DNA from: a candidate division WWE3 bacterium
GTDB lineage: Bacteria; Patescibacteriota; WWE3; UBA101185; UBA10185
Length of the DNA: 64,000 bases
Assembly (NCBI GenBank): GCA_014729135.1
Contig: WJKK01000001.1
Span: 260,588 to 324,587 of the forward strand
Reading direction: 5' to 3'
The number at the start of each line of letters is the position of its first letter. Position 1 is the first letter of the stretch. The position numbers were made by a program, and so were the translations under genes. Of this stretch, positions 1 to 64,000 are shown in pieces. Below the pieces are notes generated by a model. The model made no database searches. It saw only the letters and a list, made by a program, of their open reading frames with translations, and was not told the DNA's origin.

Positions 1-222
1 GAAAGTGCTAAATCTTGGCGACAGGGTTTTCAAAAAGATCAGCTTATTAATGGGGAGAAGGAAGCAAATCCTGTGGAAAAACTTCAAAATCAAACAGGTC
101 ATTTTCAAGGCTTAAAAAACAAGACTAACTTGGTCTTTTTAAATATTGGAGGTTTTTTTACTGCTGCTTTCGTAGGGTTTGCTCAAAAAGACGATGAAAA
201 AGATGATAAAATTGCATGGTGA
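1..222 (+). CDS. 3' end of a hypothetical protein (partial, continues upstream of the window); C-terminal hydrophobic segment
   Basis: Open frame from position 1 with no stop until TGA at 220-222; host-like G/T-rich coding strand; no recognisable domain. Confidence 0.3.
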   Translation, partial: ESAKSWRQGFQKDQLINGEKEANPVEKLQNQTGHFQGLKNKTNLVFLNIGGFFTAAFVGFAQKDDEKDDKIAW

Positions 223-608
223 AAAGGTTTTCAAGATATTTACCTGCAACAATTACTGCCCTTTTAATTTTGGTTTTTACGGCAATGCCCGGCCAAGCAG
301 TAACCTCTGTTGGCTTAGGTAAGGAAAGTTATCATATTAACGGGCACTTTATTGCCTACTTGGTCTTATGCTTAACGCTATTTAGAGCTTTTTCTTTTAT
401 TAAAGGAGCAAAGCGTTTATGGCTCTCCTTTTTAGTAAGCGTAATTTACGGTATTCTTATGGAATTTTTGCAAAAACTTGTGCCGGGACGAGCCTTTCAG
501 TATCTGGATATTGGCGTAAATAGTTTAGGAAGTGTTTTGGCACTTTTGCTCTTATGGAAGCAATCGTTTCTTCTACCAAGGCCACTAAGCAACTGGCTAA
601 AAAAATAG
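216..608 (+). CDS. VanZ-like integral membrane protein
   Basis: 130 aa with 3-4 predicted TM segments; the spacing of TM helices with a conserved E-F-x-Q and a terminal D/G is typical of the VanZ family. Confidence 0.4.
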   Translation: MVKRFSRYLPATITALLILVFTAMPGQAVTSVGLGKESYHINGHFIAYLVLCLTLFRAFSFIKGAKRLWLSFLVSVIYGILMEFLQKLVPGRAFQYLDIGVNSLGSVLALLLLWKQSFLLPRPLSNWLKK

Positions 609-1009
609 CCGAAAAGTTAAAGCCGGGAGATGTTTTGGCTTTATATGGGGATTTAGGTTCAGGCAAGACTACCTTTACACGTTTTTTGGTGGAAGCTTTG
701 GGGATTAAGGCACGTGTTCAAAGCCCTACGTTTATTATTGCGCGTGTTTATGAGGATGATAATGGGGCGGGTAAAGAAAATTTTCTTAGGGCTATTACAA
801 AAGTGAATCATCTAGATCTTTATCGTTTGCAGTCAAAGCCGGAAGTTTTGGATCTTGGCCTACTGGAGTACTTTAAGCAGCCCAAATCCATTACATTGAT
901 AGAATGGCCTGAATTAGCTGAGGATCTATTACCGGAAAAAACTATAGAAATTAAGTTCGAAGTTTTAGCGGAAAATGAAAGGAAAGTTAATGTTCAAAAT
1001 TTACATTGA
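554..1009 (+). CDS. tsaE: tRNA threonylcarbamoyladenosine biosynthesis ATPase TsaE (YjeE)
   Basis: P-loop LALYGDLGSGKTTFTRFLVEALG is the canonical TsaE Walker A context; ~150 aa size; adjacent to a TsaB-like ORF. Confidence 0.75.
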   Translation: MEAIVSSTKATKQLAKKIAEKLKPGDVLALYGDLGSGKTTFTRFLVEALGIKARVQSPTFIIARVYEDDNGAGKENFLRAITKVNHLDLYRLQSKPEVLDLGLLEYFKQPKSITLIEWPELAEDLLPEKTIEIKFEVLAENERKVNVQNLH

Positions 1010-1298
1010 TACAACAAGTCGTTATGAAAAATCAGTGATTTTGTTTAAAGATGGGCAGGAGGTTACTCGAGTGGAGGGGGATATAGATATTGTAGCCTCA
1101 ATTTCTCGGGTTTTAGAAGAAAATAAGCTTTCTTTGGAGGATATCTCGGAAATAGAGCCCAATCCGGGTCCCGGATCTTTTACGGGAATCAAAATCGGAA
1201 TAGTTATTGCTAATGTTTTAAATTGGATCTCAGGAAAGAAGGATCTAGAAGAATTGGCAGATCCTTTTTATGGTGGGGAACCTAACATCCAGTTCTAA
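975..1298 (+). CDS. tsaB: TsaB/YeaZ-like protein, short (N-terminal half only)
   Basis: IYIDTTS...GPGSFTGIKIGIVIANVL matches the Kae1/TsaD/TsaB fold N-terminal region; 107 aa is only about half a normal TsaB. Confidence 0.5.
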   Translation: MKGKLMFKIYIDTTSRYEKSVILFKDGQEVTRVEGDIDIVASISRVLEENKLSLEDISEIEPNPGPGSFTGIKIGIVIANVLNWISGKKDLEELADPFYGGEPNIQF

Positions 1299-1320
1299 TC
1301 TTAATATTTATTCGCAAGTT

Positions 1321-1479
1321 TTAATCTTTATGCTCTACTTCCTTTTTGTCGTCTCCACTTTTCTCCTCTTTTTTTGGAAATCCTATTTTAAAGCTTAAGA
1401 AAAATATAATCCCCCAAATAAGAACCAGCGCTATCGTTACCCGTGGTGAAAGTAAAAATTCTATCCACTCTGCATTCAT
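1321..1479 (-). CDS. small hypothetical membrane protein (52 aa)
   Basis: Manual translation gives MNAEWIEFLLSPRVTIALVLIWGIIFFLSFKIGFPKKEEKSGDDKKEVEHKD; ATGA overlap coupling with the upstream small ORF. Confidence 0.25.
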   Translation of the reverse strand: MNAEWIEFLLSPRVTIALVLIWGIIFFLSFKIGFPKKEEKSGDDKKEVEHKD

Positions 1480-1601
1480 TTTTGATTATTCCTCTTTCGG
1501 TTTTTCAATTTGATTTGCATGTATAGGAAGAGTAATCCAAAAGGAATCATCCCTATAAGTAGCAAAACCTGATTTACTTGTATTCTCGTAATTATATCCA
1601 T
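1476..1601 (-). CDS. small hypothetical membrane peptide (41 aa)
   Basis: Manual translation gives MDIITRIQVNQVLLLIGMIPFGLLFLYMQIKLKNRKRNNQK; an SD-like AAGGGGA lies upstream; its stop overlaps the next ORF's start as ATGA. Confidence 0.25.
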   Translation of the reverse strand: MDIITRIQVNQVLLLIGMIPFGLLFLYMQIKLKNRKRNNQK

Positions 1602-1611
1602 ATCCCCTTTT

Positions 1612-1851
1612 TTATAGAGTTTCTCCCATTTTATCAGTTATCCAAGAGAGTCCCAAAAATAATGAGGATAATGTTAAAGAGTTAATAAGCAGAAACATTG
1701 TTTTAATTGCACTTGCCGGATACGTACCGGTAACAAAGCCTGCAATAAACGAGGCAGTGGCTATGTCTCTAAAGAAGTCTGACAAAATGCGGGCAAGTCT
1801 CGGGTTAAATTCCATTACATACATTGTAATATACTTACTAACGTACGTCAA
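1612..1851 (-). CDS. small hypothetical membrane protein (first of three consecutive small ORFs)
   Basis: 79-aa ORF with hydrophobic stretches, in an otherwise ORF-poor 670-nt region. Confidence 0.3.
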   Translation of the reverse strand: MTYVSKYITMYVMEFNPRLARILSDFFRDIATASFIAGFVTGTYPASAIKTMFLLINSLTLSSLFLGLSWITDKMGETL

Positions 1852-1967
1852 TACATTTTTTCCGTTTTTTTACAGATTTCTAGTCCAACTTGCCCAAAAA
1901 ACTGCGAATTTCTCTGAAATCCCCCATAAAACCCAATCAAAAACCCGATATAGTATAATTCCTCCAT

Positions 1968-2939
1968 ATGAAAATCTTAATCACAGGAGCCGCAGGCTTC
2001 ATAGGATCCAACTTTGCCGACTACTTTCTTAAAAATGACTATGAAGTTGTAGCCGTAGACAACTTTAATGACTTTTATAGTCCCAAAATAAAGGAATTTA
2101 ACATTTCCGAATTTAAAGATCACCCGAATTTCAAACTTTACCGAGTTGACATTTCAGATCGAGCCGCTTTGGAACCTGTTTTTTCCGAAAACACTGATAT
2201 AGATGCTGTAGTTCACTTGGCAGCTTGGGCCGGCGTAACTCAATCCGTTGAAAACCCCCATCAATATGTAAAGGACAACGTCTTGGGAACTAACAACTTA
2301 ACCGATTTTTGCATAAAATACGGAATCAACAACTTTATCTTTGCTTCAACTTCTTCTGTCTACGGGGACAACCCAACGCCCTTCACTGAAGACATGAACA
2401 CAAGCTTTCCAAATGCTCCCTATCCGGCAACAAAAAAATCCAGTGAGGTGCTGCTTTATACAATAAATAAAAATCAGGATCTAAATGTGACAATTTTTAG
2501 GTTTTTTAATCCTTTAGGGCCTCGAATGCGTCCGGATCTGGCGTTGCCTAAGCTAGTTAAATCTGTTGAATACGGCAAGGTTTTTGAGTTGTGGCAGGAC
2601 CCAACTTCAAGTGCGCGTGATTACACCTATATTGATGACATGGCACGTGCTGTTGAGGCTGTAATAAAGGAGCCTCAGGATTTTGTAATTATGAACCTTG
2701 GTAACTCCAATCCTATAAGTCTGCAGGATATGATTGAGACGGTGGAGGAAGTTACGGGAAAATCTGTTACAACAACGGAAAATTATTTGCCAGGTCAAAT
2801 GAAGGAAACTTTTGCGGATATTTCTAGGGCACGTGATCTGATTGGTTATGATCCCAAAACGACTTTAAAGGAGATGGTGGAATTTTATTACAATTGGTTT
2901 TTGCAGCAGCCGGAATGGTATAGAAAGGATGATTATTAG
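1968..2939 (+). CDS. NAD-dependent epimerase/dehydratase (UDP-sugar epimerase family)
   Basis: N-terminal Rossmann MKILITGAAGFIGSNFADYFL with GxxGxxG; 323 aa SDR extended family; upstream of a GT2 gene. Confidence 0.8.
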   Translation: MKILITGAAGFIGSNFADYFLKNDYEVVAVDNFNDFYSPKIKEFNISEFKDHPNFKLYRVDISDRAALEPVFSENTDIDAVVHLAAWAGVTQSVENPHQYVKDNVLGTNNLTDFCIKYGINNFIFASTSSVYGDNPTPFTEDMNTSFPNAPYPATKKSSEVLLYTINKNQDLNVTIFRFFNPLGPRMRPDLALPKLVKSVEYGKVFELWQDPTSSARDYTYIDDMARAVEAVIKEPQDFVIMNLGNSNPISLQDMIETVEEVTGKSVTTTENYLPGQMKETFADISRARDLIGYDPKTTLKEMVEFYYNWFLQQPEWYRKDDY

Positions 2940-2942
2940 CCT

Positions 2943-3947
2943 ATGTCTGAAAATGTAGCTAAGCCTAAGCAGGAAAAGTTAGTTTCACTAGTTATTCCTT
3001 GTTATAACGAAGAGAAAAATATAGAGCGTTATGAGGCGGAGCTAATTCCGGTTTTGGAGGATTTGCCTTATGATTACGAGGCTATCTTAGTGGATGACGG
3101 CTCTACAAAGGATGATACTTGGGGCGCTATTAAGCGTTTGTCGGAAAAGTTTGATACGGTGACGGGGTTGAAGCATTCGCGCAATTATGGGATGGGGGCA
3201 GCTTATCAGACGGGTTTTGACCATTCTAAGGGCGATTATGTAGTGGTGTATTCTTCGGATTTGGAGATTCCTCCTGTAGAGATTGCTAGAGTAGTGGCAA
3301 AAATGGACGAAGGTTTTGATCTTGTTAATACGCATCGTGTTGGTCGCTGGAGTGAAGGCGGAGGGCTGGCTTCTGCCATTAGGCGAGTTCCTTCTAAGAT
3401 TGCTAACGGCCTAATTAAAAGGATTTCCGGTGTTGAAATGCATGACACGGGGTCCGGATTGAAAGGCTTTAAGCGCTTTATCATTGAGAATTTGCGTATT
3501 TACGGAGATATGCATCGGTTTTTGCCTGCTTATGCGGGTCTTTACACCAAAAATTTCTGTGAGTTTGAAGTTGAATATCAGGAGCGTACCTATGGCGAGT
3601 CTGCCTATGGCTCTTTAATGCGAACTTTTAGCGTGTTTTTGGATCTTTTTACAATGAAGTTCATGCTTTCCTTTGCTACAAAGCCCTTCACTATGATGCC
3701 GGGGCGCTTGTTTGGCAGTACGGGATTAGTTTCATTTAGTGTTGGTTTTGTTGCTACTTTATATGCTTTGTTTTTGAAGTTTGGTTTAGGCCAGCCTATT
3801 GGTCAGCGTCCTTTGTTTATCGGGGGTCTTTTACTTACTGTTTTTGGAATGCAGTTAATTATGACCGGTCTTTTAGGAGAGCTTATGATGCGTACGTATT
3901 TTGAGAGTAGTCACAAAACCCCCTACATTGTTTCTGAAGAAGCCTAA
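2943..3947 (+). CDS. family 2 glycosyltransferase, polyprenol-phosphate sugar transferase type (GtrB/ArnC-like) with C-terminal TM helices
   Basis: VSLVIPCYNEEKNI ... VDDGSTKDDT are GT2 signatures (DxD context); C-terminal ~100 aa are hydrophobic. Confidence 0.8.
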   Translation: MSENVAKPKQEKLVSLVIPCYNEEKNIERYEAELIPVLEDLPYDYEAILVDDGSTKDDTWGAIKRLSEKFDTVTGLKHSRNYGMGAAYQTGFDHSKGDYVVVYSSDLEIPPVEIARVVAKMDEGFDLVNTHRVGRWSEGGGLASAIRRVPSKIANGLIKRISGVEMHDTGSGLKGFKRFIIENLRIYGDMHRFLPAYAGLYTKNFCEFEVEYQERTYGESAYGSLMRTFSVFLDLFTMKFMLSFATKPFTMMPGRLFGSTGLVSFSVGFVATLYALFLKFGLGQPIGQRPLFIGGLLLTVFGMQLIMTGLLGELMMRTYFESSHKTPYIVSEEA

Positions 3948-4028
3948 GTTTTAGGTAAAGGATATCTCATTATATTTACGAATATTATACTTGTAAGTAT
4001 AATCTTTGAAATTGGAGATTTTTCCGGA

Positions 4029-4334
4029 CTAGCGATTTGGGGATTCTGTTGACTCGGTAGATTCCGTGCTTTCCTCCGCCAGCTCTTTGCGTACCAGTTC
4101 AAAATAAAGCTTTTTCCAGTCGGGCTCGTTTGGATCACGCTCTTCTTCTTTCGGTTCTGCAACATCCTGTGCCGACAAAACCCCTCCGGTGGAGGATGCA
4201 GGAGACTTAAACCCTGCCAACCCTATAGATGTAATTGGAACTGCCAGAATACCTAACAACAGCGCGGTTAATAAAGCATTAACTCCCAATGCATGTAACT
4301 TGTCTAATCCTTTAAATGAAGCTTCTTTAAACAT
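4029..4334 (-). CDS. hypothetical small membrane/secreted protein with C-terminal EST repeats
   Basis: 101 aa with one TM segment and an ESTESTESTES low-complexity tail. Confidence 0.3.
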   Translation of the reverse strand: MFKEASFKGLDKLHALGVNALLTALLLGILAVPITSIGLAGFKSPASSTGGVLSAQDVAEPKEEERDPNEPDWKKLYFELVRKELAEESTESTESTESPNR

Positions 4335-4394
4335 AGCTTAATAAATCTACCAAAACAGAGTCTTAGTGACTTCTAACTCCTTTTTAACCTTAAC

Positions 4395-5126
4395 TTAAAC
4401 ATAATCATCTCCAAATTCTAAAATGAAATCCTCTTGAGCATCCTCATAGTAATCAAAATCGCTACCCTCCAGCTTACTAATGTCAATTTCCTTTTCCACA
4501 TCAACAATAAAAAGGACAGAAGCTATAATTCCCACAGCTAAATTCACGTAAAAAACCCAAGAATAAACCAAACTAAAAATTGCCATAATCCCTGCTACTA
4601 AGAGCAATAAATATAAATAAGAAACCCAAATAGCTCCTTGAGAGTAAATTTCAAAGGAGTTTTGAATAAACGACGACATTTTTAGCGAAAAAACCTTAGC
4701 GGTAAGCTTAGGCGTGATATGCGAATCATGAAGAAACAAAGACTTTACCAACGTAATTCCCAGGCCTAAAACCAAAGCAGCCAACATAGCAATCAAAGAA
4801 TAAGAGTTAATTTTTAAGTAATCCTCCGGTGAGTTAAAAACAAATCCGGAATTTGAAATTGAATAGGGAATTTCTAAGTATTGACTAATTAAAATTACAG
4901 ACACCAACCGCACCGTCAAAAGTAGAATGGCGGGAACTATGGCTTCGTCGATGAGTTTGATTAGTATTTTTGAAAACATGGCAGGTTTGTATTGATAGAA
5001 TAATAGCAGCATGTTTTTGTTTAAGTCAATTTTCACGAAGGTTTTAAAGGCGTTGTTTTGGGTTTTGGTGATCTTAACTCCTTTAATTTTTGTGTCGGAG
5101 ACCAATGAGTTGTTTGAATTTCCCAA
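4395..5126 (-). CDS. hypothetical polytopic membrane protein
   Basis: Multiple TM helices. The true start is probably an internal Met (about 4976 or 5012), which removes the overlap with the next gene. Confidence 0.4.
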   Translation of the reverse strand: MGNSNNSLVSDTKIKGVKITKTQNNAFKTFVKIDLNKNMLLLFYQYKPAMFSKILIKLIDEAIVPAILLLTVRLVSVILISQYLEIPYSISNSGFVFNSPEDYLKINSYSLIAMLAALVLGLGITLVKSLFLHDSHITPKLTAKVFSLKMSSFIQNSFEIYSQGAIWVSYLYLLLLVAGIMAIFSLVYSWVFYVNLAVGIIASVLFIVDVEKEIDISKLEGSDFDYYEDAQEDFILEFGDDYV

Positions 5127-6384
5127 GATGTTTTTTGTTTATGGAGTAGGGTCTACGATTGTTTTTTTGTTTTTGATGGGGGTGGTTTTGGGGTTTTTTG
5201 AGGTGCGAATTCCTCCCTTGCCGGTGCTTTTATTTGTTGGTAGCGTTTTGGTTTCGGCTGTTTTTTCCACACATGTTTATACGTCTTTTTGGGGGTATTT
5301 TTCGCGTTTCAATGGAGGGGCAGTTTCATTGTTGGTTTATTTTGGCCTTTTTGTTGCAGCAACCAGTTTACTTAATCGTCGTGAAATTTTAGGATTTGTT
5401 TTTTACGGGCTGGTGCTAACTTCTGTGCCCATTAGCATTTTGGCTATTTCGCAGTATTTTGGGTGGGGCAACGTTTCTGCCGAGCGCGTTTATTCCACTT
5501 TAGGTCAGGCTAATTGGTTGGCTGCTTATATTTCCTGGGCCGTTTTGCTCTTTGCTCACGTGCTTTTGAAAATGGACTTTAATAAAAAGTTTTTCCTGTG
5601 GTTGTTTCTTTTTGGTTTGTCTTTTATGTGTTTGTGGTTTACGTTTTCTTTATCGGGTCTTTTAAGTTTTGCATTTGGTTTGGTAGCGCTACTTGGGTTA
5701 AATTACAAGGAGTATTTTTTGAAACGTGCTTTTGTTTTGGCCTTTTTAATGCTTTTTGTGGCAGTTTCCTTTCCGGGTTTGTTTTTTCTAAAGTTTCACG
5801 ACGGTCTGCAGGATGTTTTTAACTTGCTTTCCGGATTGTCTGCTTTAACTCCAGTTTTTGCCCAGGATGTTGCCCATAAGGTTTCAGATCCGGGGTTTAT
5901 TCGTTTTGGCTTGTGGAAGGGAACTTTGGATATGATTTTTTCTTCCTGGCGTAATTTTTTATTGGGAACCGGTCCGGAAACTTTTCCCTATCAATTTCCT
6001 TTTTTTCGACCAAATAATTTAAATTTTTCTTCGGAGTGGGATTACATTTTAAATAAACCGCATAACTTTTTTCTGGAGATTTGGGCAGAAACGGGGGTTT
6101 TTAGTCTGCTTTTTTACGCTTGGCTTAATATGAAAGCTATTTTAAAAAAGCATGCTTGGGTTACTCCTTTAATAATTTCGTTTTTGGTTTCCAACTTTTT
6201 TGGATGGCCTACAGTTACAACCTCTCTTTATTTTTGGTTGATGTTGGCTGCGCTTTTTACAGAGGATTCGGCAAGGTCTTTAAAGGATTCTTTTTTTCGA
6301 GATCCTCCTTTGAAGTTGTTGGCAAAGTTTAGAAAACAGCCGGAGCTGCTAAGTCGGGTTTCAAAAAAAATCTTAAATGTCTAA
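5011..6384 (+). CDS. O-antigen ligase/polymerase-like polytopic membrane protein
   Basis: 457 aa with >10 TM segments and a large loop; Wzy_C-like architecture; glycan-gene neighbourhood. Confidence 0.5.
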   Translation: MFLFKSIFTKVLKALFWVLVILTPLIFVSETNELFEFPKMFFVYGVGSTIVFLFLMGVVLGFFEVRIPPLPVLLFVGSVLVSAVFSTHVYTSFWGYFSRFNGGAVSLLVYFGLFVAATSLLNRREILGFVFYGLVLTSVPISILAISQYFGWGNVSAERVYSTLGQANWLAAYISWAVLLFAHVLLKMDFNKKFFLWLFLFGLSFMCLWFTFSLSGLLSFAFGLVALLGLNYKEYFLKRAFVLAFLMLFVAVSFPGLFFLKFHDGLQDVFNLLSGLSALTPVFAQDVAHKVSDPGFIRFGLWKGTLDMIFSSWRNFLLGTGPETFPYQFPFFRPNNLNFSSEWDYILNKPHNFFLEIWAETGVFSLLFYAWLNMKAILKKHAWVTPLIISFLVSNFFGWPTVTTSLYFWLMLAALFTEDSARSLKDSFFRDPPLKLLAKFRKQPELLSRVSKKILNV

Positions 6385-6994
6385 ATCTATAAGTTTTAAA
6401 AAAGTTCCGTTAATAGTTCGTTTGACTTTGATAGCAGGTTTGATGGGGTCTTACGGAGCTTTTATTTCAATTATTTCAGATTTTTACAGGGCGGATTTAA
6501 AAGCGGTGTCTTCCAAAGATGCTCTCCTCCGGGAGGATTTTGATGCGGCTTTGAAACTAGCAAAGGAGGCTGTAGAACTAAATCCGGAAGAACCTTATTA
6601 CTACAGAATGCGCGCTAAGGCTTATTTGGCAAAGGCAGCTGCAACTGAAACTTACGAGTTTAAAAAAGAGGCGCTGGCTGATTTGATGCGTTCTCGTGAG
6701 TTGAATCCTTTGAATTTGGCTACGCTTAGAAATAATATTCCGCTTTATTATTATCTGGCGCTGACTGATTTTTCGCAGCCGTCTAAGCAGGCGGATTTGG
6801 ATAGTGCTTATTTGTCTTTTGCAGAGGCTTATTTTCAGGATTTAAAGGAGATCTACCCTAATGATGCAGGGCTTTTGGTTTCTTTGGCGCATTATGAGAA
6901 GCGTTTAGACCTTTTAGGGGAGTCTAAATCAACGTTGGAGATGATTAAGCAGCTTCGCCCAGCTCTTTTAGACTGGCATCCCCTGTTGCAGTAG
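6377..6994 (+). CDS. membrane-anchored TPR-repeat protein
   Basis: N-terminal TM then TPR-like helical repeats (YYYRMRAKAYLAKAAATE ...). Confidence 0.45.
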   Translation: MSKSISFKKVPLIVRLTLIAGLMGSYGAFISIISDFYRADLKAVSSKDALLREDFDAALKLAKEAVELNPEEPYYYRMRAKAYLAKAAATETYEFKKEALADLMRSRELNPLNLATLRNNIPLYYYLALTDFSQPSKQADLDSAYLSFAEAYFQDLKEIYPNDAGLLVSLAHYEKRLDLLGESKSTLEMIKQLRPALLDWHPLLQ

Positions 6995-7000
6995 TCTTAG

Positions 7001-8200
7001 TTACTCAATCTCAACATAGGTGGCTGAAACCCATCCCGCTTCGTCAGCAGTCACTTGCAACTTAACCCAAGTCCCCTGCACCTCCAAAACTGGAAACGAC
7101 TCCCCCACATTCACCTTAGTCAACTCCGCTGCTCCCAGACTAGGCTCCGTACGCACACGCAACCATCCCAAACCGGTGGGCAAAATCTTACCCATCTGAC
7201 GAGCCTCAAAAAGCTCCAAATAAGTCTCCTTTGCCGGCTCCGTTAAGCCCGCTCCCAAAGTACCAACACCCAAATAACCTCCTACATCTGCCTCCTGCAA
7301 AGCCTCAAAACCCTCCTGTGTAGAAACCAAATTCCCCAGATTGTCATAAACATTACCTGCGCTATCAAGGAAAAAGTCAAAACCGCCTGCACTTTCTAAC
7401 TCAGCCGCATTACCCACATCCGAAAAACCACGCGTATCTGCCCAATAAACAACCGCCTTAGCCCTATCAGGAGAAGTTCCAAAAGACTCATTGCTAATTG
7501 TCAAATCATACAAATTTTCCGAACCCTCAAACTTCTGAATAGTTTTTGGCATTGGGATAGGGAAAAGCTTAGCCGACACCATCAACTTATAACCATCCTT
7601 AACCTGAATTGGAGCACTTTGACCTTCATAGCCTTCCATACGAACATCCAAAGTATAACTACCCTCAGTAACCTTATCTAAAGTCAAAGGAGTTTCTCCC
7701 ATTTCGGTCCCGTCCAAATAAACGGTAGCTCCCGAAGGCTGCGAAATCACCGTCAAAGTAGTAGCATCCTTTTCCATTACAAAGTTCATTCCCGAAGCAA
7801 AAACAGCCGAAACCCCTGTATCCCGCTGCAAAGCTGTCTCAACTTCCGGGTTAAAATCAAGCCTGTCTATAAATTCCGCCTCAGCACCCACAAGCTTAAT
7901 TTCATGCGTTCCCGGCTCCACCGAAAACTTCTCCAAAGGCGACTCTCCCACTTTTTCACCATCAACATAAACTTCCGCAGTATCATACTGAGTTTGCACC
8001 GTTAAAGCCGACTTCTGCTTCAATCCCGGAACCTGCTGCATTCCTATAGTAACTCCATACGCAATACCTCCCAACACCGCAAAAAGCACCAGATAAGTCA
8101 AAAGAGGCTTAATTTTAGAAAAAAAGGATTGGTTTTGATTTGCAATGGTATATGCCATATGTACCTTAACGTTATCATGGTCTTTAGCAAAATACAACAC
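7001..8200 (-). CDS. PEGA-domain and SH3b-domain membrane-anchored protein
   Basis: Two PEGA-like repeats (AEVYVDGEKVGESPLE ...; ATVYLDGTEMGETPLTLD) and a C-terminal SH3b-like segment (GWLRVRTEPS...). Confidence 0.6.
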   Translation of the reverse strand: MLYFAKDHDNVKVHMAYTIANQNQSFFSKIKPLLTYLVLFAVLGGIAYGVTIGMQQVPGLKQKSALTVQTQYDTAEVYVDGEKVGESPLEKFSVEPGTHEIKLVGAEAEFIDRLDFNPEVETALQRDTGVSAVFASGMNFVMEKDATTLTVISQPSGATVYLDGTEMGETPLTLDKVTEGSYTLDVRMEGYEGQSAPIQVKDGYKLMVSAKLFPIPMPKTIQKFEGSENLYDLTISNESFGTSPDRAKAVVYWADTRGFSDVGNAAELESAGGFDFFLDSAGNVYDNLGNLVSTQEGFEALQEADVGGYLGVGTLGAGLTEPAKETYLELFEARQMGKILPTGLGWLRVRTEPSLGAAELTKVNVGESFPVLEVQGTWVKLQVTADEAGWVSATYVEIE

Positions 8201-8217
8201 TCGACAAAGAGGTTTAT

Positions 8218-10212
8218 TTGCTTTATTATGGCCAAGATATGTCGTTAAGTTCTAAAAATAATCATGATTTGATGCAGCAGGATTCGGCGAATTCTGAGGG
8301 GTCGGATTCGAAGATGCTAAGTTCTAAAGAAATTATTGAGAAATATTTAGATTTTTATAAGAAGCGGGATCATAAAGAGATTCCCAATGTTTCGCTGCTT
8401 CCTAAGGAGGACTCTACACTTTTGTTTGTTAATTCGGGGATGTTTCCGCTGGTGCCCTATTTAATGGGGGAGCCTCATCCTATGGGGACGCGTTTGGTGA
8501 ATGTGCAGCGTTGCATTCGTTTTGAGGATATTGAGGAGGTTGGTGATAATCGGCATACGACGGCTTTTCACATGTTGGGAAATTGGAGTTTGAATGATTA
8601 TTTTAAGGAGGAGCAGCTTCATTGGGTTTATGAGTTTTTTTGGGATGTTTTGAGGCTTAAACCGGAGAAGACTTTTGCTACGGTTTTTGGAGGACGTGAT
8701 GGTGCTTCCAAGGATGAGATTTCTGTTGAGATTTTGGAGGAGATTTTTCGGGGGAAGGGTTTGGAGCTTAAGGAAGGTGAGCGACTCTTTTATTTAGGGA
8801 GTAATTGGTGGCAACGTGGAGATGCTGTTGGGGAGCTTGGTGGCCCTGATAGTGAGGTTTTTTACTATGTTCCTTCTGAAGACTCTGCGTCTCGCCATTC
8901 CTCTCAGTCTCCTGATCATCCTGAACTTGATTCAGAATCCATGCCAAAATCAGCTCAAGACCTAGAAGAACGCGAAGACGAATTCATGGAAATTGGTAAC
9001 TCCGTGTTTTTGCAATACGTAAAAACGGAAGACGGCTGGGAACAAATGGAAATGCAAAATGTAGACTTTGGCGGCGGTTTAGAGCGCTTGGCCATGATGG
9101 TTCAAGAGAAAAGCGACATTTTTGAGACCGATAACTTTTGGCCGGTTATACAGCGTTTGCAAGAGCTGACAAAAAAGACTTATAAAGCAGATCCGGAAAC
9201 CACTCGTCACATGCGGATTATTGCCGATCACATCCGTGCTTCAGTGTTTCTAGCAATGGATGGCGTTTTGCCTTCTAACAAAGATCAGGGTTACATCTTG
9301 CGCCGGTTACTTCGTCGGATTGTTCGGTCAGGTAAAAGTTTAGGTCTAGAAAAGGACATTTCCGTTGAGTTGGTGGGAATTGTGGTTAAAATGTTTTCTT
9401 GGTTGTATCCCGATCTTACGGAAAAGCAGTCCTCGCTTGAGGCGCTTTTTGCAGAGGAGGAGGCGAAGTTTAGAAAGACTTTAAATCGCGCTTCACGGGA
9501 GGTTGAACGTTTTTTGGAGAAGTCTAGCGAAAAGGATTTAAGTGCAGAGAAGCTGGCAAAACAGGCCTTTACTTTCTATCAATCCATGGGTTATCCCGAG
9601 GAGATTTTCCTTGAAGACTTGCGCGAACATGGCGTTACTATTGATACAGCAGACTTCAAATCCCATTTTGACAAGCTAGAACAGCGTCACAAAGAAAAAT
9701 CCCGTAAAGGTGCTGCCAAAAAATTTGAAGGGGGTTTGGCTGCCCATAGCGAAACTACAATTAAGTATCATACTGCAACTCATCTTTTGCATACGGCTTT
9801 GCGGGCGGTTTTAGAAGCGGATTCTGAAACTGATGTGGCTCAAAAAGGGAGTAATATCACGGATGAGCGTTTGCGTTTTGACTTTTCGTTCACGCGAAAG
9901 CTGGAGGAGTCTGAGTTGAAAGAAGTGGAGGCCCTGGTTAATGATGTTATTGAAGCAGGTTTGCCGGTTAATTTTGAGGTTATGCCTTTGGAGGATGCTG
10001 TAGAAACGGGGGCTTTGCACTTTTTTGATGAGAAGTATGGGGATAAGGTAAAGGTTTATTATGTAGGTGAAACTTTGGAATCAGCTTTTAGCAAGGAGTT
10101 TTGTGGGGGGCCTCATGTGGAAAACACTTCTGAGCTTTTTCCAATTGAGATTTACAAGCAAAAGAAGATTGGTAAGGGAGTAATTCGTCTTTACGCTCGT
10201 TTTAAAGAGTAA
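8218..10212 (+). CDS. alaS: alanine--tRNA ligase, short form lacking the C-Ala domain; true start probably near 8314
   Basis: Class II AlaRS core (LLFVNSGM, VQRCIR, HTTAFHMLGNWS, DFGGGLERL, IADHIRAS, GYILRRLLRR) and editing-domain motifs (HTATHLLHTALR, CGGPHV); 664 aa. Confidence 0.85.
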   Translation: MLYYGQDMSLSSKNNHDLMQQDSANSEGSDSKMLSSKEIIEKYLDFYKKRDHKEIPNVSLLPKEDSTLLFVNSGMFPLVPYLMGEPHPMGTRLVNVQRCIRFEDIEEVGDNRHTTAFHMLGNWSLNDYFKEEQLHWVYEFFWDVLRLKPEKTFATVFGGRDGASKDEISVEILEEIFRGKGLELKEGERLFYLGSNWWQRGDAVGELGGPDSEVFYYVPSEDSASRHSSQSPDHPELDSESMPKSAQDLEEREDEFMEIGNSVFLQYVKTEDGWEQMEMQNVDFGGGLERLAMMVQEKSDIFETDNFWPVIQRLQELTKKTYKADPETTRHMRIIADHIRASVFLAMDGVLPSNKDQGYILRRLLRRIVRSGKSLGLEKDISVELVGIVVKMFSWLYPDLTEKQSSLEALFAEEEAKFRKTLNRASREVERFLEKSSEKDLSAEKLAKQAFTFYQSMGYPEEIFLEDLREHGVTIDTADFKSHFDKLEQRHKEKSRKGAAKKFEGGLAAHSETTIKYHTATHLLHTALRAVLEADSETDVAQKGSNITDERLRFDFSFTRKLEESELKEVEALVNDVIEAGLPVNFEVMPLEDAVETGALHFFDEKYGDKVKVYYVGETLESAFSKEFCGGPHVENTSELFPIEIYKQKKIGKGVIRLYARFKE

Positions 10213-10250
10213 GTCTTGCTAAGGTTTCTTTGAGACCTTGTCGGCTTAGC
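10213..10250 (+). terminator. hairpin downstream of alaS (possible terminator)
   Basis: gctaagg...ccttagc nested inverted repeats immediately after the stop codon. Confidence 0.35.
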
Positions 10251-10301
10251 CGCGTTTTCCTGCTCAGTAAAGCTTAACAGGTGTGTTTAAAATCTGACCC
10301 C

Positions 10302-10331
10302 TTGACACTCTCACCCATCGAGTGCTATAAA
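10302..10331 (+). promoter_or_regulatory. CIRCE (HrcA operator) overlapping a sigma70-like promoter of groES-groEL
   Basis: TTGACACTC-N9-GAGTGCTAT versus the CIRCE consensus TTAGCACTC-N9-GAGTGCTAA; also reads as -35 TTGACA, 18 nt, -10 TATAAA. Confidence 0.6.
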
Positions 10332-10428
10332 ATAGAGTGCAAGCAGCCGGTTGAAGGGGATACTCCCTTAAAACGGCCTGCCAAAAACTTAAAAATTACA
10401 AAATTACACAAATAATAAAGGAGGAAAA

Positions 10429-10722
10429 ATGAAAAAAATCAAACCCTTATTTGACTACCTGCTCATAGAACCCATGGAGAAAGAGACAACTCTTCCCTCC
10501 GGTATAGTAATTCCCGATTCAGCAAAAGAAAAACCTCAGCAAGGAAAAGTGATAGCTGCCGGTCCCGGTGCAAAAGACGCCGACGGCAAAACTGTTCCCA
10601 TGCAGGTGAAAGTTGACGATATAGTTATGTACAAAAAGTGGGGAGGTACAGAAATTCAGCTTAAAGGCAAAGACTATATTCTAGTTAAGCAGGAGGATCT
10701 TTTAGCAATTATTGAGGAATAA
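10429..10722 (+). CDS. groES: co-chaperonin GroES
   Basis: 97 aa, LIEPMEKETTLPSGIVIPDSAKEKPQQGKVIAAGPG. Confidence 0.9.
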   Translation: MKKIKPLFDYLLIEPMEKETTLPSGIVIPDSAKEKPQQGKVIAAGPGAKDADGKTVPMQVKVDDIVMYKKWGGTEIQLKGKDYILVKQEDLLAIIEE

Positions 10723-10852
10723 ACTTCTCTCAAGTTTCAAGGCAGGTGCTTTTAAGGTGCTTGCCAAAACAATCTGCCTAAAAACCTGCTCCAAAAAAGA
10801 AAACAAATTAAAGAGTAGCTAGTTAATTATCAGAAAAGAAAGGAAGATAGAA

Positions 10853-12523
10853 ATGGCATCAAAAAACATAATTTATGACGACAAGGCTCGTCAAAAACTT
10901 AAGACAGGAATTGACAAGTTGGCTAAGGCTGTAGTAACAACCTTAGGCCCTAAAGGTCGAAATGTAGGAATAGAAAAAAATTGGGGAGCTCCACAGGTTG
11001 TGCACGACGGAGTTACCGTAGCAAAGGAAGTAGAGCTGGCGGATCCGTTTGAGAACATGGGCGCTCAGCTTGTAAAAGAAGCTGCTACAAAAACCAACGA
11101 CATAGCAGGAGACGGAACTACAACCGCCACCTTGCTAACTCAGTCCATTGTAGATGAAGGGTTGCGCAACATTTCAGCGGGGGCTAACCCTATGATTTTG
11201 CGTCGCGGTTTAGAAGAAGCTTCTAAAAAAGTAGTGGCTCGCATTCAAGAGCTTTCCACAGAGATTTCCACTAAGGAAGAGCGTGCTCAGGTAGCTACAA
11301 TTTCCGCTCAAAGCGAAGAAATCGGTGAAATTATTGCAGAGGCTATGGAAAAAGTAGGCGATGACGGCGTCTTGACCGTTGGAGAATCCCGCGGTTTAGA
11401 GATGGAGCTTGAATACAAGGAAGGTATGCAGTTTGATAAAGGCTATGCTTCCCCTTATTTTGTAACCGACTCCGAAAAAATGATTGCCGAAATTGAAGAC
11501 CCTTACATTTTAGTGACCGACCTTAAAGTGACAAGCATTCAAGAGCTTTTACCTATGCTTGAAAACTTGGTTAAGGTTTCTAAGAATTTGGTGATTTTAG
11601 CGGAAGGAATTGAAGGAGAAGCTTTGGCAACTTTAGTGGTTAACAATTTGCGGGGTACTTTTAATGCCTTAGCTATAGAGGCTCCCGGATTTGGTGACCG
11701 CCGTAAGGCAACCTTGGAAGATATAGCGATTTTAACAGGGGCAACTATGATAAGCGAAGACACAGGTCGAGATTTGGCTTCTGTGACAGTGGATGATCTA
11801 GGGCGCGCCGAAAAGGTGCTTTCCACTAAGGACGACTCCACGATAGTTGGTGGCCAGGGTGACAAGGAAAAGATTGAAGCTCGTGTGGCGCAGCTTAAGG
11901 CGCAAATTGAGCAGTCTGATTCTGACTATGATCAGGAGAAGCTAAAGGAGCGTATGGCTAAGCTTTCGGGAGGTGTGGCAGTGCTTAATGTGGGTGCTGC
12001 AACTGAAACTGAGTTGAAGGAGAAGAAGTTGCGTGTTGAGGATGCTGTTAATGCTACAAAGGCTGCTGTTGAGGAGGGAATTGTTCCCGGTGGAGGAGTG
12101 GCTTTGTTTAGAGCACGAGAAGCTATTCGTGATTTGAAGTTGGAAGGTGACGCTGCTACAGGTGCTAATATTTTGTTGGCAGCTTTGGATCGGCCAATTC
12201 GTCGTTTAATTGAAAATGCCGGTAGAGATGCCGGAGAGGTTGTGGCCGGTATGGAGCAGTTTGCTGAGAGTTCTGACTACAAAGGGAAGAAGGAAAATGT
12301 TGGATTTAACGTGATGACGCTGGAGTATGGCGACATGATTAAGGAGGGAATTATTGATCCGGCTAAGGTTACGCGAACGGCTTTGCAGAATGCAGTTTCC
12401 GTTGCCAACATGGTTCTAACTACTGATTGCTTGATAGCGGAGGAGCCTGAGAAGGATGAGGGTGGTCCCGCTGCAGGGGCCGGTGGTATGGGTGGAATGG
12501 GCGGTATGCCGGGAATGATGTAG
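10853..12523 (+). CDS. groL: chaperonin GroEL
   Basis: 556 aa; [23 protein letters not shown]-terminal GGM repeats. Confidence 0.95.
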
Positions 12524-12552
12524 TAGAGAACTTTTTATTGTGATTAAGCAGG

Positions 12553-12582
12553 AAAGCCCCTTTTTCAAGGGGCTTTTTTGTT
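12553..12582 (+). terminator. rho-independent terminator after groEL
   Basis: aaagcccctt-tttca-aaggggcttt followed by TTTTGTT. Confidence 0.65.
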
Positions 12583-12633
12583 GCTCACTGTTTCTGCTTC
12601 CTTTTAATAAAGCAAATACCTTTCTTCTATAGC

Positions 12634-12677
12634 ACACTATACTAGTAACTTGACTTTCTACTATAGTGTAGTATAGT
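12634..12677 (+). promoter_or_regulatory. promoter (-35 TTGACT 12650-12655, -10 TATAGT 12672-12677) flanked by an imperfect inverted repeat (possible operator); the mRNA is probably leaderless
   Basis: cacactatactag (12634-12646) and ctactatagtgtag (12658-12671) are near-palindromic; the CDS starts 9 nt after the -10 with no SD. Confidence 0.4.
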
Positions 12678-12686
12678 AGTAACCAA

Positions 12687-14147
12687 ATGACCGAAGTAAA
12701 CCTCCAAAAATACATAAGCAATCAAGTAGCGCGCGCTCCGGAAATGCTAAAAATTTATACAGAAGACACCTCCGGGGAAGCCTATTTAAAAAGGGATAAG
12801 TTCTCTTCTTTACTCAAACTTATTGAGGATTTTACCTCTAAAGAAAGCGACGTTCGTGTTATAGGCATTCCCGGATTGCGTGGAACAGGAAAAACTACTT
12901 TGCTTGCTCAACTCTATCTTCACCTTTTTCCTGACCATCCGGGGGATATGCTTTTTATTTCTGCAGATGAACTTGTGGAGGATTTAAACACAGATTTATT
13001 CACTATATTCAAGGAATATGAAAAATATTTGGGAACCCCCTTTGCTGAGCTTGATAGAGACATTTTTATCTTTATAGACGAGATTCAATTTGATCCTAAA
13101 TGGGCAAGTGCTCTTAAAATACTTTATGACCGTTCTCGTCGTGTTTTCGTTTTATGTACGGGATCTTCTGCCCTTTCTTTGCAATCAAATACAGATGCTG
13201 CACGTAGAATTCTTTTTCAAAAACTTTTTCCATTGTCATTTCCGGAATATATGCGTTTAAAGTCCAAGTATGCTTCCATAAAGGATCCTTCCCTTTCAGT
13301 AAAAGATGTTAACAGAGATCTGCGAAATTCCTTAAAAGATGCTCTGTTTTATAGTGAAAATGCTTCCATGGTTCACGAAAACCTTCTTAAAGTTAATGAT
13401 GAAGTGAAAGAATATTGGAAGGGTATTGACACGCTGGAGTTAGGTCGTTATTTACGTTTTGGTACGATGCCCTATTCCCTTAAGTCCCTGGACAATCAGC
13501 GTTTACTAAATCTTACCGATTCGCAAATAGATCGTGTAATTGAGCGTGACTTACCGGAGCTTGGAAAATTTGATACTTCTACGCTTTCTTCTGTGCGTAA
13601 TGTTTTGCTGCTTCTAGCCGGAAGTACAGAGGTTAGTATCACCAATCTTTCAAATAATTTGGCAGGGATGTCGGCTGTGACCCTGCGCAACGTTTTGGAG
13701 GCTTTAGAAAAAGCTGAATTGCTGATTCGTGTTTATCCTTATGGTTCTTCCAGTTATAAAAAAGTTCGTAAGCCGTCAAAATATCACTTTATGTCTCCTG
13801 CAATACGCCATGTTTTGCTTTCTCTGCTGGAAGGTGAGTTATCTTTTTCTAAGCACAAGGGGAATTACTTGGAGGATGCAATGGCTTTATATTTGCATCG
13901 GATTTTTAGTTCTGATCTGATTTCCCCCATTTTTTATGATAGTTCCAAAGGAGGGGCTGATTTTTTAATAAATCTTGTAGTTCGTCGTATTGTCCTTGAA
14001 GTAGGCATGGGACATAAAGGAGTTGAGCAAGTTTTGTCGACTTTGGAAAGGACTAAAAGCACTTATGGTTTGGTGGTTAGTGATTCTGATCTCTCTTTAA
14101 AGGGGGATGTTGTCAAGGTTCCTTTGGAGTTTTTCCTTTTGTTGTAG
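12687..14147 (+). CDS. AAA+ ATPase of the DUF4143 family (AAA_14 + DUF4143)
   Basis: Walker A IGIPGLRGTGKTTLL; ~480 aa architecture typical of the archaeal/CPR-abundant DUF4143 ATPases. Confidence 0.7.
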   Translation: MTEVNLQKYISNQVARAPEMLKIYTEDTSGEAYLKRDKFSSLLKLIEDFTSKESDVRVIGIPGLRGTGKTTLLAQLYLHLFPDHPGDMLFISADELVEDLNTDLFTIFKEYEKYLGTPFAELDRDIFIFIDEIQFDPKWASALKILYDRSRRVFVLCTGSSALSLQSNTDAARRILFQKLFPLSFPEYMRLKSKYASIKDPSLSVKDVNRDLRNSLKDALFYSENASMVHENLLKVNDEVKEYWKGIDTLELGRYLRFGTMPYSLKSLDNQRLLNLTDSQIDRVIERDLPELGKFDTSTLSSVRNVLLLLAGSTEVSITNLSNNLAGMSAVTLRNVLEALEKAELLIRVYPYGSSSYKKVRKPSKYHFMSPAIRHVLLSLLEGELSFSKHKGNYLEDAMALYLHRIFSSDLISPIFYDSSKGGADFLINLVVRRIVLEVGMGHKGVEQVLSTLERTKSTYGLVVSDSDLSLKGDVVKVPLEFFLLL

Positions 14148-14160
14148 TAAAATTTGTTGG

Positions 14161-14189
14161 TTGACAGATATGGCTTTTAGGGTTATAAT
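14161..14189 (+). promoter_or_regulatory. consensus sigma70-like promoter driving the T-box leader
   Basis: TTGACA (14161-14166), 17 nt spacer, TATAAT (14184-14189). Confidence 0.55.
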
Positions 14190-14195
14190 TACCCA

Positions 14196-14540
14196 CGTTA
14201 GTTTGAAAATTAATTAAAAGCTTTGACGGAAGGTCATTAGTAGAATATCTTCAGTGACACCAGAGATTGTGCGGTAGCTGAAAGCACAACGTATGAAGTA
14301 GTTTGAATTACCCTTTCTGAGCTTTCCGACTGAAAAACCTTTTTTAGGTAGTAAGTTGGAACGGGCGATCCCGTTATAGATTTTGGAGTGTGTCACGAAT
14401 CGTAAAACGAAGCAACAGAGCACTTCTCAAGACTCTTATGGTGACATAAGGGTGAATTTAAGGTGGTACCGCGGTAATAAAGCCGTCCTTAGACTTTATC
14501 TATTAATTTAGATGAGGTTTGAGGACGGCTTTTTTTGTTG
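14196..14540 (+). promoter_or_regulatory. T-box riboswitch leader (tRNA-sensing transcription attenuator); specifier tentatively UAC (Tyr)
   Basis: T-box sequence aatttaaGGTGGTACCGCGG (14455-14474); F-box-like CCCGTTATA (14370-14378); AGUA S-turn element and AGAGA box in Stem I; terminator aaagccgtcc...ggacggcttt plus T-tract (14479-14537). Confidence 0.65.
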
Positions 14541-14673
14541 TAAAAAAGTCTTTTAAAAGCACTTTGAAAGAAAAATACTACTGACAATGCAGGAACTATT
14601 GAGATAGTGAGAATTTTTCGCTATTTCTGCGTTTCTGTATTGTTTGTTTCACTACCTAAAAAGGAGGAGCATT

Positions 14674-14886
14674 ATGGAGATGGAGGTAAGACTAGCCCCT
14701 ATTGGTGGGGGGATCTATGTGTTGAAGTCGGTTGTGAGTGGCGATTTTGTGTGTTTGGACCATGGGGGTACTCCGAGAATCACGAGTTTTGAAAGAGCCC
14801 GGAAGGGGACGGCTCAAGAGTTGGAGGAATTGGTCCGAAACCACATAGGATTGTATCTGCAAGAGGATGAGGCGTTGGGATACTAG
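14674..14886 (+). CDS. small hypothetical protein (70 aa from MEMEV...; ORF track gives 14644)
   Basis: Strong SD aaaggagg 8 nt before ATG 14674; GC content rises through the ORF; no recognised domain. Confidence 0.3.
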   Translation: MEMEVRLAPIGGGIYVLKSVVSGDFVCLDHGGTPRITSFERARKGTAQELEELVRNHIGLYLQEDEALGY

Positions 14887-14916
14887 AAAGCACGTGAAAA
14901 CCAGAGGAGATATAAG

Positions 14917-15828
14917 ATGAAAGCTTTACCTGAAAGTTTGGAGGGTTTCAACATCCTCCATGTCGTTTTGGATTCGTTGCGCTTTGACAGCGCGTCCCGG
15001 GCAGATACACCTGTGCTTGATTCCCTGGGGCCACTAATTGCCGCGCGAACTTTGGCACCCTACACTCCCGCAGCACATGCTGCTGCCTGGTTGGGCCACT
15101 TTCCGAGTGCGCCCACATCGGCGCTGCCTTACTACAATGAGACCGTACGGCAGCCCCTACGTATCACCACGGGTCCCGCCCGTGACGCGAACAAAGGCTG
15201 TGGGATGCTTTTGGATGGCGCCGATGTGCTGGATGGCCTGTGTCGAAAGGGTTATTCCACGTTAGGTTGGGGAGGTGTTTCCCAATTTAGTACAGGTAGC
15301 TGGCTTCGCCAGTTTGCCTGGGACCATTTCACTTATTTTGGAGTGGATATGGACGAGGAGCCTCTGGCACCGCGCGCACCTGAAACCTTTCCCTTGAATC
15401 TGAATCGTGTGGGCGAGATTTTGTCCACAATGTCTGATTATGGGAAGGTTCCTTGGTTCCTTTTTCTCAACGACCCCGCGCCACACTATCCCTATGATTG
15501 GGGGGAAGGTATTACCGAGGAAGTGCGGGAGGAGGCTTTTCCCTTGCTTAAGCTCAATCTGCGTTCTCACCATCTTGCCATGGAGAAGCGCGACATGCTG
15601 GCGCTTTATGCCCCTCTCCTTCAGCAGATGCAAGTAGATGGTTTGGAACGTTATATCGATCCTGGTCTTGGGGAACTTTTCAAAGGTCTTCGGCAGATCT
15701 CGGATCGCCCCGTCTTTGCAATTGTGCACGCCGATCATGGTGAGTACTTTGGTGAGGACGGACTGTATGGTCACATGCATGGAGGAATCTATGATATGAC
15801 TGTTCCTCTGTGGATTGGTGTACTCTAA
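14917..15828 (+). CDS. alkaline-phosphatase-superfamily enzyme (sulfatase / nucleotide pyrophosphatase-phosphodiesterase-like); GC-rich, likely acquired
   Basis: N-terminal metal-ligand motif NILHVVLDSLRFD and C-terminal HADHGEYFGE...GHMHGG resemble AlkP-superfamily signatures; local GC (estimated by eye) is far above the flanks. Confidence 0.5.
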   Translation: MKALPESLEGFNILHVVLDSLRFDSASRADTPVLDSLGPLIAARTLAPYTPAAHAAAWLGHFPSAPTSALPYYNETVRQPLRITTGPARDANKGCGMLLDGADVLDGLCRKGYSTLGWGGVSQFSTGSWLRQFAWDHFTYFGVDMDEEPLAPRAPETFPLNLNRVGEILSTMSDYGKVPWFLFLNDPAPHYPYDWGEGITEEVREEAFPLLKLNLRSHHLAMEKRDMLALYAPLLQQMQVDGLERYIDPGLGELFKGLRQISDRPVFAIVHADHGEYFGEDGLYGHMHGGIYDMTVPLWIGVL

Positions 15829-15853
15829 AGGAGGTGAAACAACTATAGTCATC

Positions 15854-15900
15854 GGGCTCCTCGCTCTTGCCAAGCGTCAACTAAGCTTAGCGAGGAGCCC
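15854..15900 (+). terminator. GC-rich hairpin closing the GC-rich block
   Basis: gggctcctcgct (15854-15865) pairs with agcgaggagccc (15889-15900), a 12-bp stem with a 23-nt loop; no clear T-tract. Confidence 0.4.
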
Positions 15901-15938
15901 GGTAGAATTTTACCAGAAACGTTTTAACAAGTTAGAAT

Positions 15939-16520
15939 ATGATTATGAAACTAAAAATACTAGGTATTGCCCAAGATGGGGGAGTACCGCAAATAAATTG
16001 TCAGTGTAAAAATTGTAAGACATCTCGTACTGAAGGTGTGCCTTTGTTTGCGACCTCCTTACTTGTAGAGAGAGCTAAAGGAAAAAGTACCTTAATTGAT
16101 GTTTCTCCCGATATAAAAAATCAGCTGACACCCACTGAATTTAATGGTATAGACAGTATTGTTTTAACCCATGCACATGTAGGTCACATTGGCGGGTTGC
16201 TTCAGTTTGGCTTTGAGATAGCAAATAAAAAAGGCGTTAATCTTTTTGCATCTCCGGAAATGCACTCTTTCTTACAGGATAATGAGCCTTGGAAACAGTT
16301 ATTTGAAAATGGAAATATAGTTCCGTGCAAATTTAGATTTGAAGAAACTTTTGCTCTTGAGGAGTTAAGAGTTACCCCTTTAAAAGTTCCTCATAGGGAT
16401 GAAATAGCAGATACAAGCGGTTTTATATTGGAAGGTGATTTCAAAAAAGTTTTATTTATTCCCGATATTAAGAACTGGCTTGTTTGGGAGAAAGACTTGA
16501 AAGAGGAAGTAAGTAAGTAA
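15939..16520 (+). CDS. MBL-fold metallo-hydrolase (PqqB-like), N-terminal part; interrupted by an in-frame TAA inside a (GTAA)5 repeat
   Basis: LTHAHVGHIGGL metal-binding motif; the ORF ends in ...EVSK* within gtaagtaagtaagtaagtaa. Confidence 0.55.
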   Translation: MIMKLKILGIAQDGGVPQINCQCKNCKTSRTEGVPLFATSLLVERAKGKSTLIDVSPDIKNQLTPTEFNGIDSIVLTHAHVGHIGGLLQFGFEIANKKGVNLFASPEMHSFLQDNEPWKQLFENGNIVPCKFRFEETFALEELRVTPLKVPHRDEIADTSGFILEGDFKKVLFIPDIKNWLVWEKDLKEEVSK

Positions 16521-16529
16521 GTAAGTAAG
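16506..16529 (+). repeat. tetranucleotide repeat, five to six (GTAA)/(AGTA) units
   Basis: gaagtaagtaagtaagtaagtaagg seen directly; it sits between two in-frame ORFs. Confidence 0.8.
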
Positions 16530-16787
16530 GTGGATATTGCCCTTATTGATGGTACCTTTTTTAGTTTAGATGAGTTACCCGGTAGGGATGTTGCGGAAAT
16601 AGGTCATCCCTTAATTAGAGATAGTATTGAGGAATTGGAAGGCTTGTCTGATATCGGGAAAAAGAAAGTTCATTTTATACACTTTAATCACAGCAATCCT
16701 GTTTTGAGTGCCAAAGGAGAAGCGAGGAAATTTATTGCGGAGGCAGGTTTCAATTTGGCGGAGCAAGGAATGGTATTAGAAATATAA
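16530..16787 (+). CDS. MBL-fold metallo-hydrolase (PqqB-like), C-terminal part; same frame as 15939..16520, GTG start
   Basis: Continuation of the beta-lactamase-fold C-terminal region (HFIHFNHSNP); both ORFs start at positions divisible by 3. Confidence 0.45.
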   Translation: MDIALIDGTFFSLDELPGRDVAEIGHPLIRDSIEELEGLSDIGKKKVHFIHFNHSNPVLSAKGEARKFIAEAGFNLAEQGMVLEI

Positions 16788-16797
16788 CTAAGAGTAT

Positions 16798-16883
16798 CCG
16801 GGGATACCAAAGTGGTCAACTGGGGCGGTCTGTAAAACCGCTGGCTTTTGCCTACGCTGGTTCGAATCCAGCTCCCCGGACCA
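16798..16883 (+). tRNA. tRNA-Tyr (anticodon GUA), long variable arm, CCA encoded
   Basis: Acceptor ccgggga/tccccgg; anticodon stem gcggt/accgc with loop CUGUAAA; variable arm tggcttttgcctacgctgg; T-arm gctgg-ttcgaat-ccagc. Confidence 0.8.
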
Positions 16884-16893
16884 ATTTAGAACT

Positions 16894-17976
16894 ATGAAAA
16901 AAGAAGTTAAGAGAAATAAAATTCAGAGGGATTACACGCGCCAAGTGCCTAATCCGGAAGATTTTCAGAGATTTGACCTCTCCGGGGGTAATCCTTGGTT
17001 CCGCGATTTGATTGATGAATGGGTCAGGGAGCTTCCTTTAGATACCCTTATTCATTTTCCTGATAATTTTTCTCGAGTTAAAGCTTTATTAGCGGATTGG
17101 TTAGGTGTTCCTTCTGATATGTTATTCATCAATAATGGTAGCGATTCTATTATAGAGTTACTCCCTAGAGTATTTTTAAAGAGTGATGCCTCTGTAGTCG
17201 TTCCCGTGCCCACCTTCTTTAGATTTATTCAGGCCTCGGAGCGTAATTGCAACAATGTCATAAAAGTTCGTTTTGGAAATAATTTTGTTTGGACACCTGC
17301 GTTTCTTGAACGTTTTTTAACCTCTGTGAACGATCCCTCAGTAAAGCTTGCTTGGTTGGCCAGTCCTAATAACCCCACAGGACTATGTATTCCCCCAGCA
17401 ATGTTAAAAGAAGTTCTTCGTACTGGAAAGCTTGTCGTTTTAGATAGGGCTTTAAATGGATTTGCCCCCGATTTGAGGAAGGACACCTATCTATTAGAGG
17501 AATATCCCAATTTGATTATCTTATCAAGTTTCTCGAAGAATTTCGGGTTGGCGGGATTACGCTTTGGGTTTAGTTTAGCCTCTCCCTCAAATACGCAAAA
17601 ATTGAGGGAATATTCCCTGCCCTTTACCGTTTCCGGTCCTTCTCTGTGGTTTATGGAACGCTTTTTACACTGTCTTGTCCAAGGTGTTGTTTCTGGTGAG
17701 GACTCGGCATCTATCGAGTCTTCGAGGCTTGAGTTAGAGAATTCCCTGCGAACCATCCCGGGATTAGAAGTTGTTTCTGGTTCGCAGGCAAACTTTCTTA
17801 TGTTTCGTCATTCCATGGAGCCTGACTTGTTTGGTAGGTTAAAGGATAGTGGGATTTTAGTTGCTGATTTGAACAATACCTCCGGAATTGAGGGAGAGGG
17901 TTTTGTTCGAATGACCATTCGTAGTGTTTCTGAGAATAGAAAGTTTGTTGAAAAATTAAAGGAGATAGTCGGCTAA
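16894..17976 (+). CDS. class I/II PLP-dependent aminotransferase (HisC/aromatic aminotransferase-like)
   Basis: LASPNNPTG and the PLP-lysine context SFSKNFGLAGLRFG. Confidence 0.75.
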   Translation: MKKEVKRNKIQRDYTRQVPNPEDFQRFDLSGGNPWFRDLIDEWVRELPLDTLIHFPDNFSRVKALLADWLGVPSDMLFINNGSDSIIELLPRVFLKSDASVVVPVPTFFRFIQASERNCNNVIKVRFGNNFVWTPAFLERFLTSVNDPSVKLAWLASPNNPTGLCIPPAMLKEVLRTGKLVVLDRALNGFAPDLRKDTYLLEEYPNLIILSSFSKNFGLAGLRFGFSLASPSNTQKLREYSLPFTVSGPSLWFMERFLHCLVQGVVSGEDSASIESSRLELENSLRTIPGLEVVSGSQANFLMFRHSMEPDLFGRLKDSGILVADLNNTSGIEGEGFVRMTIRSVSENRKFVEKLKEIVG

Positions 17977-17981
17977 GCTGT

Positions 17982-18452
17982 ATGTGGACTTTTGAAAAAA
18001 TAACCTCACTTTTGAGGAGAAGAGGTATTGCTTTTGAAGAAATTCACTTTATGGATGACGGAGCCGTTTCGGCCCGTGCTGCAGATACATCAAAAAACAA
18101 TAACTATGATCCTGACAAGGCTATCAAAACCCTAGTTGTTGTTTCGGGTGACTTCTTGTACGGTGTTGTATTGCGCGCAGATAGTCGCATCGACTCTATC
18201 AAGTTAAAAAAATTGATAGGGAAATGGAGTGTAGTTTCCCTAGATGCTTTAGAGGATTTGGGGTTTGTGCCCGGTGGAGTTAACCCTTTTGTTCTGGATT
18301 TTCCTGTCTTTGCGGATGCTGCAGTTTTGGATTTACCTTTTCTTAGCATGGGTGCCGGTAGTCGAACTAAAGGCATCAACGTTTCTGTATCTGAGTTTGA
18401 AAAAAACCTTGATTATAAAGTTATAGACATAAAGGAGAATGTAAGTACATGA
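17982..18452 (+). CDS. YbaK/ProX-family aminoacyl-tRNA deacylase (trans-editing protein)
   Basis: 156 aa; the KTLVVVSGD...FVPGGVNPF pattern is typical of the YbaK editing domain; it sits directly upstream of tyrS. Confidence 0.6.
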   Translation: MWTFEKITSLLRRRGIAFEEIHFMDDGAVSARAADTSKNNNYDPDKAIKTLVVVSGDFLYGVVLRADSRIDSIKLKKLIGKWSVVSLDALEDLGFVPGGVNPFVLDFPVFADAAVLDLPFLSMGAGSRTKGINVSVSEFEKNLDYKVIDIKENVST

Positions 18453-19582
18453 CTACAAAAGAGAAGTTTAATTTAATTGAGCGTAACACTGAAGAAGTAA
18501 TTATGCCCGAGGAGTTAAAAGGGCTTTTGGATGCAGAGGAAAAGCTTAAGCATTACATTGGTTTCGAGATTTCCGGAAAAATACATTTAGGAACTGGTCT
18601 AATGTGTATGGGTAAAGTAAAAGATTTTATGGAGGCTGGTGTTGAGTGTACGATTTTTTTGGCAGACTGGCATACTTGGATAAACGATAAGTTGGGGGGA
18701 GATATGGAGACAATCCAGGAGATTGCTGTCGGCTATTTTAAGGAGGGTTTGAAAGCCTCCTTGAAAGCCCTCGGAGGCGATCCCGAAAAACTGAATTTTG
18801 TTTTGGGAAGTGAGCTTTACCACAACAATGATGCGTATTGGGCTACCGTTATTGAAGTGTCTAAGAACATAACTTTGTCTCGGAATTTGCGCAGTATCTC
18901 TATTATGGGACGCGAGGAGGGTGAAGGAGTGGATTTTGCTAAATTGATTTATCCACCCATGCAAGTTGCGGATATTTTTGCACAAGGGATTACCTTAGCG
19001 CATGCGGGCATGGATCAGCGTAAGGCCCATGTAGTTATGCGTGACGTTGCGGACAAACTCACTATTTGTCCTGCAAGGAACTCTTTGGGGAAGAAGATCA
19101 AACCCTTAGCAGTGCATCATCCCCTTCTTCTAGGTTTACAGAAACCTCCTATGTGGCCTGTTCCAAAAGAAAAATTGCGTGATGTATGGGCTTCTGCAAA
19201 AATGAGCAAGTCCAAGCCCAAATCTGCTGTTTTTATTACGGATTCTCCTGATGAGATACGGGAAAAGATTCTGGATGCTTTTTGTCCTCAGAACAATGCG
19301 GAGTTTAACCCTGTTTTAGATTGGGTAAAGCGCCTTGTTTTTATGAGCCCTTCGACGATTTTTGAAGTGGATCGCGAAGAAAGGTTTGGGGGTAAAATTT
19401 CTTTTAGCTCTTTTGCGGAAGTAGAAGACGCTTTTGTTTCAGGAGATTTACATTCGCAGGATTTAAAAAGAGCCCTGGCCGAATTTTTGGTAGTTTTGTT
19501 GGAACCTGTTAGGGAGCACTTTGATCTTTCGGAGAATAAAAAGTTATTAGAGCGTATGAACGACTTAGCGATTACTCGTTAG
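18449..19582 (+). CDS. tyrS: tyrosine--tRNA ligase, archaeal/eukaryotic type
   Basis: Near-collinear with Methanocaldococcus TyrRS: FNLIERNTEEV, GFEISGKIHLG (HIGH-like) and KMSKSKP (KMSKS); 377 aa. Confidence 0.85.
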   Translation: MTTKEKFNLIERNTEEVIMPEELKGLLDAEEKLKHYIGFEISGKIHLGTGLMCMGKVKDFMEAGVECTIFLADWHTWINDKLGGDMETIQEIAVGYFKEGLKASLKALGGDPEKLNFVLGSELYHNNDAYWATVIEVSKNITLSRNLRSISIMGREEGEGVDFAKLIYPPMQVADIFAQGITLAHAGMDQRKAHVVMRDVADKLTICPARNSLGKKIKPLAVHHPLLLGLQKPPMWPVPKEKLRDVWASAKMSKSKPKSAVFITDSPDEIREKILDAFCPQNNAEFNPVLDWVKRLVFMSPSTIFEVDREERFGGKISFSSFAEVEDAFVSGDLHSQDLKRALAEFLVVLLEPVREHFDLSENKKLLERMNDLAITR

Positions 19583-19597
19583 AATCTCTTAATGAAA

Positions 19598-19632
19598 CGA
19601 GAAACCCCGGAAAATCCGGGGTTTCTTTGTTT
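19598..19632 (+). terminator. bidirectional rho-independent terminator between tyrS and hsp20
   Basis: gaaaccccgg-aaaat-ccggggtttc followed by TTTGTTT. Confidence 0.55.
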
Positions 19633-19655
19633 AGAGCTTTATTATTCTTAAAGCC

Positions 19656-20075
19656 CTACTTGCTCGTTTTAACCTCAATCTTCTTTCGTTTCTCCTCCTC
19701 TGCAATAGGAACCGTAATCTTTAGGAGACCTTGATTCACTTCCGCTTCTGCCTTATCAGCATTCACACCACGAGGCAAATTAACAGAGTATCGGAAAGAT
19801 CGTTGACGAGTCTCTCGGTAAACAGCTGTCTTTTCATCCCTTTCCTCCTGGGTTTCCGCCGTAGAAGCCTCAATAGTTAGAACATTTCCTTCGACAGAAA
19901 TGTCCACATCTTCCTCAGGAATTCCGGGGACTTGCGCCTCTACAACAACGTTTTCATCCGTTTCGTAGACGTCCAAACCGGAACTAGCGGGAGAGCCTCC
20001 CCAAAAGGGTTCCATCCAGTTGTCATCATCAAAAAATGAAGTGGGGAAATAAGGATTCCATTTTACAATTGCCAT
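19656..20075 (-). CDS. Hsp20/alpha-crystallin family small heat-shock protein
   Basis: 139 aa; alpha-crystallin domain pattern (VYETDENVVVEAQVPGI...GLLKITVP). Confidence 0.85.
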   Translation of the reverse strand: MAIVKWNPYFPTSFFDDDNWMEPFWGGSPASSGLDVYETDENVVVEAQVPGIPEEDVDISVEGNVLTIEASTAETQEERDEKTAVYRETRQRSFRYSVNLPRGVNADKAEAEVNQGLLKITVPIAEEEKRKKIEVKTSK

Positions 20076-20233
20076 GTTTTTTGCTTCACCTCCTTTTATA
20101 ACTTTGTAGATTAAAGATAAAATTTAGTGTTTAGGTTTCCGTTAAGCTTTTGTAAGAGTTGTGTAAGCCAACGGAGTTTCTTTTTTCTCTTCCTGCGCAC
20201 TTATTATCAGTCTAGTACTACAAGTGCCAAGTG

Positions 20234-21097
20234 TCAAGCAATTTTTGTTGAAATATTTTTGAATTTCTCCAAAATGGCTTCTGTTTTGTCGTCTCTATTA
20301 AAGTGGATAAACTTCAATGAAATTTGCTCACTTGTTATTTTCTTTGACATGTAAAACTTTTGCCCAATAAACGCAAAATATTCCAAAACATCCAAAACCC
20401 CAAAATTAAAATTCTTCTTTTTTTCCGGGGTTTGCCACCTAAAATTTGGGAAAAAACCCTTAATCCATGAATTAGCCTCCAAAAACCTCAAATAAGTATC
20501 CCTTTTATCCAAAATCGGCTGCATTCTTACAATTTCAGAAGCCACATACAAATTTTGCCTCTTACTATCCCACGCCAGATTATCTTCAGTAACAAGCAAA
20601 TTAGGGCACACTTTTCCCGCAGGATTCTTATCCGTTCGATACTTTCCCAAAGCCTTCAAATACAAAAACACAAAAAAACGCGTCAACCATAATCGTCTTT
20701 TTTTAGAAACAATGAAAACATCCACATCCCCTTTTTTATCCGGATTAGCAGCAGCTAGCGGTCCTGTTAAAGCAATCATTTGAATCCAGGGAATCTTCTG
20801 CAAAACTTCCAAAATCTCTACATCCTCTTTTACCTTTTTTTTAGTCAGCTTCAACTTCTTATCCCATTTAACCGTATGTTTACCAAAAAGATGATATTTC
20901 CCGTATTTTTGAGAAATCTTTTTTTGCTTTTCCAGTTGCCGAAGAGCTTTAACAAACTTTTTGTACTCATTAACTTCCGCTCCCACATAAGTCCCAAGTT
21001 GGTGAAAGCTTAGAGGATATTTGAAAACTGCGGAATAAGCCAGGGTCTCAAGAATAGCTTTTTTAAGGGTTTTAATATCAGGAGATTTTTTACTCAT
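20234..21097 (-). CDS. hypothetical protein with N-terminal wHTH-like region and a nucleotidyltransferase-like core
   Basis: GDVDVFIVSKK resembles the Pol-beta-type NTase GS...DxD motif; otherwise unrecognised. Confidence 0.3.
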   Translation of the reverse strand: MSKKSPDIKTLKKAILETLAYSAVFKYPLSFHQLGTYVGAEVNEYKKFVKALRQLEKQKKISQKYGKYHLFGKHTVKWDKKLKLTKKKVKEDVEILEVLQKIPWIQMIALTGPLAAANPDKKGDVDVFIVSKKRRLWLTRFFVFLYLKALGKYRTDKNPAGKVCPNLLVTEDNLAWDSKRQNLYVASEIVRMQPILDKRDTYLRFLEANSWIKGFFPNFRWQTPEKKKNFNFGVLDVLEYFAFIGQKFYMSKKITSEQISLKFIHFNRDDKTEAILEKFKNISTKIA

Positions 21098-21175
21098 TTA
21101 ACTTAGCCCTTCCTTTGTTTTTGTAAGGTTTGTCAAAGCGTGTTTTTAAAAAGCTCCCTAAAATTAAGAAGAAAT

Positions 21176-21601
21176 TTAAACCTTGGAATTATCTAAAACC
21201 TCATTTACCAAAGCGTCCGCTTTCTTATTTTTCTCACGAGGAACGTGTTTGTAGGCCACGCGCTCTAACTCCAATTCCAAAGCCTTAATCTCATCAAAAA
21301 ACACCTTCAGCCTAGCATTTTTCATTTTATAAATTCCCCGAAGCTGTTTAACAATTAATTCACTATCTAAATAACATACCAACTGTTTAGCCCCCGCCCT
21401 AAGAGCAGCCTTCATTCCCAAAACTAAAGCAGCATACTCTGCTTCATTATTAGTAGCCTTTCCAAGATAAGTTCCCATTTCCTTTACAAAGCTTTTATCA
21501 GGGGTGCATAAAAACACTCCCGTTGCTGCCGGTCCCGGATTGCCTCTAGAACCTCCATCTGTAAATAAAACAAACTTGTTATTTAAATTTTTCGATTTCA
21601 T
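21176..21601 (-). CDS. rnhA: ribonuclease HI
   Basis: FTDGGSRGNPGPAATGV, EAEYAALVLGMKAA, YLDSELIVKQL catalytic DEDD context. Confidence 0.85.
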   Translation of the reverse strand: MKSKNLNNKFVLFTDGGSRGNPGPAATGVFLCTPDKSFVKEMGTYLGKATNNEAEYAALVLGMKAALRAGAKQLVCYLDSELIVKQLRGIYKMKNARLKVFFDEIKALELELERVAYKHVPREKNKKADALVNEVLDNSKV

Positions 21602-21627
21602 TTTTTAATAGCCTTTCTAATTTAATT

Positions 21628-22245
21628 TTAATTTTGCGCCTCTTTTAAATAATCCTTTAGTGCTAGGAAAAACACACCTAATCCCCAAGTCATAAGTCCC
21701 CCAACAGCAGAAAACACATAAAGATTTCTATAACCTTCCTGAATAACCGGCTTTTCCTTTACACGCGTAATTTTAAGCTGAGGATCCCCTTGAAGGTTAA
21801 TCTCTTTTGAAGTGTTTTCAATATTTAATGTCAAAGCTTCCCAAATTTTTGCAGCATTTTCAGAGGAGTTGTTTTTAACTTCCAGGCCCACCAATTGAGG
21901 TCCTCCATCTTTAACCCGAATTTTTCTTTCTAAATTTCGCAGATTTTTATCCGTAACAGGAATTTCCAAAGTTTCCAAAGCTTTAGCATGTAAAACCTCA
22001 TTTTCCAGAAGGCCTCTAACAGTGTCCGCATAAGACAAAGCTGTTTGCTGCGCATAATATCCTGAATAAGTGTAAAACTCTGCAGACTCTTCCGGGATTC
22101 GCGACACAAATAAAGTCCCTTTACTAACAAAACTTTTCGGTAGCGCAAAAAACGCAGTCCCTCCCAAAATCAACCCGCAAATAAAAAACACCGCTAAATT
22201 TTTCGCCGGCCTCTTAAAAAACTCAAAAAATTCCTTTAGTTCCAT
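21628..22245 (-). CDS. Wzz-like polysaccharide co-polymerase / chain-length determinant (short form)
   Basis: TM helices at both termini flanking a periplasmic-type domain; glycan-gene neighbourhood. Confidence 0.4.
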   Translation of the reverse strand: MELKEFFEFFKRPAKNLAVFFICGLILGGTAFFALPKSFVSKGTLFVSRIPEESAEFYTYSGYYAQQTALSYADTVRGLLENEVLHAKALETLEIPVTDKNLRNLERKIRVKDGGPQLVGLEVKNNSSENAAKIWEALTLNIENTSKEINLQGDPQLKITRVKEKPVIQEGYRNLYVFSAVGGLMTWGLGVFFLALKDYLKEAQN

Positions 22246-22305
22246 AAAAACATTATATCGAATAAATTTTTGTTATATACTTAAATTAGTTTAACGACTG
22301 CCCGT

Positions 22306-25300
22306 ATGTCTAAAAATAGTGTTATTAAAAAATCGCCTTTGGCGCCAACTGTTCTTGTTGCCAATGGAATTTCCTTTCTTGGCCTTAATTTGTGCTCTGC
22401 TTTGCTTGATAAAGGTGCTCGAGTTGTTGTTATAGATCAAGTGGATGAGGAGGTTCGTTCTCGTGCAAAGAAGCTTTTGGCACATCCTAATTTTGCTTTG
22501 TTTAATGCGGATCCTGAGCAGGGGGTTCCCGACAAGATTCAATCTGTTGACTACATTTTTTCGCTGACGTATCCGGATGATTATACGCTGAAAAATCGTA
22601 ATTTGGTTTCGGAGGCTTTTGCTACTAAGAGTTTGCTGGATCTGGCTGTTAAGTCTAAGGCTCGTTTTGCTCTTGTGGAGCCGCTGTTTTATAAGAAGGT
22701 GTCTTCAAAGGAGGGGTCTCGGGGGAAGAGGTCTTCGTCGTTTTCACAGGCGGAAACTTTCTCTAGCCGTCATCCTGAACTTGATTCAGGATCCACCGCA
22801 CAAGACAACGATCAGGCAGGCTACACCTACAGAAAAAACAGCTCCTTTTTGCGGTCGCTAATTTGGGATTACATTGAAAATCGTAAACTGAATGGCCGCA
22901 TTATTCGTCTGCCCGTAATTTATGGTCCCGGCATGCCTTTGGAGTCTTCGATTGGATTAACTCGGTTTTTAAGCGCGCTTTTGCAAGGGAAGAACTTTAA
23001 AATTTTTGGAGACGGTGTTGCAAAAGGGCATTATTTGTATATTGATGAGGCTGTTGAGGGTATTATTAAGCCCTTGTTTTATAAGCGCACTTCAGGAAGG
23101 ATCTTTAAGGTTTTAGGCAGTGACTCTCATGCGGATTTGGAGTTGGCTTTTATTTTGAAGGGTTTGGCTAGTGGTGAGGTGAATTTGGAGTATGGTGAGG
23201 GGGGTTATGCGGAATTTGTTTTTGATACTTTTTTAGGGGAGGCAGTTCCTCGTTGGGAGCAGGAGGTTTCTTTAAAGGAGGGTTTGCAGCAAACCTTGGA
23301 AGGCTTTGGTTATGCGGTAAATGAGCATGCGTTTAAGCCTACAAAGGTGCTTGAGAATAAGTTGCGGGAACGTGAGGAGGTTGAGGCTATTAATTCTTTG
23401 TTGGGGTTGAAGCGCGATCAGGAGGAGGAGATTGCTTCGGGAGAGGTTGCGTATCCGGATGGTCTGGGAGTTTCTCTGCCTTCTTTACCTCGGCTGAGAT
23501 TGCCAAAAATAAAGCTGCCAAAGTTGAGTTTGCCGAAATTAGAGTTCCCGTTTTTCAAGGGAAGGATTCTCAAAGGAAGGTCAGCAAGGGTCAAAAAAAC
23601 CTCCGCAGTGAAATCCAAAAAGACGTCATCCCGGACCTCGACCCGGGAGCCTTCCCCAAAGGCAACCGGCTTCAAAAACGCCGGCTTTAATACAGCTCCT
23701 TCCAAAATCGGCACTGGCTTTAAAGGAACTTGGGTAGGCTATCTAATCACATTTTTAATCTTCATCTTCCTTTTCACACTGGGAGCTCCTTTAGGTCTAA
23801 CCGCCTACTCACTTAAAAAAGCAGCCACCTCTCTAGAAGAAGTTTCGCTTACAATGGCGCAATTGCAGACGAATACCTCCAAAGAATCTGCGGGAGACGC
23901 TTTTGCCAACTTGCATAAAGCTAAAAACTCCTTCAAGCGTTTAAGCTGGGTTTTTACAATCACCGGCCAAAAAGATACATACAAATCCTTGGATAACTTG
24001 TTGGACTCAGTCACCTATTTTACGGGCGCTTTATATCGCTCCTCTAAAGCCTTAGACCCCTTCAGCTCTACTTGGGATGTTCTCAACCCCAACTCCCCAG
24101 AGGTTTTTGCAACGGAAGACTTTGAAGCTAGTCGGCAAGAACTCTCCTATGCTCGCAACACGTTGGATCAGGCTTTGGCAAGCTTTAAGACAGTGCAGCG
24201 TGAAAATCTCCCAAAATTTGTGCAACCAAAATACGACGAATACGCCACTGTTTTGACTAAAGCGGATTCCTTCCTAAGAGATGCCTTGCTGCTTACCAGG
24301 GCGCTTCCCGACGTTGTAGGAGTAGATAGCGAAAAAGAGTATTTGCTGCTTTTACAAAACTCCAATGAGTTGCGCCCCACAGGAGGTTTTATAGGTTCGT
24401 ATGCAACCTTAAGCTTAAAAGAAGGAAAAATTCGCGAACTCACTTTAGATGACATTTATAATCCGGATGGCCAAATTGACAGTCGCGAGATTGTTTCAGA
24501 AATTCCCACGCCTTTAGCGGAATTTTTGGACGAGGAATACCTGCATATTAGAAATGCAAACTGGGATCCTGACTTTCCCACAAGTGTTGACCGTATAGAG
24601 GATCTCTTTTTTAAACTTGAAAATCGTACTTTTGATGGTGTTATAGCCCTAGATTTAAATTTCATTCAGTCGCTTTTGGATGTAACGGGTCCTGTCTTTT
24701 TGGCGGCTTATAACGAGGAAATAAATTCGGAAAATCTATATGAGCGCACGCAATATTACAGCGAGTTTGACTATCAAGAAGGGATTAGTGATAAGCGAGG
24801 CTTCTTGACGGTTTTAGGAAGCAAGCTTTTGGAGCAGGTTTTTGCGTTACCTTCAGAGGAGCTTCCGGAGTTTACTTCGCAAGTTTATCAAGCCTTAGAA
24901 GAGCGTCATCTGCTGGTTTCTTTGGATAATCCCACGATGTCTAACTTTTTGGCGGAGCGCAAGTGGGATGGGGCTATGGTGACTCCCGAGAAGGACTATT
25001 TAATGGTGGTGAACGCCAATTTGGGAGGTACTAAGGCGAACTATTTTGTGGAAAATTCTTATGATTATTCGGTTACGTCGGATACGCGTGATGGTTTGCT
25101 GCGGGCTCAGCTGGATTTGAGTTATAAGCACAATGGCCTTGATAATGCTTGGCCGGGCGGTCCTTATACTGATTATGCGCGTGTGTATGTTCCGCGAGGG
25201 GCTAAGCTTACGGGAGCAACTCAAAGTTTTGATAATGCTGTTCCGGAGAACGTCTTTGAGGAGGTTACGGCTTATGCAGAAGGAGATTATACGGTTTTTG

Positions 25301-25578
25301 CTTTTGATTTTGTTTTGGAGCCTCAGCAGGAGGCGCGTTTTGAGTTGAACTATGATTTGCCCGAAGCTTTGTCTTTTAGTAAGGAGAGCAAGGAGTATGC
25401 GCTGTATTGGCAGAAGCAACCGGGAACTAGTGAGGATGTTTTTAGGTTTGATTTTAAAGGACCTTTTGGAACTGAGATTGTTTCTTACAGCCCTGCCGGA
25501 GTGGTTAAGGAGAAGAATATTGCTGCTTATGAAGGTCTTTTGCAGTCGGACCAATCTGTTGACCTGGTGCTGAAATAG
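22306..25578 (+). CDS. large fusion protein: degenerate SDR/epimerase-like N-domain, basic LPKL-repeat linker, one TM helix, DUF4012-like extracytoplasmic domain
   Basis: N-terminal Rossmann-like domain with a degenerate GxxGxxG (VLVANGISFLGLNL); LPKIKLPKLSLPKLEFP repeats; TM GTWVGYLITFLIFIFLF; NSNELRPTGGFIGSYA motif recalled as a DUF4012 hallmark. Confidence 0.5.
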   Translation: MSKNSVIKKSPLAPTVLVANGISFLGLNLCSALLDKGARVVVIDQVDEEVRSRAKKLLAHPNFALFNADPEQGVPDKIQSVDYIFSLTYPDDYTLKNRNLVSEAFATKSLLDLAVKSKARFALVEPLFYKKVSSKEGSRGKRSSSFSQAETFSSRHPELDSGSTAQDNDQAGYTYRKNSSFLRSLIWDYIENRKLNGRIIRLPVIYGPGMPLESSIGLTRFLSALLQGKNFKIFGDGVAKGHYLYIDEAVEGIIKPLFYKRTSGRIFKVLGSDSHADLELAFILKGLASGEVNLEYGEGGYAEFVFDTFLGEAVPRWEQEVSLKEGLQQTLEGFGYAVNEHAFKPTKVLENKLREREEVEAINSLLGLKRDQEEEIASGEVAYPDGLGVSLPSLPRLRLPKIKLPKLSLPKLEFPFFKGRILKGRSARVKKTSAVKSKKTSSRTSTREPSPKATGFKNAGFNTAPSKIGTGFKGTWVGYLITFLIFIFLFTLGAPLGLTAYSLKKAATSLEEVSLTMAQLQTNTSKESAGDAFANLHKAKNSFKRLSWVFTITGQKDTYKSLDNLLDSVTYFTGALYRSSKALDPFSSTWDVLNPNSPEVFATEDFEASRQELSYARNTLDQALASFKTVQRENLPKFVQPKYDEYATVLTKADSFLRDALLLTRALPDVVGVDSEKEYLLLLQNSNELRPTGGFIGSYATLSLKEGKIRELTLDDIYNPDGQIDSREIVSEIPTPLAEFLDEEYLHIRNANWDPDFPTSVDRIEDLFFKLENRTFDGVIALDLNFIQSLLDVTGPVFLAAYNEEINSENLYERTQYYSEFDYQEGISDKRGFLTVLGSKLLEQVFALPSEELPEFTSQVYQALEERHLLVSLDNPTMSNFLAERKWDGAMVTPEKDYLMVVNANLGGTKANYFVENSYDYSVTSDTRDGLLRAQLDLSYKHNGLDNAWPGGPYTDYARVYVPRGAKLTGATQSFDNAVPENVFEEVTAYAEGDYTVFAFDFVLEPQQEARFELNYDLPEALSFSKESKEYALYWQKQPGTSEDVFRFDFKGPFGTEIVSYSPAGVVKEKNIAAYEGLLQSDQSVDLVLK

Positions 25579-25635
25579 CCTCCCGGAGTGATTTCTTTTA
25601 TTCACAATAGTTTGTAGAACCTCTATAATAAGGAA

Positions 25636-26433
25636 ATGAGGAAATATTTATCTCTTTTTAAAAGCCACTTATCTGTATCTTTAGATTACAGAGCTGATTT
25701 AATTGGTACCTTTATTCTAGAGCTATTGAGTGTTGGTAGTGCAATAATTTTATGGTTTGCGATATACCGTACGAATGAAGATGTTGGAGGTTACTCATTG
25801 GAGGAAGTTGTTCTATATTATGTGCTAGTGCCCTTTGTGGGGTTTCTTACATCTGTAGACGTATCCAGGAAGTTAGCACAAAGTGTACGAAATGGTAGCT
25901 TATCTAATCAGCTTTTAAAACCCTATAAGATTTGGCTGGATGCTTTAATGGAGGCTTTGTCAAAGAAGGTGGTGTATTTGTCTATCTCTTTACCTCTATA
26001 TGTCTTATTCTTGTTTCTTGGAATTAATGCTCGAGTGCTTTCACCGTACATCTTAAGCATTCAGAGCTTGCTATTAGGTTTTTCTTTTATTGTTCTAGCT
26101 TTTTTGCTTCATTTCTTTTTGGATTTGTTTGTTTCGTGGTTGGCTTTTTGGTTTAGCGACATATGGTCTTTTAAACATTTCAAACGCATTGTTTTTGCCA
26201 TGTTGGGAGGGGTCAGTTTTCCCTTTGATCTCTTGCCGGCAAATGTTAGGGCGTTTTTTGAATTACTGCCGTTTAAATATTTTTATTTTACGCCTATAAG
26301 CTATTTACTGGGAAAAGGTACAAATGTTTTAAAGGATATACTTTTGCTGTTGTTTTGGTTTCTCGTTTTTGTTTTATTGACAAACTTGATTTGGAGAAGA
26401 GGTATTAAAAAGTATGAGGCATATGGTAATTAA
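25636..26433 (+). CDS. ABC-2 family transporter permease
   Basis: 265 aa with 6 TM helices, paired with a second permease and a COG4586-like ATPase. Confidence 0.6.
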   Translation: MRKYLSLFKSHLSVSLDYRADLIGTFILELLSVGSAIILWFAIYRTNEDVGGYSLEEVVLYYVLVPFVGFLTSVDVSRKLAQSVRNGSLSNQLLKPYKIWLDALMEALSKKVVYLSISLPLYVLFLFLGINARVLSPYILSIQSLLLGFSFIVLAFLLHFFLDLFVSWLAFWFSDIWSFKHFKRIVFAMLGGVSFPFDLLPANVRAFFELLPFKYFYFTPISYLLGKGTNVLKDILLLLFWFLVFVLLTNLIWRRGIKKYEAYGN

Positions 26434-27232
26434 AGATCTGCCAAGGTACATAAGAATATATAGAGTATTACTGAAATTTAGTTTCATTCAAGCAACAGCT
26501 TATCCTGTAAGTTTTATTATCGAGCTTTTTGTGGAGGTTGGTCATCAGTTAGTATCCATCGTGTTTTTCAAAATAATGTATACAAACGTTGAAGAGATAG
26601 CAGGTTGGACTTTTTATGAAATTTTGTTTTTTGTTGGCATGAGTATTGTGGTCGCGGAAATATTTTTAGGCCTTGTATATATTTGGAATCTACGGGAGTT
26701 ACCGGAAAAGGTGCGCACCGGGGATGTTGATCTCGCTCTATTAATGCCTATTAACTCGCTCTTTAACTTAAGCTTGGGCAGACCCTATTTTACAAGTATT
26801 CTTTCCACATTTTCAGGGTTTTATCTTATGTTTTACGCTTTTGGTAAGTCAGGAAGTGTGTTCAGTTTTCCAAATCTGCTTGTAGGTTTTTTGATATTGC
26901 TGGCGGGTCTTGTGATTTGTTACTCCTTTGGTGTTATTTTCAGTTCTTTTGCCTTTGTAGTTGATAATGCCTATACACTGCCTTATATAGCCGAGAGAAT
27001 TTTCATATATTTTGCAGAGAATCCCCATCAGGTTTACAGAGGTGTGCTAAGGGCCTTATTCTTTTTTGTAGTACCTGTTATATTTGTTATAAGTGTACCT
27101 TCTGCAACTATATTAAAAGGTATCGATTGGAAGTATGTTTGGCAAAGCTTGTTGCTTGCGTTTATATTTTTGGTTGTTGCGGTAAAGACGTGGAAGCACA
27201 TGCTTAGCAAGTATTCAAGTGCAAGCAGTTAA
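26414..27232 (+). CDS. ABC-2 family transporter permease
   Basis: 272 aa with 6 TM helices; overlaps the neighbouring genes. Confidence 0.6.
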   Translation: MRHMVIKDLPRYIRIYRVLLKFSFIQATAYPVSFIIELFVEVGHQLVSIVFFKIMYTNVEEIAGWTFYEILFFVGMSIVVAEIFLGLVYIWNLRELPEKVRTGDVDLALLMPINSLFNLSLGRPYFTSILSTFSGFYLMFYAFGKSGSVFSFPNLLVGFLILLAGLVICYSFGVIFSSFAFVVDNAYTLPYIAERIFIYFAENPHQVYRGVLRALFFFVVPVIFVISVPSATILKGIDWKYVWQSLLLAFIFLVVAVKTWKHMLSKYSSASS

Positions 27233-28232
27233 TAAATGTATGGAAACTGTAATAAAGGTAGACAACTTAACTAAAAACTTCAGAGTCAGAGACAAGGAGC
27301 CTGGTTTTAAAGGTAGTTTGAAAGGACTTTTTAAGCGGGAATATAAGAATATAGAGGCTGTAAAAAATGTAAGTTTTGAAATTGGGCGCGGTGAGTTAAT
27401 TGGCTTTATAGGTCCGAACGGTGCGGGGAAAACTACTACGCTTAAAATGCTAAGTGGTTTGCTTTATCCAACAGAGGGGACTGTGGAAGTTTTGGGATAT
27501 AGGCCTCAAGATCGAAGTCATGATTTTCTCAAGAGTATAAGTTTGATTATGGGTCAAAAAAATCAGCTGTGGTGGGATTTACCTGCTATTGAGGCCTTTA
27601 ATCTTAATAGGGAAATATATGAAATAGAGGAAAAGAGTTACAAACGAATACTGGGTGAATTAATAGACTTGCTGGATGTTAGTGATGCTGTTCAGCATCA
27701 AGTGAGGAGATTGAGCCTTGGCCAGCGAATGAAATGTGAACTGATTGCTTCACTCCTTCACACACCGGATGTGCTTTTTTTAGATGAGCCGACGATAGGC
27801 TTGGATGTGGTAATGCAGAAAAAAATTCGAGAATTTATTTTGGAATATAACAAGCGCCATAATGCCACGATAATACTAACTTCTCATTATATGGATGATG
27901 TTAAGGAAATATGTGACAGGGTTATTATGATAAATGAGGGCAGTAAAGTCTATGATGGTGACCTGGACAGCATGATTAAAGAATATGCTGATTACAAAAT
28001 ACTTATTCCAATATTCAACGACAGAGTGTCACGAAAAGAACTTTCGAAATACGGTGATGTGGTGTCCTACGATCATCCTAAAGCTGTTATAAATGTTTCC
28101 CGAAGAGATGCTTCCAAAATTGCTTCTGAAATTTTAAACAACTATGATATTGACGATCTTGATATAAATGAGCCACGTCTTGAAGATATAATTAGAGATG
28201 CTTTTGAAAATGGCATTAAAACTGTTGTCTAA
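27219..28232 (+). CDS. ABC transporter ATP-binding protein
   Basis: Walker A GPNGAGKTT, signature LSLGQRMK, Walker B LFLDEPTIGLD. Confidence 0.85.
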   Translation: MQAVNKCMETVIKVDNLTKNFRVRDKEPGFKGSLKGLFKREYKNIEAVKNVSFEIGRGELIGFIGPNGAGKTTTLKMLSGLLYPTEGTVEVLGYRPQDRSHDFLKSISLIMGQKNQLWWDLPAIEAFNLNREIYEIEEKSYKRILGELIDLLDVSDAVQHQVRRLSLGQRMKCELIASLLHTPDVLFLDEPTIGLDVVMQKKIREFILEYNKRHNATIILTSHYMDDVKEICDRVIMINEGSKVYDGDLDSMIKEYADYKILIPIFNDRVSRKELSKYGDVVSYDHPKAVINVSRRDASKIASEILNNYDIDDLDINEPRLEDIIRDAFENGIKTVV

Positions 28233-28266
28233 AGTAGTCGTTGAGCTGGTGTTGAAATAGTTTTTT

Positions 28267-28722
28267 ATGGATCACGTAGCAATTCTCAGAAAATCCAACC
28301 TTAAAAAGGGAGATGATTTGTTAGGGGACATTCTAGCGGGAACAAAGACTATAGAATCTCGATGGTATGTAAATCGAGTAGCTCCTTGGGATAGAGTAGC
28401 TAAAGGAGATACTGTTTACTTCAAGCAATCAGGATGCAATGTTACAGCTAGAGCAAAGGTTTCCAAAGTACTTCAATTTTCAGATCTAACTGACACAACA
28501 ATTGAGTATATTTTGCAGACTTACGGGCGGAAAATAGCCCCACATACTCCCCCCGAGGAGTTTATTGCCTGGGTTAAGCGGCAAAAGAAGAAACGTTATT
28601 GTATTCTAATTTTTTTGACAGACGTGGAAAAAGTGGAACCCTTTTCCATTGATAAATCCGGTTACGGCAGTGCTTGTGCTTGGTTGGTTACTGAAGATAT
28701 TGAGGAATTGAAAGCTTGTTAG
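28267..28722 (+). CDS. ASCH-domain (PUA-like) protein
   Basis: ILAGTKTIESRWY matches the ASCH GxKxxExR motif. Confidence 0.5.
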   Translation: MDHVAILRKSNLKKGDDLLGDILAGTKTIESRWYVNRVAPWDRVAKGDTVYFKQSGCNVTARAKVSKVLQFSDLTDTTIEYILQTYGRKIAPHTPPEEFIAWVKRQKKKRYCILIFLTDVEKVEPFSIDKSGYGSACAWLVTEDIEELKAC

Positions 28723-28922
28723 ACATTAGTTTCAAGAGAAGGAACATTTAGCGAAGGAACGAAATTTTCCACATTCTTAACTTCAACTTCTTCTCTATAA
28801 ACAACCATGTTTTATCAACAATTATTTTTTAATATCTCTCATGTGTGATCTGTACGAGATAATGGTCATTTTTGGCAAGGTTCTCATATAATCCACACAT
28901 TTTTGGATGATATACTGTCACC

Positions 28923-29864
28923 ATGCACATCATGCAATCCCCCATTTGGGAACAATTTAAAAACGCATACGGAACCACTGCAATTCGCGTAGAAAACACA
29001 CTCTACACAAAACACAGGATTCCCTTTACCAACAGCTACTATGCCTACTGTCCCAAAGCAGACCCTTTTAAAATAAACTTTGATGTCCTTCGCAAATCTC
29101 TAGCCCAAAACAACTGCATAGCTATAAACTTTGACGTTCCCAACATAGTCGACTCTTCCGAAGAGGCCTCAGAAGCCATGGAAATCTTTACAGAAGCCGG
29201 TTGTAAAAAGGCTCCTCGTGACACTTTTACTCCCTACAACCTAATCCTTGATTTAACCCCCTCCAAAGAAGATCTTTTAAAAAACATGCACTCAAAACAG
29301 CGTTATAACGTTCGCTACGCCAAAAGAAAAGGTGTAGAAGTGCGCGAAGAATTCGGCAAAAAAGCTTTTGAAATTTTTTACGATTTGGCTATAAAAACGG
29401 CGGAGCGACAGGGTTTTTACATTCATCCAAAAACTTACTACGAAAAAATGTGGGAAACTTTAGGCAATGAAGGTGTAGCTCATATTTTAAACGCTTACTA
29501 CAAAGATGAACCGCTAGCTTCTTGGATGTTTTTTGTTTATGACGAGGTTTTGTACTACCCTTATGGGGGTTCTGCTGCTAAATTGCGTAACCTTCAAGCC
29601 AGCACTTTAGTTGGTTGGGAAGGTATGCTTTTAGGTAAGCGCTTGGGTTGTAAGACTTTTGATTTGTGGGGAGCTTGCGAAGATCCCAATGACCGCAGTG
29701 ATCCTGAGTGGGGCTTTACCCATTTTAAGCAAAAGTTTGGGGCTAAGCATGTGAAATACATTCCTTCTTATGATTTGGTTTTGAATCCCTTTTTATACGA
29801 GAGTTTTAACTTTGCTAACAGAGCTCGTTGGACAGTGTTAAATTTTAAAAAGCAGTTTTCTTAG
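28923..29864 (+). CDS. FemAB-family aminoacyl-tRNA-dependent peptidyltransferase (FemX-like)
   Basis: N-terminal QSPIWEQFK start and C-terminal FTHFKQKFGAKHVKY resemble FemAB/lipid II:glycine glycyltransferase family ends; paralog of the next gene. Confidence 0.6.
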   Translation: MHIMQSPIWEQFKNAYGTTAIRVENTLYTKHRIPFTNSYYAYCPKADPFKINFDVLRKSLAQNNCIAINFDVPNIVDSSEEASEAMEIFTEAGCKKAPRDTFTPYNLILDLTPSKEDLLKNMHSKQRYNVRYAKRKGVEVREEFGKKAFEIFYDLAIKTAERQGFYIHPKTYYEKMWETLGNEGVAHILNAYYKDEPLASWMFFVYDEVLYYPYGGSAAKLRNLQASTLVGWEGMLLGKRLGCKTFDLWGACEDPNDRSDPEWGFTHFKQKFGAKHVKYIPSYDLVLNPFLYESFNFANRARWTVLNFKKQFS

Positions 29865-29888
29865 GTTTGCGCTTTTTTTCGTCTGTGT

Positions 29889-30842
29889 TTGCATATGGCA
29901 GCTTCTAATTCTTCTTCACCCGCTTCACCCTATCCTCTAGACCTTCGCCAATCAAAAGAGTGGGGTCAATATTTAGAGTTTTTGGGATGGCAGATTTTTA
30001 CTACTTCTAATGGTGTTCGTTATGCGGTTATGCAGGACCGCTTGGGAAACGTGGTTAAGGTACAGCGCCCTCGTGGAGTTACTCCGGTGGATTTGCAGGA
30101 AATTGAGGAAAAGGCGCAAGAACTGGGGTCCGCTTTAATAAAAGTAGAGCCCGATTTAAGTCAAGATTTAGAGGTTTTTAAAAAGGAGGGTTATGTAAAA
30201 AATATGTCTCCTTTATGCCCGCCATCAACGCTATTTATTGATTTACGCAAGTCTGAAAAGGAGCTTTATGCCGATTTGTCGGGGAGTTGTAAGTATTCTA
30301 TTCGGCGTGCTTATCGTGAAGGGGCGCAGGTTGAATTTTTTGTGAATCCTAAGGGGGAGATTTTGGAGAAGTTTTTTAAGATTCACAAGTCCACAGGCAA
30401 GCAAAAGAGTTTTTATACGCAGGGTTTTGATGATATTTCTAAGAAAGTGGAAGTTTTTGGTGACCAGGCGGTTTTGGGAGTGGTTTCATCCCCTTTGGAG
30501 GAAGGTGGCGATCCCGTTGCTACAGGTGCTAATTTGTATCTGGGTTTTGGTAAGGGTGTTTGGTATATGCATGGAGGCACTACGGAGGAGGGGCGTAATA
30601 CTCGCAATGGTTATGTGCTTTACTGGGAGTTAATTTTGCATTTGAAGAAGCTGGGTTATGAATGGCTCGATTTTGAAGGAGTCGATGATAAGCGTTTTCC
30701 TAGTTTTACACGCAATTGGGGTGGTTTGAGTCATTTTAAGGAGAAGTTTGGCGGTGGGCGTGTTGAGTTTCCCGCACCTCGTGTGAAGTATCTAAAGCCT
30801 ATTCTAAAAAAGCTCTCTAAGTTTATCGACCTTCCGGTTTAA
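29889..30842 (+). CDS. FemAB-family aminoacyl-tRNA-dependent peptidyltransferase (FemX-like), paralog
   Basis: GGLSHFKEKFGGGRVEF C-terminus parallels the upstream paralog; GNAT-like duplicated fold size. Confidence 0.6.
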   Translation: MHMAASNSSSPASPYPLDLRQSKEWGQYLEFLGWQIFTTSNGVRYAVMQDRLGNVVKVQRPRGVTPVDLQEIEEKAQELGSALIKVEPDLSQDLEVFKKEGYVKNMSPLCPPSTLFIDLRKSEKELYADLSGSCKYSIRRAYREGAQVEFFVNPKGEILEKFFKIHKSTGKQKSFYTQGFDDISKKVEVFGDQAVLGVVSSPLEEGGDPVATGANLYLGFGKGVWYMHGGTTEEGRNTRNGYVLYWELILHLKKLGYEWLDFEGVDDKRFPSFTRNWGGLSHFKEKFGGGRVEFPAPRVKYLKPILKKLSKFIDLPV

Positions 30843-30850
30843 GTTGGTCT

Positions 30851-33763
30851 TTAGCCCTTCCAAACTTTGGGGCAGATGTCCTTGTAATCACACCACCTGC
30901 AATGATAACCCGGGTCAGCTTCAAACCCGCCTTCTTTAATATTTGCAATAATCTCCTTTGTTTCCTCCCTCACACTCTCAATATCCTCCTCCGTACGTGT
31001 CGTACTAACCCTTTCTCCTGCCTCCACAAAATGCAGTGTCATCTTTTGCGGATCAAGTCCCAATGCCTCCTTAGCCCCTAAAGCATAAAAAGTCACCTGC
31101 TTGTCCTTATCAACATCCTTTTGGCTTTTTAACTTGCCTGTCTTATAGTCAATAATTTCAACACCCTGCGAATTCCCTGACTCTTCGGAACCCAACCGAT
31201 CAATCCGGTCAATACGTCCATAAAACCTAATCCCATCAATCTTAATATTAAACGACTTCTCCAACCCCAAAGGTTTCTGCCCCTTATCAACCTCCTCATA
31301 ATAATTTTGCAACAAATTCTCTCCCGCTTTAAAACGCTCCCGACGATGTTCTTCATTTAAATAACCCAAAGGCTCCCAATTTTTCTCATAAATTTCCATC
31401 AAATCCTCCAAAGAAACCTCCTCAAACAAAAGCTTCTCATGAAACTCCTTTAACGTCTCATGAATTGTAATTCCAAAACTTAACGCATGACTTGGCAGCG
31501 TTGGAACATGCAAAATATATTTGTACTTATACTGAAGGGGACAAGTTTCATACGTTGAAATTTGCGTATAACTTAAAAAGCTTGGTGTAAAATTTGAAAT
31601 CTTTTTTAGCGCCGGCTCCCGATAAGAAGAATTAACGCCAAACAAACTTTCCTGCTTCTCCTTTTGATCCCGCTCCATAACCACCTCCTGCGTTTCCAGA
31701 CCCGCCTCCTCCAAAAACCCACTAGGACGCTTTTCACGAGTACCTCCATAATCCTTTGCATACGCCATATACAGATACTTTTTCGCCCGCGTCATTCCCA
31801 CATAAAACAAACGACGCTCCTCTTGAATATGCGCATTGCCTTCAGGAAGCGTCTCCTTAATTAGGTCATCGGGAATTTCAATTTTATCGCTTCTATTTCG
31901 CGTAGGAAAACGGCTTGCCACCAAATTCACCATAAAAATCACCGGAAACTCCAGCCCCTTGGAAGCATGCACCGTCAGCAAATTAATCGTGTCAATATCC
32001 TCAATTTCAGCCTGCGCCGGATTATCTCCCGCCTCAATAAGCATCTCCATATGCTCCACAAAATCCACTAACGTAGGAATCTCTCCCGTATCCCGATTAA
32101 ACTGCACTTCAAACTTTTTCACCTTGTCCAAAAACAGGTCCATGTTTTTAATGCATAGCTGATTTTGGATAGTATCTTCCTCCAGAAACTGCTCCACATA
32201 GCCAATTTCACTTACAAGATTGTAAATCAGTTCCACCGGAGTCTTTTTTGCAATTTCCTGCCGATATTTATTGGTTAGCTCTTTAAAATTTTGTAGCCCT
32301 GCATTCTTGGAAGCTTTCACCGCCTCCCATAGGTCAATTTTTTTAAACTTGGCTGTTGAAAGCGTTTTAGCAACTGTCTCCTTATTAATGCCTGTTCCAT
32401 CAACCCCCAAAGTCTCAATATTTAGAGCTCGATATAGGCTTATAGCATCGTTAGGGTCTATCAAAGTTTTAACTAAAGCCATAATATCGCGGACTTCATT
32501 ACGATCATAAAGACCTCGATTTCCCACCAGCTGGTAAGGCAGTTTATATTTTCGTAGCGCTAAAACAAAAGGATCCAAATGGTTATTGGCACGCGCTAAA
32601 ATTGCAAAGTCTTTATAGGTGTATTGCGGCTCTTTTCCTAAAATCTCAATAATTTTTGTAATCACAAAATCCACTTCATCTTCTGCTGTCTCCACCTCAA
32701 TAACTTGCGGTTTTTGGTTGGTTTGTTTAATTTGGCTAACAAGCTCTTTTGAAATTCCCAGCTTGGTTTCCAGCGTATCGGGATTATTGTTTTGCACAAC
32801 TTTGTAAGCTGCATCCAAAATGTCCTGTTCTGATCGGTAGTTTTTTAGAAGCGTTACCATTTCCGCATTTGGGTAATCGTCTTTAAATTGGAGAATGTTG
32901 GAGATTGCTGCTCCCCGAAATTTGTAGATTGATTGGGAGTCGTCTCCCACTACGGTTAGGGATCTTTCTGTGGTGTTTTTGTTTGCTTTTTCGGTAGGGA
33001 ACAGAAGTTTAATAAGTTCATATTGCGCATAGTTAGTGTCTTGAAACTCGTCTACTAAAATGTGCTTAAATTTTTTACGATAGTTTTCCAAGATGTTTGG
33101 GCGTTCTTTAAAAAGTTTTATAGTCCAGGTGATTAAATCGCCAAAATCCATTTTTGATTCTTGAATTTTAATTTCCTGGTAAGTTTTGTAAATTTTTACC
33201 AGCTCTTGCCAGCGCTCTTTTTCTTCTTTTTCGGGGAATTCCTTTGTTTCCACATAGTTTTTTAACTCTTCCGGTGAGATGTTTTCATCTTGAAGGCGTG
33301 AAATAAACTTTAAAATTGCGGATATAAACTTAGTCGGATTGCCTAAGGGAAGGTAATATTTCAGGTTCATGGAGAAGATGTTTTTCCTAAGGAGCATCCA
33401 TTGTTCAGGGTAGGCGATGATTTTATAGGAGGGATCTAGGCCAATTTCCAGTGCTTCTTTTTTTAGGAGGCGATCACAAAAGGAGTGAAATGTGTAGATC
33501 CAGGGTTCTTCGTAGGCTAGGGGCATTGATTCTTGGGAGCGAAAGAGCATTTCTTCGGAGGCTTTTTCTGTGAATGTTAAAGCAAGGATTTGCATGGGGT
33601 CGATTTTGTCATGGTTTATAAGGGAGTTGATTTTTTCGGAAATGACGCGGGTTTTTCCGGTTCCGGCGCCTGCTACTACAATGAGGGGTCCTTGTTTGTG
33701 ATCTACCGCTTTTTGCTGGTTTTTATTAAGTGTGATTTTTTGATCTGCTTGTGGTGTTGGCAT
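30851..33763 (-). CDS. UvrD/PcrA-family SF1 helicase fused to a C-terminal Cas4/AddB-like PD-(D/E)XK nuclease with an Fe-S cysteine cluster
   Basis: Walker A VVAGAGTGKTRV; helicase motifs (TFH, VDEFQDTN, GDDSQSIYKFRGA); C-terminal YETCPLQYKYKY ... IDRIDRL ... IIDYKTGK ... CRWCDYKDICP. Confidence 0.8.
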   Translation of the reverse strand: MPTPQADQKITLNKNQQKAVDHKQGPLIVVAGAGTGKTRVISEKINSLINHDKIDPMQILALTFTEKASEEMLFRSQESMPLAYEEPWIYTFHSFCDRLLKKEALEIGLDPSYKIIAYPEQWMLLRKNIFSMNLKYYLPLGNPTKFISAILKFISRLQDENISPEELKNYVETKEFPEKEEKERWQELVKIYKTYQEIKIQESKMDFGDLITWTIKLFKERPNILENYRKKFKHILVDEFQDTNYAQYELIKLLFPTEKANKNTTERSLTVVGDDSQSIYKFRGAAISNILQFKDDYPNAEMVTLLKNYRSEQDILDAAYKVVQNNNPDTLETKLGISKELVSQIKQTNQKPQVIEVETAEDEVDFVITKIIEILGKEPQYTYKDFAILARANNHLDPFVLALRKYKLPYQLVGNRGLYDRNEVRDIMALVKTLIDPNDAISLYRALNIETLGVDGTGINKETVAKTLSTAKFKKIDLWEAVKASKNAGLQNFKELTNKYRQEIAKKTPVELIYNLVSEIGYVEQFLEEDTIQNQLCIKNMDLFLDKVKKFEVQFNRDTGEIPTLVDFVEHMEMLIEAGDNPAQAEIEDIDTINLLTVHASKGLEFPVIFMVNLVASRFPTRNRSDKIEIPDDLIKETLPEGNAHIQEERRLFYVGMTRAKKYLYMAYAKDYGGTREKRPSGFLEEAGLETQEVVMERDQKEKQESLFGVNSSYREPALKKISNFTPSFLSYTQISTYETCPLQYKYKYILHVPTLPSHALSFGITIHETLKEFHEKLLFEEVSLEDLMEIYEKNWEPLGYLNEEHRRERFKAGENLLQNYYEEVDKGQKPLGLEKSFNIKIDGIRFYGRIDRIDRLGSEESGNSQGVEIIDYKTGKLKSQKDVDKDKQVTFYALGAKEALGLDPQKMTLHFVEAGERVSTTRTEEDIESVREETKEIIANIKEGGFEADPGYHCRWCDYKDICPKVWKG

Positions 33764-33884
33764 GGTTTTGTTTGTGTTGTCCTATTATACATTTGAGTTG
33801 AAGGGAAGTTATTTTAGTTGCGGTTTCCTTTGCTATGGGGTATTATTTATGCAGCTAAAGAATCTATTTAGAGGGGGTGAGGAA

Positions 33885-33977
33885 ATGGATCCGCTGGGCT
33901 GGTGTGTGGTTGGGTTTGTCTTTGTGATTGTAGGAGTTGTGGGCTATGCCCGCACCGTTCTGGGCTCCTCGAGTTAG
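33885..33977 (+). CDS. small hydrophobic peptide (30 aa) in a GC-rich mini-island
   Basis: SD agggggtgagg 6 nt upstream of ATG; MDPLGWCVVGFVFVIVGVVGYARTVLGSSS has one TM helix. Confidence 0.3.
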   Translation: MDPLGWCVVGFVFVIVGVVGYARTVLGSSS

Positions 33978-33987
33978 GAGGTGGGTG

Positions 33988-34104
33988 ATGGGGATCGGTA
34001 TTGGCATCGGCGTTGGCATTTTGGTGCTCGGTTTCGCGATTCTTGTGGTGACCCGTGGTCGCGAAGCGAGCGAGGAGACCGCCGAAATGTTTCGGAATCG
34101 GTGA
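33988..34104 (+). CDS. small hydrophobic peptide (38 aa) in a GC-rich mini-island
   Basis: SD aggaggtgggtg immediately upstream; MGIGIGIGVGILVLGFAILVVTRGREASEETAEMFRNR has a Gly-zipper TM helix and a charged tail. Confidence 0.3.
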   Translation: MGIGIGIGVGILVLGFAILVVTRGREASEETAEMFRNR

Positions 34105-34219
34105 TCTTCTCGTTTTGGCAAGGAGTCGGTTGGAAATGAAAGGGGAGGAGGTTTTCCTCAATCATTTCCAGCCGGCTTGCAGTAAGCGCTTCGGAGCTTT
34201 TTCATGCTAAACTTTCCCC

Positions 34220-35989
34220 ATGACAGAACCAAAAACATTCCCTGGTAAACCCAAAACCACCTGGAACTTAGACCTCATAGGCAACACAACCCTCCAAAAA
34301 GTTCAAAAAGAAGCCAAGAAATTCATCGAAAAATGGAAAAAGCGCAAAGATTACCTCCAAAAACCCTCCATATTAAAAGAAGCTCTGGATGACTACAACC
34401 AATGGGAGGAAAAATACTCCATGGGAGGCGATGAAGCCTACAAACTGATACTAAAACTCACACTTGATCAAAACAACGCAAAATTAAAAGCTCAATACAA
34501 CAAACTTCATGAAAAATACATTGAACTCTACAACTCACTCCAGTTTTTTATGCTAAACATCTCAAAAATTCCGCCAAAGGAACAGCCAAAATTCCTAAAA
34601 GCACCGGAGCTTGCAAAATACCGTTACTTTTTAAAAGGTCAGTTTGAAATAGCTAAATACCTGCTTACCGAAAAGGAAGAGCGAATTCTAAACTTAAAAT
34701 CAAAAGTAGCCTTTGGCAATTGGGTGGACATGACAGAAAATCTTATTTCAAAAGAAACTCGTGACGGCAAAAGTTTCTCCGAAATCCTATCTGAAACAAG
34801 CGACCCTAATAAATCCAAGCGGGATAAAGCAGCAAAATGGCTAAATGAAATCTTTGAAAATCACATTGATCCGGGGGAGCATGAGTTAAATTCGGTTTTA
34901 GAAAACGCCAAAATTAATCAAAAGTTGCGCGGTTATAAGCGCCCTGATGAGCCTCGGCACGTTGGCGATGACATAGAAACCGAAGTAGTAGATGCTTTGC
35001 TTACGGCGGTAACTTCTCGTTATGACATTTCGCAAAAGTTTTATGAGTTAAAGGCTAAGCTTTTGGGCTTTGAGCAGCTGGAATATCACGAGCGCAATGT
35101 GCCTTATGGCAAGGCCGAGAAGGAGTATGAGTTTGAAGATGCTTTGGCACTTGTAAATGAGACTTTTTATGATTTGGATCCCGAGTTTGCCCAGTATTTT
35201 CATAACTATTTTAAGCAAGGTCAATTTGATGCCTTCCCCAAAAAAGGAAAAAGTTCAGGTGCAGCTTGCTTTTCCGGTTTAAAAACCCAGCCGATTTATA
35301 TCTATTTAAACTTCACAAAAAAGCTTAGAAACGTTACTACAATAGCGCATGAGATGGGACATGCAATTCATAGCGAGTTGGTTTTTAAGTCGCAGCCGGC
35401 TATTTATGCAGGCACTTCTTTGGCAACGGCAGAAACGGCTAGCACTTTAATGGAGGATTTTGTTGTTCAACGGATTCTGCATGACGCCGATGATGAGTTG
35501 AAGCTGGCACTCCAAATGGAGCAGCTTAATGATTCGGTTTCTACAATTCAGCGTCAAATTGCTTGTTATAAGTTTGAGCAAGAGCTTCATGAGAGTTTTC
35601 GCAGGGAGGGCTATCTTTCCAAGGAGCAAATTGGGGAGCTTTTTCAAAAGCACATGGCTGCTTATATGGGGGATTTTGTGGAGCAGTCAAAGGGTTCGCA
35701 AAATTGGTGGCTTTATTGGAGTCATATTCGCCGTCACTTTTATGTTTATTCTTATGCCAGCGGGCTTTTAATTTCTAAGTCGCTGCAAAAGCGTGTTAAG
35801 GAGACTCCGGAGTTTATAAAGGAGGTTAAGGAGGTTTTAGCTTTAGGTACTTCAAAATCCCCTAAGGATGCGTTTTTGGAGATAGACATTGACATTTCTA
35901 ATCCTGATTTTTGGTTGCAGGGTTTAAAGGAGCAGTCGCAGCTTTTAGATGACACTTGGACATTAGCGGAAAAACTTGGCAAAATATAG
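34220..35989 (+). CDS. pepF: oligoendopeptidase F (M3B family)
   Basis: HEMGHAIH zinc motif; ~590 aa M3B architecture. Confidence 0.85.
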   Translation: MTEPKTFPGKPKTTWNLDLIGNTTLQKVQKEAKKFIEKWKKRKDYLQKPSILKEALDDYNQWEEKYSMGGDEAYKLILKLTLDQNNAKLKAQYNKLHEKYIELYNSLQFFMLNISKIPPKEQPKFLKAPELAKYRYFLKGQFEIAKYLLTEKEERILNLKSKVAFGNWVDMTENLISKETRDGKSFSEILSETSDPNKSKRDKAAKWLNEIFENHIDPGEHELNSVLENAKINQKLRGYKRPDEPRHVGDDIETEVVDALLTAVTSRYDISQKFYELKAKLLGFEQLEYHERNVPYGKAEKEYEFEDALALVNETFYDLDPEFAQYFHNYFKQGQFDAFPKKGKSSGAACFSGLKTQPIYIYLNFTKKLRNVTTIAHEMGHAIHSELVFKSQPAIYAGTSLATAETASTLMEDFVVQRILHDADDELKLALQMEQLNDSVSTIQRQIACYKFEQELHESFRREGYLSKEQIGELFQKHMAAYMGDFVEQSKGSQNWWLYWSHIRRHFYVYSYASGLLISKSLQKRVKETPEFIKEVKEVLALGTSKSPKDAFLEIDIDISNPDFWLQGLKEQSQLLDDTWTLAEKLGKI

Positions 35990-37290
35990 GTATGGTGGAT
36001 AAAACAGCTAATTTGGAGGTGGGCCAACCCGACAATTCAGGCCAGGTTCAACCGACAGGAGACTTGGAAAATTCCTCGAACAAAATTGAAAATTCCGGTG
36101 AGGGCAATCAAAAAGCTTCTCCGAAGGGCAATCAAAAACAAAAAAAGCGTTTTCACATGTCATTTCTATTAAAACTTCTGCTACTTGGAGCAGCCGCTTT
36201 TCTAGCAGTTTTTGCTTACCTTGTGATAACTCAAAACCCTGCTGTGATGCGAGACGAGCTAGAACCTGAAGAGCCTCAAGTTATAACAAAGCCCGAGCTG
36301 GAAAATCCTATAAAGACGTACACAAGTGAAAAGTTTAAATTTTCGATTCAATATAATACTGACATTCATGAATTTGAGCGTCGTGCTGCTTTTTCAACAC
36401 AGCCTCCGCAGTTTGTTATTACGCATCAAGGAGCTAATCAGGCTGATTTAGACACGGAAAAGGACTTAACGGATGGTTACATTGTTAAAATTTCAGCTTA
36501 TGAAAATCCGGGAATTGATGCGCTTGTTTCGGCTCAAAGGAAGCGGGAAAAGTTTACGCTGGAGTGTCCGGAAATTACGGAGGTTCGGGAAATTTATTCT
36601 CGCAATATTGATGGCGCTGAAGCAAAAAGTTTTGAAGTTATTAATTGTCCGCAAAATTACGTAGAGAATTTTATTGGTTTTGGTGACGATGTTTTGGAGA
36701 TTACGCAGATTTATCGCGGGGATATTGGTTTTAAGCAAAGTTACAGAGCCCAAACGGATGAAATTGTTCGAAATTTTAAGTTGCTGCGGGATCCTGAGGA
36801 GGCTCCGGAAATAGCTTCGTTTGAAAGCCTTGAATATCAGCTTAGCTTTATCCATCCCGTTTTAAATGCTAAGTGTTGTTCGGTTACGGCTCCTTCTATT
36901 GAAGGGCTGGAGAAGGTGGTGGTTTTGGCGGATGCCTCCGAAACGGATGAGGAGGGTAATGTTTTAAACAAACTGGGGATTTTTGCATATCCGTCTAAAG
37001 GTAAGTCGTTTGATTTGTTTTTAAATGAGCAAAAGCAAGCGCTAATTCAGGAGTTTAAGATTGTTGAGGAGGAGAATCCTACAAATTTGCGTGAGGAGGT
37101 AGTTTCTGTAGGTGGTCGTGACGCTTATAAGTTGGTGAATTATGCTTGGTGGGGGGATATTGTGTTTTTGGAGCATCCTAATGCGAATTATTTTTTGGTG
37201 TTTGTTATTCCTGAAGATGCAACAGAGGATTTTTCGGCTGTAGTTGGGGAGATTTTCGCCTCCTTTGGATTTGTGGTTGAAGAGGAGTAG
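35956..37290 (+). CDS. hypothetical membrane-anchored extracytoplasmic protein
   Basis: Low-complexity N-terminus, TM LLKLLLLGAAAFLAVFAYLVI, ~350 aa extracellular region with no recognised motif. Confidence 0.4.
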   Translation: MDISGKTWQNIGMVDKTANLEVGQPDNSGQVQPTGDLENSSNKIENSGEGNQKASPKGNQKQKKRFHMSFLLKLLLLGAAAFLAVFAYLVITQNPAVMRDELEPEEPQVITKPELENPIKTYTSEKFKFSIQYNTDIHEFERRAAFSTQPPQFVITHQGANQADLDTEKDLTDGYIVKISAYENPGIDALVSAQRKREKFTLECPEITEVREIYSRNIDGAEAKSFEVINCPQNYVENFIGFGDDVLEITQIYRGDIGFKQSYRAQTDEIVRNFKLLRDPEEAPEIASFESLEYQLSFIHPVLNAKCCSVTAPSIEGLEKVVVLADASETDEEGNVLNKLGIFAYPSKGKSFDLFLNEQKQALIQEFKIVEEENPTNLREEVVSVGGRDAYKLVNYAWWGDIVFLEHPNANYFLVFVIPEDATEDFSAVVGEIFASFGFVVEEE

Positions 37291-37324
37291 AGAGCTGCAA
37301 GTCTTGGGCTTGTGTGCGAAGTTT

Positions 37325-37400
37325 TGGTGACCCCACGGGGAATTGAACCCCGGTTTTCGGGATGAGAACCCGATGTCCTAGTCCACTAGACGATGGGGCC
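37325..37400 (-). tRNA. tRNA-Glu (anticodon CUC), CCA encoded
   Basis: Reverse complement ggccccatcgtctagtggactaggacatcgggTTCTCATcccgaaaaccggggttcaattccccgtggggtcacca parallels E. coli tRNA-Glu; anticodon loop UUCUCAU. Confidence 0.75.
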
Positions 37401-37517
37401 TAAGGAAAACCGCAAAGCTTCGTCATTCTAACAAAAAAATCCTTGGTAGTTAAGCTTTAAATAGATTATCTTTTTGACGACTTCCGTGAATTAAAAAAGT
37501 AACCCTGTTCGAATAAC

Positions 37518-37934
37518 CTAAAACTTCACCAACTCCATCTCCTCAAACACCTCAAAATCCTTAACATTATTCGTTGCAATCTTATAAATAGAATTTGACA
37601 AGGCTGTTGCCACTAAATAGGCATCATATATCTTATTTGAAGTTACTTTGTACTTTTTAAGCAACCTAAAGAAATGTTCCCTTGTGTATATGTTAGGAGA
37701 AATATGTATGCATAAATCACTTACTCTTTTTACCGCTTCCATTGCATCCTTTAAAGAAGCCGTCTTTTTGTACTTTTCATGTGTAAGGACTCTAATTGCT
37801 TCGTTTATGTTTTGATCTGCTAAGGCAAGCTGGGGAAGATGAAGGTTTATGAATTCCCTTGCTTGCTGATTTAAGAGATCATTTTCATTTATAGAGAAGA
37901 TCAGAATATTTGTGTCCAGGAGGATTTCAGGCAT
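37518..37934 (-). CDS. PIN-domain ribonuclease (VapC-like toxin)
   Basis: MPEILLDTNILI N-terminal PIN signature with downstream acidic residues; 138 aa. Confidence 0.7.
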   Translation of the reverse strand: MPEILLDTNILIFSINENDLLNQQAREFINLHLPQLALADQNINEAIRVLTHEKYKKTASLKDAMEAVKRVSDLCIHISPNIYTREHFFRLLKKYKVTSNKIYDAYLVATALSNSIYKIATNNVKDFEVFEEMELVKF

Positions 37935-38591
37935 TTAGCTTTGGTAATAGTCCTCTCGTGTTAAATCGTGAGGAATATCCAGATCTAAGGTCATAAAGTT
38001 CACTTTTTTCTTACTGGGGATTTTCTTTCGTAACTCGTTTTTTTTCTGAGCTCTGAAAATATTTTTTCTGTAGTATTCCAGTTCCGCAATGGATTCTTTG
38101 ATATCTTCTAAGGCTCTGTGGTTCTTTTTCTTTTCGAACTTCGGAATTTCCGGGAACCATCTCTGAGCTAGAAGCTTAGTTGTAGTTATATCTATCAATC
38201 TGTAATGTAAGTAACTATCAAGTTTTTTCATATAGTTTTTTAAGAACATCCTATCCATATATATTGAGTTTCCACATAAAGGAGATTCACCTTCTGCAAC
38301 ATGTTTTTTAATAAATTCCAAAATTTCTTTTTCAGCGCTTTCCTCTGTATATGAAGATTCTTTCATTTTTTCGATGAATCCTGAGTCAAAAAAAGTTTCC
38401 TTCATAAAGGGATTTGTTACATCAAATAGGCTTTCCTCTTGTTTTATGATTATTTCTGGGCCTTCTGCAATAACTTCAAGATTTTCATTTGTTATGAGGC
38501 ACGCTATTTCTGTGATTCGATCTGTAAATGGATCCAGTCCTGTCATTTCAAGATCCATCCAAACCAGATTACTTGCCTTTCTGTGAGTCAT
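37935..38591 (-). CDS. orn: oligoribonuclease (DEDDh 3'-5' exonuclease) with a ~37 aa basic/acidic C-terminal extension
   Basis: WMDLEMTGLDP (Exo I), HRALEDIKESIAELEYYR (Exo III H-x4-D); 218 aa versus ~181 aa typical. Confidence 0.8.
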   Translation of the reverse strand: MTHRKASNLVWMDLEMTGLDPFTDRITEIACLITNENLEVIAEGPEIIIKQEESLFDVTNPFMKETFFDSGFIEKMKESSYTEESAEKEILEFIKKHVAEGESPLCGNSIYMDRMFLKNYMKKLDSYLHYRLIDITTTKLLAQRWFPEIPKFEKKKNHRALEDIKESIAELEYYRKNIFRAQKKNELRKKIPSKKKVNFMTLDLDIPHDLTREDYYQS

Positions 38592-38630
38592 ATCGGAATT
38601 TTATCATAAAGTGCATGCTATAATCCCCCT

Positions 38631-39476
38631 ATGACAACAACAGAACTCAAACAAGATATTATCTCTGTTGAAACGCGGGCCTGGTTAGACAATCCTCAAA
38701 AGATCAAGACAGCTTTGGAAAATCAAGGAGCCAAGTTAATTTCCTCTTTCACAATAGAAGACGAATTTTATGCGGATTTAAGCAATCTTTCAGCAAAAAG
38801 TCACACATTTGACCAAAAACAAGAAGCTGCGCGAATCCGTAAGATCACAAACGCCAATGATTCCATGTTTGTAGCTTGTGTAAAGTCTGCCTTAGAAGAA
38901 ACTCCCGAGAATTTAAACCTGCATGACATGACGCAAATAACCTACTACGAAGAGGCTCCCGTGGAAAAGGCGCAAAAGGATCGTTTGGTTAAAAAGTTGG
39001 CGGAAAAAGGCTTTCCGACTCTGCTTAAAAAGATAACTAAAGAGCGAACGGCCTATACTTTGAATAATTTTACAGTCACAATTGACGAGATTAAAGGATT
39101 TAGTACGGCTATAGAAGTTAGAACTTCGCTTTCTAATCCGGCGGAAGCTCCGGAGGTTAAGATGACAGAGATTGAATTTTTAAAGGCTTTGGGTATTCCA
39201 CAGGAGGATATTATTGAGAAAAGTTACACTCACCTGATTTTAGATGCGCACATTAGGTCGAATCCGGATTTGAAGCTGCCACATTTGAAGGAGGAGTTGA
39301 AGCGCCTAAAGGAGAAGCGTAAGGAGCTTTTGTTGCGAAGTGAGGAGCATTACAGAGAAGGTGGCGATGGGTGGCACGATAATGCAAGCTGGGATATTCT
39401 AATGGAGCGTATTAAGGTGCTTGATGCTAAGATTTCTAATTTGAAAATGGAGATTTTTGAGTTGCGCCGGAAATAG
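38631..39476 (+). CDS. hypothetical protein; C-terminal coiled-coil segment with a Gre-factor-like GDxxENAxY-type motif
   Basis: GGDGWHDNASWDILMERIKVLDAKISNL resembles the GreA N-terminal motif (MGDISENAEYDAARQEQ in the greA nearby). Confidence 0.35.
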   Translation: MTTTELKQDIISVETRAWLDNPQKIKTALENQGAKLISSFTIEDEFYADLSNLSAKSHTFDQKQEAARIRKITNANDSMFVACVKSALEETPENLNLHDMTQITYYEEAPVEKAQKDRLVKKLAEKGFPTLLKKITKERTAYTLNNFTVTIDEIKGFSTAIEVRTSLSNPAEAPEVKMTEIEFLKALGIPQEDIIEKSYTHLILDAHIRSNPDLKLPHLKEELKRLKEKRKELLLRSEEHYREGGDGWHDNASWDILMERIKVLDAKISNLKMEIFELRRK

Positions 39477-39541
39477 CGGAAACTCCCTTGTTTTAAAACT
39501 CCTACTAAGAGTCTCAGAAATTTTGTTAAAATACCCTTACC

Positions 39542-40672
39542 ATGACACCTGCTCAAACAACTCTCATAATCACAATCGTAATACTCTCCGGTTTAGGCCT
39601 TTTGGCCTATGTAGTAACGCAAAAGCTCAACTCCATAAAAAACGACCTTAAAGAGGACCTCAAAAAAGACACCGTTTTAACCCAATGGCTTGCGGAAATG
39701 AAAAAATCCATGGATCGCAACACAGACACCTTGCAAAGTCAGCTAAACGAGCAGCGTAAAACTTTAGATACAGAGCTTAAAAGTCAGCGGGAGGCTATGA
39801 ACAAGCAAACAAAGGTTATGTGGGAGCGCTTGGAAAACGCCTCCAAAGTTATTGGAAACGTCCAAAAGCACCTGGGAGGTCTAACCGAGTTGGGCAAGGA
39901 CATGAAAGACCTAAACAACATCTTAAAATCGCCAAAACTTCGAGGAGGTTTAGGTGAACAATTTTTATACGAAATCCTTGAAACTGCCCTTCCTAACGAC
40001 CTTTTCAAAACGCAATACAAATTTAAAAACGGTGCTACTTGTGATGCAGTTGTCTTCACAGATAAAGGCATAATTCCAATAGACTCCAAATTCCCCATGG
40101 AAAATTTTAAGGCCATGATTACAGCGGAAATAGAAAAAGAGCGTACAAGTTTTAAGCGCAAATTCATTCGCGATGTTAAAAAGCGAATAGATGAGATTTC
40201 CGATAAATACATCTTGCCGGAAGAAGGCACTACAGAGCAGGCAATAATGTACATTCCTTCTGAAAACGTCTTCTATGATTTAATAGTGCATTCCCCTAAA
40301 GTAGAGGAATATGCCCGTAGGAAGAGCGTTTTAATGACCTCGCCTAACACGCTTTCATTTTTTGTAAAAACGGTTTTAGTGGCTTATCAGCAGCATGAAC
40401 TGGCGAAGCACGCGCAACATATCATTAAGGCTTTAGCTGGAATAAAAGTGGAGGCTAGCAAGTTTGGTAGTGATTTAGAGACTTTGGGCAGGCATATAAC
40501 CAACTCCCATAAGAATATGGACAAAATTACGTCATCCTTTAATGAGCTTTTTGGTCGTATTGAAAGGGTTCAAACAGTAGAAGGAGTTGAAAACCTAGAC
40601 ACCCTAAATGAAGCGGAATCCATAGATAAATTGACAACAAAAAATACCTCTGATAAACTTCCCTCTGTTTGA
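39542..40672 (+). CDS. rmuC: DNA recombination protein RmuC
   Basis: N-terminal TM plus long coiled coil plus C-terminal RmuC nuclease-like domain; 376 aa. Confidence 0.7.
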   Translation: MTPAQTTLIITIVILSGLGLLAYVVTQKLNSIKNDLKEDLKKDTVLTQWLAEMKKSMDRNTDTLQSQLNEQRKTLDTELKSQREAMNKQTKVMWERLENASKVIGNVQKHLGGLTELGKDMKDLNNILKSPKLRGGLGEQFLYEILETALPNDLFKTQYKFKNGATCDAVVFTDKGIIPIDSKFPMENFKAMITAEIEKERTSFKRKFIRDVKKRIDEISDKYILPEEGTTEQAIMYIPSENVFYDLIVHSPKVEEYARRKSVLMTSPNTLSFFVKTVLVAYQQHELAKHAQHIIKALAGIKVEASKFGSDLETLGRHITNSHKNMDKITSSFNELFGRIERVQTVEGVENLDTLNEAESIDKLTTKNTSDKLPSV

Positions 40673-40735
40673 GCTTATGAAATGACTATAAAGCTTTTTT
40701 CATCAACGCCCCAATTTTAGAGGCGTTGTTTTTAT

Positions 40736-41227
40736 TTGATTAAAATTTACGGAGGAAATATGTCCGATACTGTCTACATAACAAAAGAAGGTTTAGAAAA
40801 ATTAAAGAAACAACTTACGGAACTCAAGGAAGAGCGTCGTCCGGCTGTTGCCAAAAGGATTAAAGAGGCAAGAGAGATGGGTGATATTTCCGAGAATGCC
40901 GAGTATGATGCTGCACGTCAGGAGCAGGCCTTTATTGAAGGTAAGATCTCGGAATTAGAGGAAGTTATTAAGGATGCTGAGGTAGTTGAGGAAGGTGCTA
41001 ATGGAGGCGATGGAGTTGTTCGTGTAGGCGCCAAGGTAACGGTGCATATTGAGGGTGAGGAAGAGACGTTTCATTTGGTAGGTGCTCATGAGGCTAATCC
41101 TATGGAGAACAAGATTTCGCATGAGTCTCCTTTGGGTGCTTCTTTGATGGGCAAAAAGGTTGGGGATAGCTTTGAGGTTGAAGCTCCTATTGGGAAGTTG
41201 ATTTATAAGATTAAGGCTGTTGAGTAG
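40736..41227 (+). CDS. greA: transcription elongation factor GreA
   Basis: MGDISENAEYDAARQEQAFIEGKISELE plus C-terminal FKBP-like domain; 163 aa. Confidence 0.85.
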   Translation: MIKIYGGNMSDTVYITKEGLEKLKKQLTELKEERRPAVAKRIKEAREMGDISENAEYDAARQEQAFIEGKISELEEVIKDAEVVEEGANGGDGVVRVGAKVTVHIEGEEETFHLVGAHEANPMENKISHESPLGASLMGKKVGDSFEVEAPIGKLIYKIKAVE

Positions 41228-41267
41228 GTTTTGTCTTAAGGGATTTTGTTGATTCCCTAAGTGTGTG

Positions 41268-41945
41268 TTAGATACTCTTCTGAAGCTGATTTAATCCCAG
41301 TTGCAAATCCTTTTTATCAATAATAAACGTCAACTCTGTTGCAGTGGAAACAACCTCAATAAGATTGATATTTTTAAGAGCCATTCTACGCATTAATCCG
41401 TACATAACATTGGGAATTTTTAAACAGCTTAGATCAAATTTTACTGTAATTCCCACCAAATCCTCCTTGTAATAGATAGTTTTTTTGTCCTTCAGAGCCT
41501 CTTTAAACTCAGCTAGCACCGAACTTTCAGCAACTATAGTAATCTCATTGATTCCCTGAGTGACCGTGACATAGGTTTTATTGTCCACATTTGTTTCTTT
41601 GTATATGTCTCGGATTCTCCTTGAAGTCTCCTCCGTCCTCTCATAGCTTATCCCTTCTAGATTGGAATGCACCGCAAGACTTTGAATTATGTTTTCTGTG
41701 GGAACCTTGTACGGAGGTATAGTGTCAATATACCTATTTACGGCTACAACTATGGATCCTACTTTAACCTCTTTCATTAAGGTTTCCTCTATTTCCGGCC
41801 TTATCTCACGAGCATAAGCTGAAGCATTTAGAAGTCCTCTAGAGGCCAGTGCTATAACTAAATCATCCCTTTTTATTATTTCTTCCACTATTTCTGAGAT
41901 TTTTATCATGTTTGTATTATAGCAAAACTGTATAAAATTATACAA
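41268..41945 (-). CDS. hypothetical protein with tandem ACT-like regulatory domains
   Basis: Two beta-alpha-beta-beta-alpha-beta-like segments reminiscent of aspartokinase regulatory ACT domains; weak. Confidence 0.3.
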   Translation of the reverse strand: MYNFIQFCYNTNMIKISEIVEEIIKRDDLVIALASRGLLNASAYAREIRPEIEETLMKEVKVGSIVVAVNRYIDTIPPYKVPTENIIQSLAVHSNLEGISYERTEETSRRIRDIYKETNVDNKTYVTVTQGINEITIVAESSVLAEFKEALKDKKTIYYKEDLVGITVKFDLSCLKIPNVMYGLMRRMALKNINLIEVVSTATELTFIIDKKDLQLGLNQLQKSI

Positions 41946-42012
41946 ACGTATAATTAATGTACATTAAGATTAAAAATTTTACATGATCTCTTTATTATCC
42001 TAAAATCCTGCC

Positions 42013-42285
42013 ATGCTATTTATCTCGTTATCATTAATAATTGGTTTTACGTTGGGGCTTGTGTTTAGGGGAAGATTCAGTAACCTTGAATTTTTGGAAA
42101 AGGTCATGGACCTATTGGTCCTACTACTTATTTTCTCTATAGGCATGAATTTAGGTTCCAACACCGTTTTGTTGGAGAATTTCTCCACACTTGGATTTCA
42201 GAGTATCCTTTTGGCTCTCTTCTGCTCCGCAGGAAGTGTCCTCTTAGTATTTCTTTTTACACTTAGGAGAAATAAGAATGTTTAA
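42013..42285 (+). CDS. LysO/DUF340-family membrane protein, small subunit
   Basis: 90-aa three-TM protein overlapping a 197-aa paralogous-fold membrane protein, the typical split DUF340 pair. Confidence 0.4.
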   Translation: MLFISLSLIIGFTLGLVFRGRFSNLEFLEKVMDLLVLLLIFSIGMNLGSNTVLLENFSTLGFQSILLALFCSAGSVLLVFLFTLRRNKNV

Positions 42286-42871
42286 AACAGGTACTGCTTT
42301 CTTATTGGGGACATTTGGAGGTTATTTGCTGTTGCGCAATTTTTCCCTTGATATAAGTTCCGCCATTTCTTACCTAGTTGCTCTTTTGCTGTTTTTTGTT
42401 GGTTTTTTGGTTGGAAATGATAGTAGGATTCTCGGAGATTCTTCCTGGAGAGTTCGTGATTATTTGGTGCCTTTGTTTTCCTTGATGGGTTCTGTCCTTG
42501 GGGGTTTATTAGTTGCTGCCCTTATTGGATCATTGCCTTTTTCGGATGCACTTCTCGCCTCTTTGGGAATGGGTTATTACAGTGTTCCTAGCATAATAGT
42601 TACCGCTCGTTTAAGTACCTCTATTGGTTCTTTAGTTCTGCTTACAAACATTTTACGTGAGGTGCTGGTTTTACTCTTTACTCCTCTTTTGGTTAAGAAA
42701 TTAAATAGGTTAGCACCCATTGCTCTTGGAGGTACTACAACAATGGATGTTTCGCTGCCCATAATTACAGAGTATTCGGGAAAGGACTATGTGGTGCCTG
42801 CTTTTATAAATGGAGTTGTTTTAACGGTAATAGTTCCATTGTTAGTAAGTTTAACCGTTTCTTTAATTTAA
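42278..42871 (+). CDS. LysO/DUF340-family membrane protein, large subunit
   Basis: 197-aa six-TM protein; ATGA-type overlap with the upstream partner. Confidence 0.4.
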   Translation: MFKTGTAFLLGTFGGYLLLRNFSLDISSAISYLVALLLFFVGFLVGNDSRILGDSSWRVRDYLVPLFSLMGSVLGGLLVAALIGSLPFSDALLASLGMGYYSVPSIIVTARLSTSIGSLVLLTNILREVLVLLFTPLLVKKLNRLAPIALGGTTTMDVSLPIITEYSGKDYVVPAFINGVVLTVIVPLLVSLTVSLI

Positions 42872-42880
42872 GGAGTTTTT

Positions 42881-43306
42881 ATGAAACAGGATTTTAGTAA
42901 AAAGATTAGTATAGTTATTAGCAATGAAATTCCCGACTGGAAGGCTATGAATGCTGTAGGCCATATAGCCGCTTATTTCGGTAATAAAATGGATGCAGTA
43001 TTTGATACGGGGGAGTCTTTTGTTGCACAGGATGGTGTGGCAATACCCCGTAACTCTCAATATGGCATTGTCGTTCTACAGGCGGATCAGGAGGGCTTGA
43101 ACGAATGGGCTTTAGAAATGCGTTCTGTCACCGATGTCCAGACAATGTTTTTTGTTAAAGAGATGATTGATACGGGGGATGATATTGAGTTGCAGCAAAT
43201 GTTGGATGTTCAAGACTTCAAGGATATTATCTTTTATGGAGTGGGTCTTTTTGGAGGGAATGAGATTTTAAGGGGTTATACAAATGCTTTCAAACTCTGG
43301 AGTTAG
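42881..43306 (+). CDS. hypothetical cytoplasmic protein
   Basis: 141 aa with no recognised motif; SD-adjacent to the previous gene. Confidence 0.35.
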   Translation: MKQDFSKKISIVISNEIPDWKAMNAVGHIAAYFGNKMDAVFDTGESFVAQDGVAIPRNSQYGIVVLQADQEGLNEWALEMRSVTDVQTMFFVKEMIDTGDDIELQQMLDVQDFKDIIFYGVGLFGGNEILRGYTNAFKLWS

Positions 43307-43330
43307 GATTTGCCTGAGTAAGTGAATAAG

Positions 43331-43359
43331 TTGTCTCCTCTGCTTTTTCATGCTAGAAT
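43331..43359 (+). promoter_or_regulatory. sigma70-like promoter driving the second T-box leader
   Basis: TTGTCT (43331-43336), 17 nt spacer, TAGAAT (43354-43359). Confidence 0.45.
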
Positions 43360-43365
43360 CCTGTC

Positions 43366-43675
43366 ATTGAAAAATAAATACTAAAAGCTATGATGAAGAG
43401 AGTACCAATAGGAAACGGTTTTACAGAGAGCGGTGCAAAGGTGAGAGTGCCGCATTTACGCCCTTTTGGGAACAAAGCTTCGGAGCTGCTGGAAGAAATT
43501 GCGTTTCGCGCAAGAGTAGAACCGTGCCGGGAGAGCCCGTTATAGCCGAAAACCTTGCTAGAGGTTGTAAGGCCTGTCTGGAAACGGATAGGTAAAAAGA
43601 GGTGGTACCGCGACAATAATCGCCCTCATTTGGATCTAAGTATATGCTTGGGTTTAGGTGAGGGCGTTTTTTGTT
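43366..43675 (+). promoter_or_regulatory. T-box riboswitch leader; specifier tentatively AAA (Lys)
   Basis: Stem I parallels the glyQS Stem I: K-turn AUGAUGA, GAAG, AGAGAGUA, upper stem ccaatagg/ccttttgg, loop GAACAAAG, CUUC. F-box CCCGTTATA (43536-43544), T-box GGTGGTACCGCGA (43601-43613), terminator cgccctca...tgagggcg plus T-tract (43621-43672). Confidence 0.65.
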
Positions 43676-43720
43676 GCCCTAATAAATAACGGGTTACATT
43701 TATAAGCAAGGAGGTTCGAG

Positions 43721-44908
43721 ATGGGGAAGCAAGTTTTGGTGATGGGGGTTAGGCGGCAATATCAGTTCGACGGAGATTGGGGAGACTGGCTTCGGCTCGG
43801 TGTTCGGCGTCTTCTGACTTTACAGTCAGGAGATGTTGCAGTCCTGCCGGAGATTTGGGGCATTCCCGAGTATGTGGAGCACTTGCAGGAGGTTTGGGGT
43901 ATCAATTTGGAGGTCCTGTGGGTGAGCGGTAGGTTTTACCTCCTGGATAGCGCTATTCTGGAGACCCCGAGGGTTCTCGGGCGTCTTCAGGAACTGGGAG
44001 GACAAGGTGCAGTTTTTGTGCTGTACGATAGTTCGACGTCACACTTCCAGTCTTGGTGGCGATTGATGCCGCAGGAAGCTCGTTTGTGTGGAGAGACTTT
44101 GGAGTGGGGTAGTCGATGGAACACCAAGAAGTGGTTGTACCGAGACGCTAGGAATCCAGAGCAACCTTCGATTGCCGAACGGTTGGATATTCCGGTACTC
44201 TCAGGCTACAATGCAGGATCCGTCGCGGAGCTGTTGAAGGCTTGGGACCTAATAGGATGTGGCTCGGTTATCATCAAGCCGTTGACAGCGGCGTTTGGTG
44301 ACGGTTTGGTGGTTGCGCATGAACGGAGTGATTTGGAGTCCTATACTTTCCCACTCGGTTCGGTGGGTGTGGAGGAGTATGTGGAAGGTTATCCCCAGCC
44401 TTGGTCCACCCACTGGGTAGGGGAGGAGCTGCTTGGACCTCCGACTTCCCAGCTTCTTCACGGGAGCACTGCCGTGGGAAACGTCACTCCAGGGGATTTT
44501 GACGCGGCGATGCAGGGGCAGCTTCTGGCGTTGACCCGTGAGTTTGTTCGGGCAGCCCAGCCCCGCGGCTATGGGGGCCTCAACGGGTTGATCGACGCCG
44601 AAGGGGTACCCCGCGTGACGGATGCCAATTGTAGGGAGACGGGTGTTTGCTCGACGCTCGTTTTCCGTGACCGTTATTGTCCCGGGGCGGTGACGGTAAA
44701 CAAGAAGTTGGGGAGACCTAACATGTCCGTTGGAGATGCTTGGCAGTGTCTTCAAGCGGCAGGCTTAGCATTCGACATCTCGGCGCGACGAGGAATAGCC
44801 CTCCAGGGGTGGTTACCCTCGATGTGGAGTCGCATGACCTGCGCCGCAGACACGAGGCAAGAGGCCTTAGAGCTGCTCAATGCAGCAAAGGAGGCTTTAG
44901 GTATGTAA
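43721..44908 (+). CDS. ATP-grasp-fold enzyme (RimK/LysX-like ligase family); GC-rich, likely acquired
   Basis: Strong SD aaggagg. VIIKPLTAAFGDGLVV (central ATP-grasp lysine strand), VGVEEYVEGY (E-x-Y-I/V hinge), LIDAEGVPRVTDANCRETG (Mg-binding Asp/Asn loop). Local GC (estimated by eye) is well above the flanks. Confidence 0.5.
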   Translation: MGKQVLVMGVRRQYQFDGDWGDWLRLGVRRLLTLQSGDVAVLPEIWGIPEYVEHLQEVWGINLEVLWVSGRFYLLDSAILETPRVLGRLQELGGQGAVFVLYDSSTSHFQSWWRLMPQEARLCGETLEWGSRWNTKKWLYRDARNPEQPSIAERLDIPVLSGYNAGSVAELLKAWDLIGCGSVIIKPLTAAFGDGLVVAHERSDLESYTFPLGSVGVEEYVEGYPQPWSTHWVGEELLGPPTSQLLHGSTAVGNVTPGDFDAAMQGQLLALTREFVRAAQPRGYGGLNGLIDAEGVPRVTDANCRETGVCSTLVFRDRYCPGAVTVNKKLGRPNMSVGDAWQCLQAAGLAFDISARRGIALQGWLPSMWSRMTCAADTRQEALELLNAAKEALGM

Positions 44909-44927
44909 TGTAAAAAGTTGTGTTGAC

Positions 44928-44976
44928 GCGATGGGAGGGTATGGGCCGGTTGGATATCGTCCAACCCTCCTATCGC
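44928..44976 (+). terminator. long imperfect GC-rich hairpin closing the second GC-rich block
   Basis: gcgatgggagg...[ggttgg-atatcgt-ccaacc]...cctcctatcgc nested stems 20 nt after the ATP-grasp stop. Confidence 0.4.
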
Positions 44977-44996
44977 GCATCAATTGTAAGGTAAAA

Positions 44997-46091
44997 ATGA
45001 TAAACAGACAAAGATTAATAAATACATTTTTAGAAATAGTTCAGATTGATAGCCCTTCGGGTGCGGAAGGAGCTATGGTGGAATACGTAACTTCTTTTCT
45101 ACACGCGTTAGGAGTGCGCCATGTAGTGGATTCTTTTGGCAACGTTATTGCTTATACTGAAGGTTCCGGAGGGCCTCTCTTGTTAAGTGCGCACTTAGAT
45201 ACAGTTGAGCCCGGAAGAGCTATTGCTCCTGTCATTGAAGACGGCTTTATCAGAAGTTCCGGCGACACCATTTTAGGCGCTGATAACAAGGTTGCAGTAG
45301 CCTCTCTGTTGGAGTTGATACGTACACTGACGGAAGCATCTGTAACCGATATTCCTTCTTTAGAGGTTATTTTTACGCTTTCAGAGGAAGTTGCGAATTT
45401 GGGAGCTGTAAATCTTGATTATTCTCTTCTGAGTGCGCGAGAAGGTTTTACTTTTGATAGTGGAAGTTCTTTGGGTACAGTTATTACCGACTCTCCTTTC
45501 TATAATCGGTTTGATATAGTTGTTAATGGTGTTGCCTGCCATGCAGGACATCCGGAAAGAGGCCTAAATGCTTTAAGTTTGGTGGTTAATGCGCTATCTC
45601 AAATTACTCTGGGTCAGACCGGTCTTGAAACCACTTGCAACATAGGTTTGATTGAGGGGGGAGTTGCACGCAATATTGTCCCCGGGCAAATTACTCTCCG
45701 AGGAGAAGTACGCAGTTTTGTAGAGAGTGTCCTAGAGGAAATGTGCACGGATATTAGTAGCGTTTTTCAGAAAGTAGTTGCAGAAAATGAGGGCTCCGTG
45801 GAAATAGAGATTGTTCGCGAAAATAGTGGCTTCAGTTTTTCTGCTGATGACCCTCTGTTGAGATACACTATGCGAATTCTAGAAGATTTAGAGCTTTCCC
45901 CAACCCCGCGTGTTTCTACGGGTTGTTATGATGCTAACATATTTCAGGAGCATGGGATTTGTGTTCTAAACTTGGGTAATGGTTCCGTGGATAATCACAC
46001 AATTAGGGAAAAGATTTCTGTGGTAGACTTAGAAATGCTGGCAAACCTTGTATATAGTTTAGTGATGGGTTTTAATAGGTACAGGAATTAA
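44997..46091 (+). CDS. M20-family metallopeptidase (PepT/tripeptidase-like); the ORF-track start 44931 lies inside the upstream hairpin, so ATG 44997 is preferred
   Basis: MINRQRLINTFLEIVQIDSPSG, HLDTVEPG and the dimerisation-domain layout of M20B peptidases. Confidence 0.7.
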   Translation: MINRQRLINTFLEIVQIDSPSGAEGAMVEYVTSFLHALGVRHVVDSFGNVIAYTEGSGGPLLLSAHLDTVEPGRAIAPVIEDGFIRSSGDTILGADNKVAVASLLELIRTLTEASVTDIPSLEVIFTLSEEVANLGAVNLDYSLLSAREGFTFDSGSSLGTVITDSPFYNRFDIVVNGVACHAGHPERGLNALSLVVNALSQITLGQTGLETTCNIGLIEGGVARNIVPGQITLRGEVRSFVESVLEEMCTDISSVFQKVVAENEGSVEIEIVRENSGFSFSADDPLLRYTMRILEDLELSPTPRVSTGCYDANIFQEHGICVLNLGNGSVDNHTIREKISVVDLEMLANLVYSLVMGFNRYRN

Positions 46092-46105
46092 AAGGAGTTT
46101 ATAAA

Positions 46106-47581
46106 ATGTCGACAATAGCAGATCTTCGTAAGGTAAGGCTTGAACAACTGGAGAAAATAAAAAAGCTTGGTTTAAATCCCTATCCTGCTGAATCCAAAAA
46201 AGACTATCCAAATAAAGAAATTCTAGATAATTTTGAGGATCTTGAAGGCAAGAGCGCAAATATTACAGGGCGCATAACTTCAATACGTGAACATGGAGCT
46301 TTAGTTTTCATAGATTTAGCCGATGAGTCCGGTGTAATTCAACTTTATATTAGAGAGGACACACTAAAAGCAACAGATCTCCAAGATCAGATTTTAGGTT
46401 TTGACCATATAAGCCTTTTAGGTACAGGTGATTTTATTCAAGCTTTTGGAGAAGTTACAAAAACAAAGTCGGGTCAAATTTCCCTAAAAGTAGAATCACT
46501 AAAACTTCTCTCAAAGTCCTTGCGACCAATCCCGGAAGAACTAAAAGATATTGAAGAGCGTTACCGCAAACGTTACCTGGATTTTCTACTAAATCCCCGT
46601 TCAAAGGAAATCTTGGATACGCGTTGGAAAATAGAGGAAGAAACACGTAAATTCCTTTGGAATCAAGGATTTAAAGAGGTGGAAACTCCCATTTTGCAGA
46701 CGCTTTATGGAGGTACTAATGCCGAACCTTTTACAACACATTTTAATGCTTTAAATACCGATTTTTATCTTCGTATAGCCCCAGAACTTTATTTAAAGCG
46801 TTTAATAGTGGGAGGTTACGAAAAAGTTTTTGAAATAGCCCGCAACTTTAGAAACGAGGGCATAGATCAAACGCACTTTCCTGAATTTACAATGCTTGAA
46901 TGGTATGAGGCTTATGCTGATTACCATCGGGTTATGGATTTAGCGGAGGCTTTGACAAAGCATCTGGTCTTGAAATTAACAGGCGGAACAACAATAAAAG
47001 TTAATGATCAAGAAATAGATATTAGCGGTACTTGGCCACGTATTCCTGTAGAGGATTTGGCGAAGGAACACCTGGGCATTGAGTGGGATTCCATAGCGGA
47101 TGATGAAATTAAGGATCTGTTGAATAAGCACAAAATTCAAGTTGCAGGTGTTTGGGATCGGGAAAAAGCTTTGTTTACTTTGTATGATCATCTGGTTACG
47201 CCTAAATTAATAGAGCCTGTTTGGGCAATAGATTATCCGCAGTCTGTAAGTCCTTTATCTAAGGCGCATAGAACCAAGGAAAAGCGTGCAGAAAGATTTG
47301 AAGGTTACATTGGAGGTGTGGAGATTTTTGACGGATGGAGTGAGATTGTTTCAGGTCTTGAACAACGTCGTCGTTTTGAGGTGGAGCAGCGAAACATGAA
47401 AGAGGGCGATAAGGAAGCCATGCCTTTAGATGAGGAGTTTATTGAAGCCTTAGAGTACGGTTGCCCTCCTTTGGGTGGAATTGGTTTTGGGATTGACCGC
47501 TTGGTTATGTTTTTAACGGATACTTGGGGTATAAAAGATGTTGTAGCCTTCCCGATTTTAAAGCCTCGCTCCGATAGTTAA
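46106..47581 (+). CDS. lysS: lysine--tRNA ligase (class II)
   Basis: N-terminal OB-fold anticodon-binding domain; class II motifs (FRNEGID, LGGIGFGIDRLVM); 491 aa. Confidence 0.9.
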   Translation: MSTIADLRKVRLEQLEKIKKLGLNPYPAESKKDYPNKEILDNFEDLEGKSANITGRITSIREHGALVFIDLADESGVIQLYIREDTLKATDLQDQILGFDHISLLGTGDFIQAFGEVTKTKSGQISLKVESLKLLSKSLRPIPEELKDIEERYRKRYLDFLLNPRSKEILDTRWKIEEETRKFLWNQGFKEVETPILQTLYGGTNAEPFTTHFNALNTDFYLRIAPELYLKRLIVGGYEKVFEIARNFRNEGIDQTHFPEFTMLEWYEAYADYHRVMDLAEALTKHLVLKLTGGTTIKVNDQEIDISGTWPRIPVEDLAKEHLGIEWDSIADDEIKDLLNKHKIQVAGVWDREKALFTLYDHLVTPKLIEPVWAIDYPQSVSPLSKAHRTKEKRAERFEGYIGGVEIFDGWSEIVSGLEQRRRFEVEQRNMKEGDKEAMPLDEEFIEALEYGCPPLGGIGFGIDRLVMFLTDTWGIKDVVAFPILKPRSDS

Positions 47582-47637
47582 CCCCCTCTCTAAAAAACTG
47601 GCCAAAAACATATATAATTACAACGAAAGGAAAAAAG

Positions 47638-47859
47638 ATGTCAAAAAAACTAGACCCAAAAGACAAAAATTACGTCGACAAACTAGCTGACAACCTTGAA
47701 GGTGTAGGATTTTCCGGCTCCGAAGAATTAGGCGCTGCCGTAAAAGAAGTAGCAGAAGCCAACGGATATTCCTCCAAAAAAGGACGCGGAAAATTTTTCA
47801 CCACAATAAAAAGACTTTTAGGATTACCTGTAAAATCAAAGGACGAAGCTAATGATTAA
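47638..47859 (+). CDS. small hypothetical protein
   Basis: 73-aa ORF with an SD; no recognised motif. Confidence 0.3.
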   Translation: MSKKLDPKDKNYVDKLADNLEGVGFSGSEELGAAVKEVAEANGYSSKKGRGKFFTTIKRLLGLPVKSKDEAND

Positions 47860-48397
47860 TCGTGAGGAAGCTCAAGCACTTTTGGAAGAGCATGTAACGG
47901 ACGAATATCAGCTGCTGCACGCTTTTATGGTGGCCTCTGCAATGGAAGCTTACGCTGAAGAGTTGGGTGAAGATGCTGACGTTTGGTTTCTGACGGGACT
48001 TTTGCATGACCTGGATTACGAGGAATTCCCTGAAGAGCACCCTATGCGGTCGATTCACTGGTTATCCGATGAGGACGTTCCGGAAGAGCTTTTGCATGCA
48101 ATTGAAGCGCACGCCTATTTAAGAACCGGTGTTGAACCTGAAACTAATCTGGCAGCAGCGCTAATTGCGGTGGATGAGCTTTCCGGCTTTATGTACGCTT
48201 ATTCGCTAATGAGACCTTCCGGTTTTGAAGGCATGAAAGCATCCAAAGTGGTTAAAAAGCTGAAAGATAAAGCCTTTGCAGCAAAGATCTCTCGTGAGGA
48301 TATTTATTATGGCGTTGAAAAATTTGAGGTTGATATGAAGGAGCATATTAACTTTTTGCTGGGGGTTTTTAACGATTTACCGGAGTTGGAAAAATAA
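47852..48397 (+). CDS. HD-domain phosphohydrolase
   Basis: H...HD motif (LLHDLDYEEF) and downstream His/Asp ligands; 181 aa. Confidence 0.6.
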   Translation: MINREEAQALLEEHVTDEYQLLHAFMVASAMEAYAEELGEDADVWFLTGLLHDLDYEEFPEEHPMRSIHWLSDEDVPEELLHAIEAHAYLRTGVEPETNLAAALIAVDELSGFMYAYSLMRPSGFEGMKASKVVKKLKDKAFAAKISREDIYYGVEKFEVDMKEHINFLLGVFNDLPELEK

Positions 48398-48403
48398 ACT
48401 TTC

Positions 48404-49750
48404 ATGCTTGATATCAGCTTTATTAGAGAAAATCCGGAGGAGGTTAAGCAGGCTCTGTATGATAGGCAAGTTGAGCTTGATTTGGATGCGTTTTTAAATC
48501 TGGACTCTCGTCGTAGAAGTTCTCTGCAGCATTTGGAAACTAAGCGAGCCCTGCGAAATTCTTTATCTGAGGCAATTGCAGAGGTGGCCGATTCGGAGAG
48601 AGCTTCTTTAATAGAGGAGGCGCGTCAAGTGAAAAACGATATTAAGGACTTGGAAAAAGAGTTTGACGTTTTAGACAAGGAATATCATGAGACTCTAATT
48701 CGAATTCCCAATGTTCCCTCTAAAGAAATGCCTGTTGGTAAGGGCGAAGAGGATAATGCTGTTTTAAAAGTATGGCTGCCTAAAGAGGGCTATTTAGATG
48801 TTGAAGGCGCTGATTACACCGATGTTTCTTACATGCCGCAAACTTCTTTTAAATACAAGGATCATGTTGAACTTGGTAAGGATCTGGATCTAATTGATGT
48901 TGAGCAGAGTGCTATTGTTTCCGGGAGTCGCTTTTACTATTTGAAAAATGAGGCGGTTTTGCTGCAGGAGGCGGTTTTTGCCTTGTTGAAAAACAAGCTT
49001 TTAAAGGAAGGTTACATGCCCATGATTTCTCCTCTGTTGGTAAAGGAAAAGTCTTTGTTTGGTACAAGTCATTTTCCGGAAGGGCGCGATCAAATTTATA
49101 AAATAGAAAGCTTTAATGTTGAGGATAAAAATGAGCTTTATTTAGTGGGGTCTTCGGAGCCTTCAAACTTTTCATATTTCATGGATAAAAAGTTTTCGGT
49201 TGAAGAGCTGCCTATTAAGGTTTTTGTGGAGAGCACTTGTTTTAGGAGTGAGGTAGGCTCTTGGGGGAAGGATGTTCGTGGAATTAAGCGGGTGCATCAG
49301 TTTGATAAGGTGGAGATGAATACTATTTGTACTCCTGCTAAGGCTCGCGAAGTTTTTGATGAGTACTTGGCAATTAACGAGTGGATGCTGCAGGAGCTAA
49401 AGCTTCCTTATCGAATTATTAGCAAGTGTACGGGGGATGCCGGTTATAACGCGTCGCATCTTCAGTTTGATTGGGATTATTGGCGTCCGGGTGAGCGCGA
49501 GTTTATGGAAGGTGGAACGGATACTTGGGCTACTGATTATCAGGCCCGTCGTTTAGGGATTCGCTATGAGGCTGATGATGAAGCTGCTTATGTGCATACG
49601 GTTAACGACACGGGAGCAACTACGCGAGTTATAATTGCAATTTTGGAAAACTATCAGCAGGAGGACGGCTCCATTTTGATCCCGGAGGCCTTGCACCCTT
49701 ATGTGGGTGGACTTGAAAAAATCTCTCATGCTAAGATTAAGCGGAAATAA
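48404..49750 (+). CDS. serS: serine--tRNA ligase
   Basis: N-terminal coiled-coil tRNA-binding arm and class II core motifs; 448 aa. Confidence 0.9.
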   Translation: MLDISFIRENPEEVKQALYDRQVELDLDAFLNLDSRRRSSLQHLETKRALRNSLSEAIAEVADSERASLIEEARQVKNDIKDLEKEFDVLDKEYHETLIRIPNVPSKEMPVGKGEEDNAVLKVWLPKEGYLDVEGADYTDVSYMPQTSFKYKDHVELGKDLDLIDVEQSAIVSGSRFYYLKNEAVLLQEAVFALLKNKLLKEGYMPMISPLLVKEKSLFGTSHFPEGRDQIYKIESFNVEDKNELYLVGSSEPSNFSYFMDKKFSVEELPIKVFVESTCFRSEVGSWGKDVRGIKRVHQFDKVEMNTICTPAKAREVFDEYLAINEWMLQELKLPYRIISKCTGDAGYNASHLQFDWDYWRPGEREFMEGGTDTWATDYQARRLGIRYEADDEAAYVHTVNDTGATTRVIIAILENYQQEDGSILIPEALHPYVGGLEKISHAKIKRK

Positions 49751-49753
49751 GCT

Positions 49754-50449
49754 ATGTCTGTTTTTGCCGGAATAAAACCACCCGAAATTTTGCTTGAAAC
49801 TTCCTCTAAGTACAATAAATCCATTAAGGTTCTAAAAGTTGGGGATGTTTTGAAGCTAAGCGTTAATAATTTTATTCAGTCATTTAGTAAGAATTCTAAG
49901 TCGGCTCATAGGCTTTGTTGGGGTCAGGCTGTTGATTTGATTAAAAAGGAGTCTAGTGATGTGCCGGTTGATAAGATTTTAGTTCTTGGAATGGGTGGGG
50001 GAACTATGCAGCACATGCTTAGGGAGCAGTTTCCTGAGGCGCATATTGTGAGTGTGGAAATTGATCCGGTAATGGTTGATATTGCCCGGGAGTATTTTGA
50101 TATTGAGGATCTTGATAACCACGAAATCGTTGTCGAGGATGCTTTGCGTTTTGTGGTGGAGCCGCAGGAGCATGGTTTTGAGAAGCAGTCTTTTGATGTG
50201 ATTGTTGTGGATACGGTTTTAGGTGATGAGTTTCCTGATCTTGGTAAGTCAGGCAATTTTTTGGCCGCTGTTAAGCAGTTGTTGGTTCCTGGTGGATTGA
50301 TTTTGTTTAATCGCATGTATTTGGATGAGCATCAGGAAAGCGCTAATACTTTTGTGGAGTATGTGGAGAATTTTTTTGAGGGAGTTGATACGCATGTGGT
50401 TGCAGGGCATACGAATTCGGATAATATTTTGATTTACGGGCGTTCTTAG
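49754..50449 (+). CDS. spermidine-synthase-like / class I SAM-dependent methyltransferase-fold protein
   Basis: ILVLGMGGGTMQ glycine-rich motif I and VEIDPVMVDIAREYF spermine/spermidine synthase-like context. Confidence 0.55.
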   Translation: MSVFAGIKPPEILLETSSKYNKSIKVLKVGDVLKLSVNNFIQSFSKNSKSAHRLCWGQAVDLIKKESSDVPVDKILVLGMGGGTMQHMLREQFPEAHIVSVEIDPVMVDIAREYFDIEDLDNHEIVVEDALRFVVEPQEHGFEKQSFDVIVVDTVLGDEFPDLGKSGNFLAAVKQLLVPGGLILFNRMYLDEHQESANTFVEYVENFFEGVDTHVVAGHTNSDNILIYGRS

Positions 50450-50479
50450 GCTTTTTAAGAGCCTGAGTATGGCGAGGGT

Positions 50480-51256
50480 TTGGCTTTTATGACTGTTTTT
50501 CAAGCTTTAATTTTAGGTGTAGTTCAGGGGTTAACTGAGTTTTTACCTGTTTCTTCTTCAGCACATTTAGTGGTTTTACCGGAAATTTTTGGTTGGCAGG
50601 CGCATTCTTTGGTTTTTGATACTACTTTGCATTTGGGAACCTCCTTGGCTTTGCTGGCTTACTTTTGGAAGGATTTGTGGGAGATTTTACGTAGTCCTAA
50701 GAAGTGGTGGTTTAAGTTATTTTTAGGGATGTTGCCGGCGGGAGTTTTGGGATTTTTGTTTAATGATTTATTTGAGGAGTATTTCCGGGATATTTCTTTT
50801 GTGGTTGTGTTTTTGGTTTTAGGGAGTGTTTTAATGCATGTAGCTGAGAAGTTTTTTTCTTCCGGTAATGCTTCTGCTGAGGAGGTTTCCGCTAAGAAAA
50901 GTTTTTTGGTAGGACTTTTTCAGAGCTTAGCTTTGTTTCCGGGATTTTCTCGTTCCGGTTCTACGATTTCAGGGGGTATGATTCTTGGAATGTCGAGGGA
51001 AGCAGCAGCTAAGTTTTCGTTTTTACTTTCAATTCCTTTGGTGTGGGCAGCGGGAGGTTTGGAGTTTGTTCAATTGTTTTCTGCAGGTGTTGGTGGGAGC
51101 AGCGTTTCTGCTTTTGCTCTGTTAGTGGGAGCAGTTTCCAGCTTTTTAACGGGAGTTTTATGCATTAAATTCTTCATGCGCTTTGTAAAAAGCAATTCCT
51201 TAATCCCTTTTGTAGTCTACCGCCTTCTCCTCGCCCTGGCTTTGATTATGCTTTAA
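50480..51256 (+). CDS. uppP: undecaprenyl-diphosphatase
   Basis: QGLTEFLPVSSSAHL and GFSRSGSTISGG conserved BacA motifs; 8 TM helices. Confidence 0.85.
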   Translation: MAFMTVFQALILGVVQGLTEFLPVSSSAHLVVLPEIFGWQAHSLVFDTTLHLGTSLALLAYFWKDLWEILRSPKKWWFKLFLGMLPAGVLGFLFNDLFEEYFRDISFVVVFLVLGSVLMHVAEKFFSSGNASAEEVSAKKSFLVGLFQSLALFPGFSRSGSTISGGMILGMSREAAAKFSFLLSIPLVWAAGGLEFVQLFSAGVGGSSVSAFALLVGAVSSFLTGVLCIKFFMRFVKSNSLIPFVVYRLLLALALIML

Positions 51257-51860
51257 AATCCGCTGCTGATTCTCGTAAAAAAGTTTTAACTTCTTGCCAT
51301 TTGGTGGGTTTCAAATAATCCGGTTCCAGGTCACTCTCAACATCTACAAAATACGTTAACGATTTAAGAATATGTGTTCTTTGATAATCTCTCTTTTCGT
51401 ACTTTTTTTCCAAGGCCTTCACTAAATCCTTTAAATCGAGTGTTTGCAATATCTCGTACAGATCCACAAAGTCTTTTTTGGCACTCCTTTGAGAAATGGC
51501 AATTATTTTCATGCAGGCAATATCTAGTACAGATGCCATTTTTATCGCCTTATATCTAACAGTTTCTTTCAAAAGGGGATATGCATATTCCAAAAAGCTT
51601 ATTTTTACTCCCTCAATTTGCAAATGTAGCGTTCCCGGTTTTTCTTCAGTTATTGTTGGTTGATATTTTTCCAGAGCTTTGATGAGTTTTTCTTGTGAAG
51701 GAAACTTTTTTGCAAAAAAATCCAGATCAATGGATTTTCTATGCCCTAGTTGCAGCGCTAGAGCGGTTCCTCCTGCCAAGTAAAACTTCTCTAAAATTGG
51801 CTCATTTTGAATCTTTTCAAGAACTTCTTTTGTTTTTAAATAGAGTGTTTCTTCATGCAT
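51246..51860 (-). CDS. AbiEii/AbiGii-family nucleotidyltransferase toxin (DUF1814)
   Basis: LAGGTALALQLGHRKSIDLDFF matches the DUF1814 GGTAL...R.S.D(I/L)DF nucleotidyltransferase motif. Confidence 0.6.
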   Translation of the reverse strand: MHEETLYLKTKEVLEKIQNEPILEKFYLAGGTALALQLGHRKSIDLDFFAKKFPSQEKLIKALEKYQPTITEEKPGTLHLQIEGVKISFLEYAYPLLKETVRYKAIKMASVLDIACMKIIAISQRSAKKDFVDLYEILQTLDLKDLVKALEKKYEKRDYQRTHILKSLTYFVDVESDLEPDYLKPTKWQEVKTFLRESAADFKA

Positions 51861-52114
51861 TCTAGATTTTTCGCGGGAACTTTGTAATATAAGGCATAAA
51901 AATTCCCTGTTTTGGGGCTTATATTTTTGGAGTTTTTTAGGGTTTCTACAATCTTTTTTCTATCATAAGTCTTATTTAGCCATTTTATTTCTTCCAGATC
52001 TCCCCACTCCAGAATTCGCTCAATAATAAATTTATAGTGTTTGTCTATTGAAATGTTTTCCAAAGGAGTATCCCAAAAGAATACCTTAAAAGACTTAGGT
52101 AGCTTCCTTTCCAT
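51836..52114 (-). CDS. small protein overlapping the AbiEii-like gene; putative cognate antitoxin
   Basis: 92-aa ORF immediately upstream of the toxin gene, overlapping it by 25 nt in the typical TA arrangement; no motif recognised. Confidence 0.3.
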   Translation of the reverse strand: MERKLPKSFKVFFWDTPLENISIDKHYKFIIERILEWGDLEEIKWLNKTYDRKKIVETLKNSKNISPKTGNFYALYYKVPAKNLECMKKHSI

Positions 52115-52139
52115 GCTTTAATTATACCAAGCCTATTCA

Positions 52140-52168
52140 TTCTGAGTTTGCTGCAGCAATGATATAAT
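52140..52168 (+). promoter_or_regulatory. candidate secA promoter
   Basis: TTCTGA, 17 nt spacer, TGATATAAT extended -10 (52160-52168). Confidence 0.35.
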
Positions 52169-52177
52169 CCCTACGTC

Positions 52178-54826
52178 ATGCTAGAAAAAATATTTGGCGT
52201 AATCTTTGACACCAACGAAAAACAACTCAAAAAACTGCAACCTCTTGTGCAAAAAGTAAACTCCCATGAAAACGAAGTGCAAAATTGGTCAGCCCAAGAC
52301 TTTAAAGATCAGACAAAAAAATGGCAAGAACAACTGCAACAAAAACCCTACGAAAAACAGCAAGAAATCCTAAACCAAATACTCCCTAAAGCCTTTGCTG
52401 CAGCCAGAGAGGCTGCAAAAAGAACCGTAGAAATGCGCCCTTACGACGTACAGGTTTTAGCAGGAATCGTCCTCCATCAGGGAAAAATTGCCGAGCAAAA
52501 AACAGGAGAAGGAAAGACCCTAACAGCCACAATGCCTCTTTATCTAAACGCCCTAACCGGAAAAGGCTGCCACTTAGTCACTCCCAACGACTACTTATCC
52601 AGACACGGCGCAGGCTGGATGGGCTCCGTTTACAACTACCTAGGACTTTCCGTTGGCGTAATCATGCAGGAAAAAGCCTTCATCTACGACTCCGAATACG
52701 AAAACTCTACATTTCAAGACGAATACGCCAAGCATCTAAAAGAAGTTGATCGAAAAGAAGCCTACAAAGCCGACGTAACCTATGGAACAAATCACGAATT
52801 TGGCTTTGACTACCTTCGCGACAACATGAAACACAACTTAGAAGAACTCGTTCAAACCAATCCCAATGGAACCTTAGGCACACACAATTTTGCCATTGTT
52901 GACGAAGTAGACTCCATTTTAATTGACGTGGCACGAACGCCTCTAATAATTTCCACGTCATACTCGCAACCCACTTCTCGCTATCAGGAAGCCAACAATA
53001 TTGTTAAAGGGCTTTTAAAAGGAACCGACTATGAGGTGGATGAGAAGTATCGCAGCTCCACTCTAACCGAGTTAGGAATTCGCAAAGTGGAAAAACTTTT
53101 AGGTGTGGGGAATTTGTACGAGGAAGATTTTGAGATGGTGCATTTAATTGAGCAAGCTTTAATTGCAAATACGCTTTATGAAAAGGACACGGACTATGTG
53201 GTTAAGGATGGTCAGGTAGTTATTGTGGATCAGTTTACAGGGCGTTTGTTGCCAAGTAATCGCTATTCGCATGGGTTGCATCAGGCTATTGAGGCTAAAG
53301 AAGGAGTTGCTATTCAGGAAGAATCCCGTACGCTTGCGGAAATCTCGTATCAGAACTATTTTAGGATGTATTCAAAACTTGCCGGCATGACAGGTACTGC
53401 AGCAACGGAGGCGGAGGAGTTTAAAAAGATTTACGATCTTGACGTTGTTATTGTTCCGACGCATCGTCCTATTGCGCGAAAAGATCACAACGATGTGGTC
53501 TATAAAACTATTTCCGCTAAGTTTAAGGCAGTGGCGGATGAAATTGAGGAGCGTCACAACAAGGGTCAGCCGGTTTTGGTGGGTACGACTTCAGTTGAGA
53601 AGAGCCAACTTTTGCATAATTATTTGGTGCGAAAAAAGATTTCTCATGAGATTTTGAATGCTAAGAATCATGAGCGGGAGGCTTTAATTATTGCTCAGGC
53701 AGGTAAGCCGGGAGCAGTTACGGTTTCTACAAATATGGCCGGTCGAGGTGTGGACATTATTTTGGGAGGGGATCCTTCTACTGATGAGGAGCAGGAGAAG
53801 GTTAAGGAGTTGGGTGGTTTGCATGTTATTGGTACTGAGCGGCATGAGTCTCGCCGTATTGACAATCAGCTTAGAGGCCGTTCAGGGAGGCAGGGCGATC
53901 CGGGGTCTTCCAGGTTTTTTGTGTCTCTGCAGGATGATTTGATGCGAATTTTTGGAGGAGCTCGTGTGGAGGCGCTGATGAATCGTTTTGGGCTGGATGA
54001 GAATGTGCCTTTGGAAGCAGGAATGGTGAGTAAGGCCATTGAGAACGCGCAAAAGAAGGTGGAGGGTTTTAACTTTGACCGCCGTAAGAGTTTGGTGGAG
54101 ATGGATGACGTTATGAATGTGCATCGTGAGGTAGTTTATAAGTTGCGTCGTCGTATTTTGGAGCTTGCTTCTGGGGATGAGTCTCATGTGGATTGGTTTT
54201 TGCAGGAGCTTGCGGAGAAGGCTGGTTTTGATGCTGCGGTTTGGGAGGAGAAGAAGTCTTCGTTTGTTTCGGAGCATGGTTTGGGGCAGTGGCGGGAGGT
54301 TTTGAAGCAGTTGACTTTGCCGGTGGTGGATCTTTTGTGGATGGAGCATTTGGTGGATATGGATCAGCTGAAGGAGGGGATTGGTTTGCGGGGTTATGCG
54401 CAGCGGGATCCTATGGTGGAGTATAAAAAGGAGGGGCATGCGCGGTTTGAGGTTTTGGTTCGCAAGATTTATGCGTCTATTGCGGATCGGCTGGAGCGTT
54501 TTCGTGGGGCGGGTCGTGCAGAGGATTCGTCGGCTTTGTCGGGAGGTTCTCGAGGGGATGTTTTGGAGCGTAGTATGGCTCAGGCGCAGTATACGAAAGG
54601 GGATTTGGAGGCGGGGGTTTCTGATGAGGCTGCTTTGGTCCAGCAGGGGCGTGGGCCGGGTAGTTCCGGAGGTTCCGGTAGCTCTGATGACGGCTTGCGC
54701 GACAGGATAGGTCGCAATTTCAAGGTTAAAAAGGTCAGTGGATCTTCTTCAGAGGATGTAGGTAGAAACGATCCCTGCCCTTGTGGAAGCGGCAAAAAAT
54801 ACAAGTACTGCTGCGGCAAAAACTAA
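52178..54826 (+). CDS. secA: preprotein translocase ATPase SecA
   Basis: DEAD-motor motifs, preprotein cross-linking domain, C-terminal zinc finger CPCGSGKKYKYCCG; 882 aa. Confidence 0.95.
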   Translation: MLEKIFGVIFDTNEKQLKKLQPLVQKVNSHENEVQNWSAQDFKDQTKKWQEQLQQKPYEKQQEILNQILPKAFAAAREAAKRTVEMRPYDVQVLAGIVLHQGKIAEQKTGEGKTLTATMPLYLNALTGKGCHLVTPNDYLSRHGAGWMGSVYNYLGLSVGVIMQEKAFIYDSEYENSTFQDEYAKHLKEVDRKEAYKADVTYGTNHEFGFDYLRDNMKHNLEELVQTNPNGTLGTHNFAIVDEVDSILIDVARTPLIISTSYSQPTSRYQEANNIVKGLLKGTDYEVDEKYRSSTLTELGIRKVEKLLGVGNLYEEDFEMVHLIEQALIANTLYEKDTDYVVKDGQVVIVDQFTGRLLPSNRYSHGLHQAIEAKEGVAIQEESRTLAEISYQNYFRMYSKLAGMTGTAATEAEEFKKIYDLDVVIVPTHRPIARKDHNDVVYKTISAKFKAVADEIEERHNKGQPVLVGTTSVEKSQLLHNYLVRKKISHEILNAKNHEREALIIAQAGKPGAVTVSTNMAGRGVDIILGGDPSTDEEQEKVKELGGLHVIGTERHESRRIDNQLRGRSGRQGDPGSSRFFVSLQDDLMRIFGGARVEALMNRFGLDENVPLEAGMVSKAIENAQKKVEGFNFDRRKSLVEMDDVMNVHREVVYKLRRRILELASGDESHVDWFLQELAEKAGFDAAVWEEKKSSFVSEHGLGQWREVLKQLTLPVVDLLWMEHLVDMDQLKEGIGLRGYAQRDPMVEYKKEGHARFEVLVRKIYASIADRLERFRGAGRAEDSSALSGGSRGDVLERSMAQAQYTKGDLEAGVSDEAALVQQGRGPGSSGGSGSSDDGLRDRIGRNFKVKKVSGSSSEDVGRNDPCPCGSGKKYKYCCGKN

Positions 54827-54880
54827 CCCTCAATTTTTCCCAAAGGAGCTGTCCCTTAAATCTGGTACAATCTAAGCACA

Positions 54881-55312
54881 ATGAAATTTACTAAAAAGTT
54901 TTATTTCAGCTTTGCCTTGCTCCTCACAGTTAGCGCTTTAAGTTACACTGCCTTTATCACATTCAGCCCACGCCTCTTAGCCAAAGTTTCCGAAAGCGTA
55001 AAAGGCACCTACATCCACAGCGAATTCTCCTACCTTCCCTCCATTGAAGACGCCACCGAAATCAGCGCCAACTACAAATCCGAAGGGTTTGAACGCTCCT
55101 TTGTAATGAGTCAATCCTGCGAAAACGTTCCCCAACGCTTCTATAAAAACGTATTAACTGCCGACGAATGGATTGCCGAAAAAACAGAAAGCAAAGAAAG
55201 CTACCAAGCCACCACCTACAAAAAAGGAACGCAAAAAATTAGAGTCGCCTCCTTTGATGATCCCGAAAAAGATGAATGTCTAATAACCCTAGTAGGCTAC
55301 CGCTCCGAATAA
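54881..55312 (+). CDS. hypothetical secreted protein
   Basis: N-terminal signal peptide/TM MKFTKKFYFSFALLLTVSALSYTAF; 143 aa. Confidence 0.4.
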   Translation: MKFTKKFYFSFALLLTVSALSYTAFITFSPRLLAKVSESVKGTYIHSEFSYLPSIEDATEISANYKSEGFERSFVMSQSCENVPQRFYKNVLTADEWIAEKTESKESYQATTYKKGTQKIRVASFDDPEKDECLITLVGYRSE

Positions 55313-55320
55313 ACCGCCGT

Positions 55321-57117
55321 CTACTCCGCCGTTCCCACCAAAAACACCGCTCGCCAAGGCCTATACACACTCTTATAAGTCTCCTCAAACAAAACCTCCT
55401 CATCCTTACTAACCGTACGCGAAAAAACAGAAGTCCCTCCCGGAGCAGCAAAATCTATCTGTCTAGTTACCCCTTTAGCCAGAGTATCCGTTTCCTCATA
55501 CAAAGGGGCCGGCGCACCCGTCACTCCTGTAATTTCAGGATCCGTAATTTCAACCTCACGCCCATCGGGAGTTCCATAAATATTAAAAGCCAACTTACTT
55601 TCTTCCGGCATCGATTCAGCCTGCACCAAAACGTAATTTGGCGTATCGTTTTTAAATCTAAAATCCAGGGCGGGCTGATAAATGGAGGCGTCAAAGCCCA
55701 CAGGTTTGTCCTGCTCGTAATAGGAAACTCGATAAGCATGTGGATGGCGCTCTACAACAGGAAGGCCTGAATTCAAAACCGCCCTAAAAAGTGTAGTAGA
55801 CGTTTGGCAGACCCCTCCTCCCGCACCTAAAATAGTTCGTCCGTTAGAAATTATCCAGGCAGAGTTATATCCGGTTGCTCCACTAATGGCGCCAACAGCT
55901 TGGTTTAAAGAATAAGTTTCCCCGGGAGGTACCAGGACTCCACTTGCCCTTTCAGCAGCCAGCGTTAAATTATGAACTCGAGAAGCTCCTGAACCTGAAT
56001 AATCCGATTCCCCTCGCCCCAACAGAGCAAAAATCCCATACTTAGTTAGATCTGAGGAATTGTTTGTTGGAATAGTTGTAACAGCAACTTTTTCTTTATT
56101 TTCAAAAAGAGCTTCCTTAAAATCCTCTGTAAAGGCTTTAATATCAAGTTCCTCGCCTTCCTCAATAATTTCAAACTCTAAAACTTGGCCTTCCTCCGTT
56201 TCCTCAGTAACCAAACCTCTAGGAAGCACATTAACTTTTTCCGCCAGCCTTTCCAGATAACTTTCAAAAGTCTTAGTATTTAATTTCAAGCTTAATTCTC
56301 CCTCTCCTAGATCCCCATCCGTTTTAGCCACGCTCACATACTCCAACTTTTCCTTAGGGGTAATTTCCCAAGCATTTTCATTATGCGTTACCGTTAAATC
56401 GTTGCGCGCCAAAATCTCCACATCTGCTTTCAATCCCTGCAAATCCGACGCCAAAATATCAGCTTCTTCCACAACAACCGGCAGCTCCTTCTCGGAATAC
56501 TCCAGATTTTCAAAACTTTGCAGCACCAGGCGATAAAGCGCATTACTGTTAATCTTCCTGCCCACTTGATCCTTTTGGATTTGCACGTTTTCCTCTTCAT
56601 CCAGATAGAAGCGCGCATTTACAGAAGGTTGATCCACCAAACCCTTAATTTCACTTAAACGCTGCTCCAAAAGGTTGGTATTAAAGTCGCTTGCCGCCTT
56701 TATAGGTTGCGGTTTAATTAAACCAGCCAGCTTTGTCTTTAAATCAACGAGAAAATTTCCGGTTCGCCCGGCATTAAAAGCTGCTTTAACTGTGCTTTCA
56801 GCGTCATATTCCAACTCTAAATTTTGGGTTTTAATTTCATAAACGGCGCTCTCCTCCGAGTCCTTTAAAACTAGCGTATACTCCTTCTCAAAAGGATTCT
56901 CCAAAACCTTTAAAGCTTCCGTTGCAGTCATCCCTCCAAGTTTTATATCTGCAACTCTAACCCCCGGGATTATCTTGTTGGCAAAGTAAGCATGATAGGC
57001 CGAAAATATCAAAAGCCCCCCAAAGACAGCAAGCACAAGGGTTTTCCCCCACACAGGTAACTTTGCCTGCATCATCTTATCCCAGGTTTTGTTGATTTCC
57101 TTTTTAGCTTTAGCCAC
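55321..57117 (-). CDS. VanW-family protein (membrane-anchored, peptidoglycan-associated)
   Basis: N-terminal TM; GGGVCQTSTTLFRAVLNSGLPVVERHPH matches the conserved VanW-domain core. Confidence 0.6.
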   Translation of the reverse strand: MAKAKKEINKTWDKMMQAKLPVWGKTLVLAVFGGLLIFSAYHAYFANKIIPGVRVADIKLGGMTATEALKVLENPFEKEYTLVLKDSEESAVYEIKTQNLELEYDAESTVKAAFNAGRTGNFLVDLKTKLAGLIKPQPIKAASDFNTNLLEQRLSEIKGLVDQPSVNARFYLDEEENVQIQKDQVGRKINSNALYRLVLQSFENLEYSEKELPVVVEEADILASDLQGLKADVEILARNDLTVTHNENAWEITPKEKLEYVSVAKTDGDLGEGELSLKLNTKTFESYLERLAEKVNVLPRGLVTEETEEGQVLEFEIIEEGEELDIKAFTEDFKEALFENKEKVAVTTIPTNNSSDLTKYGIFALLGRGESDYSGSGASRVHNLTLAAERASGVLVPPGETYSLNQAVGAISGATGYNSAWIISNGRTILGAGGGVCQTSTTLFRAVLNSGLPVVERHPHAYRVSYYEQDKPVGFDASIYQPALDFRFKNDTPNYVLVQAESMPEESKLAFNIYGTPDGREVEITDPEITGVTGAPAPLYEETDTLAKGVTRQIDFAAPGGTSVFSRTVSKDEEVLFEETYKSVYRPWRAVFLVGTAE

Positions 57118-57129
57118 GTTTTTGTTTTG

Positions 57130-57660
57130 CTATTTTCTTGATCCGTTTTTCTTAGGATTGCCTATTAAGTATTTTGGAGCGTCTTCTGACATGTCGATCA
57201 TTTCTTCGGCTTCTTCCGACAAGTGTTTGGAAGCTGTTTGTCCAAAAGCAATGACCTCTGCTTTAACACCTCTACTCTTAGCATACTTCAAAAGCTCTGT
57301 GTAGTCACCATCTCCGGAGACCAGCACCACTACGTCTATTTTAGGAAGTAGTCGAATTACGTCCATACAGATTCCCACGTCCCAGTCGCCTTTTTTAGCC
57401 CCTCCATAGAAAATTTGAAGTTCTTTTTCTTTAACTTCAAAGCCTATTTTATTTAGCGCTTCGAAAAACTGTTCTTCAGCACCAACATCAGCTTTAATTA
57501 CATAGGCAAAGGCTCTAATTAGCTTCCTTTTTCCTACGGCTGCTTTTAATACTTGGGAAAAATCTACTTTAGCGGAGTAGAGATTTTTTGCGGAGTAGTA
57601 CATGTTTTGCACGTCTACAAAGACGGCTACACGTTGCTCTTTATATTTTGTTGTACTCAT
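57130..57660 (-). CDS. NYN-domain (LabA-like) protein
   Basis: VAVFVDVQNMYY ... VVLVSGDGDY are NYN/LabA PIN-like signatures. Confidence 0.7.
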   Translation of the reverse strand: MSTTKYKEQRVAVFVDVQNMYYSAKNLYSAKVDFSQVLKAAVGKRKLIRAFAYVIKADVGAEEQFFEALNKIGFEVKEKELQIFYGGAKKGDWDVGICMDVIRLLPKIDVVVLVSGDGDYTELLKYAKSRGVKAEVIAFGQTASKHLSEEAEEMIDMSEDAPKYLIGNPKKNGSRK

Positions 57661-57765
57661 TTTTTAAACCTTTCTTGTGAATAATTTTTAAAAGTCAGCC
57701 CCTAATTCACTTTTGTTTATAGGGCTGTTGGGGGTATTTTAACATGTGGGGGAGTTTTTTCTTTT

Positions 57766-58197
57766 TTATTTAAGATACTTAGCGAATATCACATAATCAG
57801 TGTCGCCAAAGTGTCTTGGCAAACTTCCTTCAATTTTGTATCCAAGTTTCTTATAAAATTCCACGGCAGATCTCCAATTTTCTCCGGTTTCAAAATAGAT
57901 TTTATGAACATCATTATTTCCGGATACTTCTTCCACCTTTTCCATTAGCTTTTTTCCAATACTCTTTCTGTAGTGTTTTGGACTCACAATTATTTCATCC
58001 AGATAAGTCACATTTGCCTGAATTGTGAACTCTATATAGCCCACTATTTCATCTTCTTGTACGGCTGTGTACATGAATTTACGTTTTTCCCAGTCAAAAC
58101 TTCTGCCGGGATAGTGTTCTTTATCTGCATGGTCCCAAGCTTCATCAAGGAATTTGTTTAATCTATCTGATTTTTCTTGTATCTTTGTTATTCTCAT
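57766..58197 (-). CDS. GNAT-family N-acetyltransferase
   Basis: acetyl-CoA binding motif YRKSIGKKLMEKV (R/Q-x-x-G-x-G/A); 143 aa. Confidence 0.75.
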   Translation of the reverse strand: MRITKIQEKSDRLNKFLDEAWDHADKEHYPGRSFDWEKRKFMYTAVQEDEIVGYIEFTIQANVTYLDEIIVSPKHYRKSIGKKLMEKVEEVSGNNDVHKIYFETGENWRSAVEFYKKLGYKIEGSLPRHFGDTDYVIFAKYLK

Positions 58198-58227
58198 GGG
58201 GTTAAAAGCTTTGTATGCTTTTGTACT

Positions 58228-58830
58228 TTAGAGCTCAATTTCCCACGCGTGCCTAACTTTTTTGTTTTCATCTGTGTATCTGAAAGCAATTTTAGCAATT
58301 TCGATTTTTTTCGGTGCTTCCTCCACGCATTTTTCAAACGCTTCTTCTGCCTTTTCGGGTTTACACCAAATACACATGTTCATATGATCTCCAACTATGC
58401 TTTCTCCCTTACTCCTTGGGTCAATTTTGTGTATATACTCCACGTATTCCCGTGTTGTAGAAACTCCTAGTTTTTCAAGAATTTCTTCGCAGAATCCGGA
58501 AAAATCTTGCAAATGTTTATCGTGGAATCTAAGTGCTATCCAGTTATGCGCTACGTTTTTTTCATCATTAGCCGATTTATGTACGTTGGTTACATGGTCG
58601 TATGTTACCGGAAACGGTTTTTTCTTTTTCAGGGTGTTTTCAAAGGTTTTTTTGATGGTTTCGATTTGTGTCTCGTCTTTATAAACACCGGAGGCCAGTG
58701 TTATATGAGCATCATTAACGTTGTTGCTTCTAGTATCTCTAAATCCGTTTTTATTGAAGAAGAGTCTGATTTCGTTTAATTTTTCTAAGTTTTCCTTTTT
58801 TGGTAAGGCTACTATGAAGAATCTGTTCAT
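58228..58830 (-). CDS. 2H-phosphoesterase-superfamily protein (LigT-like)
   Basis: HITL H-x-T-x motif near the N-terminus; a second motif was not confidently found. Confidence 0.35.
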   Translation of the reverse strand: MNRFFIVALPKKENLEKLNEIRLFFNKNGFRDTRSNNVNDAHITLASGVYKDETQIETIKKTFENTLKKKKPFPVTYDHVTNVHKSANDEKNVAHNWIALRFHDKHLQDFSGFCEEILEKLGVSTTREYVEYIHKIDPRSKGESIVGDHMNMCIWCKPEKAEEAFEKCVEEAPKKIEIAKIAFRYTDENKKVRHAWEIEL

Positions 58831-58878
58831 GTGAGTATTGTAGCGTGTATTGTTTTGTATTTCCTTTTATTTCCAGGT

Positions 58879-59445
58879 TTATGCAATTAATAATTCCAGC
58901 AATTCGGGGAACTCCTCTGTTCCTAGATTGTCAAAGCAAAAGTGTCCCTTATTCTCAAATTTAGTTACGGGCAAACCATCTACAGCCGAAGTAAGTTTTT
59001 TCACGGATTCGAGAACACTAGGCATATCATCCGCTGAATACAATACGTGAAATTTGTTGGCTTTTGCTACCAAATTCTTATCTACGTCAAAGTCAAAGAA
59101 ATCAGACGTTCTTCTATTTTCCGGATCGAGCCAAGGGGCAACTAGAACTACCTTGTCAACATTAACATCGTTTTCACTCAACCATCTGACTAAAAACCCT
59201 CCCCCGCAGCTATGCCCTACTAGAATTGTTTCCGCTGTTATGTCATGTCTTTCAAACTCTTTTTTCCAATCTTCGTATGTAGGTCCATATGCTTTTGGCA
59301 ATTCGGGTGTCTGCGTAAATATGTCTCTGATCAAAAGCTGCTTTTGCAGCCATGGGAACCAATGACTATTCGATAAAGAGGGATACTCATCACTGTAGTA
59401 CTCTTCTTTATCACAAGAACCATGTAATAGAAGTGCGTTTTTCAT
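58879..59445 (-). CDS. YdeN/RBBP9-family alpha/beta serine hydrolase
   Basis: LLLHGS ... WFPWL ... VGHSCGG nucleophile elbow; 188 aa. Confidence 0.65.
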   Translation of the reverse strand: MKNALLLHGSCDKEEYYSDEYPSLSNSHWFPWLQKQLLIRDIFTQTPELPKAYGPTYEDWKKEFERHDITAETILVGHSCGGGFLVRWLSENDVNVDKVVLVAPWLDPENRRTSDFFDFDVDKNLVAKANKFHVLYSADDMPSVLESVKKLTSAVDGLPVTKFENKGHFCFDNLGTEEFPELLELLIA

Positions 59446-59450
59446 ATCAA

Positions 59451-59969
59451 TTATATTTCCTTTAAAACTTTATACCTTAATTGAACTAATTCGTTATTGA
59501 TCTCCTTGGTTTCCAAAAGTTGGAGTTTTACATCTAAATCTGATTTTCCAAAGAGAGTTAGACCCTGTCCTATAATCAGGGGATGCACACTTAACACAAT
59601 CTCATCTATTAAATCCGCCCTTAAAAATTGCCCATTTGTATTTTCACCGCCAATAATCAGTAGATTTTCAAATCCCTTTTTTCTTGCAAAATTCACAATG
59701 TCGTTTGCACTACCTTCCCTTATCGAGAGATTCTCTGCTTCCTTGTGTAAATCTTCATTTGAAGTTAGGACTATGTTAAAGGAGTTTTCTATGGGGAATT
59801 CATCGGAATCAAACTGTTCCATGGTTTTTCTACCCATTATTACAGCATCGCTTGCCTTTATATAGGAGTAGAATTGATCCCAATCAGTCTCAGATACCCA
59901 ACTACTGTCTTCCTGCCCTCTTGTTATGTAGCCATCTATTGATGTAGCCATGTATAAAGTTATTTTCAT
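59451..59969 (-). CDS. dihydrofolate-reductase-family protein (RibD C-terminal-like)
   Basis: MKITLYMATSIDGYI ... LLIIGG ... resembles the RibD_C/DHFR fold. Confidence 0.65.
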   Translation of the reverse strand: MKITLYMATSIDGYITRGQEDSSWVSETDWDQFYSYIKASDAVIMGRKTMEQFDSDEFPIENSFNIVLTSNEDLHKEAENLSIREGSANDIVNFARKKGFENLLIIGGENTNGQFLRADLIDEIVLSVHPLIIGQGLTLFGKSDLDVKLQLLETKEINNELVQLRYKVLKEI

Positions 59970-60250
59970 GATAATGGAATTATATCAGTTTAGATTTATG
60001 GGAGTTATCCGGTATTATTTGCTTTAGTTAAAGGAGCAGCCCACCATTTGCCTTTGGCAAATGCTCCAGGTAGTTTCAACCCTTTTCAAGTTCTGACGAA
60101 CTTGAAAGGTAGCAAACAAATGTTCGCTTTCGCTCACATTTGCTTGGACCAAACGGGTCGCAAAGCGACACGTTTGGCTGAGCATACGGATCTAGAACTA
60201 TTTTACTCTCCAGGATGCATTTGAGACAAATGAGACAGTATAAAAAGGTA

Positions 60251-60823
60251 TTAGTTTGTTACATTTGGGTAATAACCATTGAATTCTTCAGTGGACAATA
60301 TATTTTGAGCATCCTGTTTAACTTTAATCTTGCTTTTACTATTAATTCTGGATGGTAAGCAATCCTGAAATATCTTTTTTATAGATTCATTTGGAGGTGT
60401 AATAAACCTATAGCCGCTAATTCTTCTCTCAACCCGATTTACAAGATTTCTGTTGTATTTTTTGCTGCCATTTCCAAAAACAAGCACATAACTCTCTCCA
60501 ACCTCAAACATAGGCACTATTGAAAGAAGTTCCTTTTTACCTTTTTTTAGTTCAACTTTCGGACGTTCAAAGCCATCACGTTTTAAAGTTCGGATGTCTG
60601 TTTTAACACCAAGTCCAGTTACTTCCTCAATATTTTTAAACACTTCAACTGCGTTTTCAAAAGCACACTCGTTTACGAATATATCAACGTCCTCGTTATT
60701 TCTATAAAAATGGCCCTGAACCGCTGCAAGTGCTATACCTCCATAAACCCAATATTCTATTCCACTATTTTCTAGTGAGGGCATAACAGTTTCAAAAATT
60801 ACTTTGAGATGTTTGTTGTTCAT
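60251..60823 (-). CDS. nucleotidyltransferase, aminoglycoside 2''-adenylyltransferase (ANT(2'')/LinB-like) family
   Basis: WVYGGIALAAVQG ... EDVDIFV parallels ANT(2'')-Ia WIGGGWAIDA ... DDIDL. Confidence 0.5.
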   Translation of the reverse strand: MNNKHLKVIFETVMPSLENSGIEYWVYGGIALAAVQGHFYRNNEDVDIFVNECAFENAVEVFKNIEEVTGLGVKTDIRTLKRDGFERPKVELKKGKKELLSIVPMFEVGESYVLVFGNGSKKYNRNLVNRVERRISGYRFITPPNESIKKIFQDCLPSRINSKSKIKVKQDAQNILSTEEFNGYYPNVTN

Positions 60824-60829
60824 GTGATT

Positions 60830-61441
60830 TTAGCTTACCTCCACCATAAACATTGCACCATCATAGAAAACATAAACCCAGACATAAATAAACTCTTCAT
60901 CATTATTATAAGCTCTCCAATACCTGAAAACTCCATCTCCAATCTCAGCATATCGGAATTTATTTAGTGTATTATCAATCAGATCTTGAGTCGGTTTCAA
61001 CATGGTTACTTTATATTTTTTGTTTATTGGGTTAATTTCGGGTCTGTGGTGAACTATTAATCCTTTAGTGAGCCTAATCAAAAATTTCTCAGCTCTCTCT
61101 ACAGGAATTGTAATTGCGGAATGTTGTAGTCCCTGTGCATCAGTCAAATTTGTTCTTATTAAGCTTTTTTTAACATTTTCTTTCAGTTTAGGACTCCTTT
61201 TGAATGAAGATCCCATAACCTTATTTTTCCATATCCAAGCGCCTTCAGAAGATCTGTTGATTTGTGCCGTTGTAAAAATTCTAAATGCTTCATCATCAAG
61301 GGATAAAACTTTATGGCAGTCTCCACAACAGCTAACCGTAACTAGGTTATATCTTTTATTTGGTGGAAAAAAACCCTTAGGTGGAATATGATCTCTTGTT
61401 AAATTTTCAGTTGAGCCACAAAGATAACAATTATCTTCCAT
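60830..61441 (-). CDS. HNH endonuclease-domain protein with an uncharacterised C-terminal domain
   Basis: CYLCGSTENLTRDHIPPK ... CCGDCH is a C-x2-C ... DH ... C-x2-C-H HNH zinc-finger nuclease motif. Confidence 0.65.
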   Translation of the reverse strand: MEDNCYLCGSTENLTRDHIPPKGFFPPNKRYNLVTVSCCGDCHKVLSLDDEAFRIFTTAQINRSSEGAWIWKNKVMGSSFKRSPKLKENVKKSLIRTNLTDAQGLQHSAITIPVERAEKFLIRLTKGLIVHHRPEINPINKKYKVTMLKPTQDLIDNTLNKFRYAEIGDGVFRYWRAYNNDEEFIYVWVYVFYDGAMFMVEVS

Positions 61442-62556
61442 TACATTCCTGCTAAAATCTCGTGTAGACCGCGATCTTCAATTTTAAATAATTCGTCACT
61501 AATCCCTGAAATATTTTTATATATAGGTATATCTGCAGTTGAAATATAGTATTTTGGAATATCTTGGTATCCAAGATCACGCAGTTTCTTTAAAACACAT
61601 CCGACAAACATATTTATTGCAATATAAAAATGGGGGTCATTCTTAGTTGTAATATCCTCTGTATCGTTGAATACAAAGTCTGTTGTTGAAACTACATTAC
61701 CATGAATAATTCGATGCCTTAGTTTATAGAATTCTTCAGCCCATATTTCCGGTAAAGATAAGTTAAGATTTCTAATTACAGCTCCTGTCTGCGTGTGAAC
61801 TTCGGGATAAGAGTATTTTTGCTCTGAGCTGGGATCACGTGAAACGTAATTTAAAATATTACTTCTAAAATTTGATCTGCTTGATTCCCCAAATAGTAAC
61901 TCAAAGGCCATTATGAGATTTAGTATTCTTGTATGCATTGGTATTTCAGTAGTATTTTTGTATGTGTAAAAGAAAGGTCCTAGGGAATTGTAAATATTTG
62001 CTTTGTCCAAATTAGTTTCCCGATCTTTGTATAAATCTAAAAGCGCGCTAAGGGTAGGAATATCAAAATTCACAGGTTGGTTTGCTACATGTATGTATTC
62101 TGGTTTTTGAAATTGAATTTCATCCATAGTATATCCACCGGTTGATATACCATGAATTGCACCAGCCTGGGTAGAAATCCCAGTATTTCCTATCTGGAAT
62201 CTCTGGTAATAGCTCAAAAAATTATCGCTGGTTATAAAATTCCATGAATTCATTTTTAATATAGAAGGTATAAGTAGTGCCTGTTTTGTGTATTCAATTT
62301 TATCTATTGTCTTTTTGTAGATATTTGGAAACTCATATCTGTAATTAGTTATAATGGTTGGATTTTCTATGCTTCTACCACTGACGTACGTATATGTTTG
62401 AAGAATTTTTTCAAGATGTGTCTTTAAAGCGGTATCACTTATATTTTTATCCTTATATTTATGAAAAGGCCAAATTCTTAAGTTATCAAACCCAATCTCA
62501 CCATTTAAATATAAGTAAGGTAATATTGTGACTGTATTGTAATTTCTTGTTGGCAT
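61441..62556 (-). CDS. hypothetical protein with a HEPN-like Rx4H motif (Abi-like?)
   Basis: No recognised domain except KLRHRIIHGN near the C-terminus (R-x4-H); ends 1 nt from the HNH gene. Confidence 0.3.
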   Translation of the reverse strand: MPTRNYNTVTILPYLYLNGEIGFDNLRIWPFHKYKDKNISDTALKTHLEKILQTYTYVSGRSIENPTIITNYRYEFPNIYKKTIDKIEYTKQALLIPSILKMNSWNFITSDNFLSYYQRFQIGNTGISTQAGAIHGISTGGYTMDEIQFQKPEYIHVANQPVNFDIPTLSALLDLYKDRETNLDKANIYNSLGPFFYTYKNTTEIPMHTRILNLIMAFELLFGESSRSNFRSNILNYVSRDPSSEQKYSYPEVHTQTGAVIRNLNLSLPEIWAEEFYKLRHRIIHGNVVSTTDFVFNDTEDITTKNDPHFYIAINMFVGCVLKKLRDLGYQDIPKYYISTADIPIYKNISGISDELFKIEDRGLHEILAGM

Positions 62557-62635
62557 ACCAATAAAAAACCCACGCTAAACTAAAGCATGGGCAGTTACTT
62601 TCTGCATCTATTCTAGTAGAAACATCAACGGAGTG

Positions 62636-62866
62636 CTATTTCTTGCTTGAAGAAACCGTAATTTTAGGCTTTTCTTTTTCTATTTTTGGATGTTTTTTAA
62701 GGAATTCCTTGTTCTCATAGACAAAAAACACTGTGCAGTAAATAGCCCCACTAGAATCTTTAAGCTGGCTGGCCTTCAAAAATCCAGTTCTTACGTATTT
62801 TCCTCTAGTTGCAGGATGAACACCGTGTTTTAAGGCATAAAAGTACTGAAAACATAAGATTAGCAT
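62636..62866 (-). CDS. small hypothetical protein
   Basis: 76-aa ORF; unrecognised. Confidence 0.2.
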   Translation of the reverse strand: MLILCFQYFYALKHGVHPATRGKYVRTGFLKASQLKDSSGAIYCTVFFVYENKEFLKKHPKIEKEKPKITVSSSKK

Positions 62867-62914
62867 TAAAGTGTATAAATAAAGCCCTTTACCTGCATAA
62901 TAGAAGCATTCTCC

Positions 62915-63736
62915 CTAGTCCTGTGTCTTCTTGATACCTGTTGTGAAAAGGTATAGAGGATAAAAGGAGTATTTTGTAAGTTCTGGATATTTTCCTAATA
63001 CCTTATCATCCTTTAGTAAAGGTTCTTCTGTTTTTACTTTATTAAATCCTACTTGCTCAAATATTTGTTTGTACCTTTCAATAGGTCTCATATAATAGGT
63101 TAAAGGTCCTACCGTTTTATTAAGATACACCTCAAACTGCCGTTCTTTAGTAATATCCTTTGTTAATACATACTTAGGTTTGTCTGTATCTAGGTTCTCC
63201 CAATAACCTACATGAAAAGTATTAGGGTTAATACTTGATGTAACAAAAGTTCCTCCTGGTTTTAAGATTCTAAACATTTCTTTTGCGATGGTGCTCAAGT
63301 CCACTACCCAATGAAACATAAGTGAGGAAATTACTAAGTCAAAGCTATTGTTTTCAAAGGGTAGTTCATGACAGTCCGCTGGAATCAGTTCTATAGCGTC
63401 TTTTTCTATGGCAGTTTCCTCTAGCATATTTGGAAGATCCATTCCCACTAAATTACAATTCTTACAAATAAAGCTTAACTTATTCAACATATAACCATCT
63501 CCACACCCTATGTCTAATATCCTTTTGTTAGTTAAGTCTGGCAGTAAAGAAAAGAAGAAAGGGTCATGGTAAAGCTTCTTAGTTAAGTTGATTTCATTTG
63601 CGGAATTAGGATCTATGCTCTTGACATAAATTTGACTAACTTCCTTATCTTCCCAACTTTTTTTACTCATATAACTGAAAGGTAGATTAATATCTATCTC
63701 GAAAGGAATTTTGAATTTTTGACATAAAACCGCCAA
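62915..63736 (-). CDS. class I SAM-dependent methyltransferase (true start possibly Met at 63670)
   Basis: Motif I ILDIGCGDGYM, motif post-I GMDL, motif II/III region; 273 aa. Confidence 0.75.
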   Translation of the reverse strand: MAVLCQKFKIPFEIDINLPFSYMSKKSWEDKEVSQIYVKSIDPNSANEINLTKKLYHDPFFFSLLPDLTNKRILDIGCGDGYMLNKLSFICKNCNLVGMDLPNMLEETAIEKDAIELIPADCHELPFENNSFDLVISSLMFHWVVDLSTIAKEMFRILKPGGTFVTSSINPNTFHVGYWENLDTDKPKYVLTKDITKERQFEVYLNKTVGPLTYYMRPIERYKQIFEQVGFNKVKTEEPLLKDDKVLGKYPELTKYSFYPLYLFTTGIKKTQD

Positions 63737-64000
63737 TTTTTATGCTTGTAACCATCTTCATAGTCGCCAATTCCCACTCGTTTATCTGTTTCTACTTCAA
63801 AGTTTACAAAATCCCCTAAATCGCAAATTATTATATCAGAGGTCCTTAAATTTTGCCCATAGTTTTTTTTAGTTATATTTAATGCTTGTGTAATTTTTGC
63901 AGGACCGCTTAAAAGATTAGCTGGCTTTTCAGTACCTCTGCGTCTTTTAATTTCCTCTATTCCAAAGATTGGCTTGATGGCTCTAATTAGGGTTACGTTG
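63694..64000 (-). CDS. DNA-3-methyladenine glycosylase (MPG/AAG family), C-terminal part; the gene continues beyond the window end
   Basis: Manual minus-strand translation is open to position 64000: ...LSGPAKITQALNITKKNYGQNL ... KRVGIGDYEDGYKHKNWRFYVKNSKF, matching MPG family GP.KL.QAL.I and PLRFYV motifs; stop at 63694-63696. Confidence 0.6.
   Translation of the reverse strand, partial: NVTLIRAIKPIFGIEEIKRRRGTEKPANLLSGPAKITQALNITKKNYGQNLRTSDIIICDLGDFVNFEVETDKRVGIGDYEDGYKHKNWRFYVKNSKFLSR

What the first reader, a model, noticed from the sequence alone, without database searches (positions are those of the whole stretch)
60251..62556. Candidate defence island: HEPN-motif protein, HNH endonuclease and ANT(2'')-like nucleotidyltransferase in one co-directional block
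Three tightly packed minus-strand genes: an unrecognisable 371-aa protein whose only motif is an R-x4-H (KLRHRIIHGN, HEPN-like), an HNH nuclease with a novel C-terminal domain, and an ANT(2'')-like nucleotidyltransferase. They are flanked by a hairpin-dense non-coding region. A HEPN-like protein with a nucleotidyltransferase echoes HEPN-MNT toxin-antitoxin logic, here with an added DNA nuclease. The 371-aa protein has no identifiable family and may define a new system.
Basis: inference. Interest (0 to 1): 0.6.

Follow-up and report, generated by a model that had tools for sequence, protein, structure and literature searches.

The report
Orphan HEPN RNase beside HNH–nucleotidyltransferase cassette
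The three genes are real, but they are not a conserved three-part system: the 371-aa protein belongs to a large, unnamed family of probable toxic RNases (HEPN type) that here happens to sit next to a separate two-gene nuclease/nucleotidyltransferase cassette.

Summary
All three minus-strand ORFs exist as described, in a candidate division WWE3 (Patescibacteria) genome.

**The three-gene system is not supported.** About 25–30 independent relative contexts lack HNH and NTase homologs. The HNH+NTase pair recurs at 86% nucleotide identity without the 371-aa gene (L036), with the similarity starting at the HNH ribosome-binding site. More distant HNH and NTase homologs are not paired with each other.

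**HepT/MntA logic fails.** There is no Tyr at H+2, and the NTase is Lnu/ANT(2'')-like (GG-X15-DVD, 190 aa).

**Partners in relatives.** The family instead neighbours varied HEPN-motif and nuclease-like genes.

**Best reading.** This is a sensor-plus-HEPN abortive-infection-type RNase, working like ApeA, placed next to an independent cassette. Interest is moderate.

The parts
61441..62556 (-). 371-aa protein: N-terminal alpha/beta domain of unassigned fold plus C-terminal HEPN domain (predicted RNase)
   Evidence: ORF. 100% identical to GF360_01595, candidate division WWE3. AF2 model pLDDT 88, pTM 0.88. The family has 735 clusters at E<=1e-3.
62032..62556 (-). N-terminal alpha/beta domain (residues ~1-175), putative sensor or regulatory domain
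61567..62010 (-). HEPN-like helical domain (residues ~183-330) with a beta-hairpin insertion at 247-267
61702..61719 (-). R280-H-R-I-I-H285, the R-x4-H catalytic dyad of the HEPN domain
   Evidence: Translation is RHRIIH. R and H are present in 122/122 members. Family consensus is W-A-x-x-F-Y-x-L-R-[N/S/H/D]-x-I-[IV]-H-G.
60830..61441 (-). 203-aa HNH_5-type endonuclease-like protein with a conserved C-terminal domain of unknown fold
   Evidence: Invariant C5, C8, D17, H18, C39, C42 and near-invariant N32 across 25 homologs. Pfam HNH_5 E 0.002. 74 homologs, many with precomputed PF14279. The motif is encoded at 61313-61429.
60251..60823 (-). 190-aa Pol-beta-fold nucleotidyltransferase of the ANT(2'')/Lnu type
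   Evidence: Pfam Aminoglyc_resit 24 bits, above GA 21. NCBIfam Lnu models match weakly. Invariant G28 G29 ... D45-V-D47. The closest solved relative is Lnu(A) 4fo1/4wh5, E 2e-4.
60174..61452 (-). HNH+NTase cassette as delimited by nucleotide similarity to L036
   Evidence: 86% identity over 1281 nt, from 12 nt upstream of the HNH ATG to 77 nt past the NTase stop. There is no similarity beyond these points.
60174..60252 (-). Conserved ~75-nt DNA element at the 3' end of the cassette; core TGTCTCATTTGTCT at 60224-60237
   Evidence: The core is exact or near-exact in L036, L037/38, L043 and L049/50, always in gene-sense orientation. One copy in the window against 0.03 expected.
60045..60177 (-). 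Four-hairpin structured spacer
   Evidence: Inverted repeats I1-I4. MFE -84.2 kcal/mol, z = -5.26 for 59975-60250. No Rfam match at E<=5.
62568..62592 (-). Intrinsic-terminator-like hairpin 12 nt upstream of the 371-aa start codon
   Evidence: 9-bp stem with 5 GC pairs followed by a T-run. It separates the block from orf76 and the methyltransferase upstream.

Best explanation
**The 371-aa gene.** It encodes a two-domain protein of a large, unnamed HEPN family. An N-terminal alpha/beta domain of unassigned fold is joined to a C-terminal, insertion-bearing HEPN domain. The invariant R280-x4-H285 dyad of that domain is the catalytic centre.

**Inferred mechanism.** This rests on established HEPN biology and on the single-protein systems ApeA and DARNA, and is not shown here. 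The protein dimerises through its HEPN domain to form a composite metal-independent RNase site. The N-terminal domain and a flexible Gly-rich loop hold it inactive. A phage- or stress-derived trigger then releases it to cut cellular RNA, most likely tRNA anticodon loops or mRNA, which arrests growth (abortive infection or toxin behaviour).

**The other two genes.** HNH (203 aa) and the Lnu/ANT(2'')-like nucleotidyltransferase (190 aa) form a separate ~1.28-kb cassette. In this genome the cassette is joined to the 3' end of the HEPN gene. The adjacency is a lineage-specific juxtaposition in a low-GC variable region, not a conserved three-component system.

**Shown here:** family membership, invariance of the dyad, a HEPN-like fold, the independence of the cassette, and the variable conflict-type neighbourhoods.

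**Inferred:** RNase activity, its target, its trigger, and a defence role.
For: - **Dyad.** R280 and H285 are the only invariant columns in 122 members down to 18% identity. N is the commonest residue after R (95/122), as is typical of HEPN.
- **Family links.** 10/122 members hit Pfam HEPN_Apea (best E 2e-5) and 5/122 hit PADLOC DzbB. The weak individual hits cover the R-x4-H helix.
- **Size and architecture.** The family has 735 clusters with a uniform 340-400 aa architecture.
- **Neighbourhoods.** They vary and are rich in conflict genes:
  - an R-M pair and T4SS genes;
  - Pfam HEPN (c34) and Mrr/NOV_C-like (c26) genes;
  - a PD-(D/E)xK-like family recurring in two distant clades;
  - SRA-HNH, serine recombinases, Fic and NYN near distant members.
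- **Cassette independence.**
- **Composition.** GC drops to 0.33 from 61 kb onward, against ~0.40 elsewhere.
- **Mechanistic precedent.** ApeA is a single protein with a ligand pocket between its HEPN and N-terminal domains, and it cleaves tRNA anticodon loops. DARNA is a second example.
Against: - The window protein itself hits no HEPN model. The link to HEPN_Apea is transitive, and every individual hit is below Pfam's gathering score.
- No activity, toxicity or phage data exist.
- No family member was found in IMG/VR, phage or plasmid collections. A defence role therefore rests on context alone.
- The TAATG overlap and the absence of a terminator inside the block suggest that the three genes are co-transcribed here. 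A lineage-specific functional link therefore cannot be excluded.
- Many relatives have a conserved upstream partner (c1 or c14) that the window lacks. The family may therefore not always act alone.
Confidence: 0.62

Rival explanations
1. The three genes form one functional system in which the HEPN protein, the HNH DNase and the nucleotidyltransferase act together, for example with the NTase regulating or signalling to the two nucleases.
For: - The genes are packed like an operon: TAATG overlap, a 6-nt gap, a terminator only upstream of the block.
- All three are nucleic-acid or nucleotide enzymes.
- The region is low in GC.
- In relatives the family often sits beside other nuclease-like genes: Mrr-like c26, PD-(D/E)xK-like c29 and L043, and HEPN c34. 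A HEPN gene plus a swappable nuclease is therefore a recurring pattern.
Against: - None of about 25-30 independent relative contexts has an HNH203 or NT190 homolog within ~8 kb.
- The cassette occurs at 86% nt identity without the HEPN gene, and the breakpoint lies at the HNH RBS.
- HNH homologs (L037-39, L044-45) and NTase homologs (L040, L041, L049) are not paired with each other or with the family.
- PADLOC finds no system.
Confidence: 0.1
2. A HEPN-MNT (HepT/MntA, type VII) toxin-antitoxin variant. The nucleotidyltransferase AMPylates the HEPN protein to keep it inactive.
For: A HEPN-motif protein and an apparently active Pol-beta-type NTase (G28-G29 ... D45-x-D47) lie in one co-directional block.
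Against: Defining features are taken from PMC7641770.
- The toxin should carry RX4HXY. Here H+2 is N, and Tyr occurs in 1/122 members.
- The toxin should be DUF86 or PF08780. There is no such hit.
- The antitoxin should be PF01909 with GSX10DXD and under 150 aa. Here it is Aminoglyc_resit/Lnu-like, GG-X15-DVD and 190 aa.
- The antitoxin should lie immediately upstream. Here it is downstream and separated by the HNH gene.
- No family relative has an NTase neighbour.
Confidence: 0.04
3. A lineage-specific housekeeping RNA-processing enzyme of Patescibacteria with no conflict role. The variable neighbourhoods would simply reflect poor synteny in these genomes.
For: - Full-length conservation at 35-58% identity across Microgenomates, Roizmanbacteria, Shapirobacteria and WWE3.
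- In one clade it sits next to ruvC and ruvA.
- Some HEPN proteins, such as Las1, are RNA-processing enzymes.
Against: - The distribution is patchy. The close subfamily was found in only 7 species-representative genomes, although by a pattern-based scan.
- Relatives occur outside the CPR, for example in Gemmatimonadales.
- Neighbours include R-M genes, other HEPN genes, recombinases and T4SS genes.
- There is no conserved housekeeping operon.
Confidence: 0.12

Closest known systems
ApeA (single-protein HEPN anti-phage system; Pfam HEPN_Apea PF18739)
   Same: - A single polypeptide with a non-catalytic N-terminal region and a C-terminal split HEPN domain carrying insertions.
- The R-x4-H lies on the third core helix.
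- 10/122 family members reach HEPN_Apea.
- ApeA's closest structural homolog is also a minimal HepT-type HEPN, as is the case for this model.
   Different: - ApeA is about 580 aa with largely helical N-terminal and Mid domains. This family is about 370 aa with a single ~175-aa alpha/beta N-domain.
- No member hits ApeA_NTD1, and the window protein hits no PADLOC model at all.
- All HEPN_Apea hits are below the gathering score.
- Oligomeric state, ligand and target are unknown here.
Dazbog DzbB (second gene of the DzbA/DzbB anti-phage system)
   Same: 5/122 family members give weak matches to PADLOC DzbB, best E 4e-4.
   Different: - Dazbog needs DzbA, a DUF262 protein. No DUF262 gene is seen next to the window gene or in the relatives examined.
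- The window protein itself does not match DzbB.
HepT/MntA (HEPN/MNT) type VII toxin-antitoxin
   Different: - There is no RX4HXY tyrosine.
- The toxin is not DUF86, and the NTase is not PF01909 and lacks GSX10DXD.
- Order and spacing are wrong, and the pairing is not conserved.
Lnu / ANT(2'')-Ia nucleotidyltransferases (for the 190-aa protein)
   Same: - It matches Pfam Aminoglyc_resit above threshold.
- It has the catalytic GG...DxD.
- Its nearest solved relatives are Lnu(A) and ANT(2'')-Ia.
   Different: - Only the N-terminal ~70 residues align.
- NCBIfam Lnu scores are 14-25 bits against cut-offs of 300 or more, so it is not a resistance-gene ortholog.
- The substrate is unknown.
HNH_5 (PF14279) endonucleases (for the 203-aa protein)
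   Same: The CxxC...DH...N...CxxC[H/N] beta-beta-alpha-Me signature is conserved. Many homologs carry PF14279.
   Different: - The ~150-aa conserved C-terminal domain has no family or PDB match.

Membership tests
HEPN superfamily | Conserved R-x4-6-H motif, usually with a polar residue (N/D/H) after R | tested here: met
   R280 and H285 are present in 122/122 members. The residue after R is N 95, S 17, H 4, D 4.
HEPN superfamily | Alpha-helical bundle fold with the motif on a core helix | tested here: met
HEPN superfamily | Metal-independent RNase activity from a dimeric composite site | not testable with these tools
   This needs biochemistry or a multimer model.
Apea-like HEPN (PF18739) / ApeA system | Match to the HEPN_Apea model above the gathering score (24.4 bits) | tested here: not met
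   The window protein has no hit. 10/122 relatives hit at E<=0.01, best 2e-5. The two individual hits seen scored 13-15 bits.
Apea-like HEPN (PF18739) / ApeA system | ApeA-type N-terminal region (ApeA_NTD1; ~300 aa preceding the HEPN domain) | tested here: not met
Apea-like HEPN (PF18739) / ApeA system | Recognised by the ApeA model of a defence-system database | tested here: not met
   PADLOC gives no hit for the window protein at E<=1. Among 122 relatives the only PADLOC family is DzbB.
HepT/MntA (HEPN/MNT) toxin-antitoxin | Toxin with an RX4HXY motif in DUF86 (PF01934) or PF08780 | tested here: not met
   H+2 is N in the window and Tyr in 1/122 members. There is no DUF86 hit. The criterion comes from PMC7641770.
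HepT/MntA (HEPN/MNT) toxin-antitoxin | Adjacent upstream MNT antitoxin: PF01909, GSX10DXD, under 150 aa | tested here: not met
   The NTase is PF10706-type, GG-X15-DVD and 190 aa. It lies downstream and is separated by the HNH gene.
Dazbog (DzbA/DzbB) | Two-gene operon with a DUF262 DzbA | tested here: not met
   No DUF262 among the neighbours in the window or in the relatives examined.
Conserved three-gene HEPN+HNH+NTase system (as proposed) | Co-localisation of the three families in relatives | tested here: not met
   None of about 25-30 independent contexts has it. The cassette occurs alone in L036. HNH and NTase homologs are unpaired elsewhere.
ANT(2'')/Lnu nucleotidyltransferase family (PF10706) | Pfam gathering score and the catalytic G[GS]...DxD | tested here: met
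   24 bits against GA 21. G28, G29, D45 and D47 are invariant.
ANT(2'')/Lnu nucleotidyltransferase family (PF10706) | Orthology to a named resistance enzyme (NCBIfam cut-offs) | tested here: not met
   The best score is 24.6 bits against a cut-off of 300.

The most novel reading that the evidence does not exclude
The 371-aa family is the constant module of a previously undescribed modular conflict system. In it, a sensor-HEPN protein works with interchangeable nuclease-type partners: the c1 and c14 HEPN-motif proteins, Mrr-like, PD-(D/E)xK-like, a Pfam HEPN protein, and here HNH plus an Lnu-like NTase. In addition, the strongly conserved TGTCTCATTTGTCT-containing element at the 3' end of these cargo genes would be the recombination site of a cassette-exchange mechanism in Patescibacteria.
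Probability: 0.1. Interest if true: 0.7.

Novelty: new variant of a known kind. Interest (0 to 1): 0.38.

Why it matters
- **New HEPN variant.** If the prediction holds, this family (735 clusters at 50% identity, absent from Pfam, PADLOC and NCBIfam) adds a compact sensor-HEPN architecture to the single-protein abortive-infection RNases exemplified by ApeA and DARNA. Its N-terminal domain has no known fold.
- **Patescibacteria.** Few known defence systems are detected in these small-genome, episymbiotic bacteria, so their conflict systems are poorly charted. A widespread orphan HEPN family would help fill that gap.
- **New trigger.** The novel N-domain could recognise a new kind of infection signal.
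- **Method.** Tight operon-like packing in one genome did not predict a conserved system here.

Tried and rejected
**Searches that returned nothing useful**
- Foldseek of the full model against the PDB: nothing significant.
- The AFDB50 library was not available.
- Profile searches of PDB sequences with A1 and A4: no hits.
- IMG/VR scans for the 371-aa and HNH families and for the DNA element: nothing.
- tblastn against annotated phages and plasmids: nothing.
- Rfam on the structured spacer at E<=5: nothing.

**Ideas tested and dropped**
- c1, the conserved upstream partner in relatives, as a paralog of the HEPN half. hhalign probability is 0.35%, so I rejected this.
- RibD_C as a syntenic anchor downstream of the family gene. 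The evidence is a single 23%-identity coincidence from one genome.
- A consensus RNA structure for the conserved 75-nt element. Three sequences give no compensatory changes, so the result is inconclusive.
- A second copy of the element bounding the other side of the cassettes. None was found.
- orf76 and the methyltransferase upstream as conserved partners. Apart from a weak generic MTase-domain match (25% over 88 aa) in the L001-group contig, they have no homologs in relative loci. The PADLOC mad2 hit is a generic MTase-domain match.
Full report
**1.

The window carries three tightly packed minus-strand ORFs:
- 61441-62556, 371 aa
- 60830-61441, 203 aa
- 60251-60823, 190 aa

All three are 100% identical to hypothetical proteins GF360_01595, GF360_01590 and GF360_01585 of a candidate division WWE3 bacterium (Patescibacteria) on an 864-kb contig.

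The stop of the first gene overlaps the start of the second (TAATG). Six nucleotides separate the second from the third. A strong terminator-like hairpin lies 12 nt upstream of the 371-aa start codon. GC content falls to about 0.33 from 61 kb onward, against about 0.40 elsewhere.

The downstream spacer (59970-60250) is hairpin-dense. It contains four inverted repeats and has a folding z-score of -5.3.

**2. What the 371-aa protein is**

The protein itself matches nothing in Pfam, NCBIfam or PADLOC, and PHROGs gives only a non-significant E 0.07 match. It is not an orphan, however.
- A word-indexed search found about 50 full-length homologs, all from Patescibacteria or Microgenomates.
- An exhaustive profile search found 735 cluster representatives at E<=1e-3 and 360 at E<=1e-10. 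Nearly all are 340-400 aa and match end to end.
- At least one comes from outside the CPR, in Gemmatimonadales.

Within the close subfamily, IWAEEFYKLR[H/N]xIIH is invariant. In an alignment of 122 diverse members (down to 18% identity) the only invariant columns are R280 and H285. The consensus is W-A-x-x-F-Y-x-L-R-N-x-I-[IV]-H-G. This is the HEPN R-x4-H dyad with the usual polar residue after the Arg.

The AlphaFold2 model built from the family alignment is confident (pLDDT 88, pTM 0.88).
- Residues ~1-175 form an alpha/beta domain.
- The remainder is a helical domain with a beta-hairpin insertion. The dyad lies at the end of helix 268-285.

Structure searches gave the following.
- Foldseek against the PDB found nothing.

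Scanning all 122 members individually gave two transitive links. Ten reach Pfam HEPN_Apea (best E 2e-5) and five reach PADLOC DzbB (best E 4e-4). The weak individual hits I could inspect cover window residues 224-308, which is the dyad helix. None hits ApeA_NTD1.

I conclude that this is a HEPN-domain protein of an undescribed family, distantly allied to the Apea-like branch, with a new N-terminal domain.

**3. Is it a three-gene system? No.**

I collected 35 loci encoding relatives of the 371-aa protein from genome and metagenome collections. I added the two closest relatives and two distant ones. After removing duplicate contigs these represent about 25-30 independent contexts.

- tblastn with the HNH and NTase proteins found no homolog in any of these loci.
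- A Logan contig, L036, carries the HNH and NTase genes at 85% protein identity with no 371-aa gene. They are preceded there by a secreted 230-aa protein and a serine-recombinase fragment.
- At nucleotide level the similarity (86% over 1281 nt) begins 12 nt upstream of the HNH ATG, at the conserved GCAGGA ribosome-binding region that in the window also encodes the last four codons of the 371-aa protein. It ends 77 nt after the NTase stop.
- HNH+NTase is therefore a discrete ~1.28-kb cassette in two unrelated contexts.
- At greater distance the pair dissolves. HNH homologs at ~50% identity sit in a prophage-like region or next to a transposase, without the NTase. NTase homologs at 37-50% identity sit next to a relaxase, a DUF4258 toxin pair or membrane proteins, without the HNH.

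**4. The HEPN-MNT analogy fails on explicit criteria**

Yao et al. (PMC7641770) define HepT/MntA by two components. The toxin is DUF86 or PF08780 with an RX4HXY motif. The antitoxin is an adjacent upstream PF01909 protein of under 150 aa with GSX10DXD.

- The residue at H+2 is N in the window. It is Tyr in only 1/122 family members.
- The NTase is a PF10706 (ANT(2'')/Lnu-type) enzyme of 190 aa with GG-X15-DVD.
- Its closest solved relatives are Lnu(A) and ANT(2'')-Ia, which modify small molecules.
- It lies downstream of the HEPN gene and is separated from it by the HNH gene.

**5. What the family does associate with**

De novo clustering of neighbours shows the following.
- **c1.** A ~232-aa protein lies immediately upstream in seven independent contexts of the main Microgenomates clade, often with a 4-nt overlap. 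It has its own invariant K-R-N-x-x-L-H-R-P-F motif. It is not detectably homologous to the family.
- **c14.** A 128-aa protein with LRNKETH lies upstream in another clade.
- **Variable downstream genes.**
  - A bona fide Pfam HEPN protein (c34) in three contexts and an Mrr/NOV_C-like protein (c26) in three contexts.
  - Rx4H-bearing proteins (c61 and the L019 302-aa protein) and methyltransferases.
- **PD-(D/E)xK-like family.** A 295-303-aa family with a "HPD.LV...ECKR" motif recurs in two distant clades (c29 and the L043 protein; E 2e-20). The nuclease label rests on the motif and is an inference.
- **Wider contexts.** These include an MvaI/BcnI R-M pair and T4SS genes, SRA-HNH, and serine recombinases, Fic and NYN.

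The window has neither c1 nor c14. PADLOC recognises no known system in or around the block. It reports only generic MTase and NYN domain matches.

The pattern fits a conflict or defence gene living in variable neighbourhoods. It does not show that any neighbour is a functional partner.

**6. Mechanism (inferred)**

The inference rests on general HEPN biology and on two recent single-protein systems. ApeA has a ligand pocket between its HEPN and N-terminal domains and cleaves tRNA anticodon loops. DARNA is a tRNase activated by ssDNA.

I propose four steps:
1. The protein dimerises through its HEPN domain to form a composite R-x4-H RNase site.
2. The N-terminal domain holds the enzyme off. The flexible, conserved Gly-rich loop (131-140, low pLDDT, near-invariant G132) may also contribute.
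3. An infection- or stress-derived cue is sensed.
4. Cellular RNA is cleaved and growth arrests.

The terminator immediately upstream of the start codon suggests expression by read-through only, which would suit a toxic product. This last point is speculative.

The HNH protein keeps its full catalytic and zinc-binding signature, and the NTase keeps its catalytic residues. Both are therefore probably active. Their function as a pair, seen in only two genomes, is unknown.

**7. Comparison with known systems, and novelty**

It works like ApeA-type single-protein HEPN effectors, but it is not a member.
- It falls below the HEPN_Apea threshold.
- It lacks ApeA's N-terminal and Mid domains and is about 200 aa shorter.
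- No PADLOC model detects it.

It is not Dazbog, because no DUF262 partner is present. It is not HepT/MntA.

I rate it a new variant of a known kind. It is a large, unannotated HEPN family with a novel N-domain, and it is prominent in Patescibacteria. The proposed three-gene system is not a real unit.

**8. An unexplained extra**

The ~75 nt following the NTase stop contain the core TGTCTCATTTGTCT (60224-60237). This core recurs exactly or nearly so, always in the gene-sense orientation, at four other independent sites:
- after the cassette in L036;
- after the PD-(D/E)xK-like gene that follows the closest relative of the 371-aa gene (L043);
- after a 50%-identity NTase homolog (L049/L050);
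- as a perfect 25-mer beside a serine recombinase gene in the prophage-like L037/L038 region.

It occurs once in the 64-kb window, against 0.03 expected by chance. It is much better conserved than the adjacent proteins. I found no second bounding copy, no covariation and no Rfam match.

It could be a recombination site, a conserved promoter or operator, or the 5' end of an ncRNA.

**9. Verdict**

The HEPN assignment and the conflict flavour hold. The three-gene system and the HEPN-MNT logic do not.
- Confidence that the protein is a HEPN-fold enzyme with a functional R-x4-H site is about 0.85.
- Confidence in the full best explanation, including an Abi or toxin role and cassette independence, is about 0.6.
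- Interest is 0.38.

Noticed in passing
window 60174-60252 (-), core 60224-60237; also L036 3130-3204, L043 4421-4490, L037 7472-7496, L049 3064-3090: A conserved DNA element with core TGTCTCAT(T/A)TGTCT lies directly 3' of cargo genes in five independent loci. It includes a perfect 25-mer shared with a prophage-like region next to a serine recombinase. It is far better conserved than the flanking proteins. It may be a recombination site, an operator or the 5' end of an ncRNA.
   Followed up: partly
window 60045-60177 (within spacer 59970-60250): Four consecutive hairpins give a 276-nt spacer with MFE -84 kcal/mol, z = -5.3 on the gene strand and -4.05 on the other strand. There is no Rfam match at E<=5. 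This may be an unannotated small RNA or a multi-hairpin terminator or insulator.
   Followed up: partly
L001 5300-6004, L003 5295-5993, L005 7288-7995, L007 7294-7998, L009 7304-7999, L013, L019 2124-2816: A ~232-aa protein family (c1) is translationally coupled upstream of the 371-aa family in seven independent Microgenomates contexts. It has an invariant K-R-N-x-x-L-H-R-P-F motif (HEPN-like R-N-x3-H) and no Pfam or PADLOC match. Together with the 371-aa family it is a candidate conserved two-gene system. The window lacks it.
   Followed up: partly
L043 3502-4413; L023 1998-2885 (-), L025, L029: A 295-303-aa family with a 'HPD.LV...Y.[VI]ECKR' (PD-(D/E)xK-like) motif neighbours the 371-aa family in two distant clades (BLASTP E 2e-20 between them). 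It has no family annotation.
   Followed up: partly
L037 1-10612 (GCA_964394645.1 contig, 550 kb): An HNH203 homolog lies in a prophage-like region between a terminase / ParB-methyltransferase module and a large serine recombinase plus an Eco57I-like gene. It is flanked by three unannotated genes of 319, 190 and 305 aa.
   Followed up: no
window 14214-14493 (+): A T-box leader (Rfam RF00230, 108.5 bits) is present. tRNA-Tyr lies at 16798-16883 and tRNA-Glu at 37325-37400. These are ordinary features unrelated to the finding.
   Followed up: no
window 57130-59969 (-): A run of small enzyme genes lies downstream of the block: RibD_C/DHFR-like, Ser_hydrolase, a weak LigT/2'-5' RNA ligase-like gene, GNAT and an NYN-domain gene. 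The NYN gene matches PADLOC's generic NYN model (E 3e-12). No system is recognised.
   Followed up: partly
window 62915-63736 (-): A class I SAM methyltransferase (Methyltransf_11) lies upstream of the block. It gives a domain-level match to PADLOC mad2 (E 5e-16, positions 285-423 of a 492-position model). This is probably generic MTase similarity. It is not conserved next to relatives of the 371-aa gene.
   Followed up: partly
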